This document shows, piece by piece, positions 1 through 64,000 of a stretch of 64,000 bases of DNA. Position 1 is the first letter of the stretch, and every line of letters starts with the position of its first letter. Both the position numbers and the translations under genes were made by a program. Origin of the DNA: Malacoraja senta (lineage: Eukaryota); assembly GCA_038087875.1 (NCBI GenBank), contig CM075977.1, positions 17,112,001-17,176,000 of the forward strand, in the 5' to 3' direction. The notes beneath the pieces were generated by a model. The model was not told where the DNA came from. It worked only from the letters and a program-made list of their open reading frames with translations, and ran no database searches.

Positions 1-1552
1 GAATACAGAACAGATCAGTGTGTCCATACACCATTATATAAATATATACACACATGAATAAATAAAACAGATAAAGAGCAAATTAACAGATAATGGGCTA
101 TTAATGTTCAGAGTTTGGTGACTTACAAGATTTAAATCATCATATACCAATTCTTCCTTAAAAACAATTCAAGATCAAATTGGGGTGCAACAGCAATTTG
201 GTGAAGATGCTTCTGGGTAATGGATCAAGATTTCAATAAGTGCTTGGTATGGTTAGTTTTATCAGAAGGTAGTGGGTTTGAATGTCAGTTTATATTGACA
301 GGCAACTTCGGCCATTAGTAAAGAAAGTAAGGTTTAGAGGGGAATGCGATATAAGAATTTGTGAAAGGCCATTTCCATATAGATAGTAGTAATGGCTATA
401 GTAATATGAATCACGTTTGTACTAGTATCCTCTTGCTATTAGATGAAGACCTTGTTCTGTGAAGCTCGTGTACACCTAGTGTGCGACAACACCCCTATCC
501 ACTCCATATGTTTGTAGTTGTTGTATAATATAGGCTTCTTATGTACAGGTTCTAAAATAAATTGTCGAGTAGCTTGTGGAGAGAGCAACATTAAACACTT
601 GTGATGCGAAAGAACCAGTCAACAGTCATTCACAGAATCTGAAGGAACTCTTTAAAAATGTAAACAGTCCAATTATCTTGATTTTCCACATTGTCCTAAT
701 CTTTTAAATGATTTTACATATATGTCTGTTTTCCTTTTTAAATCTATTATCTATTGAAACCACTTCCACCACCATTATTTCCCAACTTTACAAGGAATAT
801 TTCCAACAGTGTATTGTTTCCAGAGATTTAAGTATGGGCATGCTTTTGTTTGCTAAAAATAATCTGTCCGAGCGGAATTCAAAAGACTTTAAAGCTTAGT
901 ACTGGTAAAAAGTGTAACAGGAATGCTCTGGAGTAATAAGATATCTCACATAGATGGATGAAGAATTACGCATTATTCCTGGGTCCAGAATCCAATTCAT
1001 GGAAATTAGCTGTAAAATGCCCACATTCTGCCAAAGGAAATTTATATTCAATCTCCCATGAGTTATATTAGATAGTACAGTCAAATGAAAAAATCAGCAG
1101 ATAATGCCAAATGCACATCACCTCTTATGAAAGTCAAAATTATACTTTGTTCATTTTTCATGTACTTCGGTCAAAGCATGTTTCAGAACTAGAAAGTAGA
1201 AACATTTTTCAATTTTTGAGATGGCTTTATTTATGTCATGAAGTACGCTCAAAATCACTCAATTCTAAAACTAAAGCTTCAGTTAAAAATGGCTGCATGT
1301 TTAAGATCTTGGCCCCTTATGAAGAAACATCCAAAGTTCTGTGGGATTTTGACAGGGTAGAGATGAAAAGGATGCTGGGCAAACTTATTAAAAAGTAGAT
1401 GGTGATTACTGTTTATAAACAAGAGCTTACCAATTTAGGACAGAGATGATTTTTCTCTCAGAGGCTCATGTCTTTGGAACTCTCTCCCTCAAAGGTTGGT
1501 GGAAGCAGAGTTAAGGCGTAAAGATACTTGATAAGCAAGGTTGCCACCGTTA

Positions 1553-2069
1553 ACACGGTACAATGGTCCAGCTAATAGAGATGCTGCCTTACAACTGCAG
1601 TGACCCAGGAGACACAAGAAATTGCAGATGTATGAATGTTACGCAACATTTAAAATGGTGGAGGAACTCAACAGGCCAGGCAGCATGTGTGGAGGGAATA
1701 GATAGAGGACGTTTGGGTCAGGACACATCATCATACTTTGTGTTTTGGTCCAGTAACCCAGGTTTAATTCTGACCTCTGGTACTGATTGTGTGAAGTTTG
1801 CACATATTCCCTGTTACCACGATGGCTTCCTGCAGATTCCTCCCACATAGCAAAGATATGCGAGTTAGTCACAGTACCCTAGGAACTGTCCCCAGTGTTA
1901 TTTCTACAGTGCCTAACTCGCACATCTTTGGTATGTGGGAGGAATCCACAGGAAGCCCACATGGTCACAGGGAATATATGCAAACTCCACACAATCAGCA
2001 CCAGAGGTCAACTTTAAATCTGGGTCACTGGACCAAAACACAAAGTATGAAGATGTGCCCCAAACCAAA
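1553..2069. repeat. Degenerate V-SINE with a Penelope-type insert and a ~165 bp inverted duplication
   Basis: tRNA-like SINE head ~1553-1610; cagtgacccagg/cagtaacccagg direct repeat flanks the insert; 1712-1876 is the reverse complement of 1905-2069. Confidence 0.7.
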
Positions 2070-2767
2070 ATATCATCCGAGTGTGTACATTTGCTGAAAT
2101 TCCTATGTATATTAAACTCCTTTGCCTGTGGCATTAATTGAGTTTGTATTTTGAATCCTCTGGGAGCAGCTTTCTTTTTATTTGACCTGTCCTCCATCAG
2201 TAGATTGCTATTATAGTAGAATCATCACACAGGGAAAACTTCATTAATTTTCCACAGACTAGAATTCATTAATAAGCGCTTGCATTTATATAGTGTCATC
2301 CACATCCTTAGAGTATTCCATTGCACTTCAGAGTCGACCAGGTTGGAAGTACATGGTCACTGCTGCATGCAGGTTGGAGAAGATGCTCAGAAAAAAAAAT
2401 GTTTTTCTTTCTGAAAAAAAAACTCCAGAAGCCTTATACCTACCTTAAAAAGCTAGTTTAATTTATAAATGTTCACCTCTGTTAAAGCCTCTCAAATCAG
2501 TAGAGAGCAGAACAGTTCTGACCAGAATCAGAGTAAAAATCACTTGTGTGGGCTTGGTACAATTATATTCACAGACCATAAGAAGCAATTGAAGGAGAGA
2601 AAATGTAGGTTCGTGGCAAGAATAATTTAGCTTTTGTAATTGTATTAGTTTATTTAAATAAACGTTTATCTGGACATTCGATGGACATTATAAATAAAAA
2701 TCAGACTGATTTTGTTGGACACTCGGTTCCAGTTAAGTTGTAAAACTGTTTTTTTCTTCTTCTCCAG

Positions 2768-2974
2768 GTGGCCAGCTTTGGTGCACAATGACAAAAATGC
2801 TATTGGAAGGAGAGGAACTGATTGCATTTGCTGTGGAATTTGACTCAAGGCTGCAAGCTGTCAGCCAAATGGCCATTACAGAGGGCATGTATCCAGCACG
2901 CCTCCTGGATACAATACAGCTGCTTCCTCAACAAGCAGCCATGGCATCCATTTTACCTACTGCAATTGTCAACA
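2768..2974 (+). CDS. ZFPM2: ZFPM2/FOG2 internal coding exon (end of PR-like region; equivalent to human exon 6)
   Basis: Acceptor ttctctccAG (2766-2767), donor GTaaga (2975). Translates [69 protein letters not shown], matching FOG2. 207 bp, phase 1/1, splices in frame to the next exon. Confidence 0.95.
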
Positions 2975-3753
2975 GTAAGATTCAATTTTGTGCATAGATT
3001 CAAAAGCAAAAATAAATTCTAATGTCTTTCAAAGATGAAATATATGGAACAGGAGTGTCTTCGGTCAAAAAATTCATGATTTAAAATGGAAATGTATATT
3101 ATGCGTTCTCATACTAAAATTATACATAAGAAAAACTCACCAGGTATCAATTGTTTGGTTAAAGCTACCTGAATTACAAAGCATCACAAATGTCAAACAG
3201 CTCATTCTCATATGACCCAATTAACTGATGTGAGCTTAATGGAGTTAGCCAAACAAGAACTATTTCTGTTGCCCAAATGCTGTGCTTTTCTGGCAATAAA
3301 ATGTTATGATCGTAGCACAGATTGGCATTAATGAAGCAAATTGAGGCATAAATTAATGTTTGCTAAACAGGTCTGAACCCAAATCAATAAAAATCACATA
3401 CATCATTTGTTCTCCTACAGAAGAACAAGTTCATTTTAATGTTTTTTACTGTTTACTTTGCCTTACTAAGAGCAGGAGAAATGATGTTTGCTTTTGATTG
3501 AGACAATGTTTAGCCCCATTCGCGACTCCTGGGATAATGGAGCAGTGCGCTTCCAAATGCAGCAAGACCTGGCCAATATCCAAGCCTGGGCTGATAGGTA
3601 GCAAGTACCATTTATGACACACAACTCCCAGGCAATGGCAATATCCACCAACAAAATGCACCCATTACCCCCTGCATTACCATCACTGAATCTCCTTTGA
3701 TCAATATCCTAAGGGTTACTATTGAATTGAATCTGAACTGGAGTACGCATATA

Positions 3754-5332
3754 CAGTGCCCTCCATAATGTTTGGGGCAAAGACCCATCATTTATTTATT
3801 TGCTTCTGTACTCCACAATTTGACATTTGTAACAGAAAAAAATCACATGTGGTTAAAGTGCACATTGTCAGATTTTATTAAAGGCCATTTTAATACATTT
3901 TGGTTTCACCATGTAGAAATTACAGCTGTGTTTATACAGTCCCCCCATTTCAGGCCAGCATAATGTTTGGGACACATGGCTTCACAGGTGTGTGTAATTG
4001 CTCAGGTGTCTTTAATTGCCTCCTTAATGCAGGCATAAGAGAGCTCTCAGCACCTAGTCTTTCCCCCAGTCTTTCCATCACCTTTGGAACCTTTTATTGC
4101 TGTTTATCAACATGAGGACCAAAGTAGAGCCAATGAAAGTCAAAGAAGCCATTATGAGACTGAGAAACAAGAATAAAACTGTTAGAGACATCAACAAATC
4201 TTAGGCTTACCAAAATCAACTGTTTGGAATATCATTAAGAAGAAAGAGAGCACTGGTGAGCTTACTAATCGCAAAGGGACTGGCAGGTCAAGGAAGACCT
4301 CCACAGCTGATGACAGAAGAATTCTCTCTATAATAAAGAAAAATCCTCAAACACCTGTCTGACAGATCAGATACACTCTTCAGGAGTCAGGTGTGGATTT
4401 GTCAATGACCACTGTCCACAGAAGACTTCAAGAACAGAAATACAGAGGCTACACAGCAAGATGTAAACCCCTGGTTAGCCGCAAAAATAGGATGGCCGGG
4501 TTACAGTTTGCCAAGAAGTACTTAAAAGAGCAACCACAGTTTTGGAAAAAGATCTTATGGACAGAAGAGACTAAGATTAACATATCAGAGTGATGGCAAG
4601 AGCAAATTATGGAGGAGAGAAGGAACTGCTCAAGATCCAAAGCATACCACCTCATCTGTGAAACACGGTGGTGGGGGTGTTATGGCCTGGGCATGTATGG
4701 CTGCTGAAGGTACTGCCTCACTTATCGTCATTGATGTTACAACTGCTGATGGTAGTAGCATCATGAATTTTGAAGTGTATAGACACATCCTATCTGCTCA
4801 AGTTCAAACAAATGTCTCAAAACTTGCAGGTCATTCTACAGCAAGACAATGATCCCAAACATACTGCTTAAGCAACAAAGGAGTTTTTCAAAGTTAAAAA
4901 ATGGTAAATTCTTGAGTGGCCAAGTCAATCACCCGATCTGAACCCAATTGAGCATGCCTTTTATATGCTCAAGAGAAAACTGAAGGGTATTAGCCCCCAA
5001 AACAAGCATAAGTTAAAGATGGCTGCAATACAGGCCTGGCAGAGCATCACCAGAGAAGACACCCAGCAACTGGTGATGTCCATGAATCGCAGGCTTCAAG
5101 CAGTCATTGCATGCAAAGGATATGCAACAAAATACTAAACATGACTACTTCCATTTACATGATCTGCTGTGTCCCAAACATTATGGTGCCCTGAAATGGG
5201 GGAACTGTGTATAAACACAGCTGTAATTTTTACATGGAAAAACCAAAATGTATAAAATTACCCTTTATTTAAATCGGACAATGTGATTTTTTTTTTCCTA
5301 TTACAAATCTCAAATTGTGGAATACAGGCAGA
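3754..5332 (+). mobile_element. Tc1/mariner (Tc1-like, long inverted repeats) DNA transposon, defective
   Basis: TA|CAGTG left end; ~220 bp left ITR with matching inverted copy ~5168-5332 (outer end missing); fragmented transposase. Confidence 0.92.
4112..5138 (+). pseudogene. Tc1 transposase, frameshifted with stops
   Basis: Fragments RCKPLVSRKNRMAGLQFAKKY...WKKILWTEETKIN, KHGGGGVMAWACM, QDNDPKH, WPSQSPDLNPIE, and C-terminal KGYATKY*, in several frames. Confidence 0.9.
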
Positions 5333-5421
5333 TCCATTATTTTATTTCAGATTGTACATGTCACGTTATTCGACTGAACACAACTCTGCTTTCATTCATA
5401 TTATATATTTTCTTAATACAG

Positions 5422-5646
5422 AAGACATATTTCCATGCAAATCCTGTGGAATTTGGTATCGCAGTGAACGGAACTTACAAGCTCATCTCATGTACTACTG
5501 CAGTGGGAGACAAAGGGAAGGGTCTTCGCTATCAGAGGAGAAAGAAGTTGGTCCTCTTCAGCAACCATGTGTCTGCTCTTACCCGCAATGCAACAAGAGC
5601 TTCCCCAGCACGAGAGCTCTTGAAATGCACATGAATTCACACAGTG
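5422..5646 (+). CDS. ZFPM2: ZFPM2/FOG2 coding exon with zinc fingers 1 (CCHC) and 2 (C2H2)
   Basis: Acceptor taatacAG (5420-5421), donor GTaaga (5647). [33 protein letters not shown]...[24 protein letters not shown]. 225 bp, phase-compatible on both sides. Confidence 0.96.
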
Positions 5647-6575
5647 GTAAGAATCACCATGGGGTAATTTGAATTTTGCTGTGAATTTAATGGCTGCAAA
5701 ATTAAATAGACTGCACTGAAGTGAACGTTTAGGATCTGATACTTTTCATCACAGGACTCAACAATCGTAAATAACTTGAATGGTAAGATTACACAAAAAT
5801 AGCCATCATAAAAGGCATTTTAAAATGTAGCATTGTGCTAAATTTGGAAACTGCAGAATCTTTATTAAGGTCTTATCAGTGTATTAGTACTTGTGCACGT
5901 GTTAGATAAATCGACTTGAATTATTGGTGATCTATCACCATGAAAATACTTTATGAAACAAATGTTATTTGTGCAGCTAAACTGCTTATTCACAGTTTAA
6001 CAACAAAATAAAGAAACAGTGATCCTTAATTGGCACAGTAAATGGTACAATTGTAAACCCATGACAATAATGTAATTAAATATCAAGAGCAAATCAAAGA
6101 ATGCTACACCTTCAATTTTCTACAAGCTGAATTGCTGATCTATCCAGTGTTGCTGTGGATATATTCTGTGGGGAGACCAAATGCCTCTTCACAAAGAGAG
6201 AAGAAAATCAGTAGGAGAGCCAATTTGAAGCTGAACTGCACAGCTCCCAGCGGTTGCTTTTGAAATGGTATACATCAGCAGCTGCTCTCTCAGAGACCCA
6301 CAGAGAAGAGAACAGAGAGCAAAAGAACAAGCAGAGGGAACGCTCACCACATACAAGTATTAATTATGTTTTTGCCAAATGGTTTCCATCTTTCAAAGTA
6401 AGTTGGGTGAGGTGATTGCTTTTGCACATTCCACATGACCTGGATAAGTTCATTGTGCTTCAATGAATCAGTAATGGATTCAATGGACTTCTTACTCCCA
6501 TCTGTTACATACTGTAAGTTGAGCTAAACGGAGAGAGCTTCCAGTCAGTAGGAACAAATACATCTCAGGAATGTT

Positions 6576-6790
6576 ATAGAAACATAGAAAATAGATGCAG
6601 GAGGAGGCCATTCGGCCCTTCGAGCCAACACCGCCATTCATTGTGATCATGGCTGATCGTCCCCAATCAATAACCCGTACCTGCCTTCTCCCCATATCCC
6701 TTGATTCCACTAGCCTCTAGAGCTCTATCTAACTCGCTCTTAAATCCATCCAGTGACTTGGCCTCCACCCATCCAGTGACTTGGCCTCCA
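6576..6790 (-). mobile_element. CR1 LINE 3' fragment
   Basis: (atagaaac)n tail and 3' UTR ggccattcggcccttcgagcc shared with the long CR1 copies in this window. Confidence 0.85.
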
Positions 6791-7512
6791 CATGTTGCAT
6801 TAACATTTTTAGTGACTAATTTTTGGAGAGTATTCCCACATTTACTATAATTATTTCAGTGTAGCAAATGGCAAGCCTATTTACATACGGCAATGACAGT
6901 TACACATCCACCCAAAATGACACAGCATTTCAAACATTTGGTAATGTCACTGATGTATTAAGCATCATTGGGCTGCTGTAAACCAAAATTACCGTCCTAA
7001 CATGAGTAGGAATTCATGTTGGTCTTGATCGTGTTCTGTATATGTGATGAGTGGTGCACCCATCTGGGAATGGCAGCTGTCAAGTCTGAGAAGTTTAAAG
7101 GCTGGCCTATTTACATACATTGACTGAATTGTTAATCAAACAGACTGCAAGCTCAAGGGGAAGCAGCTGCCCAGCCATTAATATTAGGGCCAGGAGTAAT
7201 GATCATGTACGATCTGCATACTCTGAGAAGGATCTTAGTCAGGAGGAGGGGGAGAAGCCATTCGTCCAGAGACCAAACTATGCAGGACTCAGAAAAAGGA
7301 CTGACCCACAAGGAAATTGAAAACAAATCTTACTTTGCACTATCATTGCTGGTCTGAATGCTTCTCAGTGATTTTGTCAGATGGGGAAAACACACACTGC
7401 TCTTCATTCAGACTTAAAATAGTGTTAAAATAGCAATAGAATAACAGGACCTAAATCTGCATTTGTAAAGAGGACCCTTCAGCTGGGAAGATGCAGCCTC
7501 TTATGGCAACTT

Positions 7513-7514
<2 letters not shown>

Positions 7515-7565
<51 letters not shown>

Positions 7566-7950
7566 CCCAACAAGTAAAGACATTAAAGACATTGATATTA
7601 ACAAAATCGAAATTATCAAACAATTGAACATTGCAATCAACATTTACAATTGAGAAGAACAAAATCAAGGTTCCAATGTCCAACTCAGAGTCTGTACAAG
7701 CTCGAAAAGGAGTGAGAAGAAGAATAACTTATTAAATCTCACCCTTTTCCCCAACACTTCTATCGTATTTAAAAATCAATTCCTTACTAATAATAGTACT
7801 GCCCTAGGCAATTTCCCATAATACATACAGACACTTATATACAGATGGAAACAATGAGAAGGGGGAGGAACTTTTGCAGAGGGATGGATGGTCGTGGGGA
7901 GGAGATCAGGCATAGGGTTAGGATCGTGAGTGATAAGCTATGAGTTTAGC
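7515..7950 (-). mobile_element. Poly(A)-tailed retroposon 3' end (L1/Tx1-like?)
   Basis: ~38 nt T-run followed by taatttatttatt (AATAAA on the minus strand). Family and inner boundary uncertain. Confidence 0.45.
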
Positions 7951-8339
7951 ATCTTTTTTCTTTCTCTTTTTGCCCATTTAACATTGGTCTCACTAAATTA
8001 ATATGGATTGAACAACACATTATTGACAAAATGATGTCACAATTATCAAAAGTACAATCATACAAAATTGTTACAGTGCATGGCAGCACATTGCTACTGG
8101 GATTTGGGTTTATGTTTTTTATCACATTTTTTATAGATGCTCAGCCACAGATGAACCGTTGGCAGGAAGTGCAAAATGGTACTTGTATTTGCAGAAAAGA
8201 AAGAGGAGAACAAGTCGTCCCTGCTTTGATCCTCTGACACCAATCCTATTTTATGACATTCACATGCACCTCCTCTAATCTCATCTACTGCATTTGGTGT
8301 TCCCTCTGTGGCCCCCTTCTTATTGGCGAGATCAAAGAG

Positions 8340-8680
8340 ATTAATTGACCGTTTCATTGAACACTTGCATTAATTCTGCCAAGATTTGCTGGATTTCCCA
8401 GTTGCTAAGGATTTTAACTCCCCTTCACATTCTCATACTGACCATTTTATCCTGGGCCTATTTTATCCATTGGCAAAATGAGGCCACACGCAAACCTGAG
8501 GAACAGCACCTCATATTCCACCTGGGTAGCTTGGAACCCAATGGTGTGAACATTGAATTCTCCAATTTTAGGTAACTAACCAGTAAACAACCCTCCCTAT
8601 GCACCCTCCCCCCCCCCCCCCCCCCCACACCACACCCCCACAAACGTTCTCCTCCCTCTCTTCCCTGTGCAGTCCACCCA
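8340..8680 (+). mobile_element. Penelope-like element 3' remnant (GIY-YIG C-terminus)
   Basis: RKPEEQHLIFHLGSLEPNGVNIEFSNFR, homologous to the end of the Penelope at ~54.55 kb. Confidence 0.75.
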
Positions 8681-9689
8681 TCTGACAAAGGTACAATGTG
8701 ACAAAGGTAACACTAGAGGTGAAAGAAGGAAAGAGGAGGAATAAAATATAAAGCTGGAGGGAGGACTATGGAAGGAAGGGGATAAATGGGAGGGTAAAGA
8801 GGGGATATAATTGGGAAATAGGGGACTTGATAAGAAATCAAGCAGTAAGTTGAGAAGAACTTTCCTGATCCCAAAGGATCTTAATGGAATTCTGAGAGGT
8901 GCCCCAACCCTCTCAAGCCAATGACAGATTTTTTTGGTCATATGTATGTGGAGCTTGAAGAGAAGAGTTCATTTTAACCAGCTTCATACACTATTCAACA
9001 GCTGATGTTGGAGTAAATACTACTTAAAACAGCACAGCACCAGGGGAATTTCAGCAAAGACTGGACGCTGAACTGGAAGATGTTAGTGCAAATACCACAG
9101 CACATGACATATAGTTCTTTGGTGAAGAAGAAACAATGGAGGAGGCAGAGTTATACCCTAACCAAAGATTGACAGCTCAATGAAAAAATCAGGGAAAACA
9201 CTGAGGTGGAGTATGCAAAAGTAGAAAGTCACAGTAAAGGAACTGTCTTTACTTGATTACCAGAGATGTTATGAAGCCAGATCCAACAAAATAGAGGATA
9301 GTACAGGAGATGCTCTGATGGACAATGCTTTCTGGCGTTCAAATATTTTCACTCAGTATGCGGTCCATACCTAGACTGGGCTATGGAAGTAGATACATTT
9401 GTAACTTTTCAAATACATTTGGACAGACATATCAATTGGAAAGGTTCATAGGACCATGCGCCAAATGCAGGCAAATGGGACTATCCCAGGTCGGCATTGG
9501 ATGGGGGGGGGGGGGGGGCATGTTTCAGTACTGTGTAACAATATGACTACCTGATCAGCTCTTCCGTCAGCACAGACTACACCCCGCTTTACGGAACTTT
9601 CCTATGCAACTGCAAGTGATGCAAGCTTCACCTCTACCATTATCCATTGGCAGATGAGGCCACACGCAAACGTGTGTTCCTCAAATGAC

Positions 9690-10069
9690 GATAGAGGTCT
9701 TTAAAATGATGAGAGGGATAGACAGAGTTGACGTGGATACGCTTTTTCCATTGAGAGTAGGGAAGATTCAAACAAGAGGACATGATTTGAGAATTAAGGG
9801 ACAGAAGTTTAGGGGTAACATGAGGGGGAACTTCTTTACTCAGAGAGTGGTAGCTGTGTGGAATGAGCTTCCAGTGGAAGTGGTGGAGGCAGGTTTGATT
9901 TTATCATTTAAAAATAAATTGGATAGGTATATGGACGGCAAAGGAATGGAGGGTTATGGTCTGAGTGCAGGTAGATGGGACTAGGGGAGAATAAGTGTTC
10001 GGCACGAACTAGAAGGGCCGAGATGGCCTGTTTCCGTGCTGTAATTGTTATATGGTTATACGGTTATAT
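9690..10069 (+). mobile_element. CR1 LINE 3' fragment inside Penelope remnants
   Basis: IEVFKMMRGIDRV...FFTQRVVAVWNELP...GRWD; near-identical to the 33.2-33.58 kb copy; (tatggtta)n tail. Confidence 0.9.
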
Positions 10070-11019
10070 ACCCTCCCCACTTTCTAGAGATCATAGATTG
10101 GGTGATTGATTTGTGGGGAACAGCAATCAGTCTGCAGGAGTGACCCTGAGCTTTCACCTGTTTGCTGCTTTAATGCTTCAGCCCACTCATACTCTGCCCT
10201 ATCTGTCTTTGGCCATACAACAAGTCCCAATGCAATTTTGAGGAAAAATACTTCATCTTTCACCTGGGAGTGTACAGCATTCTGGACTGTGTGTGGAATG
10301 AGATATCCAATGAGTATTACAGTCCAAAGATCTGGCTGCTTCTAGACACATAAGCTTGCATTCAAGTAAAAAATTCAATAAGGAATGGAATAAAAGTATC
10401 AATTGTGGTGAGTGTGAAACTTTTGGATTGTTACAAGAACCTACCCAATTCATTCATGTCCTTCAGGGAAGAAAATCTGCCATGATTACTTTCATCTGGC
10501 TTACAGTATGTGTCCCCCCAGACACATTCTTTATTCTTACCTGCCATCCGATATAGCACTCTGCTTGGGACAATTGATGATGGATAATAAATGCCAGTTG
10601 TGCCAATCACATCCACATTGTGTGAATACAGTGCTTTAAAAATAACTTTGCCCAGTGCTGGACTTAGTGCCCCCCCCCCTCCCCCCCCCCCCTTAAAGGC
10701 ACAGGCATGATGTAAATTAGTGCAACCAATCAGCTCCACAAAGTTTTTATTAGTACATATTTTTCCAGACCCGTTACATTTCTGGGCCATAATAGGTTTG
10801 ACTGCAGGAGGATCTACATTGTGTTCAGGTGGGTTAAAATGGCAGTTTTCTCTGATCTTTAACACAAGGATACTGACATATTTGCAAGAGAAGATGGCAT
10901 CTGTTACATTATTTGTGGTTTAATGTTCAAAAGCACCCAAAATAGTTTTATGATTGTCAGAGATGCACAGTAGTAGTGAAGCATCTGCAAGCAGTATCTT
11001 TGCATGTTGAAGTTCAAAT

Positions 11020-11368
11020 GGTCATAGGAGCAGAATTAGGCCATTTGGCCAATCAAGTCTACTCTGCCATTCAATTATGGCTGATCTATCTCTCTCCTAA
11101 CCCCATTCTCCTGCCTTCTCCCCATAACCCCTGGCAGCCGTACTAATCAAATCCATCTATTTCTGCCTTAAAAATATCTATTGATGGCCTCCACAGCCTT
11201 CTGTGGCAAAGAATTCCACAGATTCACCACCCTCTGACTAAAGAAATTCCTCATCTCCTCCCTAAAGGAACGTCCTTTAATTCTGAGGCTATGCCCTCTG
11301 TTCCTAGACTCTCCCATTAGTGGAAACATCCTCTCCACAACCACTCTATCCAGGCCTTTCACTATTCC
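11020..11368 (-). mobile_element. CR1 LINE 3' fragment
   Basis: KGLDRVVVERMFPLMGESRNRGHSLRIKG...FSQRVVNLWNSLPQ on the minus strand. Confidence 0.85.
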
Positions 11369-11797
11369 TATTAATACATATTGCTCATTGTATTGATATG
11401 ACATTGTGTTGCTTGCTCTTTAAATAGACATATTGAAGAGTTATCATATGTGTCATAAGAATGGACAGAGGAATATCATCCAAAAGGTTAAACTCTTAAA
11501 ATTAATTGCCAAAATTGCCATGTTATTTTTAGCCTCTTTATGAACAAAGGTCATCAAAACAAATAAATATTGATAAAAGAATGATTTAAAGGGGCAAAAA
11601 ATAGTTTTGTAAAAGGCTATGCCTTAATGTGTTTTATCCATTAAATGATGTACATTACCAATAATTTGAAATAATGTAAAACAAAATTCAAGGAAAATTA
11701 ATAAGTGCAGATTAAAATAGAGGGCTGATTTCTTCGGGCAGTCTGTTGTAAGGATGTGATGGAAACACAACAGTGAAAATGTTCTCTCTCTGAACAG

Positions 11798-14319
11798 GTC
11801 TGAAATTTGAAGACTGTCTAACTGCTGGTGCCAGCCTGAAGTGTACCATCTGTGAGTACATGGCAGACAATGTGCTGAGCTTCCAACACCACGTACTCAC
11901 TCACCTCACGCCAGCAGCCTTCAAATGCAATCATTGCCACTTCGGTTTCCAAAGCCACAGGAAGCTTGTGCAACACCAAGAGCTTCATCACAGTCAAAGC
12001 AGGAAGCTGCAAAGGGAAGGTGAAAATGAACACTCTCCGTTCGACGGTGAGGACACTTTTCAATCAATAGCAGCAGATGCAGCAAGTAGACAAGAAGTAC
12101 TGCCGAGTCCAGGGGTCAGCCAGAATAAGGAAATGTGCTCTGATGCCGAGGGAGAAAAGATAGAGAAAAATGTGCAGTTGAGTGTTACACACCAGAAGAA
12201 TGAAAACCAGCCTGCAGGAAACAGGCAGAACTTTCCCTTTGCCAGAATCAAATCAGAGCCTTCAAGTCCACGACTTGCTTCCTCTCCAATTCAACCCAAC
12301 ATAGGATCCACTGTCCCAATGGGCCCCTTTCTCTCTCAGTTTGCTCTTTCCCAGGATATTGCAATGGTTCCCCAAGCTTCAGAAATTCTAGCCAAAATGT
12401 CTGAACTGGTACACCGTAGGTTAAGACAAGGTGGAAGCAACTATCCGCCTGTCATTTACAGTCCACTTATACCAAAAGGGGCTATTTGCTTTGAATGCAA
12501 CATCACTTTTAATAATTTGGAGAATTATTTGATTCACAAGAAACATTACTGCAGCACACGATGGCAGCATGTCGTCAAATCCCCAGACTTTGCCAACACT
12601 AATGAGAAGATGCCGGAGACAATAAGTCCCAGCAGCGGTCCAAGCCCCATTAGCCTCCAGAGTGCCCTTTGTAACCCACCAAATCCGGAAAATCCACTTC
12701 TTCAGTCAACCAGCATCAACTCCTCCATAGTCCTTGATGTAGCAGGACCGGATGGGAAAAGTTCAGACAAAGATCATTCCATGCAAATGAAGAAGGAACC
12801 ATCCACCAGCGGCAATGATGAACAACCAGATGGAAAATCAAAGGATGTGAAGAGTCCTAGCACTCCTGCATTGGATGCACCTAACGATCCAAATAAGACT
12901 ACATGTGAAGCCTGTAATATAACATTTAGCAGGCATGAAACGTTTGCCGTTCACAAGCAGTACTACTGCGCCACAAGGCATGATCCACCAATGAAGCGAA
13001 TGGCAGCAAATAAAGTACCAGCAATGCAAAGGACCATACGTAGTCGTAAACGACGGAAGATGTACGAGATGTCACTCCCAGAACAGGAGCAAAGATCACA
13101 GATGGTGCAACAAGCTTTTTTTAGTGTATCAGCCATGGGCAGCCCTGGAGCATCTTCTCAGGAATCAGTGGAGAATCTAGGTGAAAGCTCCCACAAGAGG
13201 TGTGAAGTGTTTCTTGGAAAGCAAATGGAGGTGTCCGCCCCAGGAGCTGGAAACCTTACTCCTGCCAAGTGTAACGTATCACAGTCAGTTGTTGCCAGTA
13301 TGGACCTAGATCTTCCTATGGATTTAAGCAAAAAATGTTTGCCTCAAACTGAGAAAACAAGCTGTTCTCCGAAGAGACTTTTGGACTATCATGAATGTAC
13401 TGTGTGCAAGATTAGTTTTAACAAAGTAGAGAGTTACCTTGCACACAAGCAAAAATTTTGCCGAGGTATGGGTGTCCCCCGTGCAGAAACAGCCCATTTA
13501 GAGCAATCGAAATTTCTCGAGCTGCAAAAAGAAAGTGCTTCAGTGAAATCTGAAACTGTCAGCCCCGAAGTGAGCAATGAGAAAACTACAGTGAAGTGTG
13601 AGAAAAATGAGAATTCAAAATTGCCCTCCCCAAATGATAATATATTCCCCCCGCAGTTAGGAACTCTCTATGGACTGAAATCTTTCAATGAGACAGGTCA
13701 GCTCACTTCTGTTAAGGAAGAAAACAAGAATGTGGTCTATCCACATTGCCTTTATCCTGGAGCAATAAAAAAAATGACCGGGACTGAGCAATTATCTCCA
13801 TATTATGGAATTAAGCCGACTGACTACATCTCAGGAGCTGTTTTCATACAAAGTGAAATAGACGAGCTGGTGCCAGCCACACGTGATAGAAGTGAGCCTT
13901 CTGAAGACCAGCCTGTTTCCAATGGATGTTCTTCTCAGAAGAAGGAAACTGTTCCACTCATGCCTAAGGGTCGGGGAATGATGGCAGTCAATGGAGCAAT
14001 AAAACAAGATGAAAAATCTTTCCCAAGCAACCCAAATCAGGATAACTTGTCCCAGAGTTCCCAGCACGCAGATGGCCACAAATCTCCCTCTTGGGTATCT
14101 GAGTGCCCTGTCATTTCAAATGAAAACCCATTGCCTACGGCTAAAGCTTTGTTAGAAGAGCAATTAGTTCACACTACAAAAAGCACCAGCGGTTCTGTTC
14201 ACCCCACAAATAGCGGGAAATACTGTCGTCTCTGTGACATTCAATTTAATAACTTGTCTAACTTTATAACCCACAAGAAATTCTACTGCTCATCACATGC
14301 TGCAGAACATGTCAAATGA
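11798..14319 (+). CDS. ZFPM2: ZFPM2/FOG2 terminal coding exon (zinc fingers 3-8, basic RKRRK motif, CtBP-binding PMDLS)
   Basis: Acceptor tgaacAG (11796-11797); frame GLKFEDCLTAGASLKCTICEYMAD continues into the 819-aa ORF. FOG-type CCHC fingers (CFECNITFNNLENYLIHKKHYC, CEACNITFSRHETFAVHKQYYC, CTVCKISFNKVESYLAHKQKFC, CRLCDIQFNNLSNFITHKKFYC), C-terminus HAAEHVK*. PMDLS at 13315-13329. Confidence 0.98.
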
Positions 14320-15345
14320 AAGTTGCTGCCATGCACTGCTCCTGTTTGTAGTATAGTGTTGGTCCTGCACAGTTTGTATAAAAATGTGAAAATAATTTTT
14401 AAAAAATGCTGCTTGATTTACATCAGAACAGTTACACCAGGACAATCAAGGGATGGCTGTGTAGTTCAATAGCTTGAGGCTAGTCTGTCATTTCATAATG
14501 CAGTTCATGTCTTGATATTAATGTGAAATGCCAGTACTATTTTTCACCAGAATTAATTTATTTTCCAAGCAGTATTCATAGCTGTAGTTAAATTTCAATT
14601 TTATTTAAAGTTTATACTGAAATTGTTTTTAACATTGTATAGTTATTCTTGTGCACTGTAGAGAGTCTGAGTCACATACATAGAGACAGCATTTGTAGGT
14701 AAACTGGTGAGGTAAAGCACTTGTGTATTCGAATATCCTTGTATTTGTTGCAATTTTCCTGTACGTGCCAGAATATAAGTTGCTTTATTTTCAGACTGCA
14801 AACATCAGAAGATGTGAAGGCCTTCAAAACTGCTAAAGAGGCGTACAACTTTCATTTCATATTTAATATAACATTTTCAGTCCTAAATTGCAGCTTAGAT
14901 ATCAGCTTATACAGTAATCAGTAGGCTTTGCTTAAGATGAAAAATATGTAGCAATTTGTTCCTATCCACTTTCTTAAACTGAGGTATGTATGTTTTATTG
15001 AAGTTGTTAACATTCTTGTATCTGTACTGTACTTTTCTTTGCTGACACTCTTGTCTCACTTTTGAAACATTTGCTGTAAAATGCAAAATTTAATATGAAC
15101 AACATTACTGGAAGCAGTATTGAACAGTGGTTGAAACCCTTCTGCTGTATTTTATTGAAAATATAATTAGTAGTTGCAGTTGCTGTTACAAAAGTCATTT
15201 TGGGACAATGAAATCTGAATAATAGAGTACCAATACTGCAACTGGTGATAAAACAAATATTGTTCTACTTCTGATAGAAATTATTTCTCAACAATGTTGT
15301 TACTATGCATGTATATGTATGGAATAAAAATTCCATAAAGCCAGA
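14320..15345 (+). promoter_or_regulatory. ZFPM2: ZFPM2 3' UTR with poly(A) signal AATAAA (15323-15328)
   Basis: AT-rich, repeat-free ~1 kb after the stop; AATAAA followed by a T/GT-rich tract (ttttgttgtg ~15361). Cleavage site approximate. Confidence 0.7.
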
Positions 15346-15824
15346 GAACATAGATTGCATTTTTGTTGTGCTTGAGGTGACATTTTTAATCAGCATGTGA
15401 AACTATCTCAGGATTAATTTGCAAGGGCTGAGATTGGAAATTTTCATTCCAAAATCCAGAGACTTTTCTTTCAAATGTGTATAAAATTTGATGCATATTT
15501 CCCTGATGATAGGATATAATTATTTTGTTGTGTTAAAGTGAAAGTTGTAGATTCTGTACAGTGAATCATCGTTACAACGAACCATAGGGGAGTGAATGGT
15601 GTTCGTTATTGCCGATTGTACGCTATAACCAAGTACGGTATTATTGTATGTAGTTGAAACAAAGAACTACAGGAGTAGTTCAAAAAGAACACAAAGTGCT
15701 GGAGTAACTCAGTGGGTCAAGCAGCATCTCTGAAGAACACTGATAGGTGACATTGTGACCTTTCTTCAGACTGATTCAGTCTGCTGAGCTACTCCAGCAC
15801 TTTGTGTCATCTCTATTATACTAA

Positions 15825-16676
15825 AAGCCCTGTCTCACGGTGCGAGTTGACCCACGAGGTACCCCGAGCGTAAGACTCGTGGTTGTGCACGAGATTCCAA
15901 GTGTATGATCAAGAGTTTAACCGAGTTCCCACGGGTATGACTCAAGATTGCCGTTAACTGTCATTTCTGCGATGTTCCAAGTTCGTCTCCCGAGTTAACA
16001 AGTTCCTTTCCCGAGTTACTCTTGAGCCAACCTTCAATGAAGGTCTGTTTTAATAAGCAACATCTCCATCCTGCGGCTTTGAGTTAAAGATAGAATTCAG
16101 CGCGGCCGCATTTATTGATGTGACCTACAAAGGGAAAATGTGCACCGTCCAATGCCAGAGCAGTTATACTGATGATTTGTGTGAAACACACATCACGTAG
16201 TTAGAAGACCAGCAGGCGGAGGTTTGCTATATTTTAATTGAATTTACTGCCAGCTCTACACACTGCGGGGAGACTGGAGATGAAATCTTTGAAAGTGCAG
16301 GGATGCACACATCAGATTGTTGGGAGACGGAGCTCAGTGTTCGCCTCCTGAGCTGCTTTGGTGCCCAGGTGTGAGTTGAGGTGGAGGGAGGTTGGGGGGG
16401 GGGGGGGTCAGGTTAAACTCACCCATTTGACAGAGGCAGAGGATTACGAGGATCCAGCAAAACTCGGACTGCATGGAGAGCCGAGACTGCCCCGCTGGTG
16501 GCCAACTTCCCCCTGTTGGCCACCAGCCGGCAGGAGCTGTGCATGGAGCCCGCCACCGGATTCGTGTCTGACTGCCTGGGCAGCCTGAGGGAGGCAGATG
16601 CACCCTGCCCGGGGAGAGGCCGCGGAGAGACTGCGGGGAGAGTACCTCACTCTGACTGTGATAGGGAGAGACAGAG

Positions 16677-16723
<47 letters not shown>

Positions 16724-17874
16724 GTGGAGTTCCTCTGACTGTCTGACTGTGTGGGTGTGGGGGGTGGGACAGAGAGCGAGAGAGACACACACACACACAG
16801 GCAGCGTGGAGTACCTTTAACTGTGTGTGTGGGAGAGAGAGACAGAGGCAGACACACACACACAATGGGCAGTGTGTACCTCAGTCTCTGTGTGTGTGTG
16901 TGTAGGGGAGAGAGAGATACAGAGACAGTGTGGACCCCTGACTGTATGAAGGAGAGAGGGGGAGAGAGACAGAGAGAGAGAGGCACAGAGGCAGTGTGGT
17001 GTACTTCGGCGTGACTGTGGGGCAGAGAGAAAGAGCGCACAGGACCTCGGTCTATCTGTGTGTGTGGGAGGGAAGAGAGACTAAGCAGAATACATCGGTC
17101 TTATTGTGTGTGGGGGGAGAAAGAGAGAGGTGGTGGGGAGAAAGAGAGAGGTGGGGGGAAAGAGAGAAATGGGGGGAGACGTATATACACACAAAGCAGA
17201 GTTTTACTGTGTATGTGGGAGACACAGATGGACTTACCTCGGTCTTACTGTGTGTGGGAGAGGGGGAGAAAGAGACGTACACTCACAGAGGCAGAGTCTC
17301 TCAGCCTGTGTGAGAGGGAGGGAGGGAGAGAGACACACACACAAGGTGGATGTGAAATCTCACCTGCCTGTTTCAGTGACCCGCACCCGCTGCTAGTGAA
17401 TGAAGACACCCTCATCTGTCTCCCCCTCCTCTCCCTCCACTCTCCACCCTCTCTCCTCCACCCCCCCTCCCTCCCTCCTCCAACCCCCCACTCCCCCCCA
17501 ATTTGGAAATGTCATCCCATCACCTATTCCTTCTCTCCAGAGATGCTGCCTGCCCGCTGAGTTAAAGAGTTCCCACGGTAGACTCACGAGTCACTAAGGT
17601 AAACGCACGGGCCACTGCGTTCTTACAACGTGTTTAAATGTTTCAAATGTTAACCTCAAGAGTACATTTTACTCGTGGAAAAGTTTAAACATGTTTGAAT
17701 TTTTCCAAGAGTTAACAAGTGTCACGGGTACCTGCCGTTAGCGCCAAGAGTCGCTAAGTTGCGTCCACGAGTTCCAACGTTCCCGCTATGCTAATCGTAC
17801 GTGATTACCATGAGTTAAATTGGTTTTAAGCTCGGGGTACCTCGTGGGTCAGCTCGCACCGTGAGACAGGGGTT
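15825..17874. mobile_element. Non-autonomous TIR element E1 (PIF/Harbinger-like)
   Basis: 45-bp TIR aagccctgtctcacggtgcgagttgacccacgaggtaccccgagc (2 mismatches), TAA on both sides; internal (CA)n/(GA)n-rich tandem region 16650-17350. Confidence 0.85.
16434..16645 (+). pseudogene. Candidate captured exon of an unidentified host gene inside E1
   Basis: Branch-like ctcac plus ttgacAG acceptor; GC3-rich codons reading RQRITRIQQNSDCMESRDCP/LVANFPLLATSRQELCMEPATGFVSDCLGSLRE with one +1 shift. Protein not recognised. Confidence 0.35.
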
Positions 17875-18299
17875 TAAAGGGCCTGTCCCACTGTACGAGG
17901 TAATTCAAGAGTTTTCCCCTGATTCGAACTCGGAGAATGTCCGTAGCGGGTCCGTAGGTGTTTGTGGACAGTGATGGAAATGGGTTTTAGGAACTAGGGG
18001 TACTCTATGGTCCGTGAGGTTGAGGTTGGGAAGGAAGGGGGGGGGGGGGGGTTATGTGCGGTCATACCCATGTAAGAGTACAAGAATGCATCACTTGTTT
18101 ATTGTGTATTTATAATATAGTTTATTGTGTATTATATGTCNNNNNNNNNNNNNNNNNNNNNNNNNNNNNNNNNNNNNNNNNNNNNNNNNNNNNNNNNNNN
18201 NNNNNNNNNNNNNNNNNNNNNNNNNNNNNNNNNNNNNNNNNNNNNNNNNNNNNNNNNNNNNNNNNNNNNNNNNNNNNNTGCTTCGGTGAGGGAAGCAGG

Positions 18300-18500
18300 T
18301 CGATGATTGATCAAACGGCCCCTAGGAGACTGTGCCTGATTGGCCGCCAAGTCACCAGCACATTATGTGATTGGACACAATGCCCTTGGAGACAGCAGCT
18401 GATTGGACGGGAGGAGACCGATTTGTTGATTGGATGGGATTTTAAGGGAAGCTGGTCGGTGATTGGACGCAACCCCCTTAGAGACAGCAGTTGATTGCCC
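18300..18500. promoter_or_regulatory. Array of inverted CCAAT boxes (GATTGG) at ~32-bp spacing
   Basis: ATTGG at 18339, 18370, 18402, 18429, 18462; degenerate copies at 18306 and 18494. Confidence 0.55.
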
Positions 18501-18639
18501 GCCAAATAATCAGGCACAAAAAATTGAAAATAGGAAAACAATCAAATCAGAATTACAATTTAAATCGGAAGAATATCATGCCTGATCTGCAGCAAGGATA
18601 CTAGTATCCGCTCTAGTATCTTTGATCTACAATTCCTTC

Positions 18640-19040
18640 CTATTGAAGATAACCCTGGCCCGAAACAACTCCTAATCTATTCTCCCTCCACAGATGCCGC
18701 CCAGCCCGCTGAGTTCCTCCAGCACTCTGTGTTTTTTATTTAACTCTTGAAATTGAAGTTAGACATAAAGCTGGAGTAACTCAGCGGGACAGGCAGCGAC
18801 TCTGGAGAGAAGACTTTTCTTCAGACTGAACTGAACTCTCGTCAGTGAGAGTACTTGTGATTGTCTGCAAAAGGGTCTCGACCTGAAACGCCACCCACTC
18901 CCTAGAGCCGCCGCCCGTCCCGCTGAGCCACCCCAGTCCCCCTGTGTCCACCTTCAACTCCAGAGCCAAACAAAAAACACAGAGTGCTGGAGGAACTCAG
19001 CGGGCCAGGCGGCACCCGCAGAGGGAACCGACCAGTAGCC
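18640..19040. repeat. Cluster of degenerate Penelope-derived short repeats
   Basis: Several gctggagtaactcagcgggacaggcagc / gctgagttcctccagcac arms in both orientations. Confidence 0.75.
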
Positions 19041-19188
19041 GCCACGGGCCAGGGTTCCCCCCACCCCCCTTCCCTCAACAGGAAGGAACCGCAGATGCAG
19101 CCGTCCCCGCAAAACAGCAAATGATTCTGGGAATGCCGAGGCGAGAGGGTGAGAAAGGGGGAGTGAGAGAGCAAGAGAGATCCAAAGG

Positions 19189-19392
19189 ACGGGTTCGGAT
19201 CCCAACTACGCCTCGCTGAGACAGCGCCAGAAGTTTCAAACCTACGGCCCCCTCCTGTTCGAGCCACGTGGACCAAGATATCACGTTGTAAACAACCACG
19301 TTCACTACTTTGACTGGGAGTTCACGTTCCGCCACAGTCCCGCCAGCGGTTTACAGCTGTTTGATACCGCTTCAGGAAGGAGCGGGTGGTCT
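19189..19392 (+). pseudogene. Copper amine oxidase (AOC1/AOC2/AOC3 family) fragment, part 1
   Basis: TGSDPNYASLRQRQKFQTYGPLLFEPRGPRYHVVNNHVHYFDWEFTFRHSPASGLQLFD/(1-nt deletion)RFRKERVV resembles the AOC segment P.GPRF.V.G..V....W.F.F.....SG..I.DVRF.GER.VY. Confidence 0.85.
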
Positions 19393-19957
19393 GGCTTGCG
19401 ATGCGAATAGGGCTGTTGAGCCAAAACCAAAAAGGCCAAAGTCAGGCAATGCCATTGTAGTGGGAGATTCCATTGTCAGAGGTACGGACAGGGGTTTCTA
19501 CGGCAACAGACGGAATTCGAGGATGGTGTGCTGCCTTCCTGGTGCCAGGATCCAGGTTGTCACGGACAGAGTGCAGAAAATCCTCAAGGGCGAAGGTGAA
19601 CAGCCGGAAGTGGTAGTGCATGTCGGCACAAACGATGTCGGAAAGAAGGGGATGAATATTCTGCAGCGTGACTTTAGAGAGCTCGGAAAAATGCTGAAAA
19701 GCAGGACCTCCAGAGTTGTTATCTCCGGTTTGCTTCCAGTTCCTCGTGCTGGTGAGAGCAGGAACAGGGAGATACGGGACCTGAATGTGTGGCTGAGGAA
19801 CTGGTGCATGGGGCAGGGATTTAGATTCTTAGATCACTGGGATCTGTTTTGGAGTAAGGGGGAACCGTACAAAAGAGACGGATTGCATCTTAACAGGTTG
19901 GGGACCAGCATTCTGGCAGGCAGGTTTGCCACTGCTACACGGGTGGTTTTAAACTGA
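19393..19957 (+). CDS. CR1 ORF1 C-terminal SGNH/GDSL esterase domain (5'-truncated)
   Basis: AIVVGDSIVRG...VVVHVGTNDV...DGLHLNRLG; open frame to the stop at 19957. Confidence 0.85.
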
Positions 19958-20026
19958 ATAAGGGGGGTGGGGGTGTAGAATGGGATAGTTGAGGATGGAG
20001 TTAAAGGGAAAGGGTTTCTTAAATGT

Positions 20027-22990
20027 GTGAGCGTAGAGACAGAGGGTGGTAAAATGAGGGTAGAAGCAATAGGTAGCAAGGTGAAAAGTAAAAGTGGCAG
20101 GCAGACAAATCCAGGGCAAAAATCAAAATGGGCCACTTTTAAACATAATTGTATAAGGGGTAAGAGTGTTGTAAAAACAAGCCTGAAGGCTTTGTGTCTC
20201 AATGCAAGGAGCATTCGTAATAAGGTGGATGAGTTGAATGTGCTGATAGCTATTAATGACTATGATATAGTTGGGATCACGGAGACATGGCTCCAGGGTA
20301 ACCAAGGCTGGGAGCTGAACATCCAGGGATATTCAATATTCAGGAGGGATAGACAGAAAGGGAAAGGAGGTGGGGTAGCGTTGCTGGTTAGAGAGCAGAT
20401 TAACGCAATAGAAAGGAAGGACATTAGCTTGGAGGATGTGGAATCGATATGGGTAGAGATGCGAAACACTAAGGGGCAGAAAACGCTAATGGGAATTGTG
20501 TACAGGCCACCTAACAGTAGTAGTGGAGTTGGGGATGGCATCAAACAGGAAATTAGAAATGCATGCAACAAAGGTAAAACAGTTATAATGGGTGACTTCA
20601 ATCTACATATAGATTGGGTGAATCAAATTGGCAAGGGTGCTGAGGAAGAGGATTTCTTGGAATGTATGCGGGATAGTTTTCTAAACCAACATGTAGAGGA
20701 ACCAACGAGAGAGATGCTATTCTAGATTGGGTATTGAGTAATGAGGAAGGGTTAGTTAGCAGTCTTGTTGTGCGTGGCCCCTTGGGCAAGAGTGACCATA
20801 ATATGGTTGAGTTCTTCATTAGGATGGAGAGTGACATTGTTAATTCAGAAACAAGGGTCCTGAACTTAAAGAAAGGTAACTTTGAGGGTATGAGAAGTGA
20901 ATTGGCTAAGATAGACTGGCAATTGATTCTTAATGGGTTGACGGTAGATATGCAATGGAAGGCATTTAAAGACTGCATGGATGAACTACAACAATTGTTC
21001 ATCCCAGTTTGGCAAAAAAATAAATCAGGGAAGGTAGTGCATCCATGGATAACAAGGGAAATCAGGGATAGTATCAAAACAAAAGATGAAGCGTACAACT
21101 TAGCCAGAAAAAGCAGCCTACCAGAAGACTGGGAGAAATTCAGAGTCCAGCAGAGGAGGACAAAGGGCTTAATTAGGAAAGGGAAAATAGATTATGAAAG
21201 AAAACTGGCAGGGAACATAAAAACTGACTGCAAAAGCTTTTATAGATATGTGAAGAGAAAAAGATTAGTTAAAACAAATGTAGGTCCCTTGCCGTCAGAA
21301 ACAGGTGAATTGATCATGGGGAACAAAGACATGGCAGACCAATTGAATAACTACTTTGGTTCTGTCTTCACTAAGGAAGACATAAATAACCTGCCGGAAA
21401 TAGCAGGGGACTGGGGGTCAAATGAGATGGAGGAACTGAGTGAAATCCAGGTTAGCCGGGAAGTGGTGTTAGGTAAATTGAATGGATTAAAGGCCGATAA
21501 ATCCCCACGGCCAGTTAGGCTGCATCCCAGAGTACTTAAGGAAGTAGCCCCAGAAATAGTGGACGCATTAGTGATAATGTTTCAAAACTCTTTAGATTCT
21601 GGAGTAGTTCCTGAGGATTGGAGGGTAGCTAATGTAACCCCACTTTTTAAAAAGGGAGGGGGAGAGAAAACGGGGAATTACAGACCAGTTAGTCTAACGT
21701 CGGTAGTGGGGAAACTGCTAGAATCAGTTATTAAAGATGGGATAGCAGCACATTTGGAAAGTGGTGAAATCATTGGACAAAGTCAGCATGGATTTATGAA
21801 AGGTAAATCATGTCTGACGAATCTTATAGAATCTTTCGAGGATGAAACTAGTAGCGTGGATAAAGGAGAACCAGTGGATGTGTTATATCTGGACTTTCAG
21901 CAGGCTTTCAAGAAGGTCCCACATAAGAGATTAGTATACAAACTTAAAGCACACGGTATTGGGGGTTCAGTATTGATGTGGATAGAGAACTGGCTGGCAG
22001 ACAGGAAGCAAAGAGTAGGAGTGAACGGGTCCTTTTCACAATGGCAGGCAGTGACTAGTGGGGTACCGCAAGGCTCAGTGCTGGGACCCCAGCTATTTAC
22101 GATATATATTAATGATTTGGACGAGGGAATTGAATGCAACATCTCCAAGTTTGCGGATGACACGAAGCTGGGGGGGAAGTATTAGCTGTGAGGAGGATGC
22201 TCGGAGGCTGCAAGGTGACTTGGATAGGCTGGGTGAGTGGGCAAATGCATGGCAGATGCAATATAATGTGGATAAATGTGAGTTAATCCACTTTGGTGGC
22301 AAAAACAGGAAAGTAGACTATTATCTGAATGGTGGCCGATTAGGAAAAGGGGAGATGCAACGAGACCTGGGTGTCATGGTACACCAGTCATTAAAAGTAG
22401 GCATGCAGGTGCAACAGGCAGTGAAGAAGGCGAATGGTATGTTAGCTTTCATAGCAAAAGGATTTAAGTATAGGAGCAGGGAGGTTCTACTGCAGTTGTA
22501 CAGGGTCTTGGTGACACCACACCTGGAGTATTGCGTACAGTTTTGGTCTCCTAATCTGAGGAAAGACATTCTTGCCATAGAGGGAGTACAGAGAAGGTTC
22601 ACCAGACTGATTCCTGGGATGTCAGGACTTTCATATGAAGAAAGACTGGGTAGACTCGGTTTGTACTCGCTAGAATTTCAAAGATTGAGGGGGGATCTTA
22701 TAGAAACGTACAAAATTCTTAAGGGGTTGGACAGGCTAGATGCAGGAAGATTGTTCCCGATGTTGGAGAAGTCCAGAACAAAGGGTCACAGTTTAAGGAT
22801 AAGGGGGAAATCTTTTAGGACCGAGATGAGGAAAACATATTTCACACAGAGAGTGGTGAATCTCTGGAATTCTCTGCCACAGAAGGCAGTTGAGGCCAGT
22901 TCATTGGCTATATTTAAGAAGGAGTTAGATGTGGCCCTTGTGGCTAAAAGGATCAGGGGGTATGGAGAGAAGGCAGGTACGGGATACTGA
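20027..22990 (+). pseudogene. CR1 ORF2 (endonuclease and reverse transcriptase), at least two frameshifts
   Basis: Consecutive ORFs 20027-20725, 20734-22185 and 22058-22990 together give APE-RT-C-terminal domain. Confidence 0.92.
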
Positions 22991-23092
22991 GTTGGATGAT
23001 CAGCCATGATCATATTGAATGGCGGTGCAGGCTCGAAGGGCCGAATGGCCTACTCCTGCACCTATTTTCTATGTTTCTGTGTTTCTATGTCT

Positions 23093-23301
23093 ACGAGTTG
23101 CGCGTCCAGGAGGTGAACTCCGTTTACGGCGGAGAGACGCCAGGTCTGATGAGGGCCAAGTTCTTAGACAGTCATTATGGAATTGGGAAAAGTTCCAATG
23201 GGCTGGTAAAAGACGTGGACTGCCCCTACAGCGCCACTTTCCTCCACATTCTCCATCTCATGGAGACTGGAAACCAAAGATCCTATAGCAGAGCAAGATA
23301 G
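23093..23301 (+). pseudogene. Copper amine oxidase fragment, part 2
   Basis: YELRVQEVNSVYGGETPGLMRAKFLDSHYGIGKSSNGLVKDVDCPYSATFL matches the AOC motif YE.S.QE....YGG..P..M...Y.D...G.G.....L..G.DCP..AT; joins part 1 in frame (VV-YE) when the CR1 is removed. Confidence 0.88.
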
Positions 23302-23585
23302 TCCACTCGACGAAAAACCCGTAGTTGGGTCATGGGTAATCTGCAGCACCATTTCCGTAACCGGCTTCCGTCTCCGCTCTAGTATCTTTGCTTTGGTCAT
23401 GGCTTCTTCATGCACAAATCATCTTTTTTTTCTCAGCTGCAGGTGATCATTTTGATATTCCTGCCTAGTCCTCCTTTTTAACTTTGAACATACAAAATAT
23501 TGCCATTTGGAAGGAGCTCCAGCAAATCCTGCACCTACTCAAGCCATCCTCACCCCCCACCCCCCCCCCCCCCCCCACCCTACCC

Positions 23586-24699
23586 CAGGGCCGGCCTTAG
23601 GAGTTGCGGGGCCCAATTGGGAACAATTTTGGTGAGCCCCAGGTTCCCAGCCAAGGTCTGTAGAATCATAGAAATACAAATAAAGTCTATTATAGACTTT
23701 ATACCTCTATGGTAGAATGGAAAGTAATCAAAACGTGCGCTTAAAAAATGCCTGCGAGTTAATGGACCAAACAGATCTAAGCTCCATTTTAATATAAAAT
23801 TGCATACATGTAAGCCTACAAGTAACAAACAAAATGTGTAGATCACCTCTGAAAAGTACATAGTTACAATACCACTTGTTTTAGTGACTGTGAAATGAAA
23901 AAAAAAGAATTCACTAGATCCTGGAAAACCAATAACCATTGGCGAAAAACCAGTCCAGGCATTACATTTTGGGCTTCAGCCCCAACCTACCCTTTGGGCT
24001 TCTACCCCATCCTAACTTAGTTGTGTGTGTGTGTGTGTGTGTGTGTTAGTTGTCTGTGCGTTATGTGTGTGTGTGTGGGAGGGAAGGAGAGAATGGAGGG
24101 AGGGAGAGAAGGGAAGAAGGAGAGAAGGGAGTGAGGGAAGNNNNNNNNNNNNNNNNNNNNNNNNNNNNNNNNNNNNNNNNNNNNNNNNNNNNNNNNNNNN
24201 NNNNNNNNNNNNNNNNNNNNNNNNNNNNNNNNNNNNNNNNNNNNNNNNNNNNNNNNNNNNNNNNNNNNNNNNNNNNGAGAAGGGAAGGGGAGGGCAGGCG
24301 GCAGGAGAGGATGCCGGGGTCTGGGCGGACTGGTGTGAGGTGAGGCCGAGGTTTGTAAACGTTGCTCCAACCCCCGGCCCGGCCCTCCCTGTATTGTTCA
24401 CCACGTCTTTCCGGGGAGAGAGAGGGGGTGGAGCCGGGGCTGTGTGCGTGAAGCAGGGCGACTGGAGGGGCGGGAACGCTGCCCCGGGACCATGAGGGAA
24501 TGACCCACCTGCCCCTTCTCCATTCCCCCTCACACCCCCTCCCCTTCTACCCCTTTCTTCCCCCACCCCTCTACTCTCTCTCCACCCATCTCACCCCCGG
24601 CCCTCCACCCGGGGTAGATCTACCTGAGCCGAGAGTAGATTACTCTGGCGCGGGGCCCAATTGGGAGCAATTGGTCCAATCGGCTTAAGGCTGGCCCTG
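23586..24699. mobile_element. Second non-autonomous hAT-like element nested in the outer hAT
   Basis: TIR cagggccggcctta / taaggctggccctg; subterminal gcggggcccaattggga at both ends; no clean TSD (C-rich flanks); contains an N-gap. Confidence 0.7.
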
Positions 24700-24803
24700 C
24701 TCCCCACCCCCCTTCTCTCCGACATGGACACGGAACGATCGCCCCCCTTTTTTTGTTAAACATCTATTTTCTTCGGGTGTTTTTTTTTTAAATTTCCCCC
24801 TTA

Positions 24804-25236
<433 letters not shown>

Positions 25237-26091
25237 ATTAAGTAGCGCAGGATAAAGCTGCGAATTCATGCACAGGATGGAAACTGGAAACTGAAAACTA
25301 GGGGAACGCTGTCCCCCTGCGTACCCCCCCCCCCCCCATTTCCATCACTGTTCGTGGATGTCTCGTAGCGGCTCGTACGAGTCAATAGTAACAATTTTTT
25401 TCATCATGAGTATTTTTTTACTCGTGGACATTTTTCACAGTGTTGGAAAAAGCGTCACGAGTTTACCAGATTTCCCGTACGAGCCGCTACGAGACATCCA
25501 CGAGCTCCTACGGACCAGCTACGGACATTCTCCGAGTTCGAATCAGGGGAAAACCCGGGAGAACTCTTGAATTACCTCGTACAGTGGGACAGGCCCTTTA
25601 AACTCTTCCCTTTGTTCTCAACATTCCAAATGTCTTTGTGAGCCAGGGTTGTGTTGGCTTTCTTTTAATCTCCTTCATTTGTATCTTCTTCCAAATGCGT
25701 GGCCACAGCCTTCCCATTTTCACACATGCTACTCACATTTTGTCCCCCGACCGGATAAATATGTTCCCGTCGCATTCAACTTATATTTCTCAAGTTATTA
25801 ACCTTTTAAAAACAGCTTCAAAATATTAAAGTTTTCAACGTTCTAATTTTGAAGAAAAAAATGCCGACTGACGTCACAATAAATTCACACGCTCCGGGCG
25901 CGAGGGCACTCCAGCATTCCAACCCGCTCGGCCTGGCTGGGATCCCTCGCCCTCTCCATCTCTACCCTCCCTCCCTCCCCCCGACTCTACCGTCTTTACT
26001 CTAACCGCCCCCCCTCCTCTCTACTCCATCTCCCTCTCTACCCCCTCCCCATCCAGCACTCCAACCCACTCGGCCCTGCTGGGACCCGTTC

Positions 26092-26456
26092 GGCCGCACA
26101 CACAAGGAGTGCTCCAAGCACTGGATTCGGGACGAGGAGGCCCATCGTGGAGAGTTACACCCCAGCCCTTTGAGAAGGACCGATTCTTCAGGCCCGACTT
26201 CACCTCCCTCGATGTGCTCACCTTCGCTGGCAGCGGCATCCCAGCTGGCATCAATATCTCCAACGACGACGACATCCGTCACATGGTGGGGTTTAAAAAC
26301 GTCTCGCTCTGTAATGGCCTACTACACCTAGAAGGAGAAACTCACCTTCCTGGAGGATCACGACAAGGACGTGTACATCAAGTGGAAAGGCCCCTCCTTC
26401 CAGGTCGGCCTTCACAAGCTGCAGGGTCACGGCAGCGGGAAGCTCTTCGTCTAGGA
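26092..26456 (+). pseudogene. DPP3: Dipeptidyl peptidase 3 fragment, disabled, inside the Helitron
   Basis: [18 protein letters not shown], then [47 protein letters not shown], then [44 protein letters not shown]; the HELLGH metal motif is degraded to HKLQGH (26413-26430). Confidence 0.93.
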
Positions 26457-26530
26457 CAGGGATCTCCAAACTATGGCCCGCGGGCCACATCCAGCCAGGC
26501 ACATGATTTTATCTGGCCCGCACCAAGCTC
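26457..26530 (+). mobile_element. hAT-Charlie-like left terminus (right end not found)
   Basis: cagggatctccaaactatggcccgcgggccacatccagcc, preceded by gtctagga (Charlie-like target site). Confidence 0.6.
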
Positions 26531-26735
26531 AGTGCAGAACGAAGCATGTGTCTGTTAGGCGTCGAGTCGATGCGAGTCAGGTAGCTGCTCTTAGTGTTTG
26601 TTACGGGGTAGGTCCCTCGAATTGTCGGAGCCGAGACATCACAGGGCCGCCGTGAAGAAGGGTGCAATGATAGGGGGGGGGGTTCGGCAGCGGTGGTCAG
26701 AATGGGTCGGCGGCGAGTTATAAAGTGAAATCGTT

Positions 26736-27445
26736 CCTCTCTGCCTCTCTCTTTCCTCTCTGCCTATCTCTCTCCTGTCTGCCTATCTCCTCTCTGCCTC
26801 TCTCTCTCCTCTCTGCCTCTCACCTCCCTGCCTCTCTCTCCTCTGCCTTTCCCTCTCCTCTCTGCCTCTCTCTTTACTCTCTGCCTATCCTCTCTGCCTC
26901 TGCCAGTCTCTGTCTCTGCCTCTCTCTTTCTCTGCCTCTCTCTCTCTCTGCCTCTCCTTTCTCTCCCTCTCTATCTGCCTCTCTCTCCTCTCTGCATCTC
27001 TCTCCTCTGCCTCTCTCCCTCTGCCTCTCTCTGCCTCTCTATCTGTCCCTCTCTCTGCCTCTATCTCTCTCTCTGCACTCTCTCTGCCCTCTCTCTGTCT
27101 GCCTCTCTCTCTCTGCCCCTCTCTCTCTGCCTCTCACTCTCAGCCCCCCTCCCTCTCTACCCCCCACTCCCTCTCTACCCCCACTCCCTCTCTACCACCA
27201 CTCCCTCTCTAACCCCCTCCCTCTCTAGCGAGTGATGAGTAATGGGACCTATGGGTGAGTGGTGGAGTATTGCGTTTGGGGACCAACCCTGCCATGTGAC
27301 GCCGTTCGCCTCCCCTATCCCTCACTCTCTACCCGCCCTCTCTCCCTCTCTACCCCCTACTCCCTACCTTTACCCTCCCTCTCTACCCCCCTCACCCTCT
27401 CCCTCTCTACCCCCTCCCTCTCTACCCCCCTCCCTCTCCCTCTCT
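26736..27445. repeat. CT-rich low-complexity / tandem repeat (ctctctgc, ctctaccccc units)
   Basis: Directly visible pyrimidine-rich repeats. Confidence 0.9.
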
Positions 27446-28928
27446 AGCTGCGCCTGCGAAGTTGGGGGCTATGCGTGAGTGGATAGGGCGGGGGATGGGG
27501 GAAAAGGAGCGAATTAATAATATTAATATAATATCAAGGGAGGGGGGTTAGTGTGTGTGTGTGTGTGTGATGCCGAATTCCGCCCCCCCCCCCAACCGTG
27601 CGTTGGTGTGATGGGACCCAACGGGTCCCACTTGGTCTAGTATCAACTTAAAACTAATTGGTGATGCTGCTGGTCTGCACCAGCGAGCCCTTCTTCACTG
27701 TTGACTTAGCTGTTGTTGCTGCTCACCTTGTGGCCCCGACAGGACGCACTTTCTTCAGGTTGCGGCTACCGACAGGATGCACCCGGTCACCGTGCGGCTC
27801 CCTCCCTTCTCACCCATTGCTTTGTCCATTCCACCGCCTCCTCCTCCTCCCCCCGCAGTCATCGATACTGTCCATGGTGGAGTATGTCGACGACTCCAGG
27901 GAAGAAGTAGGAGATAGCGGCAGTGGAAGGGGGAGGAGAGGCTGAGTGAACAAAGTGACAGGTCAACAGGAAGAAGCAGCAGCAGGTGGGAGGGGAGGGA
28001 GCTCCAGGGTGACTGAGCTTGTCCTGTCAGTGGTAGTGGCTGAAGAAATCGATGTCCCCATGGGGCTGCAACGTCAAACGGACGGTTCGGTGGGTGAAGA
28101 AGGGCTCACTGGTGTACCTTGCAACTTCCCGAGGCGGTGTCGGGAACCAGGGCCGGGATGACATCGGTAGGTCGATTCACTTTAACCAAACTACGTTATA
28201 AAGGGATTCGTTAAAATGAGAATTTATTGTACTGCCACTATCATTGTCTTTTGGCATCAGTGAACCACTGATTGTTGGTTGTTTCCCTTTTCCAACATTT
28301 TTGGTCAAAGTAATTGCAACAAAATTGATGTACTATTGGTACAAAAAGTAGGGAAGTAAAAAAAGAAGAATAAATGATGTTACTTTATACAGCATCTATA
28401 TTAAGTGTTGCTTCAGGGATTTCTCCTATCCCATCCAAATAAATAATGGGAAAGATTTCTTTCCCTTCTTTCAGGGCTTTTACAATCCTGAAAAAGCCCT
28501 TAAGAATTTCACAAAATGGAGAAAATCAGAAGTATTTGGATGTTGATGTTGCTGATCAGGTTGTATGGGGGATATAACATAAATATAAATTAATCCACAC
28601 CCTTTTGACCTAGTGTGGGGCTCACACAAAATTTGCTGCATTGTTTCCTGACACAGTGCACACCTGATGGCCAGTTTCGATTCAACACATGCACCACAGA
28701 TGGCCGACATTTTATCTTCTGTTAAACACAAGCGAAAATGTTTCCAATGTAAGCTCAGGCATCTGCACACACTGCTGCAGCAGTGGCACAGCTCATAATG
28801 CTTATTCAAGGCACTTCAAAGATGCCACACTGCACCAGCAATCTGTCCCCCAATAGGTCACTAGGATTGTTGAGGCACTACCCAGGGAAACAATCAGTGG
28901 CCCTGTGGAGAACTAATCTCTGTGCCTC

Positions 28929-29158
28929 AGATAGACACAAAATGGTGGAGTAACTCAGCGGGACAGGCAGCATCTCTGGATAGAAGGAATGGGTAACGTT
29001 TCGGGTCAAGACCCATCTGAAGTTCTTGAGTCTGAAGAAGGGTCTCGACCCGAAATGTCACCCATTCCTTCGATCCAGAGATGCTGCCTGTCCCGCTGAG
29101 TTATGCGCCATTTTGTGTCTGTCTTTGGTGTAATCTAGCTACTGCATTTCCTTCCTAC
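28929..29158. mobile_element. Palindromic Penelope-derived short retroelement with 12-bp TSD
   Basis: Inverted arms agacacaaaatg...tttcgggtcaagaccc / gggtctcgacccgaaa...cattttgtgtct; tctctgtgcctc duplicated at 28917-28928 and 29159-29170. Confidence 0.85.
29032..29059 (+). ncRNA. Minimal hammerhead ribozyme core (Penelope-type)
   Basis: CTGAAGA-a-GGGT-ctcg-ACCC-GAAA-t-GTC. Confidence 0.6.
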
Positions 29159-30169
29159 TCTCTGTGCCTCTCAGGATGGCATCATTCAAGATCCCACAGC
29201 ATCATCTCTACCAGTACCTTTAACTTTGCCTAGCAGCCAGGCAGACTTCAGACGTTTGAGGCAAGAAAGGGGAGTCCAAAGTTGAAATTTCCAGACTAGA
29301 ATCTTCTCAAGGGTATGCTACTGCATCACTTGCTGTCTCTTGGGGAAGCAGAACTGCAGGTAAAGGCTCATGATTAATTGGCACTGAAGGGACGAACATG
29401 GATGATTAATTGATTTTTCCAACATTTTTGTTGGTTGGATGTTAGAAGTAGTTTGGAATAGCAATTTGGTACAGTGCAGATGATAAGAAGATCGGCAGAA
29501 GAGGTAAGGAAAGATGGGATGAAATGAAAAATATTCCTTTATTTTTATTCACACCAGCTTATAACGTCTCTGGCAAGGCCAGATGTAATAATTATCAAAT
29601 AATGATTATTCCTAAACACCAAGGCAAGGTGGTAGGGAACCATAGTTTATTGCTCATTGTGAAGATATTTCCAGGGTGCTAGTAAGTAGGAAATTCCAAC
29701 ATTTTCCAAACCTACCAGAAGGAAAGACAAGGACGGTGAAAGCATGGGAACACTACCACCTAGAAGTTAACCTCCAAACCATGGACCATCCGAACATGGA
29801 AATATATCACACTTCCTTCATTGTCACTGGGTCAAAATGCTGCAACACCTTCCCGAACAGAATCATGGTATACCCACACTTCAAGGACTGCAGCGGTTCA
29901 AGAAACCAGCTCACCACCACTAAAAGGCAAATTGGCACAGGCATAGCCCACATCCCTTCCATGCATGTAAAATAAATAGCCAAAAACCCAAAGATAGTTG
30001 AGAAAGTGATTTTTAAGGAGGGTATACAGTGTATAATATCTAGACAGGTTAAGTGAATAGGTAACCAGTTGGGAGATGGAACATATCAGAAATCAGAATG
30101 AAAAGGCAGAATATTATTAAATAGCTTGAGAGTGTTGAGTGTGCGTGCTGGGAGAGGTCGAAGTAGTCC

Positions 30170-30890
30170 TGCGGACCCTATTCCATTCTCCCAGGTGCTC
30201 CCACATTTTCATTTCTGTTCTTTTGACTGTACCTTTCACAACAGAGCATGAGATGTGCCTTCCTTTTCTTCAGTCGTACTCCCCACTATAGTCCAATGTG
30301 ACTGTGCCATAAGCTGTCCTTCTAATCCCTTCTGCTCCTAACCAGGGCCAAGATAAGATTTGTTTTGTCCTCACTTTCTGCCCCACCAACCTTCACATTC
30401 AACATTCTCACTATCCCCCCCCCCCCCCCAGATCTAAAAGATTCCCCAAATCTCCAAAGGGAAGGTGTTGCCTTCTCCATAAATCCCTTTACAGCATTTG
30501 GACTGGTTCACTCCTATCTTAACTCATTCCCACTCCCAGCATAATTCCATGCAATCACATAGTTGCAAAATCAGACCTTTTACCCGTTCTATTCTCTTTA
30601 TCCCAGGACCCTAAAACTTACTCAAAATAAAATAGTGCCCTTCTACCAATCAGGTGCTCACAGGATGGTTCCTTCTGCATTGGAGAACCAAAACATAGAC
30701 AGGCCGGTCGTTTTTGCAGATTACCTGTGGCCTGTCAGTCCAGTTCTCCATCCCAATTCTAATTTGAGCACTCTAGTTTTTTACATTGTTCCAATAAAGC
30801 TCAACATAAACTTGATGGACAGCACCTCACCTTCTAACTTAGCATGTTATAGCATTCAGGACTCAATATTCAATGTTAATCAGACATTTG
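30170..30890 (+). mobile_element. Highly decayed Penelope-like remnant
   Basis: Patchy similarity to the 52.9-54.8 kb Penelope (e.g. acagcacctcaccttc, cttcacattcaaca). Confidence 0.5.
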
Positions 30891-31834
30891 AGTGATGTAT
30901 TTTCACTTCCAGCATTCAATTTGTTTTCTCTCTTCTTACAATATGTGAGATTGCATTCATCTTCACTCACTTACACTTCCCTCAGACAGGCCTGTCATTT
31001 CCCAAGCCTTCATCTTTTTTTCAGCCAGCACCACCATTTGGTTTCTCCTAGTCTTCCTCCTTTGGTTCACTTCATCTTTTCCCCTTTTGTCTGCAAGTCA
31101 TGAATCTAAAAAAAAATATCTCTGTTCCTTTTCTCACAAGTGCTGTTTATCTGCTAAATACTTCCATTTTCTATTTTTATTTTAGATGTTAGAGCAACTG
31201 CAAGATTGTGCTTTTCTTCCCAGCCACAAACTGTTACCAACGCAATCACAGCTGAGACAGCCATGAGTACCTTTAGCAACTAAATGGTGAAAATGTGCCC
31301 ATTAGCTAAAACGTATACTCTGGACCAGTAGAAATTGAGTAAAACATCAATGAGTTTGAAAGCTACTTTGTCAGGTGTGCTGTTGTCAGCAGTGATGTTA
31401 TGTTTTCATGGTTGTAATTCTCATAGAGCTACCCAGCATGAAACAGGCCCTTAGGTCAAACTCCTCAATATCAACCAAATTGCCTGAACGAGTTAGTCCC
31501 ACTTGTCCACACTGGGCCTATATTCTTCCATATCTTTCCTATCCATGTACCCGTCCAAGTGTCTTTTAAATGTCATAGTTGTATCCACCTCTACCACTTA
31601 CTCTAGCAGCTTGTTCAATATGTGTTCTTTTAGACAAAGTTTGCTAGTGTAAACGGTGCTAATGAGTCTGATTTCTCAGATGTTGAGTGGCATTCCTTAT
31701 CCCCAAGTGTCCCCCTTTGTGTCTAATATGTTGACTAATAATCAGCAGCCACAGCAGACTGTTGCGTTGCTGCCCTGTGTATTAGCAATTCACTGTTGCC
31801 TAGTAATTTACTTGCTGACTGGATGTTGAAGAAC

Positions 31835-32127
31835 TGGTAATGCTGCCGCCTCACAGTTCCAGAGACCCGGGTTCGATCCTGACGTGAGGTGCTGTCTATT
31901 TGGATTTTTTACATTCTCCCAGTGACTGCATGGGCTTCCTCCTGGTGCTCCCACATCCCAAATCCTGGGTTTGTAGGTTAATTGGCCTCTGTATTAATTG
32001 ACCAAAGAATAGGGAGGAGATGCGAAAGTGGGATAATGTCGAACTATTCTGAATGGATGATTAATGGTCGGTGTGGACTCCGTGGGTTGAAGGGCCTGTT
32101 TCCAAGCAGTATCTCTAAAACTAAAAC
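31835..32127 (+). mobile_element. tRNA-derived V-SINE (HE1-like)
   Basis: B-box gggttcgatcc, central domain ctcccacatcccaaa, CR1-type tail gaagggcctgtttcc...atctctaaaactaaaac. Confidence 0.8.
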
Positions 32128-32539
32128 TTGTGAATTGGCGTGGGAAGCTCAAAATCATTGATGATTCAAACATAAAATGGACAATTCAAAAATCCCTGTG
32201 TTCATACTGCCTGCTGTTCACTACCCAAAGAAGAGATGCTCCATTCATCTTTCCTTGAGTATGAAGTCCATGTTAGTTCCCCCATGCCATCGTGAGAGAT
32301 ATCACCAATGCACGCAGTTCTACTCTGTAACAAGTTCATGACATAGTTCAATTTCATTACCAAAAGCTGAGCAGTTTTGACACTGATCTGTGGATGCAAA
32401 AAAAAAGAAAAATGATCCTGTGGCTGACCAAAACAATTAAAAATGGTATTACGTCAAAAGAAGAGTCATAGAGTCATGGAAAAATGCAGAAGGCATACAT
32501 ACCCTTTGCACAAGTCATTGATGATTCAGATGCCAGAGA

Positions 32540-33583
32540 GTAATGGCTGTTTGTCAGGTTGGAGGCCGGTGACTAGTGGGGTGCTTCAGGGATCTGTGTT
32601 GGGTCCACTGTTGTTTGTCATATACATCAATGATCTGGATGATGGTGTGGTAAATTGGATTAGTAAGTATGCAGATGATACTAAGATAGGTGGTGTTGTG
32701 GATAATGAAGTAGATTTTCAAAGTCTACAGAGAGATTTAGGACATTTGGAAGAGTGGGCTGAAAGATGGCAGATGGAGTTTAATGCTAATAAGTGTGAGG
32801 TGCTACATCTTGGTAGGACAAATCAAAATAGGACGTACATGGTAAATGGTAGCGAATTGAGGAATGCAGTTGAACAGAGGAATCTAGGAATAACTGTGCA
32901 GAGTTCCCTGAAGGTGGAATCTCATGTAGATAGGGTGGTAAAGAAAACTTTTGGTGTGCTGGCCTTTATAAATCAGAGCATTGAGTATAGAAGTTGGGAT
33001 GTAATGTTAAAATTGTACAAGGCATTGGTGAGGCCAATTCTAGAGTATGGTGTACAATTTTGGTCGCCAAATTATAGGAAAGATGTCAACAAAATAGAGA
33101 GAGTACAGAGGAGATTTACTAGAACGTTACCTGGGTTTCAGCAACTAAGTTACAGAGAAAGTTTGAACAAGTTAGGTCTTTATTCTTTGCAGCACAGAAG
33201 GTTAAGGGGGGACTTGATTGAGGTCTTTAAAATGATGAGAGGGATAGACAGAGTTGACGTGGATAAGCTTTTTCCATTGACAGCAGGGAAGATTCAAACA
33301 AGAGGACATGATTTGAGAATTAAGGGACAGAAGTTTAGGGGTAACATGAGGGGGAACTTCTTTACTCAGAGAGTGGTAGCTGTGTGGAATGAGCTTCCAG
33401 TGGAAGTGGTGGAGGCAGGTTCGATTTTATCATTTAAAAATAAATTGGATAGGTATATGGATGGGAAAGGAATGGAGGGTTATGGTCTGAGTGCAGGTAA
33501 ATGGGACTAGGGGAGAATAAGTGTTCGGCACGGACTAGAAGGGCCGAGATGGCCTGTTTCCGTGCTGTAATTGTTATATGGTT
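32540..33583 (+). mobile_element. CR1 LINE, 5'-truncated, with open RT C-terminal half
   Basis: VTSGVLQGSVLGP...KYADDTK...WNELP in ORF 32443-33510. Confidence 0.92.
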
Positions 33584-33723
33584 AACTACCCATTAAAAAT
33601 ATTTCTGCATTAATCACATTTTAAAAATTAGGTTTAGGTTTATTATTGTCACTTGTGCCAAAGTATAGTGAAGAGCTTTTTCCATGTTATTCAAACAGAA
33701 AAGATAATACTATACATATGTAA

Positions 33724-34390
33724 ATAGAAACATAGAAAAATAGGTGCAGGAGTTGGCCATTCGGCCCTTCAAGCCAGCACTGCCATTTAATATGATGATA
33801 ATCTAAAATCAGTACCCCGTTCCTGCTTTTTCCCCAAATCCCTTGATTCCTTTAGCCCTAAGAGCTAAATCTAACTCCCTCTTGAAAACATCCAGTGAAT
33901 TGGCCTCTACTGCCTTTTGTGGGAGAGAATTCCACAGACCCACAACTCTCTGGGTGAAAACATTTTTCCTCATCTCAGTCCAAAATGGCCTACCCCTTAT
34001 TCTTAAACTGTGCCTCCTGATTCTGGACTCCCCCAACATCGGGAACATTTTTCCTGCACCTAGCCTGTCCAATCCTTTACAAATGTTATATTTTTCTAAA
34101 TTCCAGTGACTACAAGGCCATTCGACCCATTCTTTTAGCATATGTCAGTCCCACCATCCCGGGAATCAAACTGGTGAACCTACGCTGCACTCCCTCAATA
34201 GCAATAATGTCCTTCCTCAAATGAGAAGACCAAAATTGCACACAATACTCCAGGTGCGGTCTCACCAGGGCCCTGTACAACTACAGTAGGACCTCCTTGC
34301 TCCTAAACTCAAATCCTCTCACAATGAAGACCAACATGCCATTAGATTTCTTCACTGCCTGCTGTACCTGCATGCTTACTTTCAGTGACT
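33724..34390 (-). mobile_element. CR1 LINE 3' fragment
   Basis: GLDRLGAGKMFPMLGESR...FTQRVVGLWNSLPQ; atagaaac tail. Confidence 0.88.
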
Positions 34391-34399
34391 GATCAAGTT

Positions 34400-34840
34400 A
34401 AACTCAAGTACAATAGAGCGAAAGGGAAGATACAGAATGCAGAATATACTGTAGTTCTCAGCAGTGCAGTGCATAAGTTGTTGACAAAGTTCAATGTCCG
34501 CAATGGGGTAAAGGTGAATTGGACAGTACTTTAGCTTGTGGAAGGACTGTTCAAAATCCTGATAACAGAGGGAAATAAGCTGTTCCAGAGCCTGGTAGTG
34601 TGTGCTTTCATGCTTCTGCATCTTCAGCCAGACAGGAGCAGGGAGAAAAGTAATCATCAGAGTGGTACAAGTCTTTGATTATATTGGCCGCTTTTCCAAG
34701 GCAGCGTGGTGTAGATGGTAGGAAGTCTGGTCTGTGTGATGGACTGCGTTACATCTACAGCTCCGTTGTTCTTTGTTGTCTTGGGCAGAGCTGTTCCCAA
34801 ACTAAGCTGTGATGCAACCCAACAGTATGCTTTCTATGAA
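34400..34840 (-). mobile_element. Decayed Rex1/RTE-like LINE 3' remnant
   Basis: Similar to 45.8-46.2 kb (gtcttgggcagagctgttccc...tgtgatgcaaccc). Confidence 0.55.
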
Positions 34841-35050
34841 AATGTTGATGTCATAGATCACACAACCATGGAATATTGGCTCAATAGAACATTCTCGAAC
34901 CTAATGTAATTCTGGCATCAGATTCACACCTAACGACATTGAGAATCTTATATAGTTGTCAGAAATAGCAATTTCTGGCTAATGTGCATAATTGAGGATT
35001 GACAATAGTTTAGAACTAAGGAGAAAAGGACCAAGAAATTGATGAAGAAA

Positions 35051-35148
35051 GTCTGAAGAAGTGTCTCGACACGAAACGTCACCCATTCCTTCTCTCCAGA
35101 GATGCTGCCTGTCCTTTTGAGTTATTCCAGCATTTTGTGTCTACCTTC
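35051..35148 (+). ncRNA. Single-arm Penelope-derived repeat with hammerhead core (35053-35080)
   Basis: CTGAAGA-a-GTGT-ctcg-ACAC-GAAA-C-GTC; stem II covaries relative to the other copies; gaagaaa on both flanks. Confidence 0.65.
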
Positions 35149-35363
35149 GAAGAAATGAAAGATAGTGTTTGAACGTAGATTAGTGAGAAATGCAAAAAAT
35201 ATATAGTCTCTAAGATATTTAAGAGGTAATTGAAAAGAAAAAGAGTAGTGAGGGTAAATGTGGGCCTTTTACATAGATAGGAGAATTTATAATGGGAAAT
35301 TAAAAAATGACAAAGGTATTACTAAGCTTTTATTTTGCATCTTCTTTCAGAGAAGAAGACATA

Positions 35364-36134
35364 TTTTGGTGTGCTGGCCTTTATAAATCAGAGCATTGAA
35401 TATAGAAGTTGGGATGTAATGTTAAAATTGTACAAGGCATTGGTGAGGCCAATTCTGGAGTATGGAGTACAATTTTGGTCACCTAATTATAGGAAGGATG
35501 TCAACAAAATAGAGAGCGTACAGACGAGATTTACTAGAATGTTAGGTACACAAAAATGCTGGAGAAACTCAGCGGGTGCAGCAGCATCTATGGAGCGAAG
35601 GAAATAGGTAACGTTTCGGGCCGAAACCCTTCTTCAGACTGCCATACTTTACTAGAATGTTGCCTGGGTTTCAGCAACTACGTTACAGAGAAAGGTTGAA
35701 CAAGTTAGGTCTTTATTCTTTGGAGCGCAGAAGGTTAAGGGGGGACTTGATAGAGGTCTTTAAAATGATGAGCGGGTTAGACAGAGTTGACGTGGATAAG
35801 CTTTTCCCATTGAGAGTAGGGAAGATTCAAACAAGGGGACATGACTTGATAATTAAGGGACAGAAGTTTAGGGGGAACATTAGGGGGAACTTCTTTACTC
35901 AGAGAGTGGTAGCTGTGTGGAATGAGCTTCCAGTGGAAGTGGTGGAGGCAGGTTCGATTTTATCCTTTAAAAATAGATTGGATGGGTATATGGACGGGAA
36001 AGGAATGGAGGGTTATGGTCTGAGTGCAGGTAGATGGGACTAGGGGGAAGAAAGAAGGGGAAAAAAAAAGTGTTCGGCATGGACGAAGGGCCGAGATGGC
36101 CTGTTTCCGTGCTGTGATGGTTATATGGTTATAT
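35364..36134 (+). mobile_element. CR1 LINE 3' fragment interrupted by a hammerhead-bearing insert
   Basis: ORFs 35335-35607 and 35657-36043 are the same CR1 family as 32.5-33.6 kb. Confidence 0.9.
35544..35647 (-). mobile_element. 104-bp hammerhead-bearing insert with perfect 14-bp TSD
   Basis: tttactagaatgtt at 35530-35543 and 35648-35661; minus-strand core CTGAAGA-a-GGGT-ttcg-GCCC-GAAA-C-GTT (35610-35637). Confidence 0.85.
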
Positions 36135-37214
36135 GAAGCCTGCTGGATATTTATATTTGATAATGAAGTGTCCAGTGAGAATATTGAACTGAAGAAACTT
36201 AGTATTAGTCAACAAATTGTTTTTTAGGTACAAGGCTGAATATTCCCAGGACCCTGCAATAGACATCACAGAGTTTTGAAACTGATGGTTTCAAATCAAT
36301 GGATGCTCAGGTTATTACTATACATGTTTCCGTCGATTGCATAATTATTTGTGTGGATTGGAGATTAGCAATCAGGAGGATAAATAATGGGAGCATTGAT
36401 TACATGTGGATTTGATCACTGAAGTAAGAAGGTCTTGTTGAGATTGTATTCAATGTTAATGATGGGTTGCTGCATGGAGAGATACTGAGGAGACTGGCAT
36501 TGTATTCTTTCAAATTTAGAAAGTTGAAAAGGATTAAAAGGATAAAATTCCTATAGGGCTTATCCAGCTCGACACAGGGGAATGCATTCTGGACACTCGA
36601 GGACCAATGGAATAGGCCATTTTAGACTGAAATTAGGAGAATGTTTGGACCATTTGAATTATCTACTTGGAGGCTCTGTTCATTTAGGGCAGAGATCGCA
36701 AGATCTCTGAGCTTGATGGGAATATGTGGTGATAGTGTTGTAAGTAGATCAGTCATCATCATTTGAATGGTGGAGCAGGCTTGAAAGACTATATTTCTTG
36801 CAATGTTCTTGTAATGAACCCTGCGAATTAATTCGGTAAATATATTACTTCTTGGGCAAGTGGATGTAGGAGAATTGCTTCGCAAAGATGCTCTATCGAT
36901 AGGGTCTCTTAAAAAGAACCCTGCTCCCTCCTCTGTCTTTTAATTGTCTGCTTTTTGATACTTTTTGACAAGGTCCTTGGGTTCTGCCCTCGTATGGGTC
37001 CACATCCCTCCAGAGGTTTAGAGGGATATAGGTCAGCGCAGGGAAGTGAGACTAACACCAATTGAAAATCAAAATACTGCAGATGCAGGAAATCTGAAAT
37101 ATAAGCAGAAAATGCTGCAAACAATCAACAGGTTGGCCAGCATCTGCATCTTGTTGCACACTGTCCCTCTAAGTGTTTCCTGCATTTTCTGCCCTTATAT
37201 CTGGAACAACAATA

Positions 37215-37750
37215 GTCATAATTCATACAGTGTGGGAACAGGCCCTTCAGCCCAACTTGCCCACGTCAACCAACATATCCCACCTATACTAGTCCCATCT
37301 GCCTGCATTTTGCCCATATCTTTCTAAATCTATCTTATCCATTTACATGTTCAAATGTCTTTTAAGCGCTGTGATAGCACCTGCCTCAACTACCTCCACT
37401 GGCAGATCGTTCTACTATACCCACTACCCCTTGCGCATAGAAGTTTCCCCTCAAGTTCCCATTAAATCTTTCCCCCATCACCTTAAACCTATGTCCTCTG
37501 GTTCTTGATTCCCCTACCCTGAGCAAAAGACTGTGCATTTAGCCTATCTACTCCTCTCATGATCTGATACACATCCATAAGATCCACCCCTCATCCTCCT
37601 GCACTACAAGGAATACATTCCTAGCCTGCTCAACCTCTCGCTATAGCTCAGGCCCTCGAGGCCTGGCAAAATGTTTGTAAATCTTCTCTGCACCCTTTCC
37701 AGCTTAACAACATCATATATAGAAGGGTGAACAAAATGAAATACAATCCT
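37215..37750 (-). mobile_element. CR1 (HER1-like) 3' fragment
   Basis: Reverse complement resembles 56.6-56.96 kb and 46.2-46.6 kb (aacaggccctt...ctagtccca...ctatgtcctctggttcttgattcccct). Confidence 0.75.
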
Positions 37751-38019
37751 CTATACAAAAAACAAACTCCAGGAAATCTTCCTCACAAACTCCACTTTTG
37801 ATCAATAGCAAACATTGATTTGATGATCCGTTTAACGAGAGATGATAGGTTGTGGGGTTGGGAAGATGTTTTGCTGCTGCTGTTCACTGGGGTTTTTGTG
37901 GATGCTTAAGTCCTGAAAAGCGCTATATAAATAAAATCTATTATTATTATTATTAACAAAGAACATGAGCTGAATTTTTTTGCAGTTCAATTGAACAGTG
38001 TTAGCCTTAAAGTATTTGT

Positions 38020-38505
38020 GTAGCTTGGGTATGAACATTGATTTATCCAGTTTTAGGCAACAACCTCCCTCCTTCCCCCCTCCCCCCCACCCTCTCTGTT
38101 CTGTGACCCCCACACCCCAACCCTGCCCCTCCCCCATTTCTCCCACTCACCTCCCTCCCACCCCTACCCTTTCAACCTATATATTTCCCTCTGGCTTTAC
38201 ATTTTCCTTCCCTTTGACTTCCCCTTATCTGATAACATTTTGCTTCTTTATCACCTTTTTGTCTGAATTTGTCCCCTTTTATCTCCTTTTCATCTCCAGC
38301 ATTTGTCCACCCATGTGCTGATCAATCCCCCCTCCCCCTCTGTATCCACCTATCACTTTCCAGGCTTTGTCCTGCCTGAACTTCTATTCCAGCTTTCTCT
38401 CCACTCTACAATCAGTCTCAAGAAGAGTCCCGATCCAAAACATCGTCTCTCCATGTCCTCCAGAGATGCTGTCTGACCGGTTGAGTTACTCCAGCATTTG
38501 GTGTT
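38020..38505 (+). mobile_element. Penelope 3' end remnant
   Basis: ggtatgaacattgatttatccagttttagg, a C-rich 3' UTR and a degenerate cagtctcaagaag...gagttactccagca terminus. Confidence 0.65.
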
Positions 38506-39569
38506 CTAAGCATTAAAGCATTGTTACCCCAGGACTGACATAACTCTCTTTCAAATTTGTATACTTCTGGCATAGTTCCAACCCATTTTTTTAACACTCT
38601 AGTTGAACTCATTTTACCTGTAGAGCTCTTATTTCTTAATGGTGTGGATCGATCCAGAATTATGAAGCATTTCATCAGACGTAATCCATAGATCATCAAT
38701 TGTTTATTTTCCAGATCAAATTTAGCCAACTGAAAAATCTATGCAACTACCTGTATTTAAGTTTAGGACCAAAGATTCAAACCAATGTTTGCTACCCTCA
38801 GAGTGAAAGGGAAATTTGGTTGTGTTATGGTCACTCTTCCCCAGAGGATATTTTTCCAGGAGATGGCTAATTAAGCCTATCTCATGAAATATGACCTGAT
38901 CTCTGTGCCCCAGTTGGGCCCACACTGTTCTGAAAATGTATTGAATGCATTTCATGAAGTTGTCTTCAAGATTATCTTTATCTATTTGATTAATCCAGTC
39001 TCTATGGAGATTATTACATTACCTTTTGTACAAACTCCCATTACTTCTTGATTAATGTTCTGTCATTGGTATGCCTACTGCTAGAAGGATATTAGATTGC
39101 TCCCACCAGTGATTTCTTTGCTATTTCTTATCTCCGCCAAACTGATTCGACTTCCTGATCTCCAGAGCCAGGATCATTTCTCACTACCGTCCTAATGTCA
39201 TCCTTTATTATCAGAGCTCCATCGTCTCCTTTCCATTCTGCCTATCCTTCAAAAATGTCAATCAGCCTGGAATATTCTGTCCCCAACCTCGATTGATTTA
39301 AAACCTCTGTAATGGCTATTATATCTTAATTTGTACAATGTATATACTCAATTTGCAAAGTATGAATCATGACTTTAGAAAAAGAGCCTTTAATTTTGAT
39401 TTTATTTGTAAACCATAAATCCATTTTGTGACCCTGTTTACTGTGACATTCATAACATTGTATCCTCTGTCTCCTCATTTCAAATGCTGGTTATGATTAC
39501 AATTTCCAGGATGAGTGAAGTTCAGGAACAGGCAACAAGAGTTGCTAAGAGTCCATTTTGTTGGTCTGA

Positions 39570-39845
39570 TCCCTCTCCCTTCCTAGTTCTCCAACCAGTC
39601 TGACTGTCCCCCTAATTAACTTATCTCTATATGCTTTGGTGTCACCTTCTAGTTAACAATTATCTATTCTACATTTTCCTTGTCTTAATCCCCTTTGATA
39701 TCTCACCTTACACTTCCTTATCTCTGTCTCCATCTCCCCTGACTCTCAGTCTGAGGAAGGGTCTCGAACCGAAACCTCACCCATTCCTTCTATCCAGAGA
39801 TGCTGCCTGTTCTGCTGAGTTACTCCAGCATGTTGTGTCTATCTT
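39570..39845 (+). mobile_element. Penelope 3' end remnant with degenerate hammerhead (39751-39778)
   Basis: cccttccctagttctcc...cagtctgaggaagggtctcgaaccgaaacc... Confidence 0.65.
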
Positions 39846-39931
39846 ATAGGCAATAGGTGCAGGAGTAGACCATTCGGCCCTTTGAGCCAGCACAATGGAA
39901 AAACTTTGTTTGCGTGCTATCCAGTCCAATC

Positions 39932-40340
39932 ATAGAAACATAGAAACATAGAAATTAGGTGCAGGAGTAGGCCATTCGGCCCTTCGAGCCTGCACCGCCA
40001 TTCAATATGATCATGGCTGATCATCCAACTCAGTATCCCGTACCTGCCTTCTCTCCATACCCTCTGATCCCTTTAGCCACAAGGGCCACATCTAGCTCCC
40101 TCTTAAATATAACCAATGAACTGGCCTCGACTACCCTCTGTGGCAGAGAGTTCCAGAGATTCACCACTCTCTGTGTGAAAAAAGTTCTTCTCATCTCGGT
40201 TTTAAAGGATTTCCCCCTTATCCTTAAGCTGTGACCCCTTGTCCTGGACTTCCCCAACATCGGGAGCAATCTTCCTGCATCTAGCCTGTCCAACCCCTTA
40301 AGAATTTTGTAAGTTTCTATAAGTTTTTGTAAGTTTCTAT
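39932..40340 (-). mobile_element. CR1 LINE 3' fragment
   Basis: DRLDAGRLLPMLGKSRTRGHSL...EKAGTGY; near-identical to 42.1-42.5 kb. Confidence 0.92.
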
Positions 40341-40424
40341 AATCATACTTTAAATGTAGAGTACAATCGACCCATATGCAGGCAGTGCAAAGAGAAAAAT
40401 ACCAGAATGCGGAATATTGTGTTA

Positions 40425-40520
40425 TATTATTATAGATCTACAGTTAAAGAGAAGTATTATTATAGATCTACAGTTAAAGAGAAGTATTTTAGATCTACAG
40501 TTAAAGAGAAGTTAAAGAGA
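40425..40520. repeat. Short tandem repeat (tattattatagatctacagttaaagagaag, about 3 copies)
   Basis: Directly visible. Confidence 0.85.
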
Positions 40521-42124
40521 TTAAAAAATGCAAGGGCTGCTATGAGGTAATAATAATAATAATAATACATTTTATTTATATAGCGCTTTTCAGGACTCAA
40601 AGTCGCTTTACATGGAGAGTCAAGAATAAACAAAACAAAATAGAGCAGTAAGACAGAGATGCAAAGGGGAGGGGAACATGGGACTAAGGGTATGCAGAGG
40701 TGAAGAGATGGGTCTTGAGGCGGGACTGGAAGATGGTGAGGGACTCAGAATTTCGGATCAGTTGTGGGAGGGAATTCCAAAGCCTGGGAGCTGCCCTGGA
40801 GAAGGCTCTGCCTCCAAAAGTGCAGAGGTTTGATTTCGGAGTGGAGAGGAGACCAGCTGATATGGATCTGAGGGACCGTGAGGGTTGGTAGCGGGAGAGG
40901 AGGTCAGTGAGATAAGGGGGGGCCAAGTGGTTGAGGGCTTTGTAGGTGAGGACCAGGATTTTGTAGATGATCCGGTGGGAAATGGGAAGCCAGTGGAGTT
41001 CTTCGAGAACTGGGGTGATGTGGTGCCAGGATTTGGTGTGGGTAATGAGTCGGGCGGCTGCATTCTGGACCAGTTGGAGTCGGTTGATGTTGCTGGAATT
41101 GATGCCAAAGAGAAGAGAGTTACAGTAGTCCAGTCGGGAGGAGATGAAGGCATGGATGAGTCTTTCAGCAGCGGGGGGTGTGAGAGAGGATCTGATTTTG
41201 GCAATGTTGCGGAGGTGAAAAAATGATGTTTTGACAACATGGCGGATGTGAGGCTCAAGGGAGAGGGTTGAGTCAAAGATCACGCCAAGGTTGCGGGCCT
41301 GAGGAGATGGGGAGACAGTGGTGCCGTCAATAGTGAGAGTGGGGTTGTTAATTTTAGTGAGTGTTGATTTGGAGCCAATGAGGACAAATTCTGTTTTGCT
41401 ACTGTTTAATTTAAGGAAGTTGAGTTGCATCCAAGATTTGATGGCTGATAGGCAGGAGTTGATATGGGAGAGAGGGGGGTGGTGGGGGGACTTGGTGCTG
41501 AGATAGATCTGGGTGCCATCAGCATAGCAGTGGAAGTCCAGGTTGAAGTGACGGAGTATATGACCAAGGGGGAGGATGTAGATGATGAAGAGGAGGGGAC
41601 CAAGAACGGAGCCTTGGGGAACGCCTTGAGTGACAGTGGCTGTGGCAGAGGTGTGGTTATGGAGAGAGATGAAGTGGGATCGGTTGGAAAGGTAGGAACG
41701 GAGCCAGCTGAGTGCAGAACCTTCAATGCCAAGGTCCCTAAGTCTGGTGAGCAGGATGTTGTGGTTGACGGTATCGAAGGCTGCACTCAGGTCGAGGAGG
41801 ATGAGGATATTGAGGGAGCCAGTGTCAGCAGAGGTAAGGAGGTCATTGAGGACTTTGAGGAGAGCGGTTTCTGTGCTATGGAGGGGGCGAAAGCCAGATT
41901 GGAGGGGTTCGAATAGGTTATACGCGAGGAGGTGGGAATGAAGTTGTGACGCGACGATACGCTCCAGGGTTTTTGAAAGAAAGGGGAGATTTGAGATAGG
42001 GCGGTAGTTAATGAGAGAGGAGGGATCAAGACCAGGTTTCTTTAAGATTGGCGTGACAGCAGCAGTTTTGAAAGCAGATGGGACAATTCCTTGGGACAAT
42101 GAGGAGTTGAATAGATTAGTGAGG

Positions 42125-43468
42125 TAGAAACATAGAAACATAGAAATTAGGTGCAGGAGTAGGCCATTCGGCCCTTCGAGCCTGCACCGCCATTCAATAT
42201 GATCATGGCTGATCATCCAACTCAGTATCCCGTACCTGCCTTCTCTCCATACCCCCTGATCCCTTTAGCCACAAGGGCCACATCTAACTCCCTCTTAAAT
42301 ATAGCCAATGAACTGGCCTCGACTACCCTCTGTGGCAGAGAGTTCCAGAGATTCACCACTCTCTGTGTGAAAAAAGTTCTTCTCATCTCGGTTTTAATGG
42401 ATTTCCCCCTTATCCTTAAGCTGTGACCCCTTGTCCTGGACTTCCCAAACATCGGGAACAATCTTCCTGCATCTAGCCTGTCCAACCCCTTAAGAATTTT
42501 GTAAGTTTCTATAAGATCCCCTCTCAATCTCCTAAATTCTAGAGAGTATAAACCAAGTCTATCCAGTCTTTCTTCATAAGACAGTCCTGACATCCCAGGA
42601 ATCAGTCTGGTGAACCTTCTCTGCACTCCCTCTATGGCAATAATGTCCTTCCTCAGATTTGGAGACCAAAACTGTACGCAATACTCCAGGTGTGGTCTCA
42701 CCAAGACCCTGTACAACTGCAGTAGATCCTCCCTGCTCCTATACTCAAATCCTTTTGCTATGAAAGCTAACATACCATTCGCTTTCTTCACTGCCTGCTG
42801 CACCTGCATGCATACTTTCAATGACTGGTGTACCATGACACCCAGGTCTCGCTGCATCTCCCCTTTTCCTAGTCGGCCACCATTTAGATAATAGTCTGCT
42901 TTCCTGTTTTTGCCACCAAAATGGATAACCTCACATTTATCCACATTATACTGCATCTGCCAAATATTTGCCCACTCACCCAGCCTATCCAAGTCACCTT
43001 GCAGTCTCCTAGCATCCTCCTCACAGCTAACACTGCCCCCCCAGCTTAGTGTCATCCGCAAACTTGGAGATATTGCCTTCAATTCCCTCATCCAGCTCAT
43101 TAATATATATTGTAAATAGCTGGGGTCCCAGCACTGAGCCTTGCGGTACCCCACTAGTCACTGCCTGCCATTGTGAAAAGGACCCGTTTACTCCTACTCT
43201 TTGCTTCCTGTTTGCCAGCCAGTTCTCTATCCACATCAGTACTGAACCCCCAATGCCATGTGCTTTAAGTTTGTATACTAATCTCTTATGTGGGACCTTG
43301 TCGAAAGCCTTCTGGAAGTCCAGATACACCACATCCACTGGTTCTCCCCTATCCATGCTACTAGTTACATCCTCGAAAAAGTCTATAAGATTCGTCAGAC
43401 ATGATTTACCTTACGTAAATCCATGCTGACTTTGTCCAATGATTTCACCACTTTACAAATGTGCTGCT
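42125..43468 (-). mobile_element. CR1 LINE, 5'-truncated, inside L2
   Basis: ORFs 43027-43356 and 42222-43154 (RT, KFADD; frameshift in the G-run); tagaaaca tail. Confidence 0.93.
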
Positions 43469-44519
43469 TCAGGTGAGATGTGGGTTGAATCCAGGGGGAG
43501 AGTGGTGGAGAGCAGGTCAGAGAGATGGTGAGGGTCGATGGATTTTAGATTACGGAAGGTGATTTCTCGGAGGAAGCGGGGGCGAGGTGTCGGAGAAGAG
43601 ATGGTGAACCGTATAAGCTTATGATCAGAGAGGGGGAAGAGGCATGGGTGGAGGTCGAGTACCGGTTGATTTGTGGAGCAGACCAGGTCAAGGATGTGAT
43701 CTTTGTCATGAGTGGGAAAGGTGACGTGCTGAGTGAGAGAGAAGTTGTCAAGTTGAAAAGCGAATTCAGATGCGAACTTGCAGGTGGGGGAGTCCATATG
43801 AATGCTTAAGTCACCAAGTAGCAGCAGACGTGGGGAGAGAGATGAGACATGTGTGAGGAATTCAGTGAAGTCAGATAGGAAGGAGGGGTTTGGTTTAGGT
43901 GGCCGGTAAATGAGGATGACTGTCATGGAGGAAAGGGCTTTGAAGGCAAGGAATTCAAATGAAGCTACTGGGGGGAGGGGGAGTTCAGCGATCGGAAAGT
44001 TCTGGTTGAAAATAACAGCGAGGCCGCCTCCATGGCGGGAGGGGCGGGGTTTGGAAATATAATTAAATCCAGATGGGGGTGCTTGGTTGAGGGAGAAGAA
44101 GACATTGGGTTGTTGCCAGGTTTCAGTGAGCAGAAGGAAGTCAAGAGTGTTGTCAAGGATTAGTTCATGGAGGGCAAGGGCATTGTTGTTGAGTGACCGG
44201 GTGTTGAGGAGGGCAAAGTTGGCATTGTGAGAGGGTGGAGGGATGGGGCAGGCTGGAGAGATCTGAGGTTGTCCCAGTTGACAGTGCATGTGGTCAGCTG
44301 GGATGGGGGGTGACACGGTTGAGGGGGGGCAGAGCGTGGTAGTGAGCAGATGGATGGAATGGAATGTCCATGGCCGAAGCAAACAAGCTTGCGTCGAGAG
44401 CCTCTGTGGATGTAACGGGGTCGACGCAGAAGTCCAAACTGTTTAATGATTGGGATGCAGGATGGGGTGTGATTGTTGAAGAGACCAGTCAGCCGCAGAG
44501 CCGAGTATTTGAGCATGAT

Positions 44520-45090
44520 GAGGAGCCCAAGCAACTGCAGGAAGCAGCAGAGAGGTTGTCCAGCGGTGAGGGTGCAGAGAGGTGTCCAGCAGAGAAGTCG
44601 AAGAGAGGTGTCCAGCAGCGATGGGTGTCTGGCAGCGAGGGCGCAGAGAGAACGTCCAGCGGTGCAGGTGCAGAGAGGCATCCAGCGGTGCAGGTGGAGA
44701 GAGAAGCCAGCGATGGGTGAGCAGAGAGGCCGTCCAGTAGAGCGGGTGCAGCGAGGTGTCCAGCAGTGAGGGAGCAAAGAGACCGTCCAGCAGTGCAGGT
44801 GCAGCGAGGCGACGAGCAGTGCAGGTGCAGAGAGGCCGTCCAGCGGTGCAGGTGGAGAGAGGCGTCCAGCGGTGCAGGTGGAGAGAGAAGCCAGCGGTGG
44901 GTGAGCAGAGAGGCCGTCCAGTAGAGCTGGTGCAGCGAGGCGTCGAGCGGTGCAGGTGCAGAGAGGCCGTCCAGCAGCGCAGGTGCAGAGAGGCTGTCCA
45001 GGTTGGGGGTGCAGAGAGATCCAGCTGGTGCAGCATTGCTGGTGCAGGGAGGTGTCCAGGGAGGTGTCCAGCGTCGATGGTGCACAGACA
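44520..45090. repeat. GC-rich minisatellite (~27-bp unit ccagcggtgcaggtgcagagaggccgt) in the L2 5' region
   Basis: About 20 degenerate units; the overlapping ORFs here are repetitive artefacts. Confidence 0.85.
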
Positions 45091-45574
45091 GGTAAGAGGT
45101 TACAAAAGAGGGGGGGGGGGGGAATGTCGGGCGGAGAAGCGGCGAACAGTCAACGCCAGCGTCCTCTCCGGGCAGCGTGCAGGGTTCTAGCGGCTGGCGG
45201 TGTAGGCCGCAGGGCGATTGATTCCACGGTTAGAAACGGCCAAACGCCAGAGACCACCGCAAGCGCCGGAGACCACCGCAACCTACAGTGGTCCCTCGTC
45301 GAGTGGTGGGTCGTGGCTTCGTCGGAGGTCGAATTTACCGCAGTCGGCAAACTCGCTATAGGGAGTCGTCAATTCGACTCCGCTCCACTGCCGCCATTTT
45401 CCCGAGGTAGGTTAAGAGATCAAGACTACACCCTTAGCCTATGAGAGGATTCTTCCATAGACTGTTATCAGCAGGCAAGAAGCTGTTCTGGAATTTTGTG
45501 GTGCATACCTATAAGCTTTTCGACATTCTGCCTGATGAGAGAGTGGAGAAGAGGGAATGACCTGGGTGTTTGAT

Positions 45575-45825
45575 TGTTTTACTTTAGAGATACAGCATGG
45601 AAACAGGCCCATCGGCCCAACAAGACCATGCTGACCATTGATCACCAATTACACTACTTCTATGTTAACCTACTTCTTCATCCACTCACTACATATTAGA
45701 GGGGGTTTTTCAGAGGCCAAATAGCCTACAAACTCGCACGTCTTTGGGATATGGGGGGAAACCGGACCACATACAGAAAACCCATGCAGTCATATGGGAA
45801 ATGCAAAATCCTTACTTACACCAAG
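45575..45825 (-). mobile_element. V-SINE, partial
   Basis: tagagatacagcatggaaacaggccc...cgtctttgggatatggggggaaaccgga. Confidence 0.7.
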
Positions 45826-45829
45826 CCTT

Positions 45830-46215
45830 GCCACTGTGTCGCCCAATCTTTGCCATTTTGTACATGAAGTATAGATGGAGTCGATGGGAGAGAGGGGTAG
45901 GAGGTTGATTTGTGTGATAGACTGGATATCCACAACTCTTTGCAATTTCCTATGGTCTTGGGCAGAACCATTGTCAAACCAGGTTGTGATGCAACCCGAC
46001 AAGATGCTTTCTACATTGCATCTGTGGAAGTTAGTAAAAGTTTTGGAGACATGCCACACCTCCTTCACCTCCTTAGTCATTTGAAGAAATTGAGGTTTGG
46101 TGTTTTCTTGGCCACAGATTCGATGAGGTTAGTCTAAGACAAACTGTTAATGATATTTATGCCCTGAAACTTGAAGCTCGCGACCATCTCTAATTTAGCA
46201 CCATTAATGCTGATT
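45830..46215 (-). mobile_element. Rex1/RTE-like LINE RT C-terminal remnant
   Basis: NFHRCNVESILSGCITTWFDN...KLQRVV. Confidence 0.7.
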
Positions 46216-46217
46216 AT

Positions 46218-46625
46218 AGAGTCATAGAGTGATACAGTGTGGAAACAGGCCCTTTGGCTCAACTTGCCCATTCCGACCAAAATGTCCCATCTACACTAAT
46301 CCCACCTTCCAGTGTTAGGCCCATATCCCTCCAAAACTAGGCTATCCATGTATGTGTCGTAATGTTCCTTAAACATTGTGATAGTACCTGTCTTAACTAC
46401 CTCCTCTGGCAGCTTGTTCCATGCACCCACCCTTTGTGTAAAGAAGTTACCCCACAGGTTCCAATGAAACCTTTCCTCCCCCTCACCTTAAGTCTATGTC
46501 CTCTGGTTCATGATTCCCCTCGTCTGGACAAGAGACTCTGTGTGTTTACCTGATCTGTTCCTCCCATGATTTTGAACACCTCTATATGATCACCCGCCAT
46601 CCTCTTTCGCTCCAAAGAATAGAGG
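46218..46625 (-). mobile_element. CR1 (HER1-like) 3' fragment
   Basis: tagagtcatagagtgatacagtgtggaaacaggcc tail; reverse complement of the 56.6-56.96 kb family. Confidence 0.8.
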
Positions 46626-46902
46626 ATCTATTGTACTCATGTACGGTATGATTTGACTGGTTTGCATGCAGAACAATCAAATCACTATATCTCTCTGCAA
46701 GAGACTAAATAAAAAATCAACCCAAACCAACTGCAATTTTTGGTTAGCCATTTTCCCTGCAGTGCATTCTCTTATCCACACATGTTGCCAGAACCATGCA
46801 ACTGTTGGGTTAAAGCAAAGGCTGTTTGGAGGAGCAGAGACTCCAGCAGCAGGATGTCCACTAACATCTTCACTCCCTGATGTACAACAATATTTGAATC
46901 TC

Positions 46903-46996
46903 AGATGGACACAAAATGCTGGAGTAACTCAGGGACAGGCAGTATCTCAGGAGAGAAGGAATGGGTGGCGTTTCGGGTCGAGACCCTTCTTCAGAC
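46903..46996 (-). repeat. Single-arm Penelope-derived repeat with hammerhead-like core (46967-46994)
   Basis: Minus strand CTGAAGA-a-GGGT-ctcg-ACCC-GAAA-C-GCC. Confidence 0.7.
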
Positions 46997-47664
46997 AATG
47001 AATCTCAGACCACTCTGAACCGAAGTCACGTGTTTCACATGATTTATCGGGATCTCTCGTGTTTCCAGAACCTCCCTCATTTTCAACTACAGTACATCTT
47101 CTGCTACATTATGCCCATATTTACGTGGATAATATGTCTTCTTGAGTTTTGAAATGTTATTCTGGAAAAAATATGATTTTGAATCACTGATAATCTGTTA
47201 TAAATGATTAAATTTTGAGTTACACTTGCAGCTCCTCACTGCAACTTAGATCACATCCCTTATTTTCTTATAATTTAAGTCTATTTATTTATATTCACAC
47301 ATCATTTCCTCCGCCAACTGCTATGAAATCCCATATTCATCAAGTTGCTGATATTTGCATTCAGCGGTAGTTGTACTCAAATCAAGATATACTATTCTGG
47401 CTCCACTGATATTTCAGGTTTTTACCATGGTACTGACTGGGGTGATAGATTGCATCCAAAATGCATTGAAGGCCCCGACCAAATAACTTGGAATTTCAAT
47501 GAACCACAATGAATGTCATGCCCTTAATGTTATAAATAGGTCCAAACTGCCAGATGGCAGTCACTGTTGTAGCCTCTTTTCAGGTTGGATGGTGGTTATT
47601 CATTCGTCTGGTGACCTTCTGACTACCGACTCGCTGAGGAACAATGTCTTCTACACCTCTACAT

Positions 47665-48725
47665 GCACAGTGGTGCCGCAGTAGAGTTGCTACCTTACAG
47701 CACCAGAGACCCAGTTTCGATCCTGGGTATGGGTGCTGTCTGTACGGAGTCTATACGTTCTCCTTGTGACCGTATGGGTATTCTCAGGGTGCTTCAGTTT
47801 CCACCTACACTCCAAAGACATACAGGTTTGTAGGTTGAAGATAGACACAAAATGCTGGAGTAACTCAGCGGGACAGGCAGCAGCTCTGGAGAGAAGGAAT
47901 TGGTGACGTTTTGGGTTGAGATCCTTCTTCAAATCTGAGGAAAGACATTCTTGCCATAGAGGGAGTACAGAGAAGGTTCACCAGATTGATTCCTGGGATG
48001 TCAGGACTTTCATATGAAGAAAGACTGGATAGACTCGGCTTGTACTCGCTAGAATTTAGAAGATTGAGGGGGGATCTTATAGAAACTTACAAAATTCTTA
48101 AGGGGTTGGACAGGCTAGATGCAGGAAGATTGTTCCCGATGTTGGGGAAGTCCAGGACAAGGGGTCACAGTTTAAGGATTAAGGGGAAATCCTTTAGGAC
48201 CGAGATGAGAAAAACATTTTTCACACAGAGAGTGGTGAATCTCTGGAACTCTCTGCCACAGAAGGTAGTTGAGGCCAGTTCATTGGCTATATTTAAGAGG
48301 GAGTTAGATGTGGCCCTTGTGGCTAAAGGGATCAGGGGGTATGGAGAGAAGGCAGATACAGGATACTGAGTTGGATGATCAGCCATGATCATATTGAATG
48401 GCGGTGCAGGCTCGAAGGGCCGAATGGCCTACTCTTGCACCTATTTTCTATGTTTCTATGTTTCAGACTGACCAGTCTCGACCTGAAACGTCACCCATTC
48501 CTTATCTCCAGAGATGCTGCCTGTCCTGCTGAGTTACTCCAGCATTTTGTGTCTAATTTCAGTTTAAACCAGCATCTGCAGTTCCTACAGGTTTGTACGT
48601 TAATTGGCTTTGGTAACCATTGTACAAACTTGTCCCCAGTATATAGGATAGTGTTAGTGTATGGGGTGATCGCTGGTCGGCGCTGACTTGGTGGGCTGAA
48701 AGGCCTGTTTCTGCTCTGTACATTA
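47665..48725 (+). mobile_element. V-SINE containing a Penelope-derived palindrome (47840-48587), which contains a CR1 3' fragment (47932-48461)
   Basis: SINE head gcacagtggtgccgcagtagag...gtttcgatcc; tacaggtttgta repeated around the insert; SINE tail resumes ~48588; CR1 ORF 47986-48369. Confidence 0.85.
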
Positions 48726-48729
48726 CGAT

Positions 48730-50385
48730 ACGATACAACTTTATTTATCCCAGGATGGAAATTGGTCTCCCAACAGTCAAAAAACACAAAATACATGAAA
48801 CATGAAATTAAATTGACGAGTGGAAAGTCCAGGATTGGGGATGTGCAAAGAATGGGGAGGGGGTAGGGGATTCAGTCTACCCCATGACAGAAGGGGGAGG
48901 AGTTGTACAGTGTGATAGCCATAGGGAAAAAGGATCTCCTGTGGTGTTCTGTCCTGCATCTTGGTGGAACCAGTCCGTTGCTGAAGGTGCTCCTCAGGTT
49001 GACCAGTGTGTCATGGGGGTGGGTGGGGGTGAGCTGTATTGTCCAGGATAGTCCGCAGTTTGAGGAGACAGCCTTCCTGATGAGTTTGTTGATCCTATTG
49101 GCGTCCGCGGCTTTCGCCCTGCTACCTCCACACATGATAGCGTAGAAGATGGCACTGGCCACAACCGATTGCTCGAAAATCTGCCGCATCTTACTCCAGA
49201 CATTGAAAGAGTCTGCAGTAAGATGCCTCCTCAAAAAGTACAGACGGCTCTGTCCCTTCTTCTACAGTGCCTCAGCGTTCCTGGACTGGTCCAGTTTATT
49301 GTCCAGGTAAACTCCAAGGTACTTGTACTCCTTGGTAACTGCACATCCACACCCTTCATGGAGACAGAGGACAGGGGTGTTCTTCTCCTCCTAAAGTCCA
49401 CCACTAACTCCTTAAGGGCCTGTCCCACTTAGGCGATTTTTCAGCGGACTGCCTGCGTGTGTCAAGCTCGTGGCACTCGCTGAAAAACCAGGAAGTGGAA
49501 CGGNNNNNNNNNNNNNNNNNNNNNNNNNNNNNNNNNNNNNNNNNNNNNNNNNNNNNNNNNNNNNNNNNNNNNNNNNNNNNNNNNNNNNNNNNNNNNNNNN
49601 NNNNNNNNNNNNNNNNNNNNNNNNNNNNNNNNNNNNNNNNNNNNNNNNNNNNNNNNNNNNNNNNNCAGGGAAAAATGGGGAACGCTGTCTGAAATTCACA
49701 TGGTGCAAAGCCAAGGTGGTACAGACACACACCGTGATGAACAGGAAGGTTAAGACGGCTAGCAAAGTGTACGGTAAGTCCTTTAAAAGAGTGGGGGTGG
49801 GGGGGAGGGGAGAAAGGGGGGAGAAGGAGTGGAGACACTTTTAAGATGCCAGACAACTTTTAATAAGCCAGAGATACACAGCTGTGAAGTTCGGCTGACA
49901 TTTAACATTACCGGTCGGTTTTCCTTGGTTCAGAAAACTCGTGCTTACGTTTTTTTTTCCCCAATGAGCCAATGAAAATGCCCGGTCAGCAAAGGAGATT
50001 AACTAAAACTACCTACGGCTACCTCGACTACCTACAACAACATGGCGACCCCACTACCACTGCACCTACGACTACAAAAGTATCGATTTTCTCCATGGCG
50101 ACCAATTTTTGGTCGCAGAAAATGTTTTAACATGTTGAAAAATTTGCTGCGACCATGCTGAGGCCGTGACTAGTTCCCAGAAGGAGACTCACCAGAGACC
50201 ACCAGCGAACATGTGGCGACCATGTGGCGATCATGAGGCGAGCGCAGAGTCTCCTGCACTCGCCTAAAAAGTCTCCTAAGTGGGACAGGCCCTTAAGTCT
50301 TGTCGGTGTTGAGCTGCAGGTGATTCAGACCACGTCATTCAACAAAGTCGTTGACTGCACCTCTGTATTCAGATTCCTGTCCCTC
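48730..50385 (-). mobile_element. Rex1/RTE-like LINE RT C-terminus, split by TIR element E3
   Basis: LNTDKT|KELVVDFRR; QSVVASAIFYAIMC; RTEHHRRSFFPMAITLYN. Confidence 0.8.
49415..50293. mobile_element. Non-autonomous TIR element E3 (Harbinger-like)
   Basis: TIR agggcctgtcccacttagg / cctaagtgggacaggccct; flanks TTA and TAA; same family as E4; contains an N-gap. Confidence 0.88.
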
Positions 50386-51063
50386 ACTAAAGTCTCTCTA
50401 AAGTCTAAAGTCCCTTTCTCCAAGCTCGTTGTGGGATGAAAAATTGGATCCACATTTAGGGGATAGGAAATGGAGATGAATATGGCATAGCTCCTTTTCC
50501 CATCCAGACCCCAAATGATGCATAACACCCATTTTTGTCCTCAACTTACAATTATGACAATAATTCCTGTAATTTTTGCCAATGTCCTGTGATGGCTAGG
50601 ATGAAGAGCTGGGAACAATGCTACAAGAGCTTGTATATTACTTGTTATGTCAGGAAACTAAATAATAAATGCATATTTTACAAAACAAAAGGGAAAGAAA
50701 ATAAATGTTTTCTGCTGCGTTCTTAAGACTTTCATAACCCAATCACTTCAAAGTAAAGCGGATTACTTTCATGTTAGCTTTGCACTGGAGATTAAATTTC
50801 CTTAAACTCCAGTATGGATATTGAATCCCTCTCGGAAAAAGATTTAATCTCTAGTCCACTTAATCTTGACTTTCCTTGCAAAAACATTGCATTGTATTTG
50901 GCCTCACCAACCAGGAGCAAGCTTGAGCAAACTTAAGCAAGCAAGGCGCTGTTGCATTGAAGTGGGGTTAGTAGAGAAACAAATGCAGGTGTCTAACACT
51001 GCTGCTAACCCCCAGCAGTTTGAAAAGAGAGGAAGCGATTGACCAAATAATCACAGGCCAGGT

Positions 51064-51393
51064 GTTTAGTTTTTTTTCAGTTTAGTTTAGAGATACCGCG
51101 CGGAAAGAGGCCCTTTGGCCCACCGAGTCCGCACCGACCAGCGATCCCCACACACTAACACTATCCTGCCACACTAGGGACAATTTTGCAATACCAAGCC
51201 AATTTACCTACATACCTGTACGTCTTTTGAAGTGTGGGAGGAAACTGAAGATCTCGGAGAAAACCCACGCAGGTCACAGGGAGAACGTACAAACTCCGTA
51301 CAGACAAGCACCCCATAGTCGGGATCGAACCCGGGTTTCTGGTGCTGCAAGCGCTGTAAGGTAGCAACTCTACCGCTGCGCCACCATGCCACC
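51064..51393 (-). mobile_element. Full-length V-SINE (HE1-like)
   Basis: Minus strand ggtggcatggtggcgcagcggtagag (A-box)...gggttcgatccc (B-box)...cctcccacac...gggcctctttccgcgcggtatctctaaactaaac tail. Confidence 0.88.
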
Positions 51394-52859
51394 CCGTTCA
51401 ACGTGGGTGATAGGCAAATCTGAGGGACAATATAAATCTTCACTTAGAAAGGCAGATTAATCAACAGCATTTGATATGGATTTGTTAGGGGAAGATAACG
51501 TGAAAAATTTGATGGAATGTTTTGGGAGAGATAGCAAGGAGGGTTAATAAGGGCAATAATCTACACGGATTTCAGTAACATTTTTGACAAGGTGATCATC
51601 TGAAAAGCATAAAAACCCATGGGATTCAAGAGAAACTGGCAAATTGAACCCAGAAATGGGTTAGTGACAGGAAGTGTAAAGGTTGTTGTGGACAAAAGGA
51701 ACTGCAGGTGCTGTATTTTCTTACCAAAGATGGACACAGAGTGCTGGAGCAACTCAGCAGATCAGGCAGCATCTCTGTAGAAGAAGGATAGGGTGATGAT
51801 TTGGGTCCCTACACTTCTTCAACCTTTAAGGCAGTTGCCAATCAGGTATCATTGGGCTCAATATAGAGTATTTTGGATTTAATTGTAAGGTGGATGATAA
51901 ATAAATTGCAGTGAGTAGGAAATCTTTAGAGTGCAAGAAGATATACGTGGTTAGGCAGAAAAGCAGAAAATTAAGTTTAATCTAAGGAAATGAGAAGTAC
52001 TATATTTGGGGAGGTGCAAAAAGGCAATAAATTGGAGAATATTGAAAATGTGAAGACACATACTACAAATTTCTGAGTGTGGACATTGGCCCTCAAATAT
52101 ATTGGCACAGTTCAAAGAGCTATTCAGTTGCAATAAACCACCAGAAAACCTTAAAGAAACTAAACTGGACAGATTACTTATAATCAATCATAGCACTGGA
52201 AATGACACTGGAAACACAACTGCCCTGTCAACCCTGTAAATCCTCCTTACTAATATCTGGAAGTTTGAGCCAAAAATATCAGTGCTGTCTCACAGACTAG
52301 ACAAGTAATAGGTTGACATACTGTAGTCATACTCACGCAATCATACCTCACAGACAATGTCCAAGACACACTATTTCTATCCCTGGGTAAAATGGTATGC
52401 AGTTGGGAGGGAACAGCGTGGGAGTCCTCAACATTGACTCATGGCATCAGATTAAACCTGGACATGGAAACCTTCTGCTGATGACCACCTGATGAATCAA
52501 TACTACTCCAGTTAGACCACCGCTTGGAGGAAGCAATGAGAGTGGCAAATGTACTCTGAGTGGGAGGACATCAACATCCTTCACCAAGTGGCTCTGTATG
52601 ATCACTACTAACCAATCTGGTCAAGTGCCGACGACATTAGATTTGTGGCTGGTAGTGAGAGAACCAACTAAAAGGATAAACCTACTTGATTTTTCCTCAC
52701 TAATCTGATCGCAGATGCTACTGCCCATTACAGTATTGGTTGGTGTGGCCACTCCACAGTCCTTGTGGAGACAAAATCCCATCTTCACAGTGAAAATATT
52801 CTTCAGCTTGTCAAATGGTATGAACACCATGCTAAATGGGGCAGACTGAGAACAGACCT

Positions 52860-54830
52860 CAACTTTTCCACTCCCCTTACTTACTCTAACCCCCCCCCCC
52901 CCCAACGTACAGCTCTCCGCTCACACTGCAGCAACCATGACGATAATCAAACCCCCGACAAGGGAGTGCCTTGGTAGTCTGGTGCGCTAACCTCCTCCTG
53001 AGGCCAGGCGACACCTCTCAGACACCTCCTCTTACTTATCCTTGGATCATGACCCCCCCAGACAAGCACCAGACCTCAATAGCACACACCATTTCTGATT
53101 TCATCACTTCCAGCTCTCTTTCCATTAAAGCCTCCAACCTTATCGTTCCCCAGCCCCGCACGACCCGATTTTATCTTCTCACCAAAATCCACAAACAACT
53201 GTCATGGCAGACCCATTGTTCATCCTGTTGATGTCCCACTGAATTAATTTCCACATACCTCGACTCCATCCTATCCCCCCTGCTCCAATCCCTCCCTACC
53301 TATGTCCAAGATATCTCACACGCTCTTCGCCTCCTCAATGACTTCCGTTTTCCAGGCCCCCACTCCCTCATCTTTACTATGGATGTCCAGTCACTTTACA
53401 CCTCCATCCCCCACCAGGAAGGTTTTACAGCCCTCCGTTTCTTCCAGCCAATTTCCGTCAACCATTACTCTCCTCCACCTAACTTCTCCTTCGACTCCTC
53501 CCACTTCCTCCAAATTCAAGGCATAGCTATGGGCACCTGCTCTGCCTGCCTCTTTGTACGGTATGTCGAACAATCACTGTTCCAGGCATACGCTGGCTCT
53601 ATCCCCGAACTACATTGACGACTGCATCAATGCTACCTCCTGCACCCATGCAGAACTCATTGACTTCATCAACTTCATGACCAATTTCCATCCTGCAGTC
53701 AAATTCACTTGGACCATCTCCGACATCTCCCTACCGTTTGTAGATCTCACCGTCACCATCACAGGAGACAGACTATTGACCGACATCTATTACTAACCCA
53801 CTAACTCCCATAGCTATCTAGACTACACTTCTTCACACCCTGCCTGCTGTAAAGACTCTATCCCCCTACTCTCAATTCCTCCGTCTATGCCACAGCTGAG
53901 GTTTTCCATACCAGGGCATCGGAGATGTACTAATTCGTTAGGAAACGGGGGTTCCCCTCTTCCATTATAGATGAGGCTCTCACTAGGGTTTCCCCAATAT
54001 CCCGCAGCTCTGCTCTTGCTCCCCTCCTCCCATTCGTAACAAGGACAGAGTCCCCCTTGTCCCCACCTTCCACCCCATCAGCCGTCGCATACAGCATATA
54101 ATCCTCCAACATTTTCGCCACCTCCAACGGGATCCCACTACTGGCCACATCTTCCCATCTCCACCCCTTTCTGCTTTCCACAGAGACAGTTCCCTCCGCA
54201 ACTCCCTGGTCAACTCGTCCCTTCCCACCCAAACCGCTCCCCTCCCGATGTACCTTCCCCTGCAACTGCGGGAGATGCAACACCTGTCACTTTACCTCCC
54301 CCCTCAACTCAGTCTTTTCAGGTGAGGCAGACGTTCACTTGCACCTCCTCCAACCTCATCTACTGTATCCGCTGTTCCAGGTGTCAACTCCTATACATCA
54401 GCAAGACCAAGCGCAGGCTCGGCGATCGTTTTGCTGAACACCTCCGCTCAGTCCGCCTTAACCTACTTGATCTCCCGGTTGCTCAGCACTTTAACTCCCC
54501 TCTCCCTTTACAATCTGATCTTTCTGTTCTGGGCCTCCCCAGAGTGAGGCCCAGCGCAAATTAGAGGAACAGTACCTCATATTTCGCTTGGCAGCTTACA
54601 CCCCAGCAGTATGCACATTTACTTCTCTAACTTCAAATAGCCCTTGCTTTCCCTCTCTCCATCCCCTCCCCCTTCCCAATTCTCCCACCAGTTTTACTGT
54701 CTCCGACTACATTCTATCTCTGTCACGCCCACTCCCCTGTCATCAGTCTGAAGAAGGGTCTCGACCCAAAACGTCACGCATTCTTTCTCTCCAGAGATGC
54801 TGCCTGTCCCGTTGAATTTTGTGTCTATCT
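52860..54830 (+). mobile_element. Penelope-like retroelement (RT and GIY-YIG endonuclease), decayed
   Basis: RFYLLTKIHK, MDVQSLYTSIPH, QIQGIAMGT, YIDDC, NLIYCIRCSRCQLLYISKTKRRLGDRFAEHL; 3' terminus with hammerhead-like core at 54748-54775. Confidence 0.92.
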
Positions 54831-56617
54831 GAGAACAGACCTGACAGCTCAGGACTGGGCCTCTTGAGGGATTGGAGATCATCAGCATAGATTCATAGAG
54901 CATAGAAATAGGCCAACAGTTCAATATAATGTATTTCTTCACAATATTGAAGGAAGTCATTTGGTTCCTCGAATCTATGCCAGATCGTAGAGCATTCACA
55001 TCAGTCCATTCACCATCGCATATCTTTGTTACCTAGTCTCTCTCACATATCCATTGACTCCTCCTCTGATCTTCATGCCGTTAACCTACAGAGTGGTCAC
55101 GTAACCTCTTCTCGTTGGGGATGTGGGAGGAAACCCGAGCATTGGGAAACTCACACAGCGACTGGGAGAACATATAAATTAATCAGGGACTGCTCTGGAA
55201 CCCAGTTGGAACCCACTTCACTGAGTCAGTTGCACTAACTGCGAAAGATCAGGATGCCTTTCACCTGAGGCCCAAGGATCCTGAGTAGCCCTTATATGTT
55301 TTATTTTGCTTTGCAGGGCACACAAAGAAAATTGATGGGTAAATTCAGAAGCAAGGCTGGTTCGGGGAGCTGCAGAAGTGAGACAGTTCAATAGTCAGGG
55401 CATGCACTGTGGTTCAGGGCCTGGAAGAATTGTGGATCGGGCTCTCGAGGGCTCATGGTACAAATCAATATGGGTTATGATTCAGGGTCTGGAAAAGTCA
55501 CTGATTGAGGTTTGTCAGGATTGAGAAGGGGTGTGGTATTGGCAGCGAGAGGGGATATTGGTAATGGGAGGATTCAAGGACCAAGTTCATCTGGGTCAAA
55601 AAGGTTGCTGAATTAAAGTTTGGAGGGTTCATGGGTCAGGGCCAGGAAAGGATATGTGTGAGGGCCGAGAGGAGTCATGGAAAGGGATCACAAAAAGGTG
55701 TTTTTTGGAGGGGTCATGGACGGGTACATGGAAGGTGGGTGGATTGGGTGATGCTGAAGCTATCGGGTCATAGATTTGTGGATCTGAGTCAGGAGTCATG
55801 GATTGAAATTTAAAAGGCTGTAGATCACGACCTGTTGAGTTGAAAAGAATTGTAGAATGGGACCTGGAGAGCACTGGTGAGACAGAGGTGCCAAGAAGGA
55901 TCTTGGAAATTTTGGTATCAAAGCTTGGTGGATTGGTGAATGGAGAGAGATCAAAAGATCAATGGTTGGGGAACCATATAGGGGGTTGTGAACTGGTTGG
56001 GCATTCCAGATATACAAGTAATTTAAGATATAGAATAAATTAAATATTACCTACCTGACCTGGGTTACAAGGGCTATGTTGTGACTTGCTCCAGATAGAC
56101 CCCCATCAAATTGTGCATCTGTAAAGAGAGCCATTCTTTTAAATATTTTTCCCTGAGAGTGCTAAACAACAGACATGGCTAAGAACAACAGGCCTAATAC
56201 CCTCTGCAATGCCTCATGGAAACAGCTGCATGGTAGGCAATGTTATATTAACACATAGTGATCTGGTATGATTCACTTGCATGTATGTGCTGGGATTTTC
56301 AGAGTGATGAGATTAAATCCAAAAGAAATTGTAATTGTTACACTTTGGAAAAAATGATATTTATATGTGTTCCATTGAAAATAACATGCTCCCAAATTTC
56401 TAGGGAAATGACGTTGCCTATCATATGGAAGAAGTCACGTAAGACAAAAATGAATAACTACATTCATGAGACATATCATTGTTGCATTAAGCTACATGTA
56501 AAGCTGCAGCAAGTAAGAATTTAATTGTTTTTTTCATGATGCATATGGCAATTAAATAATCCCGATTTGACGCTTGAGTCTTGATATCATGATATAAATT
56601 AGTTTTGCCGATAAAAG

Positions 56618-56963
56618 AATCAGATCGGGTAGATGCACAGAGTCTTTTGCCAAGAGTAGGGGAATCGAGGACCAGAGGACATAAGTTCAAGGTGAAGGGG
56701 AAAAAAAATTAATAGGAATCCAAGGGGTAACTTTTTCACACGAAGGGTGGTGGGTGTATGGAGCAAGCTGCCCGAGGAGATAGTTGAGGCTGGGATTATC
56801 CCATCGTTTAAGAAACAGTTAGACAGGTACATGGATAGGACAGGTTTGGAGTGATATGGACCAAGCGGAGTCAAGTGGGACTAGTGTAGCTGGGACATTG
56901 CTGGTCGATGTGGGCGAGTTGGGCCGAAGGGCCTGTTTCCACAATGTATCACTCTATGACTCT
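56618..56963 (+). mobile_element. CR1 (HER1-like) 3' fragment
   Basis: gatcgggtagatgcacagagtc...ttttcacacgaagggtggtg...gggccgaagggcctgtttcc...actctatgactct. Confidence 0.85.
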
Positions 56964-57278
56964 AAGTTGTTGGGTCACAGAACTGTTCAAAATTCATGAA
57001 ATAAAGTGTTAGGTCACATTATGCACTAAAAGCTTTGGATGTGGTCAGAAATAATTGTGTTGACCAGAGTAGTTCAAAAACATGGTTAGACTGGTCAATT
57101 TTTAATACAAATGTGAAAATAGGTAAACATTTGAAAGAACAAAGCAACAAGGTTATATCTACTTTAATGATAAAGTTGCTATAAACTCAAGAAAGTCAGA
57201 AAGATGAATCGACTCAAGGGTGTGAGTTATTTGCATAATGGAGCTGTGTTTACTTGTGAAAACAACTTAAACTCATCT

Positions 57279-57375
57279 AGACAGACACAAAATGCTGGAG
57301 TAACTCAGCGGGACAGGCAGCATCTCCTCCGAGAAGGAATGGGTGACGTTTCGGGTCGAGACTCTTCTTCAGACC
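57279..57375 (-). repeat. Single-arm Penelope-derived repeat with hammerhead-like core (57345-57372)
   Basis: Minus strand CTGAAGA-a-GAGT-ctcg-ACCC-GAAA-C-GTC. Confidence 0.7.
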
Positions 57376-58071
57376 TCAACTCTTCTACTCTGTCTTCTGT
57401 CCTGGGAGATAATTACACACTATGCCATTGTGACTATCATAATAATACTGTGAGCCAAGCTGAGAAGCTGGAATCAGCATCGAGTGAAATGTTGCAGACT
57501 TTGTCACAACATTGCTGAAAATTGTTGATACGTTATAAGTTTGGAGGAGATGTTGCAGGATGGCGTTGTTGGATCTGCAATCTGTAAAATGTGTATTCAC
57601 AGGAGGCAGTTAAGTGAGAAGAAATTGACTTTCAAACCGACACATTCAACAATGCTTTGAGTCGGGTGAAGTGGAACTTAGAGCACTTTATCCAGCCTGA
57701 ATGAGTATACCACAGTCATCACTAGTCAAGGAAAGAGCGTTCACGTTGCAACCCTGTTTCCACCAATCTTTCCACCACCATACACAAGAAGCACAAGAAG
57801 CGACAAGACAGACAACATTGTATGCAGATGTCGAGAAGTGTGTTCAGCTCTGGCTGAACAACTTCCAATCTTGTGTGTGGACTCGATAAGAAGATCACTG
57901 GTTTCTTCATGAAATGAGTTGACAACTACATTGCAAACAAGGCCATCGGGGTCTATCCAAATCAGAAACCTTGGATGAACAGGAATATTCACTCTCTGTT
58001 AAAGACCAGATCTAAGGGTTTCAAGAAGGATAACCCTGCCTATACACGAAGATCTAATGTGATCTTTGTAA

Positions 58072-61000
58072 AGGGCCTGTCCCACTTAGGCAATTTTTCA
58101 GCGGACTGCCGGTGAGTGTCAAGCTCGCGGCACTAGCTGAAAAACCGGGAAGTGGAACGGCGACCGTCAGAGTAGAACACACACTCACACACACACACAG
58201 ACACACAAACACATCGCAAAGGCGGGGGCCAAGGAAAGCGGGGCAGCGCTGTCTGAAATTCACACAGTGCAAAGCCAAGGTGATACATAGAAACATAGAA
58301 ACATAGAAAAATAGGTGCGGGAGTAGGCCATTCGGCCCTTCAAGCCTGGACCGCCATTCAATATGATCATGGCTGATCATCCAACTCAGTATCCTGTACC
58401 TGCTTTCTCTCCATACCCCCTGATCCCTTTAGCCACAAGGGCCACATCTAACTCCCTCTTAAATATAGCCAATGAACTGGCCTCAACTACATTCTGTGGC
58501 AGAGAATTCCAGAGATTCACCACTCTCTGTGTAAAAAATGTTTTTCTCATCTCAGTCCTCAAAGATTTCCCCTTTATCCTTAAACTGCAACCCCTTGTTC
58601 TGGACTTCCCCAACATCGGGAACAATCTTCCTGCATCTAGCCTGTACAAACCCTTAAGAATTTTGTAAGTTTTTATAAGATCCCCCCTCAATCTTCTAAA
58701 TTCCAGCGAGTACAAGCCGAGTCTATCCAGTCTTTCCTCATTTGAAAGTCCTGACATCCCAGGAATCACTGATGAACCTCCTCTGTACTCCCTCTATGGC
58801 AAGAATGTCCTTCCTCAGATTAGGAGACCAAAACTGTACGCAATACTCCAGGTGTGGTCTCACCAAGACCCTGTACAACTGCAGTAGAACCTCCCTGCTC
58901 CTATACTCAAATCCTTTTGCTATGAATGCTAACATACCATTCGCTTTCTTCACTGCCTGCTGCACCTGCATGCCTACTTTCAATGACTGGTGTACCATGA
59001 CACCCAGGTCTCGTTGCATCTCCCCTTTTCCTAATCGGCCACCATTCAGGTAATAGTCTACTTTCCCTGTTTTTGCCACCAAAGTGGATAACCTCACATT
59101 TATCCACATTATACTGCATCTGCCATGCATTTGCCCACTCACCCAGCCTATCCAAGTCATCTTGCAGCCTCCTAGCACCCTCCTCACTGCTAATACTGCC
59201 CCCAAGCATCGTGTCATCCGCAAACTTGGAGATGTTGCATTCAATTCCCTTGTCCAAATCATTAATATACATTGTAAATAGCTGGGGTCCCAGCACTGAG
59301 CCCCACTAGTCACTGCCTGCCATTCTGAAAAGGACCCATTTACTCCTACTCTTTGCTTCCCATCTGCCAGCCAGTTCTCTATCCACATCAATACTGAACC
59401 CCCAATACCGTATGCTTTAAGTTTGTATATTAATCTCTTCTGTGGGTCCTTGTCGAAACCCTTCTGAAAGTCCAGATATAACACATCCACTGGTTCTCCC
59501 TTATCCACTCTACTAGTTACATCCTCGAAAAATTCTATAAGATTCGTCAGACATGATTTACCTTTCATAAATCCATGCTGACTTTGTCCAATGATTTTAC
59601 CATTTTCCAAATGTGCTGCTATCCCAACTTTAATAACAGACTAGCAGTTTCCCCACTACCGATGTTAGAATAACTGGTCTGTAATTCCCGTTTTCTCTCT
59701 CCCTCCCTTGTTAAAAAGTGGGTTTACATTAGCTACCCCTCCAATGCATCCACTACTGCATCACTAATGCATCCACTATTTCTGGGGCTACTTCCTTAAG
59801 TACTCTGGGATGCAGCCTATCTGGCCCTGGGGATTTATCGGCCTTTAATCCATTCAATTTACCTAACACCACTTCCCGACTAACCAGGATTTCACTCAGT
59901 TCCTCCATCTCATTTGACCCCTGGTCCCCTGCTATTTCCGGCAGATTAATTAATTCTTCCTTAGTGAAGACAGAACCAAAGTAGTTATTCAATTGGTCTG
60001 CCATGTCCTTGTTCCCCATGATCAATTCACCTGTTTCTGACTGCAAGGGACCTACATTTGTTTTAACTAATCTTTTTCTCTTCACATATCTATTAAAACA
60101 TTTGCAGTCAGTTTTTATGTTCCCTGCCAGTTTTCTTTCATAATCTATTTTCCCTTTCCTAATTAAACCCTTTGTCCTCCTCTGCTGGACTCTGAATTTC
60201 TCCCAGTCCTCTGGTAGGCTGCTTTTTCTGGCTAATTTGTATGCTTCATCTTTTGTTTTGATACTATCCCTGATTTCCCTTGTTATCCACGGATGCACTA
60301 CCTTCCCTGATTTATTCTTTTGCCAAACTGGGATGAACAATTGTTGTAGTTCATCCATGCAGCCTTTAAATGCCTTCCATTGCATATCTACCGTCAATCC
60401 TTTAATAATCAATTGCCAGTCTATCTTGGCCAATTCACGTCTCATACCCTCAAATTTACCTTTCTTTAAGTTCAGAACCCTTGTTTCTGAATTAATTATG
60501 TCATTCTTGCCCAAGGGGCCACGCACAACAAGACTGCTAACTAACCCTTCCTCATTACTCAATACCCAGTCTAGAATAGCCTGCTCTCTCGTTGGTTCCT
60601 CTACATGTTGATTTACAAAACTATCCCGCATACATTCCAAGAAATCCTCTTCCTCAGCACCCCTGCCAATTTGATTCACCCAATCTATATGTAGATTGAA
60701 GTCACCCATTATAACTGTTTTACCTTTGTTGCACGCATTTCTAATTTCCTGTTTGATGCCATCCCCAACCACTACTACTGTTAGGTGGCTACACAATTCC
60801 CACTAGCGTTTTCTGCCCATTAGTGTTTCGATGCTCTACCCATATCGATTCTACATCCTCCAAGCTAATGTCCTTCCTTTCTATTGCGTTAATCTCCTCT
60901 CTAACCAGCAACGCTACCCCACCTCCTTTTCCTTTCTGTCTATCCCTCCTGAATATTGAATATCCCTGGATGTTCAGCTCCCAGCCTTGGTCACCCTGGA

Positions 61001-61959
61001 GCCATGTCTCCGTGATCCCAACTATATCATAGTCATTAATAGCTATCTGCACATTCAACTCATCCACCTTATTACGAATGCTCCTTGCATTGAGACACAA
61101 AGCCTTCAGGCTTGTTTTTACAACACTCTTACCCCTTATACAATTATGTTGAAAAGTGGCCCTTTTTGATTTTTGCCCTGGATTTGTCTGCCTGCCACGT
61201 TTACTTTTCACCTTGCCACCTATTGCTTCTACCCTCATTTCACACCCCCTCTGTCTCTCTGCTCACACATTTAAGAAACCCACCACCTCTTATTCTCAGT
61301 TTATTACCTTTTTCTTCTTTCCCCGCTACATGTTGGGTCTGAGTGCTTCCCTTCTCTGCCTCCTGCCTCACACACTGTCTACTAGGTACAGTCACACACC
61401 GCGATGAACAGGAAAGTTAAATCGGCTAGCACAATGTGCGGTAAGTCCTTTAAAAGAGAAGGGGGGGGGGAGAAGGGGGGGGAGAAATGGGGGGAAAGGG
61501 TGGAGGGGAAGGGGGGAGGAGTGGAGACACTATTAAGAAGCCGGACAACTTTTAATAAGCCAGAGATACGCAGCTGTGAAGTTTGGCGGGCATTTAACAT
61601 TACCGGTCGGTTTTCCTTGGTTCTGAAAACTCGTTCTTACGTTTATTTTTCCCCAATGAGCCAATGAAAATGCTCGGTCAGCAAAGGAGATTAACTAAAA
61701 CTACCTACGGCTACCTCGACTACCTACAGCGACATGGCGACCCCACTACCACTGCACCTACGTCTACAAAAGTATCTATTTTCTCCATGGCGACCATGTT
61801 GAAAAATTGGCTGCGACCGTGACTAGTTCCCAGAATGCGGGAGCTCCTCGCGACCATGAAGGACACTCACCAGAGGCCACCAGCGAACATGTGGCGACCA
61901 TGTGGCGATCATGAGGCAAGCGCAGAGTCTCCTGCACTTGCCTAAGTGGGACAGGCCCT
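58072..61959. mobile_element. Non-autonomous TIR element E4 (same family as E3), interrupted by a CR1
   Basis: TIR agggcctgtcccacttagg; flanks TAA and TTA; body 58072-58287 plus 61385-61959 aligns to E3. Confidence 0.9.
58288..61384 (-). mobile_element. CR1 LINE (ORF2 APE and RT, frameshifted); sister of the 19.4-23.1 kb copy
   Basis: ORFs 60789-61238, 59753-60796, 58738-59610, 58907-59296 and 58386-58769; gataca/ggtaca junction duplication. Confidence 0.94.
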
Positions 61960-62457
61960 TTAAGGCTATCAGGGATGACAAGAGAGAATGTCAATACAAT
62001 CTAGAGGCTCAATTCAATCAATCAGATATTAGCTAACCGTGGCAGGGCTGAAATACCATCGTGGGTTACATTCCAAAATCGGGGGTGATTGCATTGCGTT
62101 GTACCAGGAAGGCTGAAAGTCTAGTTAAGAATGACTGCCACCTTGGTTATTCCCTGTTCTCTCTTCTATCTCCAGGGAGAATATACAGAAAGTTGAAAGA
62201 CCTGTCTTCCAGGCTTAAGAACAGATTCTTTCCCACAGCTATCAAACTTCTGAACTAATCATCTCTTTCACAACCATTACCAGAGGTGCTGCCACCTACT
62301 CTTGAATCAACCACATTCGGTTATTGCATTATTGCACTTCAATATTTATTTTATTATTTTGTTATACACTACTTCAGATTGCACAAAAATCTTCGCACCA
62401 TTCTGCAGTTATGCATTTGTTTTTAAAATTTAATGTTGTATCTATCACCACCATTTG

Positions 62458-62652
62458 TGTAGGAAAGAACTGCAGATGCTGGTTTACTGTAAATTGGTAG
62501 ACACAAAATGCTGGAGTAACTCAGCAGGACAGGCAGCATCACTGGAGAGAAGGAATAGGTGAAGAATGGGTCTCGACCCGAAACATCACCCATTCCTTCT
62601 CTCCAGAAATGCTGCCTGATCCGCTGAGTTACTCCAGCATTTTGTGTCTATC
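62458..62652. repeat. Palindromic Penelope-derived short element
   Basis: tagacacaaaatgctggagtaactcagc...gctgagttactccagcattttgtgtcta inverted arms. Confidence 0.85.
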
Positions 62653-62879
62653 ATCATCATATACCGTTTACTCAATGAGCTTCATGTGAACATGGAATTT
62701 CATTGCATACTGGTGTATTTGGCCATACTGGTGTATTTGGCCATAAACAAATCTGAATCAAATCTCTTATTATCATGAAAATAGAGGCAGCTATCAAACA
62801 AGCAAAGGTTTTGCAACATCTCCCAGCAAAGAGTAAAATGTTGACATGGAGATTTCATGAAAAGGCAAGAAACACTTGA

Positions 62880-64000
62880 AGAACAATGCATTGGATGTGG
62901 AAGCCAATGTCTGTGTAGGAATGGGAAGAAGAATTAAAGTCCAGGTTGGTTCACGCAGGCTGAGGAAGGTGTTCCGCGAAACGATCACCCAGTCTACGTT
63001 TGGTCTTGTCGATGTAGAAGTTCCACATCTTGAACAACAGATACAGGAGATGAAGTTGGAGGAGGTGCGAGTGAACTTCTGCCTAACCTGAAAGGACTGT
63101 CGGGGTCCCTGGACAGAATCGAGGAAGGAGGTATAGCGACATCTTTTGCAATTGCATGGGAAGGTACCTGGGGAGGGGGTGAGTTGAGTGCGAAAGGATG
63201 AGTTAACCAAGGAATTGCAGAGGGAACGGTCTCTGCAGAAGGCTGAAAGGGGTGGAGATGGAAAATGTGGCTAGTGGTGAGATCCCGTGGCAGAAATTCG
63301 GAGGAGTATGTGTTGTATGCGATGGCTGATGGGGTGGAAAGTAAGGACTAGGGGAACTCTGTCTCTGTTGCGACTAGGGGGAGGGGAGCAAGGGTGGTGC
63401 TGCGGGGTACCGAGGAGACATGAGTGAGGGCCTCATCTATGATGGGAGAGGGGAACCCCAGTTCCCTAAAGAATGGGAACATCTCGGATGTTCTAGTATG
63501 GAACACCTCATCTTGGGTGCAGATGCGGCGTAGACGGAGGAATTGGGAGTAGGGGATAATCTTTGCAGGAAGCAGGGTAGGAAGAAGTGTAGTTGAGATA
63601 GTTGTGGGAGTCAGTGGGTTTGTAATAGATATCCATCAATAGTCTATTTCGTGTGATGGAGGCTGTGAGATCAAAAAGGGAGGGATGTGTCAGAGATGGT
63701 CCAAGTAAATTTGAGTGCAGGATGAAAATTGGTGGTGAAGTTGATGAAGTCCATGAGTTCTGCATGGGTGCAGGAAGTAGCACCGATGCAGTCATCAATG
63801 TAACGGAGATAGAGTTCTGGAATAGGGCCAGTGTAAGTCTGGAACAGGGATTGTTCAACATACCCTACAAAGTGGCAGGCATAGCTGGGACCCATGCGGG
63901 TGCCCATAGCTACGCCTTGGACTTGGAGGGATTGGGAGAAGTCAAAGGAGAAGTTGTTGAGGGTGAGGACCAGCTCTGATAGGCAGAGTAGAGTGTTAGT
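62880..64000 (-). mobile_element. Penelope-like retroelement, decayed, running off the window end
   Basis: GTRMGPSYACHFVGYVEQ...YLRYIDDC; YKPTDSHNYL; same family as 52.9-54.8 kb. Confidence 0.9.

Follow-up and report, generated by a model that had tools for sequence, protein, structure and literature searches.

Positions 17969–25350 of the window (the whole stretch of DNA analyzed, 64,000 nucleotides) are taken up by an element with exact inverted ends, and inside it lie two pieces of copper amine oxidase homology separated by a LINE. The features of the locus and of the surrounding host repeat are given below, with the strand where one applies.

17872–17968, resuming at 25359–25385: left arm of a host palindrome, itself a repeat (blastn; inverted pairs I2 and I4)
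17961–17968: left target-site duplication of 8 bases, TTTGTGGA, 7/8 identical to the right copy
17969–25350, plus strand: putative non-autonomous hAT-type element, 7,382 bases long with its nested insertions, having exact 16-base inverted ends and an 8-base duplication
17969–17984, plus strand: left terminal inverted repeat (TIR), CAGTGATGGAAATGGG, starting with CAGTG and resembling the Ac/Ds end
18651–19056: nested palindromic short repeat (self-complementary blastn match, inverted pair I1), very abundant in all four sequencing runs
19057–19188, plus strand: purine-rich filler adjoining the amine oxidase cargo, which it also borders directly in other copies; no Pfam match
19189–19392, plus strand: piece A, the first half of the amine oxidase fragment, covering the D3–D4 linker and the beginning of the catalytic domain; one base is deleted after 19366
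19393–23092, plus strand: CR1-type LINE, 5'-truncated, 3,700 bases (Pfam PF13472, PF03372, PF14529 and PF00078)
23093–23298, plus strand: piece B, the second half of the fragment, reading YELRVQE... up to a TAG at 23299–23301, with secure homology to about 23265
23272–23442: start of a more abundant repeat abutting the cargo (one contig matches this span and continues leftward into dissimilar DNA)
24959–25236: second nested palindromic short repeat (self-complementary match; inverted pairs I5 and I6)
25335–25350, minus strand: right TIR, the exact complement of the left (16/16)
25351–25358: right target-site duplication, TTCGTGGA, directly outside the right end
25476–25603: partner of that left arm in the host palindrome (blastn; inverted pairs I2 and I4)

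The two amine oxidase pieces were searched separately, and both matched the Pfam family Cu_amine_oxid (PF01179). Piece A (19180–19368, plus strand) matched positions 3–39 of 407 (E = 1.1e-5) with 25 bits, slightly short of the family cut-off of 27 bits, and piece B (23092–23298) matched positions 49–114 of 407 (E = 1.1e-10, 41.4 bits). Among solved structures, piece A aligned with chain positions 276–317 of human diamine oxidase (3hi7; E = 9e-6) and piece B with positions 328–395 of the same protein (E = 6.7e-11) and 344–401 of bovine amine oxidase (1tu5; E = 2.6e-11). The pieces are collinear, spanning positions 3–114 of 407 in PF01179 and 276–395 in 3hi7, and RFRKERVV, read in a frame shifted by one base, fills the ten-residue gap that separates them. 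When rejoined, the halves read as 59 codons, an X at the shift and 77 codons (137 in total, with one frameshift) followed by the TAG at 23299–23301; translated locally as a stop check, this joined reading holds no internal stops. The initial annotation had located both halves at these positions, rejoined them in frame with one 1-nt deletion and placed them at the start of the catalytic domain, upstream of the TPQ motif, and all three claims agree with our results, the matches extending from the linker through the first quarter of that domain. It had also extended the fragment to 23301; the TAG is indeed found there, but the AOC homology probably ends at about 23265–23272, as the alignment is weak over the final ~10 residues and the abundant repeat begins at ~23272. 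A continuation of the AOC reading in another frame (23273–23330, AEQDSPL...) lacked Pfam support and was rejected.

No precursor motif for TPQ (NY[D/E]) was found in the rejoined reading, the homology of which ends at PF01179 position 114 of 407. For the copper-binding histidines, the rest of D4 and the N2/N3 domains, we searched Pfam with plus-strand stop-free stretches of at least 45 codons from the flanks (17015–19216 and 23210–26555) and obtained no further amine oxidase match. Neither the TPQ tyrosine motif nor the copper ligands nor the N-terminal domains are present, and the fragment is therefore a dead passenger with no plausible enzymatic function, in agreement with the earlier view that it is not an active enzyme. 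It resembles the vertebrate AOC1 (diamine oxidase) and AOC3 (VAP-1) proteins in being collinear with the start of their catalytic domain, but represents only ~18% of such a protein, has none of the TPQ motif, copper-binding histidines or N-terminal domains, and is both frameshifted and interrupted. Piece B shows ~41% identity to AOC1 and AOC3 alike (our own count on the structure alignments) and its scores for the two are equal; piece A slightly favors AOC1. Short relatives of piece B were sought by word search among proteins of 38–120 residues, the only ones eligible, and no candidate emerged. Scans of metagenome contigs with a degenerate pattern for piece B and with an exact 24-base sequence from the left end of the element were blank, as expected for vertebrate DNA.

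The insert between the two halves contains a GDSL esterase ORF1, an APE endonuclease and a reverse transcriptase (RT), with ORF2 broken across at least three frames, and ends in TTTCTATG/TTTCTGTG/TTTCTATG repeats (TTTCTRTG) without poly-A. Esterase ORF1 is reported only from the CR1 and L2 lineages, and not from chondrichthyan L2 (PMC13343379). The combination of esterase-type ORF1, APE and RT in ORF2, short 3' repeats, 5' truncation and lack of poly-A matches the vertebrate CR1-group LINEs (PMC13343379) and makes the CR1 label a reasonable one, although the ORF2 here is broken and the likeness comes from domains and the 3' end rather than from RT phylogeny. The LINE is bordered by gtct on both sides (19389–19392 and 23089–23092), and contig coverage increases toward its 3' end. 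The 3.7-kb insert and its flanking gtct lie where the initial annotation had them; the gtct may reflect microhomology with the 3' repeat of the LINE instead of a true target duplication. One contig from another organism joins 19391 directly to 23095, and the cargo is there unsplit and the LINE absent. Since the LINE splits the fragment here and the fragment is whole in that organism, the LINE inserted after the cargo was captured, the order that had been proposed.

The 16-base ends are exact inverted copies and are flanked by 8-base direct duplications, which bears out the earlier placement of the fragment between hAT TIRs. The octamer of the duplication occurs only once (CTCGTGGA) in the partner arm of the host palindrome, which is uninterrupted, and when the element and one duplicate are removed, the host arm can be aligned with its partner right through the insertion point; the partner arm thus resembles an empty site and confirms the insertion. 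The window contains 721 complex 16-mer inverted pairs at most 10 kb apart, and such flanks were seen only at this pair and at three repeat artefacts. Eight-base target duplications are also made by P-superfamily elements, so it is the appearance of the ends on which the assignment to hAT depends. No domain of a hAT transposase (BED finger, DDE/RNase-H fold or hAT dimerization domain) was detected on either strand of the element, which is therefore at most a non-autonomous member of the superfamily. Apart from the cargo and the LINE, the element gave no Pfam domains, and a self-blast found no second copy of its backbone or cargo within the 64-kb window. Two runs of N (18141–18278 and 24141–24276) lie within the element, and the bases there are unread. 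The window adjoins a ZFPM2-like exon, not an AOC locus.

The remainder of the interior consists of filler and repeats. One contig match stops exactly at 19191, and the filler may for this reason belong to another repeat family. Pieces related to the 18651–19056 repeat are found elsewhere in the window. At the gathering score, no Rfam family was found in 15000–29500, and the nested palindromic repeats are therefore not called hammerhead-bearing. The repeat at 23272–23442 is probably transposon backbone. A 21-base direct repeat containing CTAG occurs at 18604–18624 and 23370–23390 (score 37 vs. 25 for the best shuffle), its first copy being preceded by a 14-base palindrome.

The cargo is multicopy. 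In four sequencing runs, representing four organisms and studies, it was found on tens of distinct contigs per run, ~10–14% unlike the window copy; the contigs are ~200 bases long, and their counts include alleles and assembly variants and are not copy numbers. Filler and cargo are bridged by contigs in three runs (19076–19291, 19132–19322 and 19166–19366). The T missing behind 19366 is present in 7, 3, 2 and 9 contigs of the four runs, giving gat aTc cgc (D I R), and the family-level reading frame seems open across the ~137 codons. As the majority contig letter gives the human AOC1 residue at three differing positions, 19324 (Thr→Ala), 23201 (Gly→Glu) and 23249 (Ile→Thr), the window copy is decaying away from an AOC-like ancestor. 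By our own codon reading, 7 of the 10 listed private in-frame changes of the window copy alter the residue (6 of 9 within the homologous part).

Taken together, these observations are probably explained by a single decayed copy of a non-autonomous hAT-type transposon that carries ~380 bases from the large coding exon of a vertebrate gene for a copper amine oxidase of the AOC1/AOC3 family and was later split by a LINE. Under this explanation, a hAT element would have gained the gene piece together with ~130 bases of filler through a repair or template-switch event, and hAT transposase acting in trans would then have amplified the cargo-bearing element into many copies in this and related genomes. 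One copy would have moved by cut and paste into one arm of a short palindromic repeat, with an 8-base target duplication, and a 5'-truncated CR1-type LINE would subsequently have retrotransposed into the cargo between ...GTGGTCT and ACGAG..., probably primed by microhomology with its TTTCTRTG tail. The window copy has additionally lost one base after 19366 and accumulated point changes. The linkage of the cargo to the ends is seen in this one copy, and we infer that the other cargo copies bear the same hAT ends.

The gene piece could alternatively have arrived as the cargo of another mobile unit, Helitron-like or otherwise small (~18625–23390 or 19057–23271), that inserted into an outer shell of hAT. 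The CTAG-containing repeat on both sides of the cargo region, the palindrome before its first copy, loosely like a Helitron 3' end, and the contig boundaries at ~19191 and ~23272 would fit such a unit. However, contigs cross both CTAG motifs, which are thus not element ends in other copies, the interval 19057–23300 is bounded by neither an inverted repeat nor a short target duplication, and a gapped alignment of the flanks beyond the 21-base core is no better than shuffles. We consider a separate mobile unit unlikely; its Helitron-type form was rejected, as contigs traverse both motifs and the similarity stops at the core.

Two further explanations are less probable still. In mammalian AOC genes, the region of the fragment is internal to one large exon, and the relic of a resident pseudogene, one that decayed where it stood and later received transposon insertions, with the inverted ends unrelated to it, could look like the present locus. 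Such a relic is hard to reconcile with the absence of N2/N3 or more catalytic-domain homology from the plus-strand flanks, the multicopy state of the fragment in four organisms, the behavior of the surrounding 7.4 kb as a single insertion with a target duplication, and a neighboring exon that is ZFPM2-like rather than part of an AOC locus; we regard it as highly improbable. Retention of the captured piece by selection, whether exonized, regulatory or as a source of small RNAs against the parental gene, could be argued from the seemingly open family-level frame and from the transcription of some animal Pack-TIRs (Tan et al., PMC8277862), but an open frame is expected soon after capture anyway, the window copy holds a frameshift and a LINE, most of its listed private in-frame changes alter the residue, and the catalytic residues are absent. 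Selective retention thus seems equally improbable.

In plants, cut-and-paste transposons commonly capture gene fragments. Animal Pack-hAT elements have been described as well, an example being Pack-hAT-N8_XT of Xenopus tropicalis (Tan et al. 2021, PMC8277862), and in the survey of animal Pack-TIRs, hAT was the commonest carrier (208 of 370) and the median cargo was 224 bases (PMC8277862). The present element is similar in being a non-autonomous hAT with short inverted ends, 8-base duplications and a host-gene segment of a few hundred bases, its ~380-base cargo lying near that median. Judged by the gene-derived segment between TIRs with a target duplication, the Pack-hAT appears to be real and of a known kind. 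The Pack-hAT capture proposed in the initial annotation thus stands in that the gene piece lies inside such an element and that the cargo is multicopy together with its non-AOC flank, which supports the Pack part indirectly.

Unlike the animal Pack-TIRs (PMC8277862), the cargo here is internal coding sequence and not UTR, and each of the runs from four organisms has tens of contigs bearing it. Capture in the animal survey was mostly single-copy and transposition-independent; among 100 genomes only 4 cases were multicopy, the example cited having three copies (PMC8277862); its text does not mention cartilaginous fish (the word 'shark' is absent). The copy number of the cargo appears unusually high for an animal Pack-TIR. 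We suggest, tentatively and with some doubt, that the amine-oxidase-carrying hAT may be a high-copy family with tens of copies per genome, common to several related cartilaginous fishes, which, if true, would far exceed the two-to-three-copy multicopy Pack-TIRs of the 100-animal-genome survey (PMC8277862). A coding fragment amplified by hAT to many copies in cartilaginous fish would exemplify the transposition-dependent route in a vertebrate, and would make it possible to compare capture junctions among many copies. For annotation, caution is warranted, as AOC-carrying hAT copies would yield spurious amine-oxidase-like matches.

The element also shares features with the Ds-like elements of maize (PMC3260210): an Ac-like end, quoted there as C/TAGGGATGAAA and here CAGTGATGGAAA, an 8-base duplication, an unrelated filler interior that is occasionally gene-captured, nested later insertions and a target in repetitive DNA. 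In comparison with maize Ac, the 16-base end has one substitution and one extra G and comes from another kingdom, the likeness being one of superfamily-type features.

On the + strand, 19189-19368 translates to ...DPNYASLRQRQKFQTYGPLLFEPRGPRYHVVNNHVHYFDWEFTFRHSPASGLQLFD, RFRKERVV is encoded by 19368-19392 after a one-base shift, and 23092-23298 translates to YELRVQEVNSVYGGETPGLMRAKFLDSHYGIGK...SYSRAR, followed by TAG. We searched the two halves separately and used a local translation of the joined reading to check for stops. The first half, piece A, matched Pfam Cu_amine_oxid (PF01179) at profile positions 3-39 (E 1.1e-5; 25 bits, slightly below the curated score of 27 bits), and the second half, piece B, at positions 49-114 of 407 (E 1.1e-10, 41.4 bits). 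Among solved structures, piece A aligned to human diamine oxidase 3hi7 at chain positions 276-317 (E 9e-6), and piece B to positions 328-395 of the same chain (E 6.7e-11) and to bovine amine oxidase 1tu5 at positions 344-401 (E 2.6e-11). The pieces are collinear, RFRKERVV spans the short gap between them, and the rejoined reading of 59 codons, one broken codon and 77 codons has no internal stop, which together confirm the initial annotation's claim that two halves of a copper amine oxidase (AOC) fragment rejoin in frame. The NY[D/E] motif is absent from the rejoined reading. The last ~10 residues of piece B align weakly and the contig record places the start of a different repeat at ~23272; secure AOC homology probably ends near 23265-23272.

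The fragment lies within an element whose terminal sequence, CAGTGATGGAAATGGG, is found exactly at 17969-17984 (+) and 25335-25350 (-), with TTTGTGGA and TTCGTGGA directly outside. It is inserted in a palindromic short repeat, in the left of its two arms.

Features of the element and its insertion site (repeats located by inverted pairs and blastn)
17872-17968, continuing at 25359-25385: host palindrome, left arm
18651-19056: palindromic short repeat
19057-19188: purine-rich filler
24959-25236: palindromic short repeat
25476-25603: host palindrome, right arm

When the sequence is read without the element and one octamer, the left arm and the reverse-complemented right arm align across the insertion point, and the octamer is present once in the right arm. 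The right arm thus serves as an internal "empty site", making the 8-base duplication secure. Among the 721 non-simple 16-mer inverted pairs less than 10 kb apart in the window, flanks agreeing at 7/8 or more were seen only in this pair and in three repeat artefacts. Beyond those of the cargo and LINE, neither strand of the element yielded a transposase or any other domain, and the element is therefore non-autonomous; its putative assignment to hAT comes from the form of the ends and not from a transposase, 8-base duplications being made by P-superfamily elements as well. Ac/Ds elements, which likewise make 8-base duplications, have a similar end, C/TAGGGATGAAA (PMC3260210). The host palindrome targeted by the insertion (17872-17968 with 25359-25603) has arms of ~120 bases, and a further inverted pair, 15824-15876 / 17823-17875, points to an additional nested layer.

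Other copies were sought by aligning Logan contigs to 18290-24140 at 80% likeness, in four runs, each from a different coded organism and study. The share of sampled words present was no more than a third in any run, and no run therefore stands out as the source individual. In all four, tens of distinct contigs overlap the AOC part (51, 43, 44 and 47 at 19193), counts that include alleles and assembly variants; contig positions and counts were used, depth not being equal to copy number. The listed AOC pieces are ~10-14% diverged from the window copy, gaps counted. Contigs spanning both non-AOC filler and cargo (19076-19291, 19132-19322 and 19166-19366) show that the cargo is embedded in the same context elsewhere. 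One X15 contig joins 19391 to 23095 with CAT between, where the rejoined window would have TAC, and is thus a copy without the LINE and of unchanged length.

A T inserted after 19366 was found in 7, 3, 2 and 9 contigs of the four runs, and in three runs it accounts for most of the summed depth; it is the exact base that restores gat aTc cgc, or D-I-R. The majority letters in contigs change Thr to Ala at 19324, Gly to Glu at 23201 and Ile to Thr at 23249, in each case giving the human AOC1 residue of the structure alignments. Of the private differences listed in the reading frame, 7/10 alter the residue, or 6/9 inside the homologous part, 19193 lying just upstream of it. These residue-changing differences and the AOC1 residues of the majority indicate that the window copy is in neutral decay from an ancestor that resembled an amine oxidase.

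The insert separating the halves (19393-23092) encodes a GDSL-type esterase (PF13472, E 6.4e-13), an AP-type endonuclease (PF03372 and PF14529) and a reverse transcriptase (PF00078, E 7.1e-28), its second reading frame being broken across at least three frames. Its 3' end is TTTCTATG-TTTCTGTG-TTTCTATG-TCT, without poly-A. According to a 2026 survey, the esterase type is the sole ORF1 type in CR1 and L2 lineages, and chondrichthyan L2 elements lack ORF1 (PMC13343379); given the esterase, CR1, as initially annotated, appears the likelier label. Either a 4-base duplication or microhomology to the tail of the LINE could account for the gtct bordering the insert on both sides.

AOC exons continuing beyond the hAT ends had been named in the initial annotation as evidence against a capture. 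The + strand stop-free stretches of at least 45 codons across 17015-19216 and 23210-26555 gave no match to the amine oxidase domains N2 and N3 or to more of the catalytic domain, and the capture reading stands. Upstream, an 819-codon open frame at 11860-14316 (+) ends in ZFPM2-like CCHC zinc fingers (PF25445, E 1.3e-37) and is probably the large exon of a ZFPM2/FOG2-like gene, which places the transposon stack just downstream of it. Downstream, and separated from the hAT element by a few hundred bases, a stop-free stretch at 25872-26555 (+) strongly matches Peptidase_M49 (DPP3; only profile positions 211-263 of 548, E 1.4e-23) and is a second host-gene fragment. With these neighbours, the locus is not an AOC locus.

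The element belongs to a known kind, the hAT element carrying a gene fragment, here from AOC1 or AOC3, two paralogues that the data do not separate. Across 100 animal genomes, Tan et al. reported 370 Pack-TIRs, of which 208 were hAT and only four were multicopy, one example having three copies (PMC8277862); in maize, Ds-like elements are known to carry filler derived from genes (PMC3260210). Only the apparent copy number and the presence in several organisms are unusual here.

Within the element, the self-complementary repeats at 18651-19056 and 24959-25236 gave no Rfam match at gathering score; they are akin to pieces at ~28930, 35090, 39790, 46960, 47840, 57300 and 62550 and extremely abundant in all four read sets. 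The element contains two N runs. GCGGGGCCCAATTGGGA(A/G)CAATT occurs twice, 1,044 bases apart (23590-23640 and 24640-24700), adjoining GGCCGGCCTTAGG / CTTAAGGCTGGCC, and these GCGGGGCCCAATTGGGA repeats probably bound a further nested element of ~23590-24700 around an N run. A significant 21-base direct repeat lies on either side of the cargo region (18604-18624 / 23370-23390); its copies contain CCGCTCTAG, agree at 20/21 bases and scored 37 against 25 for the best shuffle, and in gapped alignment the likeness of their flanks stops at the core. Before the first copy comes a perfect 14-base palindrome, GGATACTAGTATCC. The direct repeat might have been left by template switching during capture. 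In the left part of the element, TGATTGG(A/C)C recurs six or seven times at intervals within 200 bases (18300-18500), and these copies may be subterminal transposase-binding repeats; this region is found on more contigs than the cargo.
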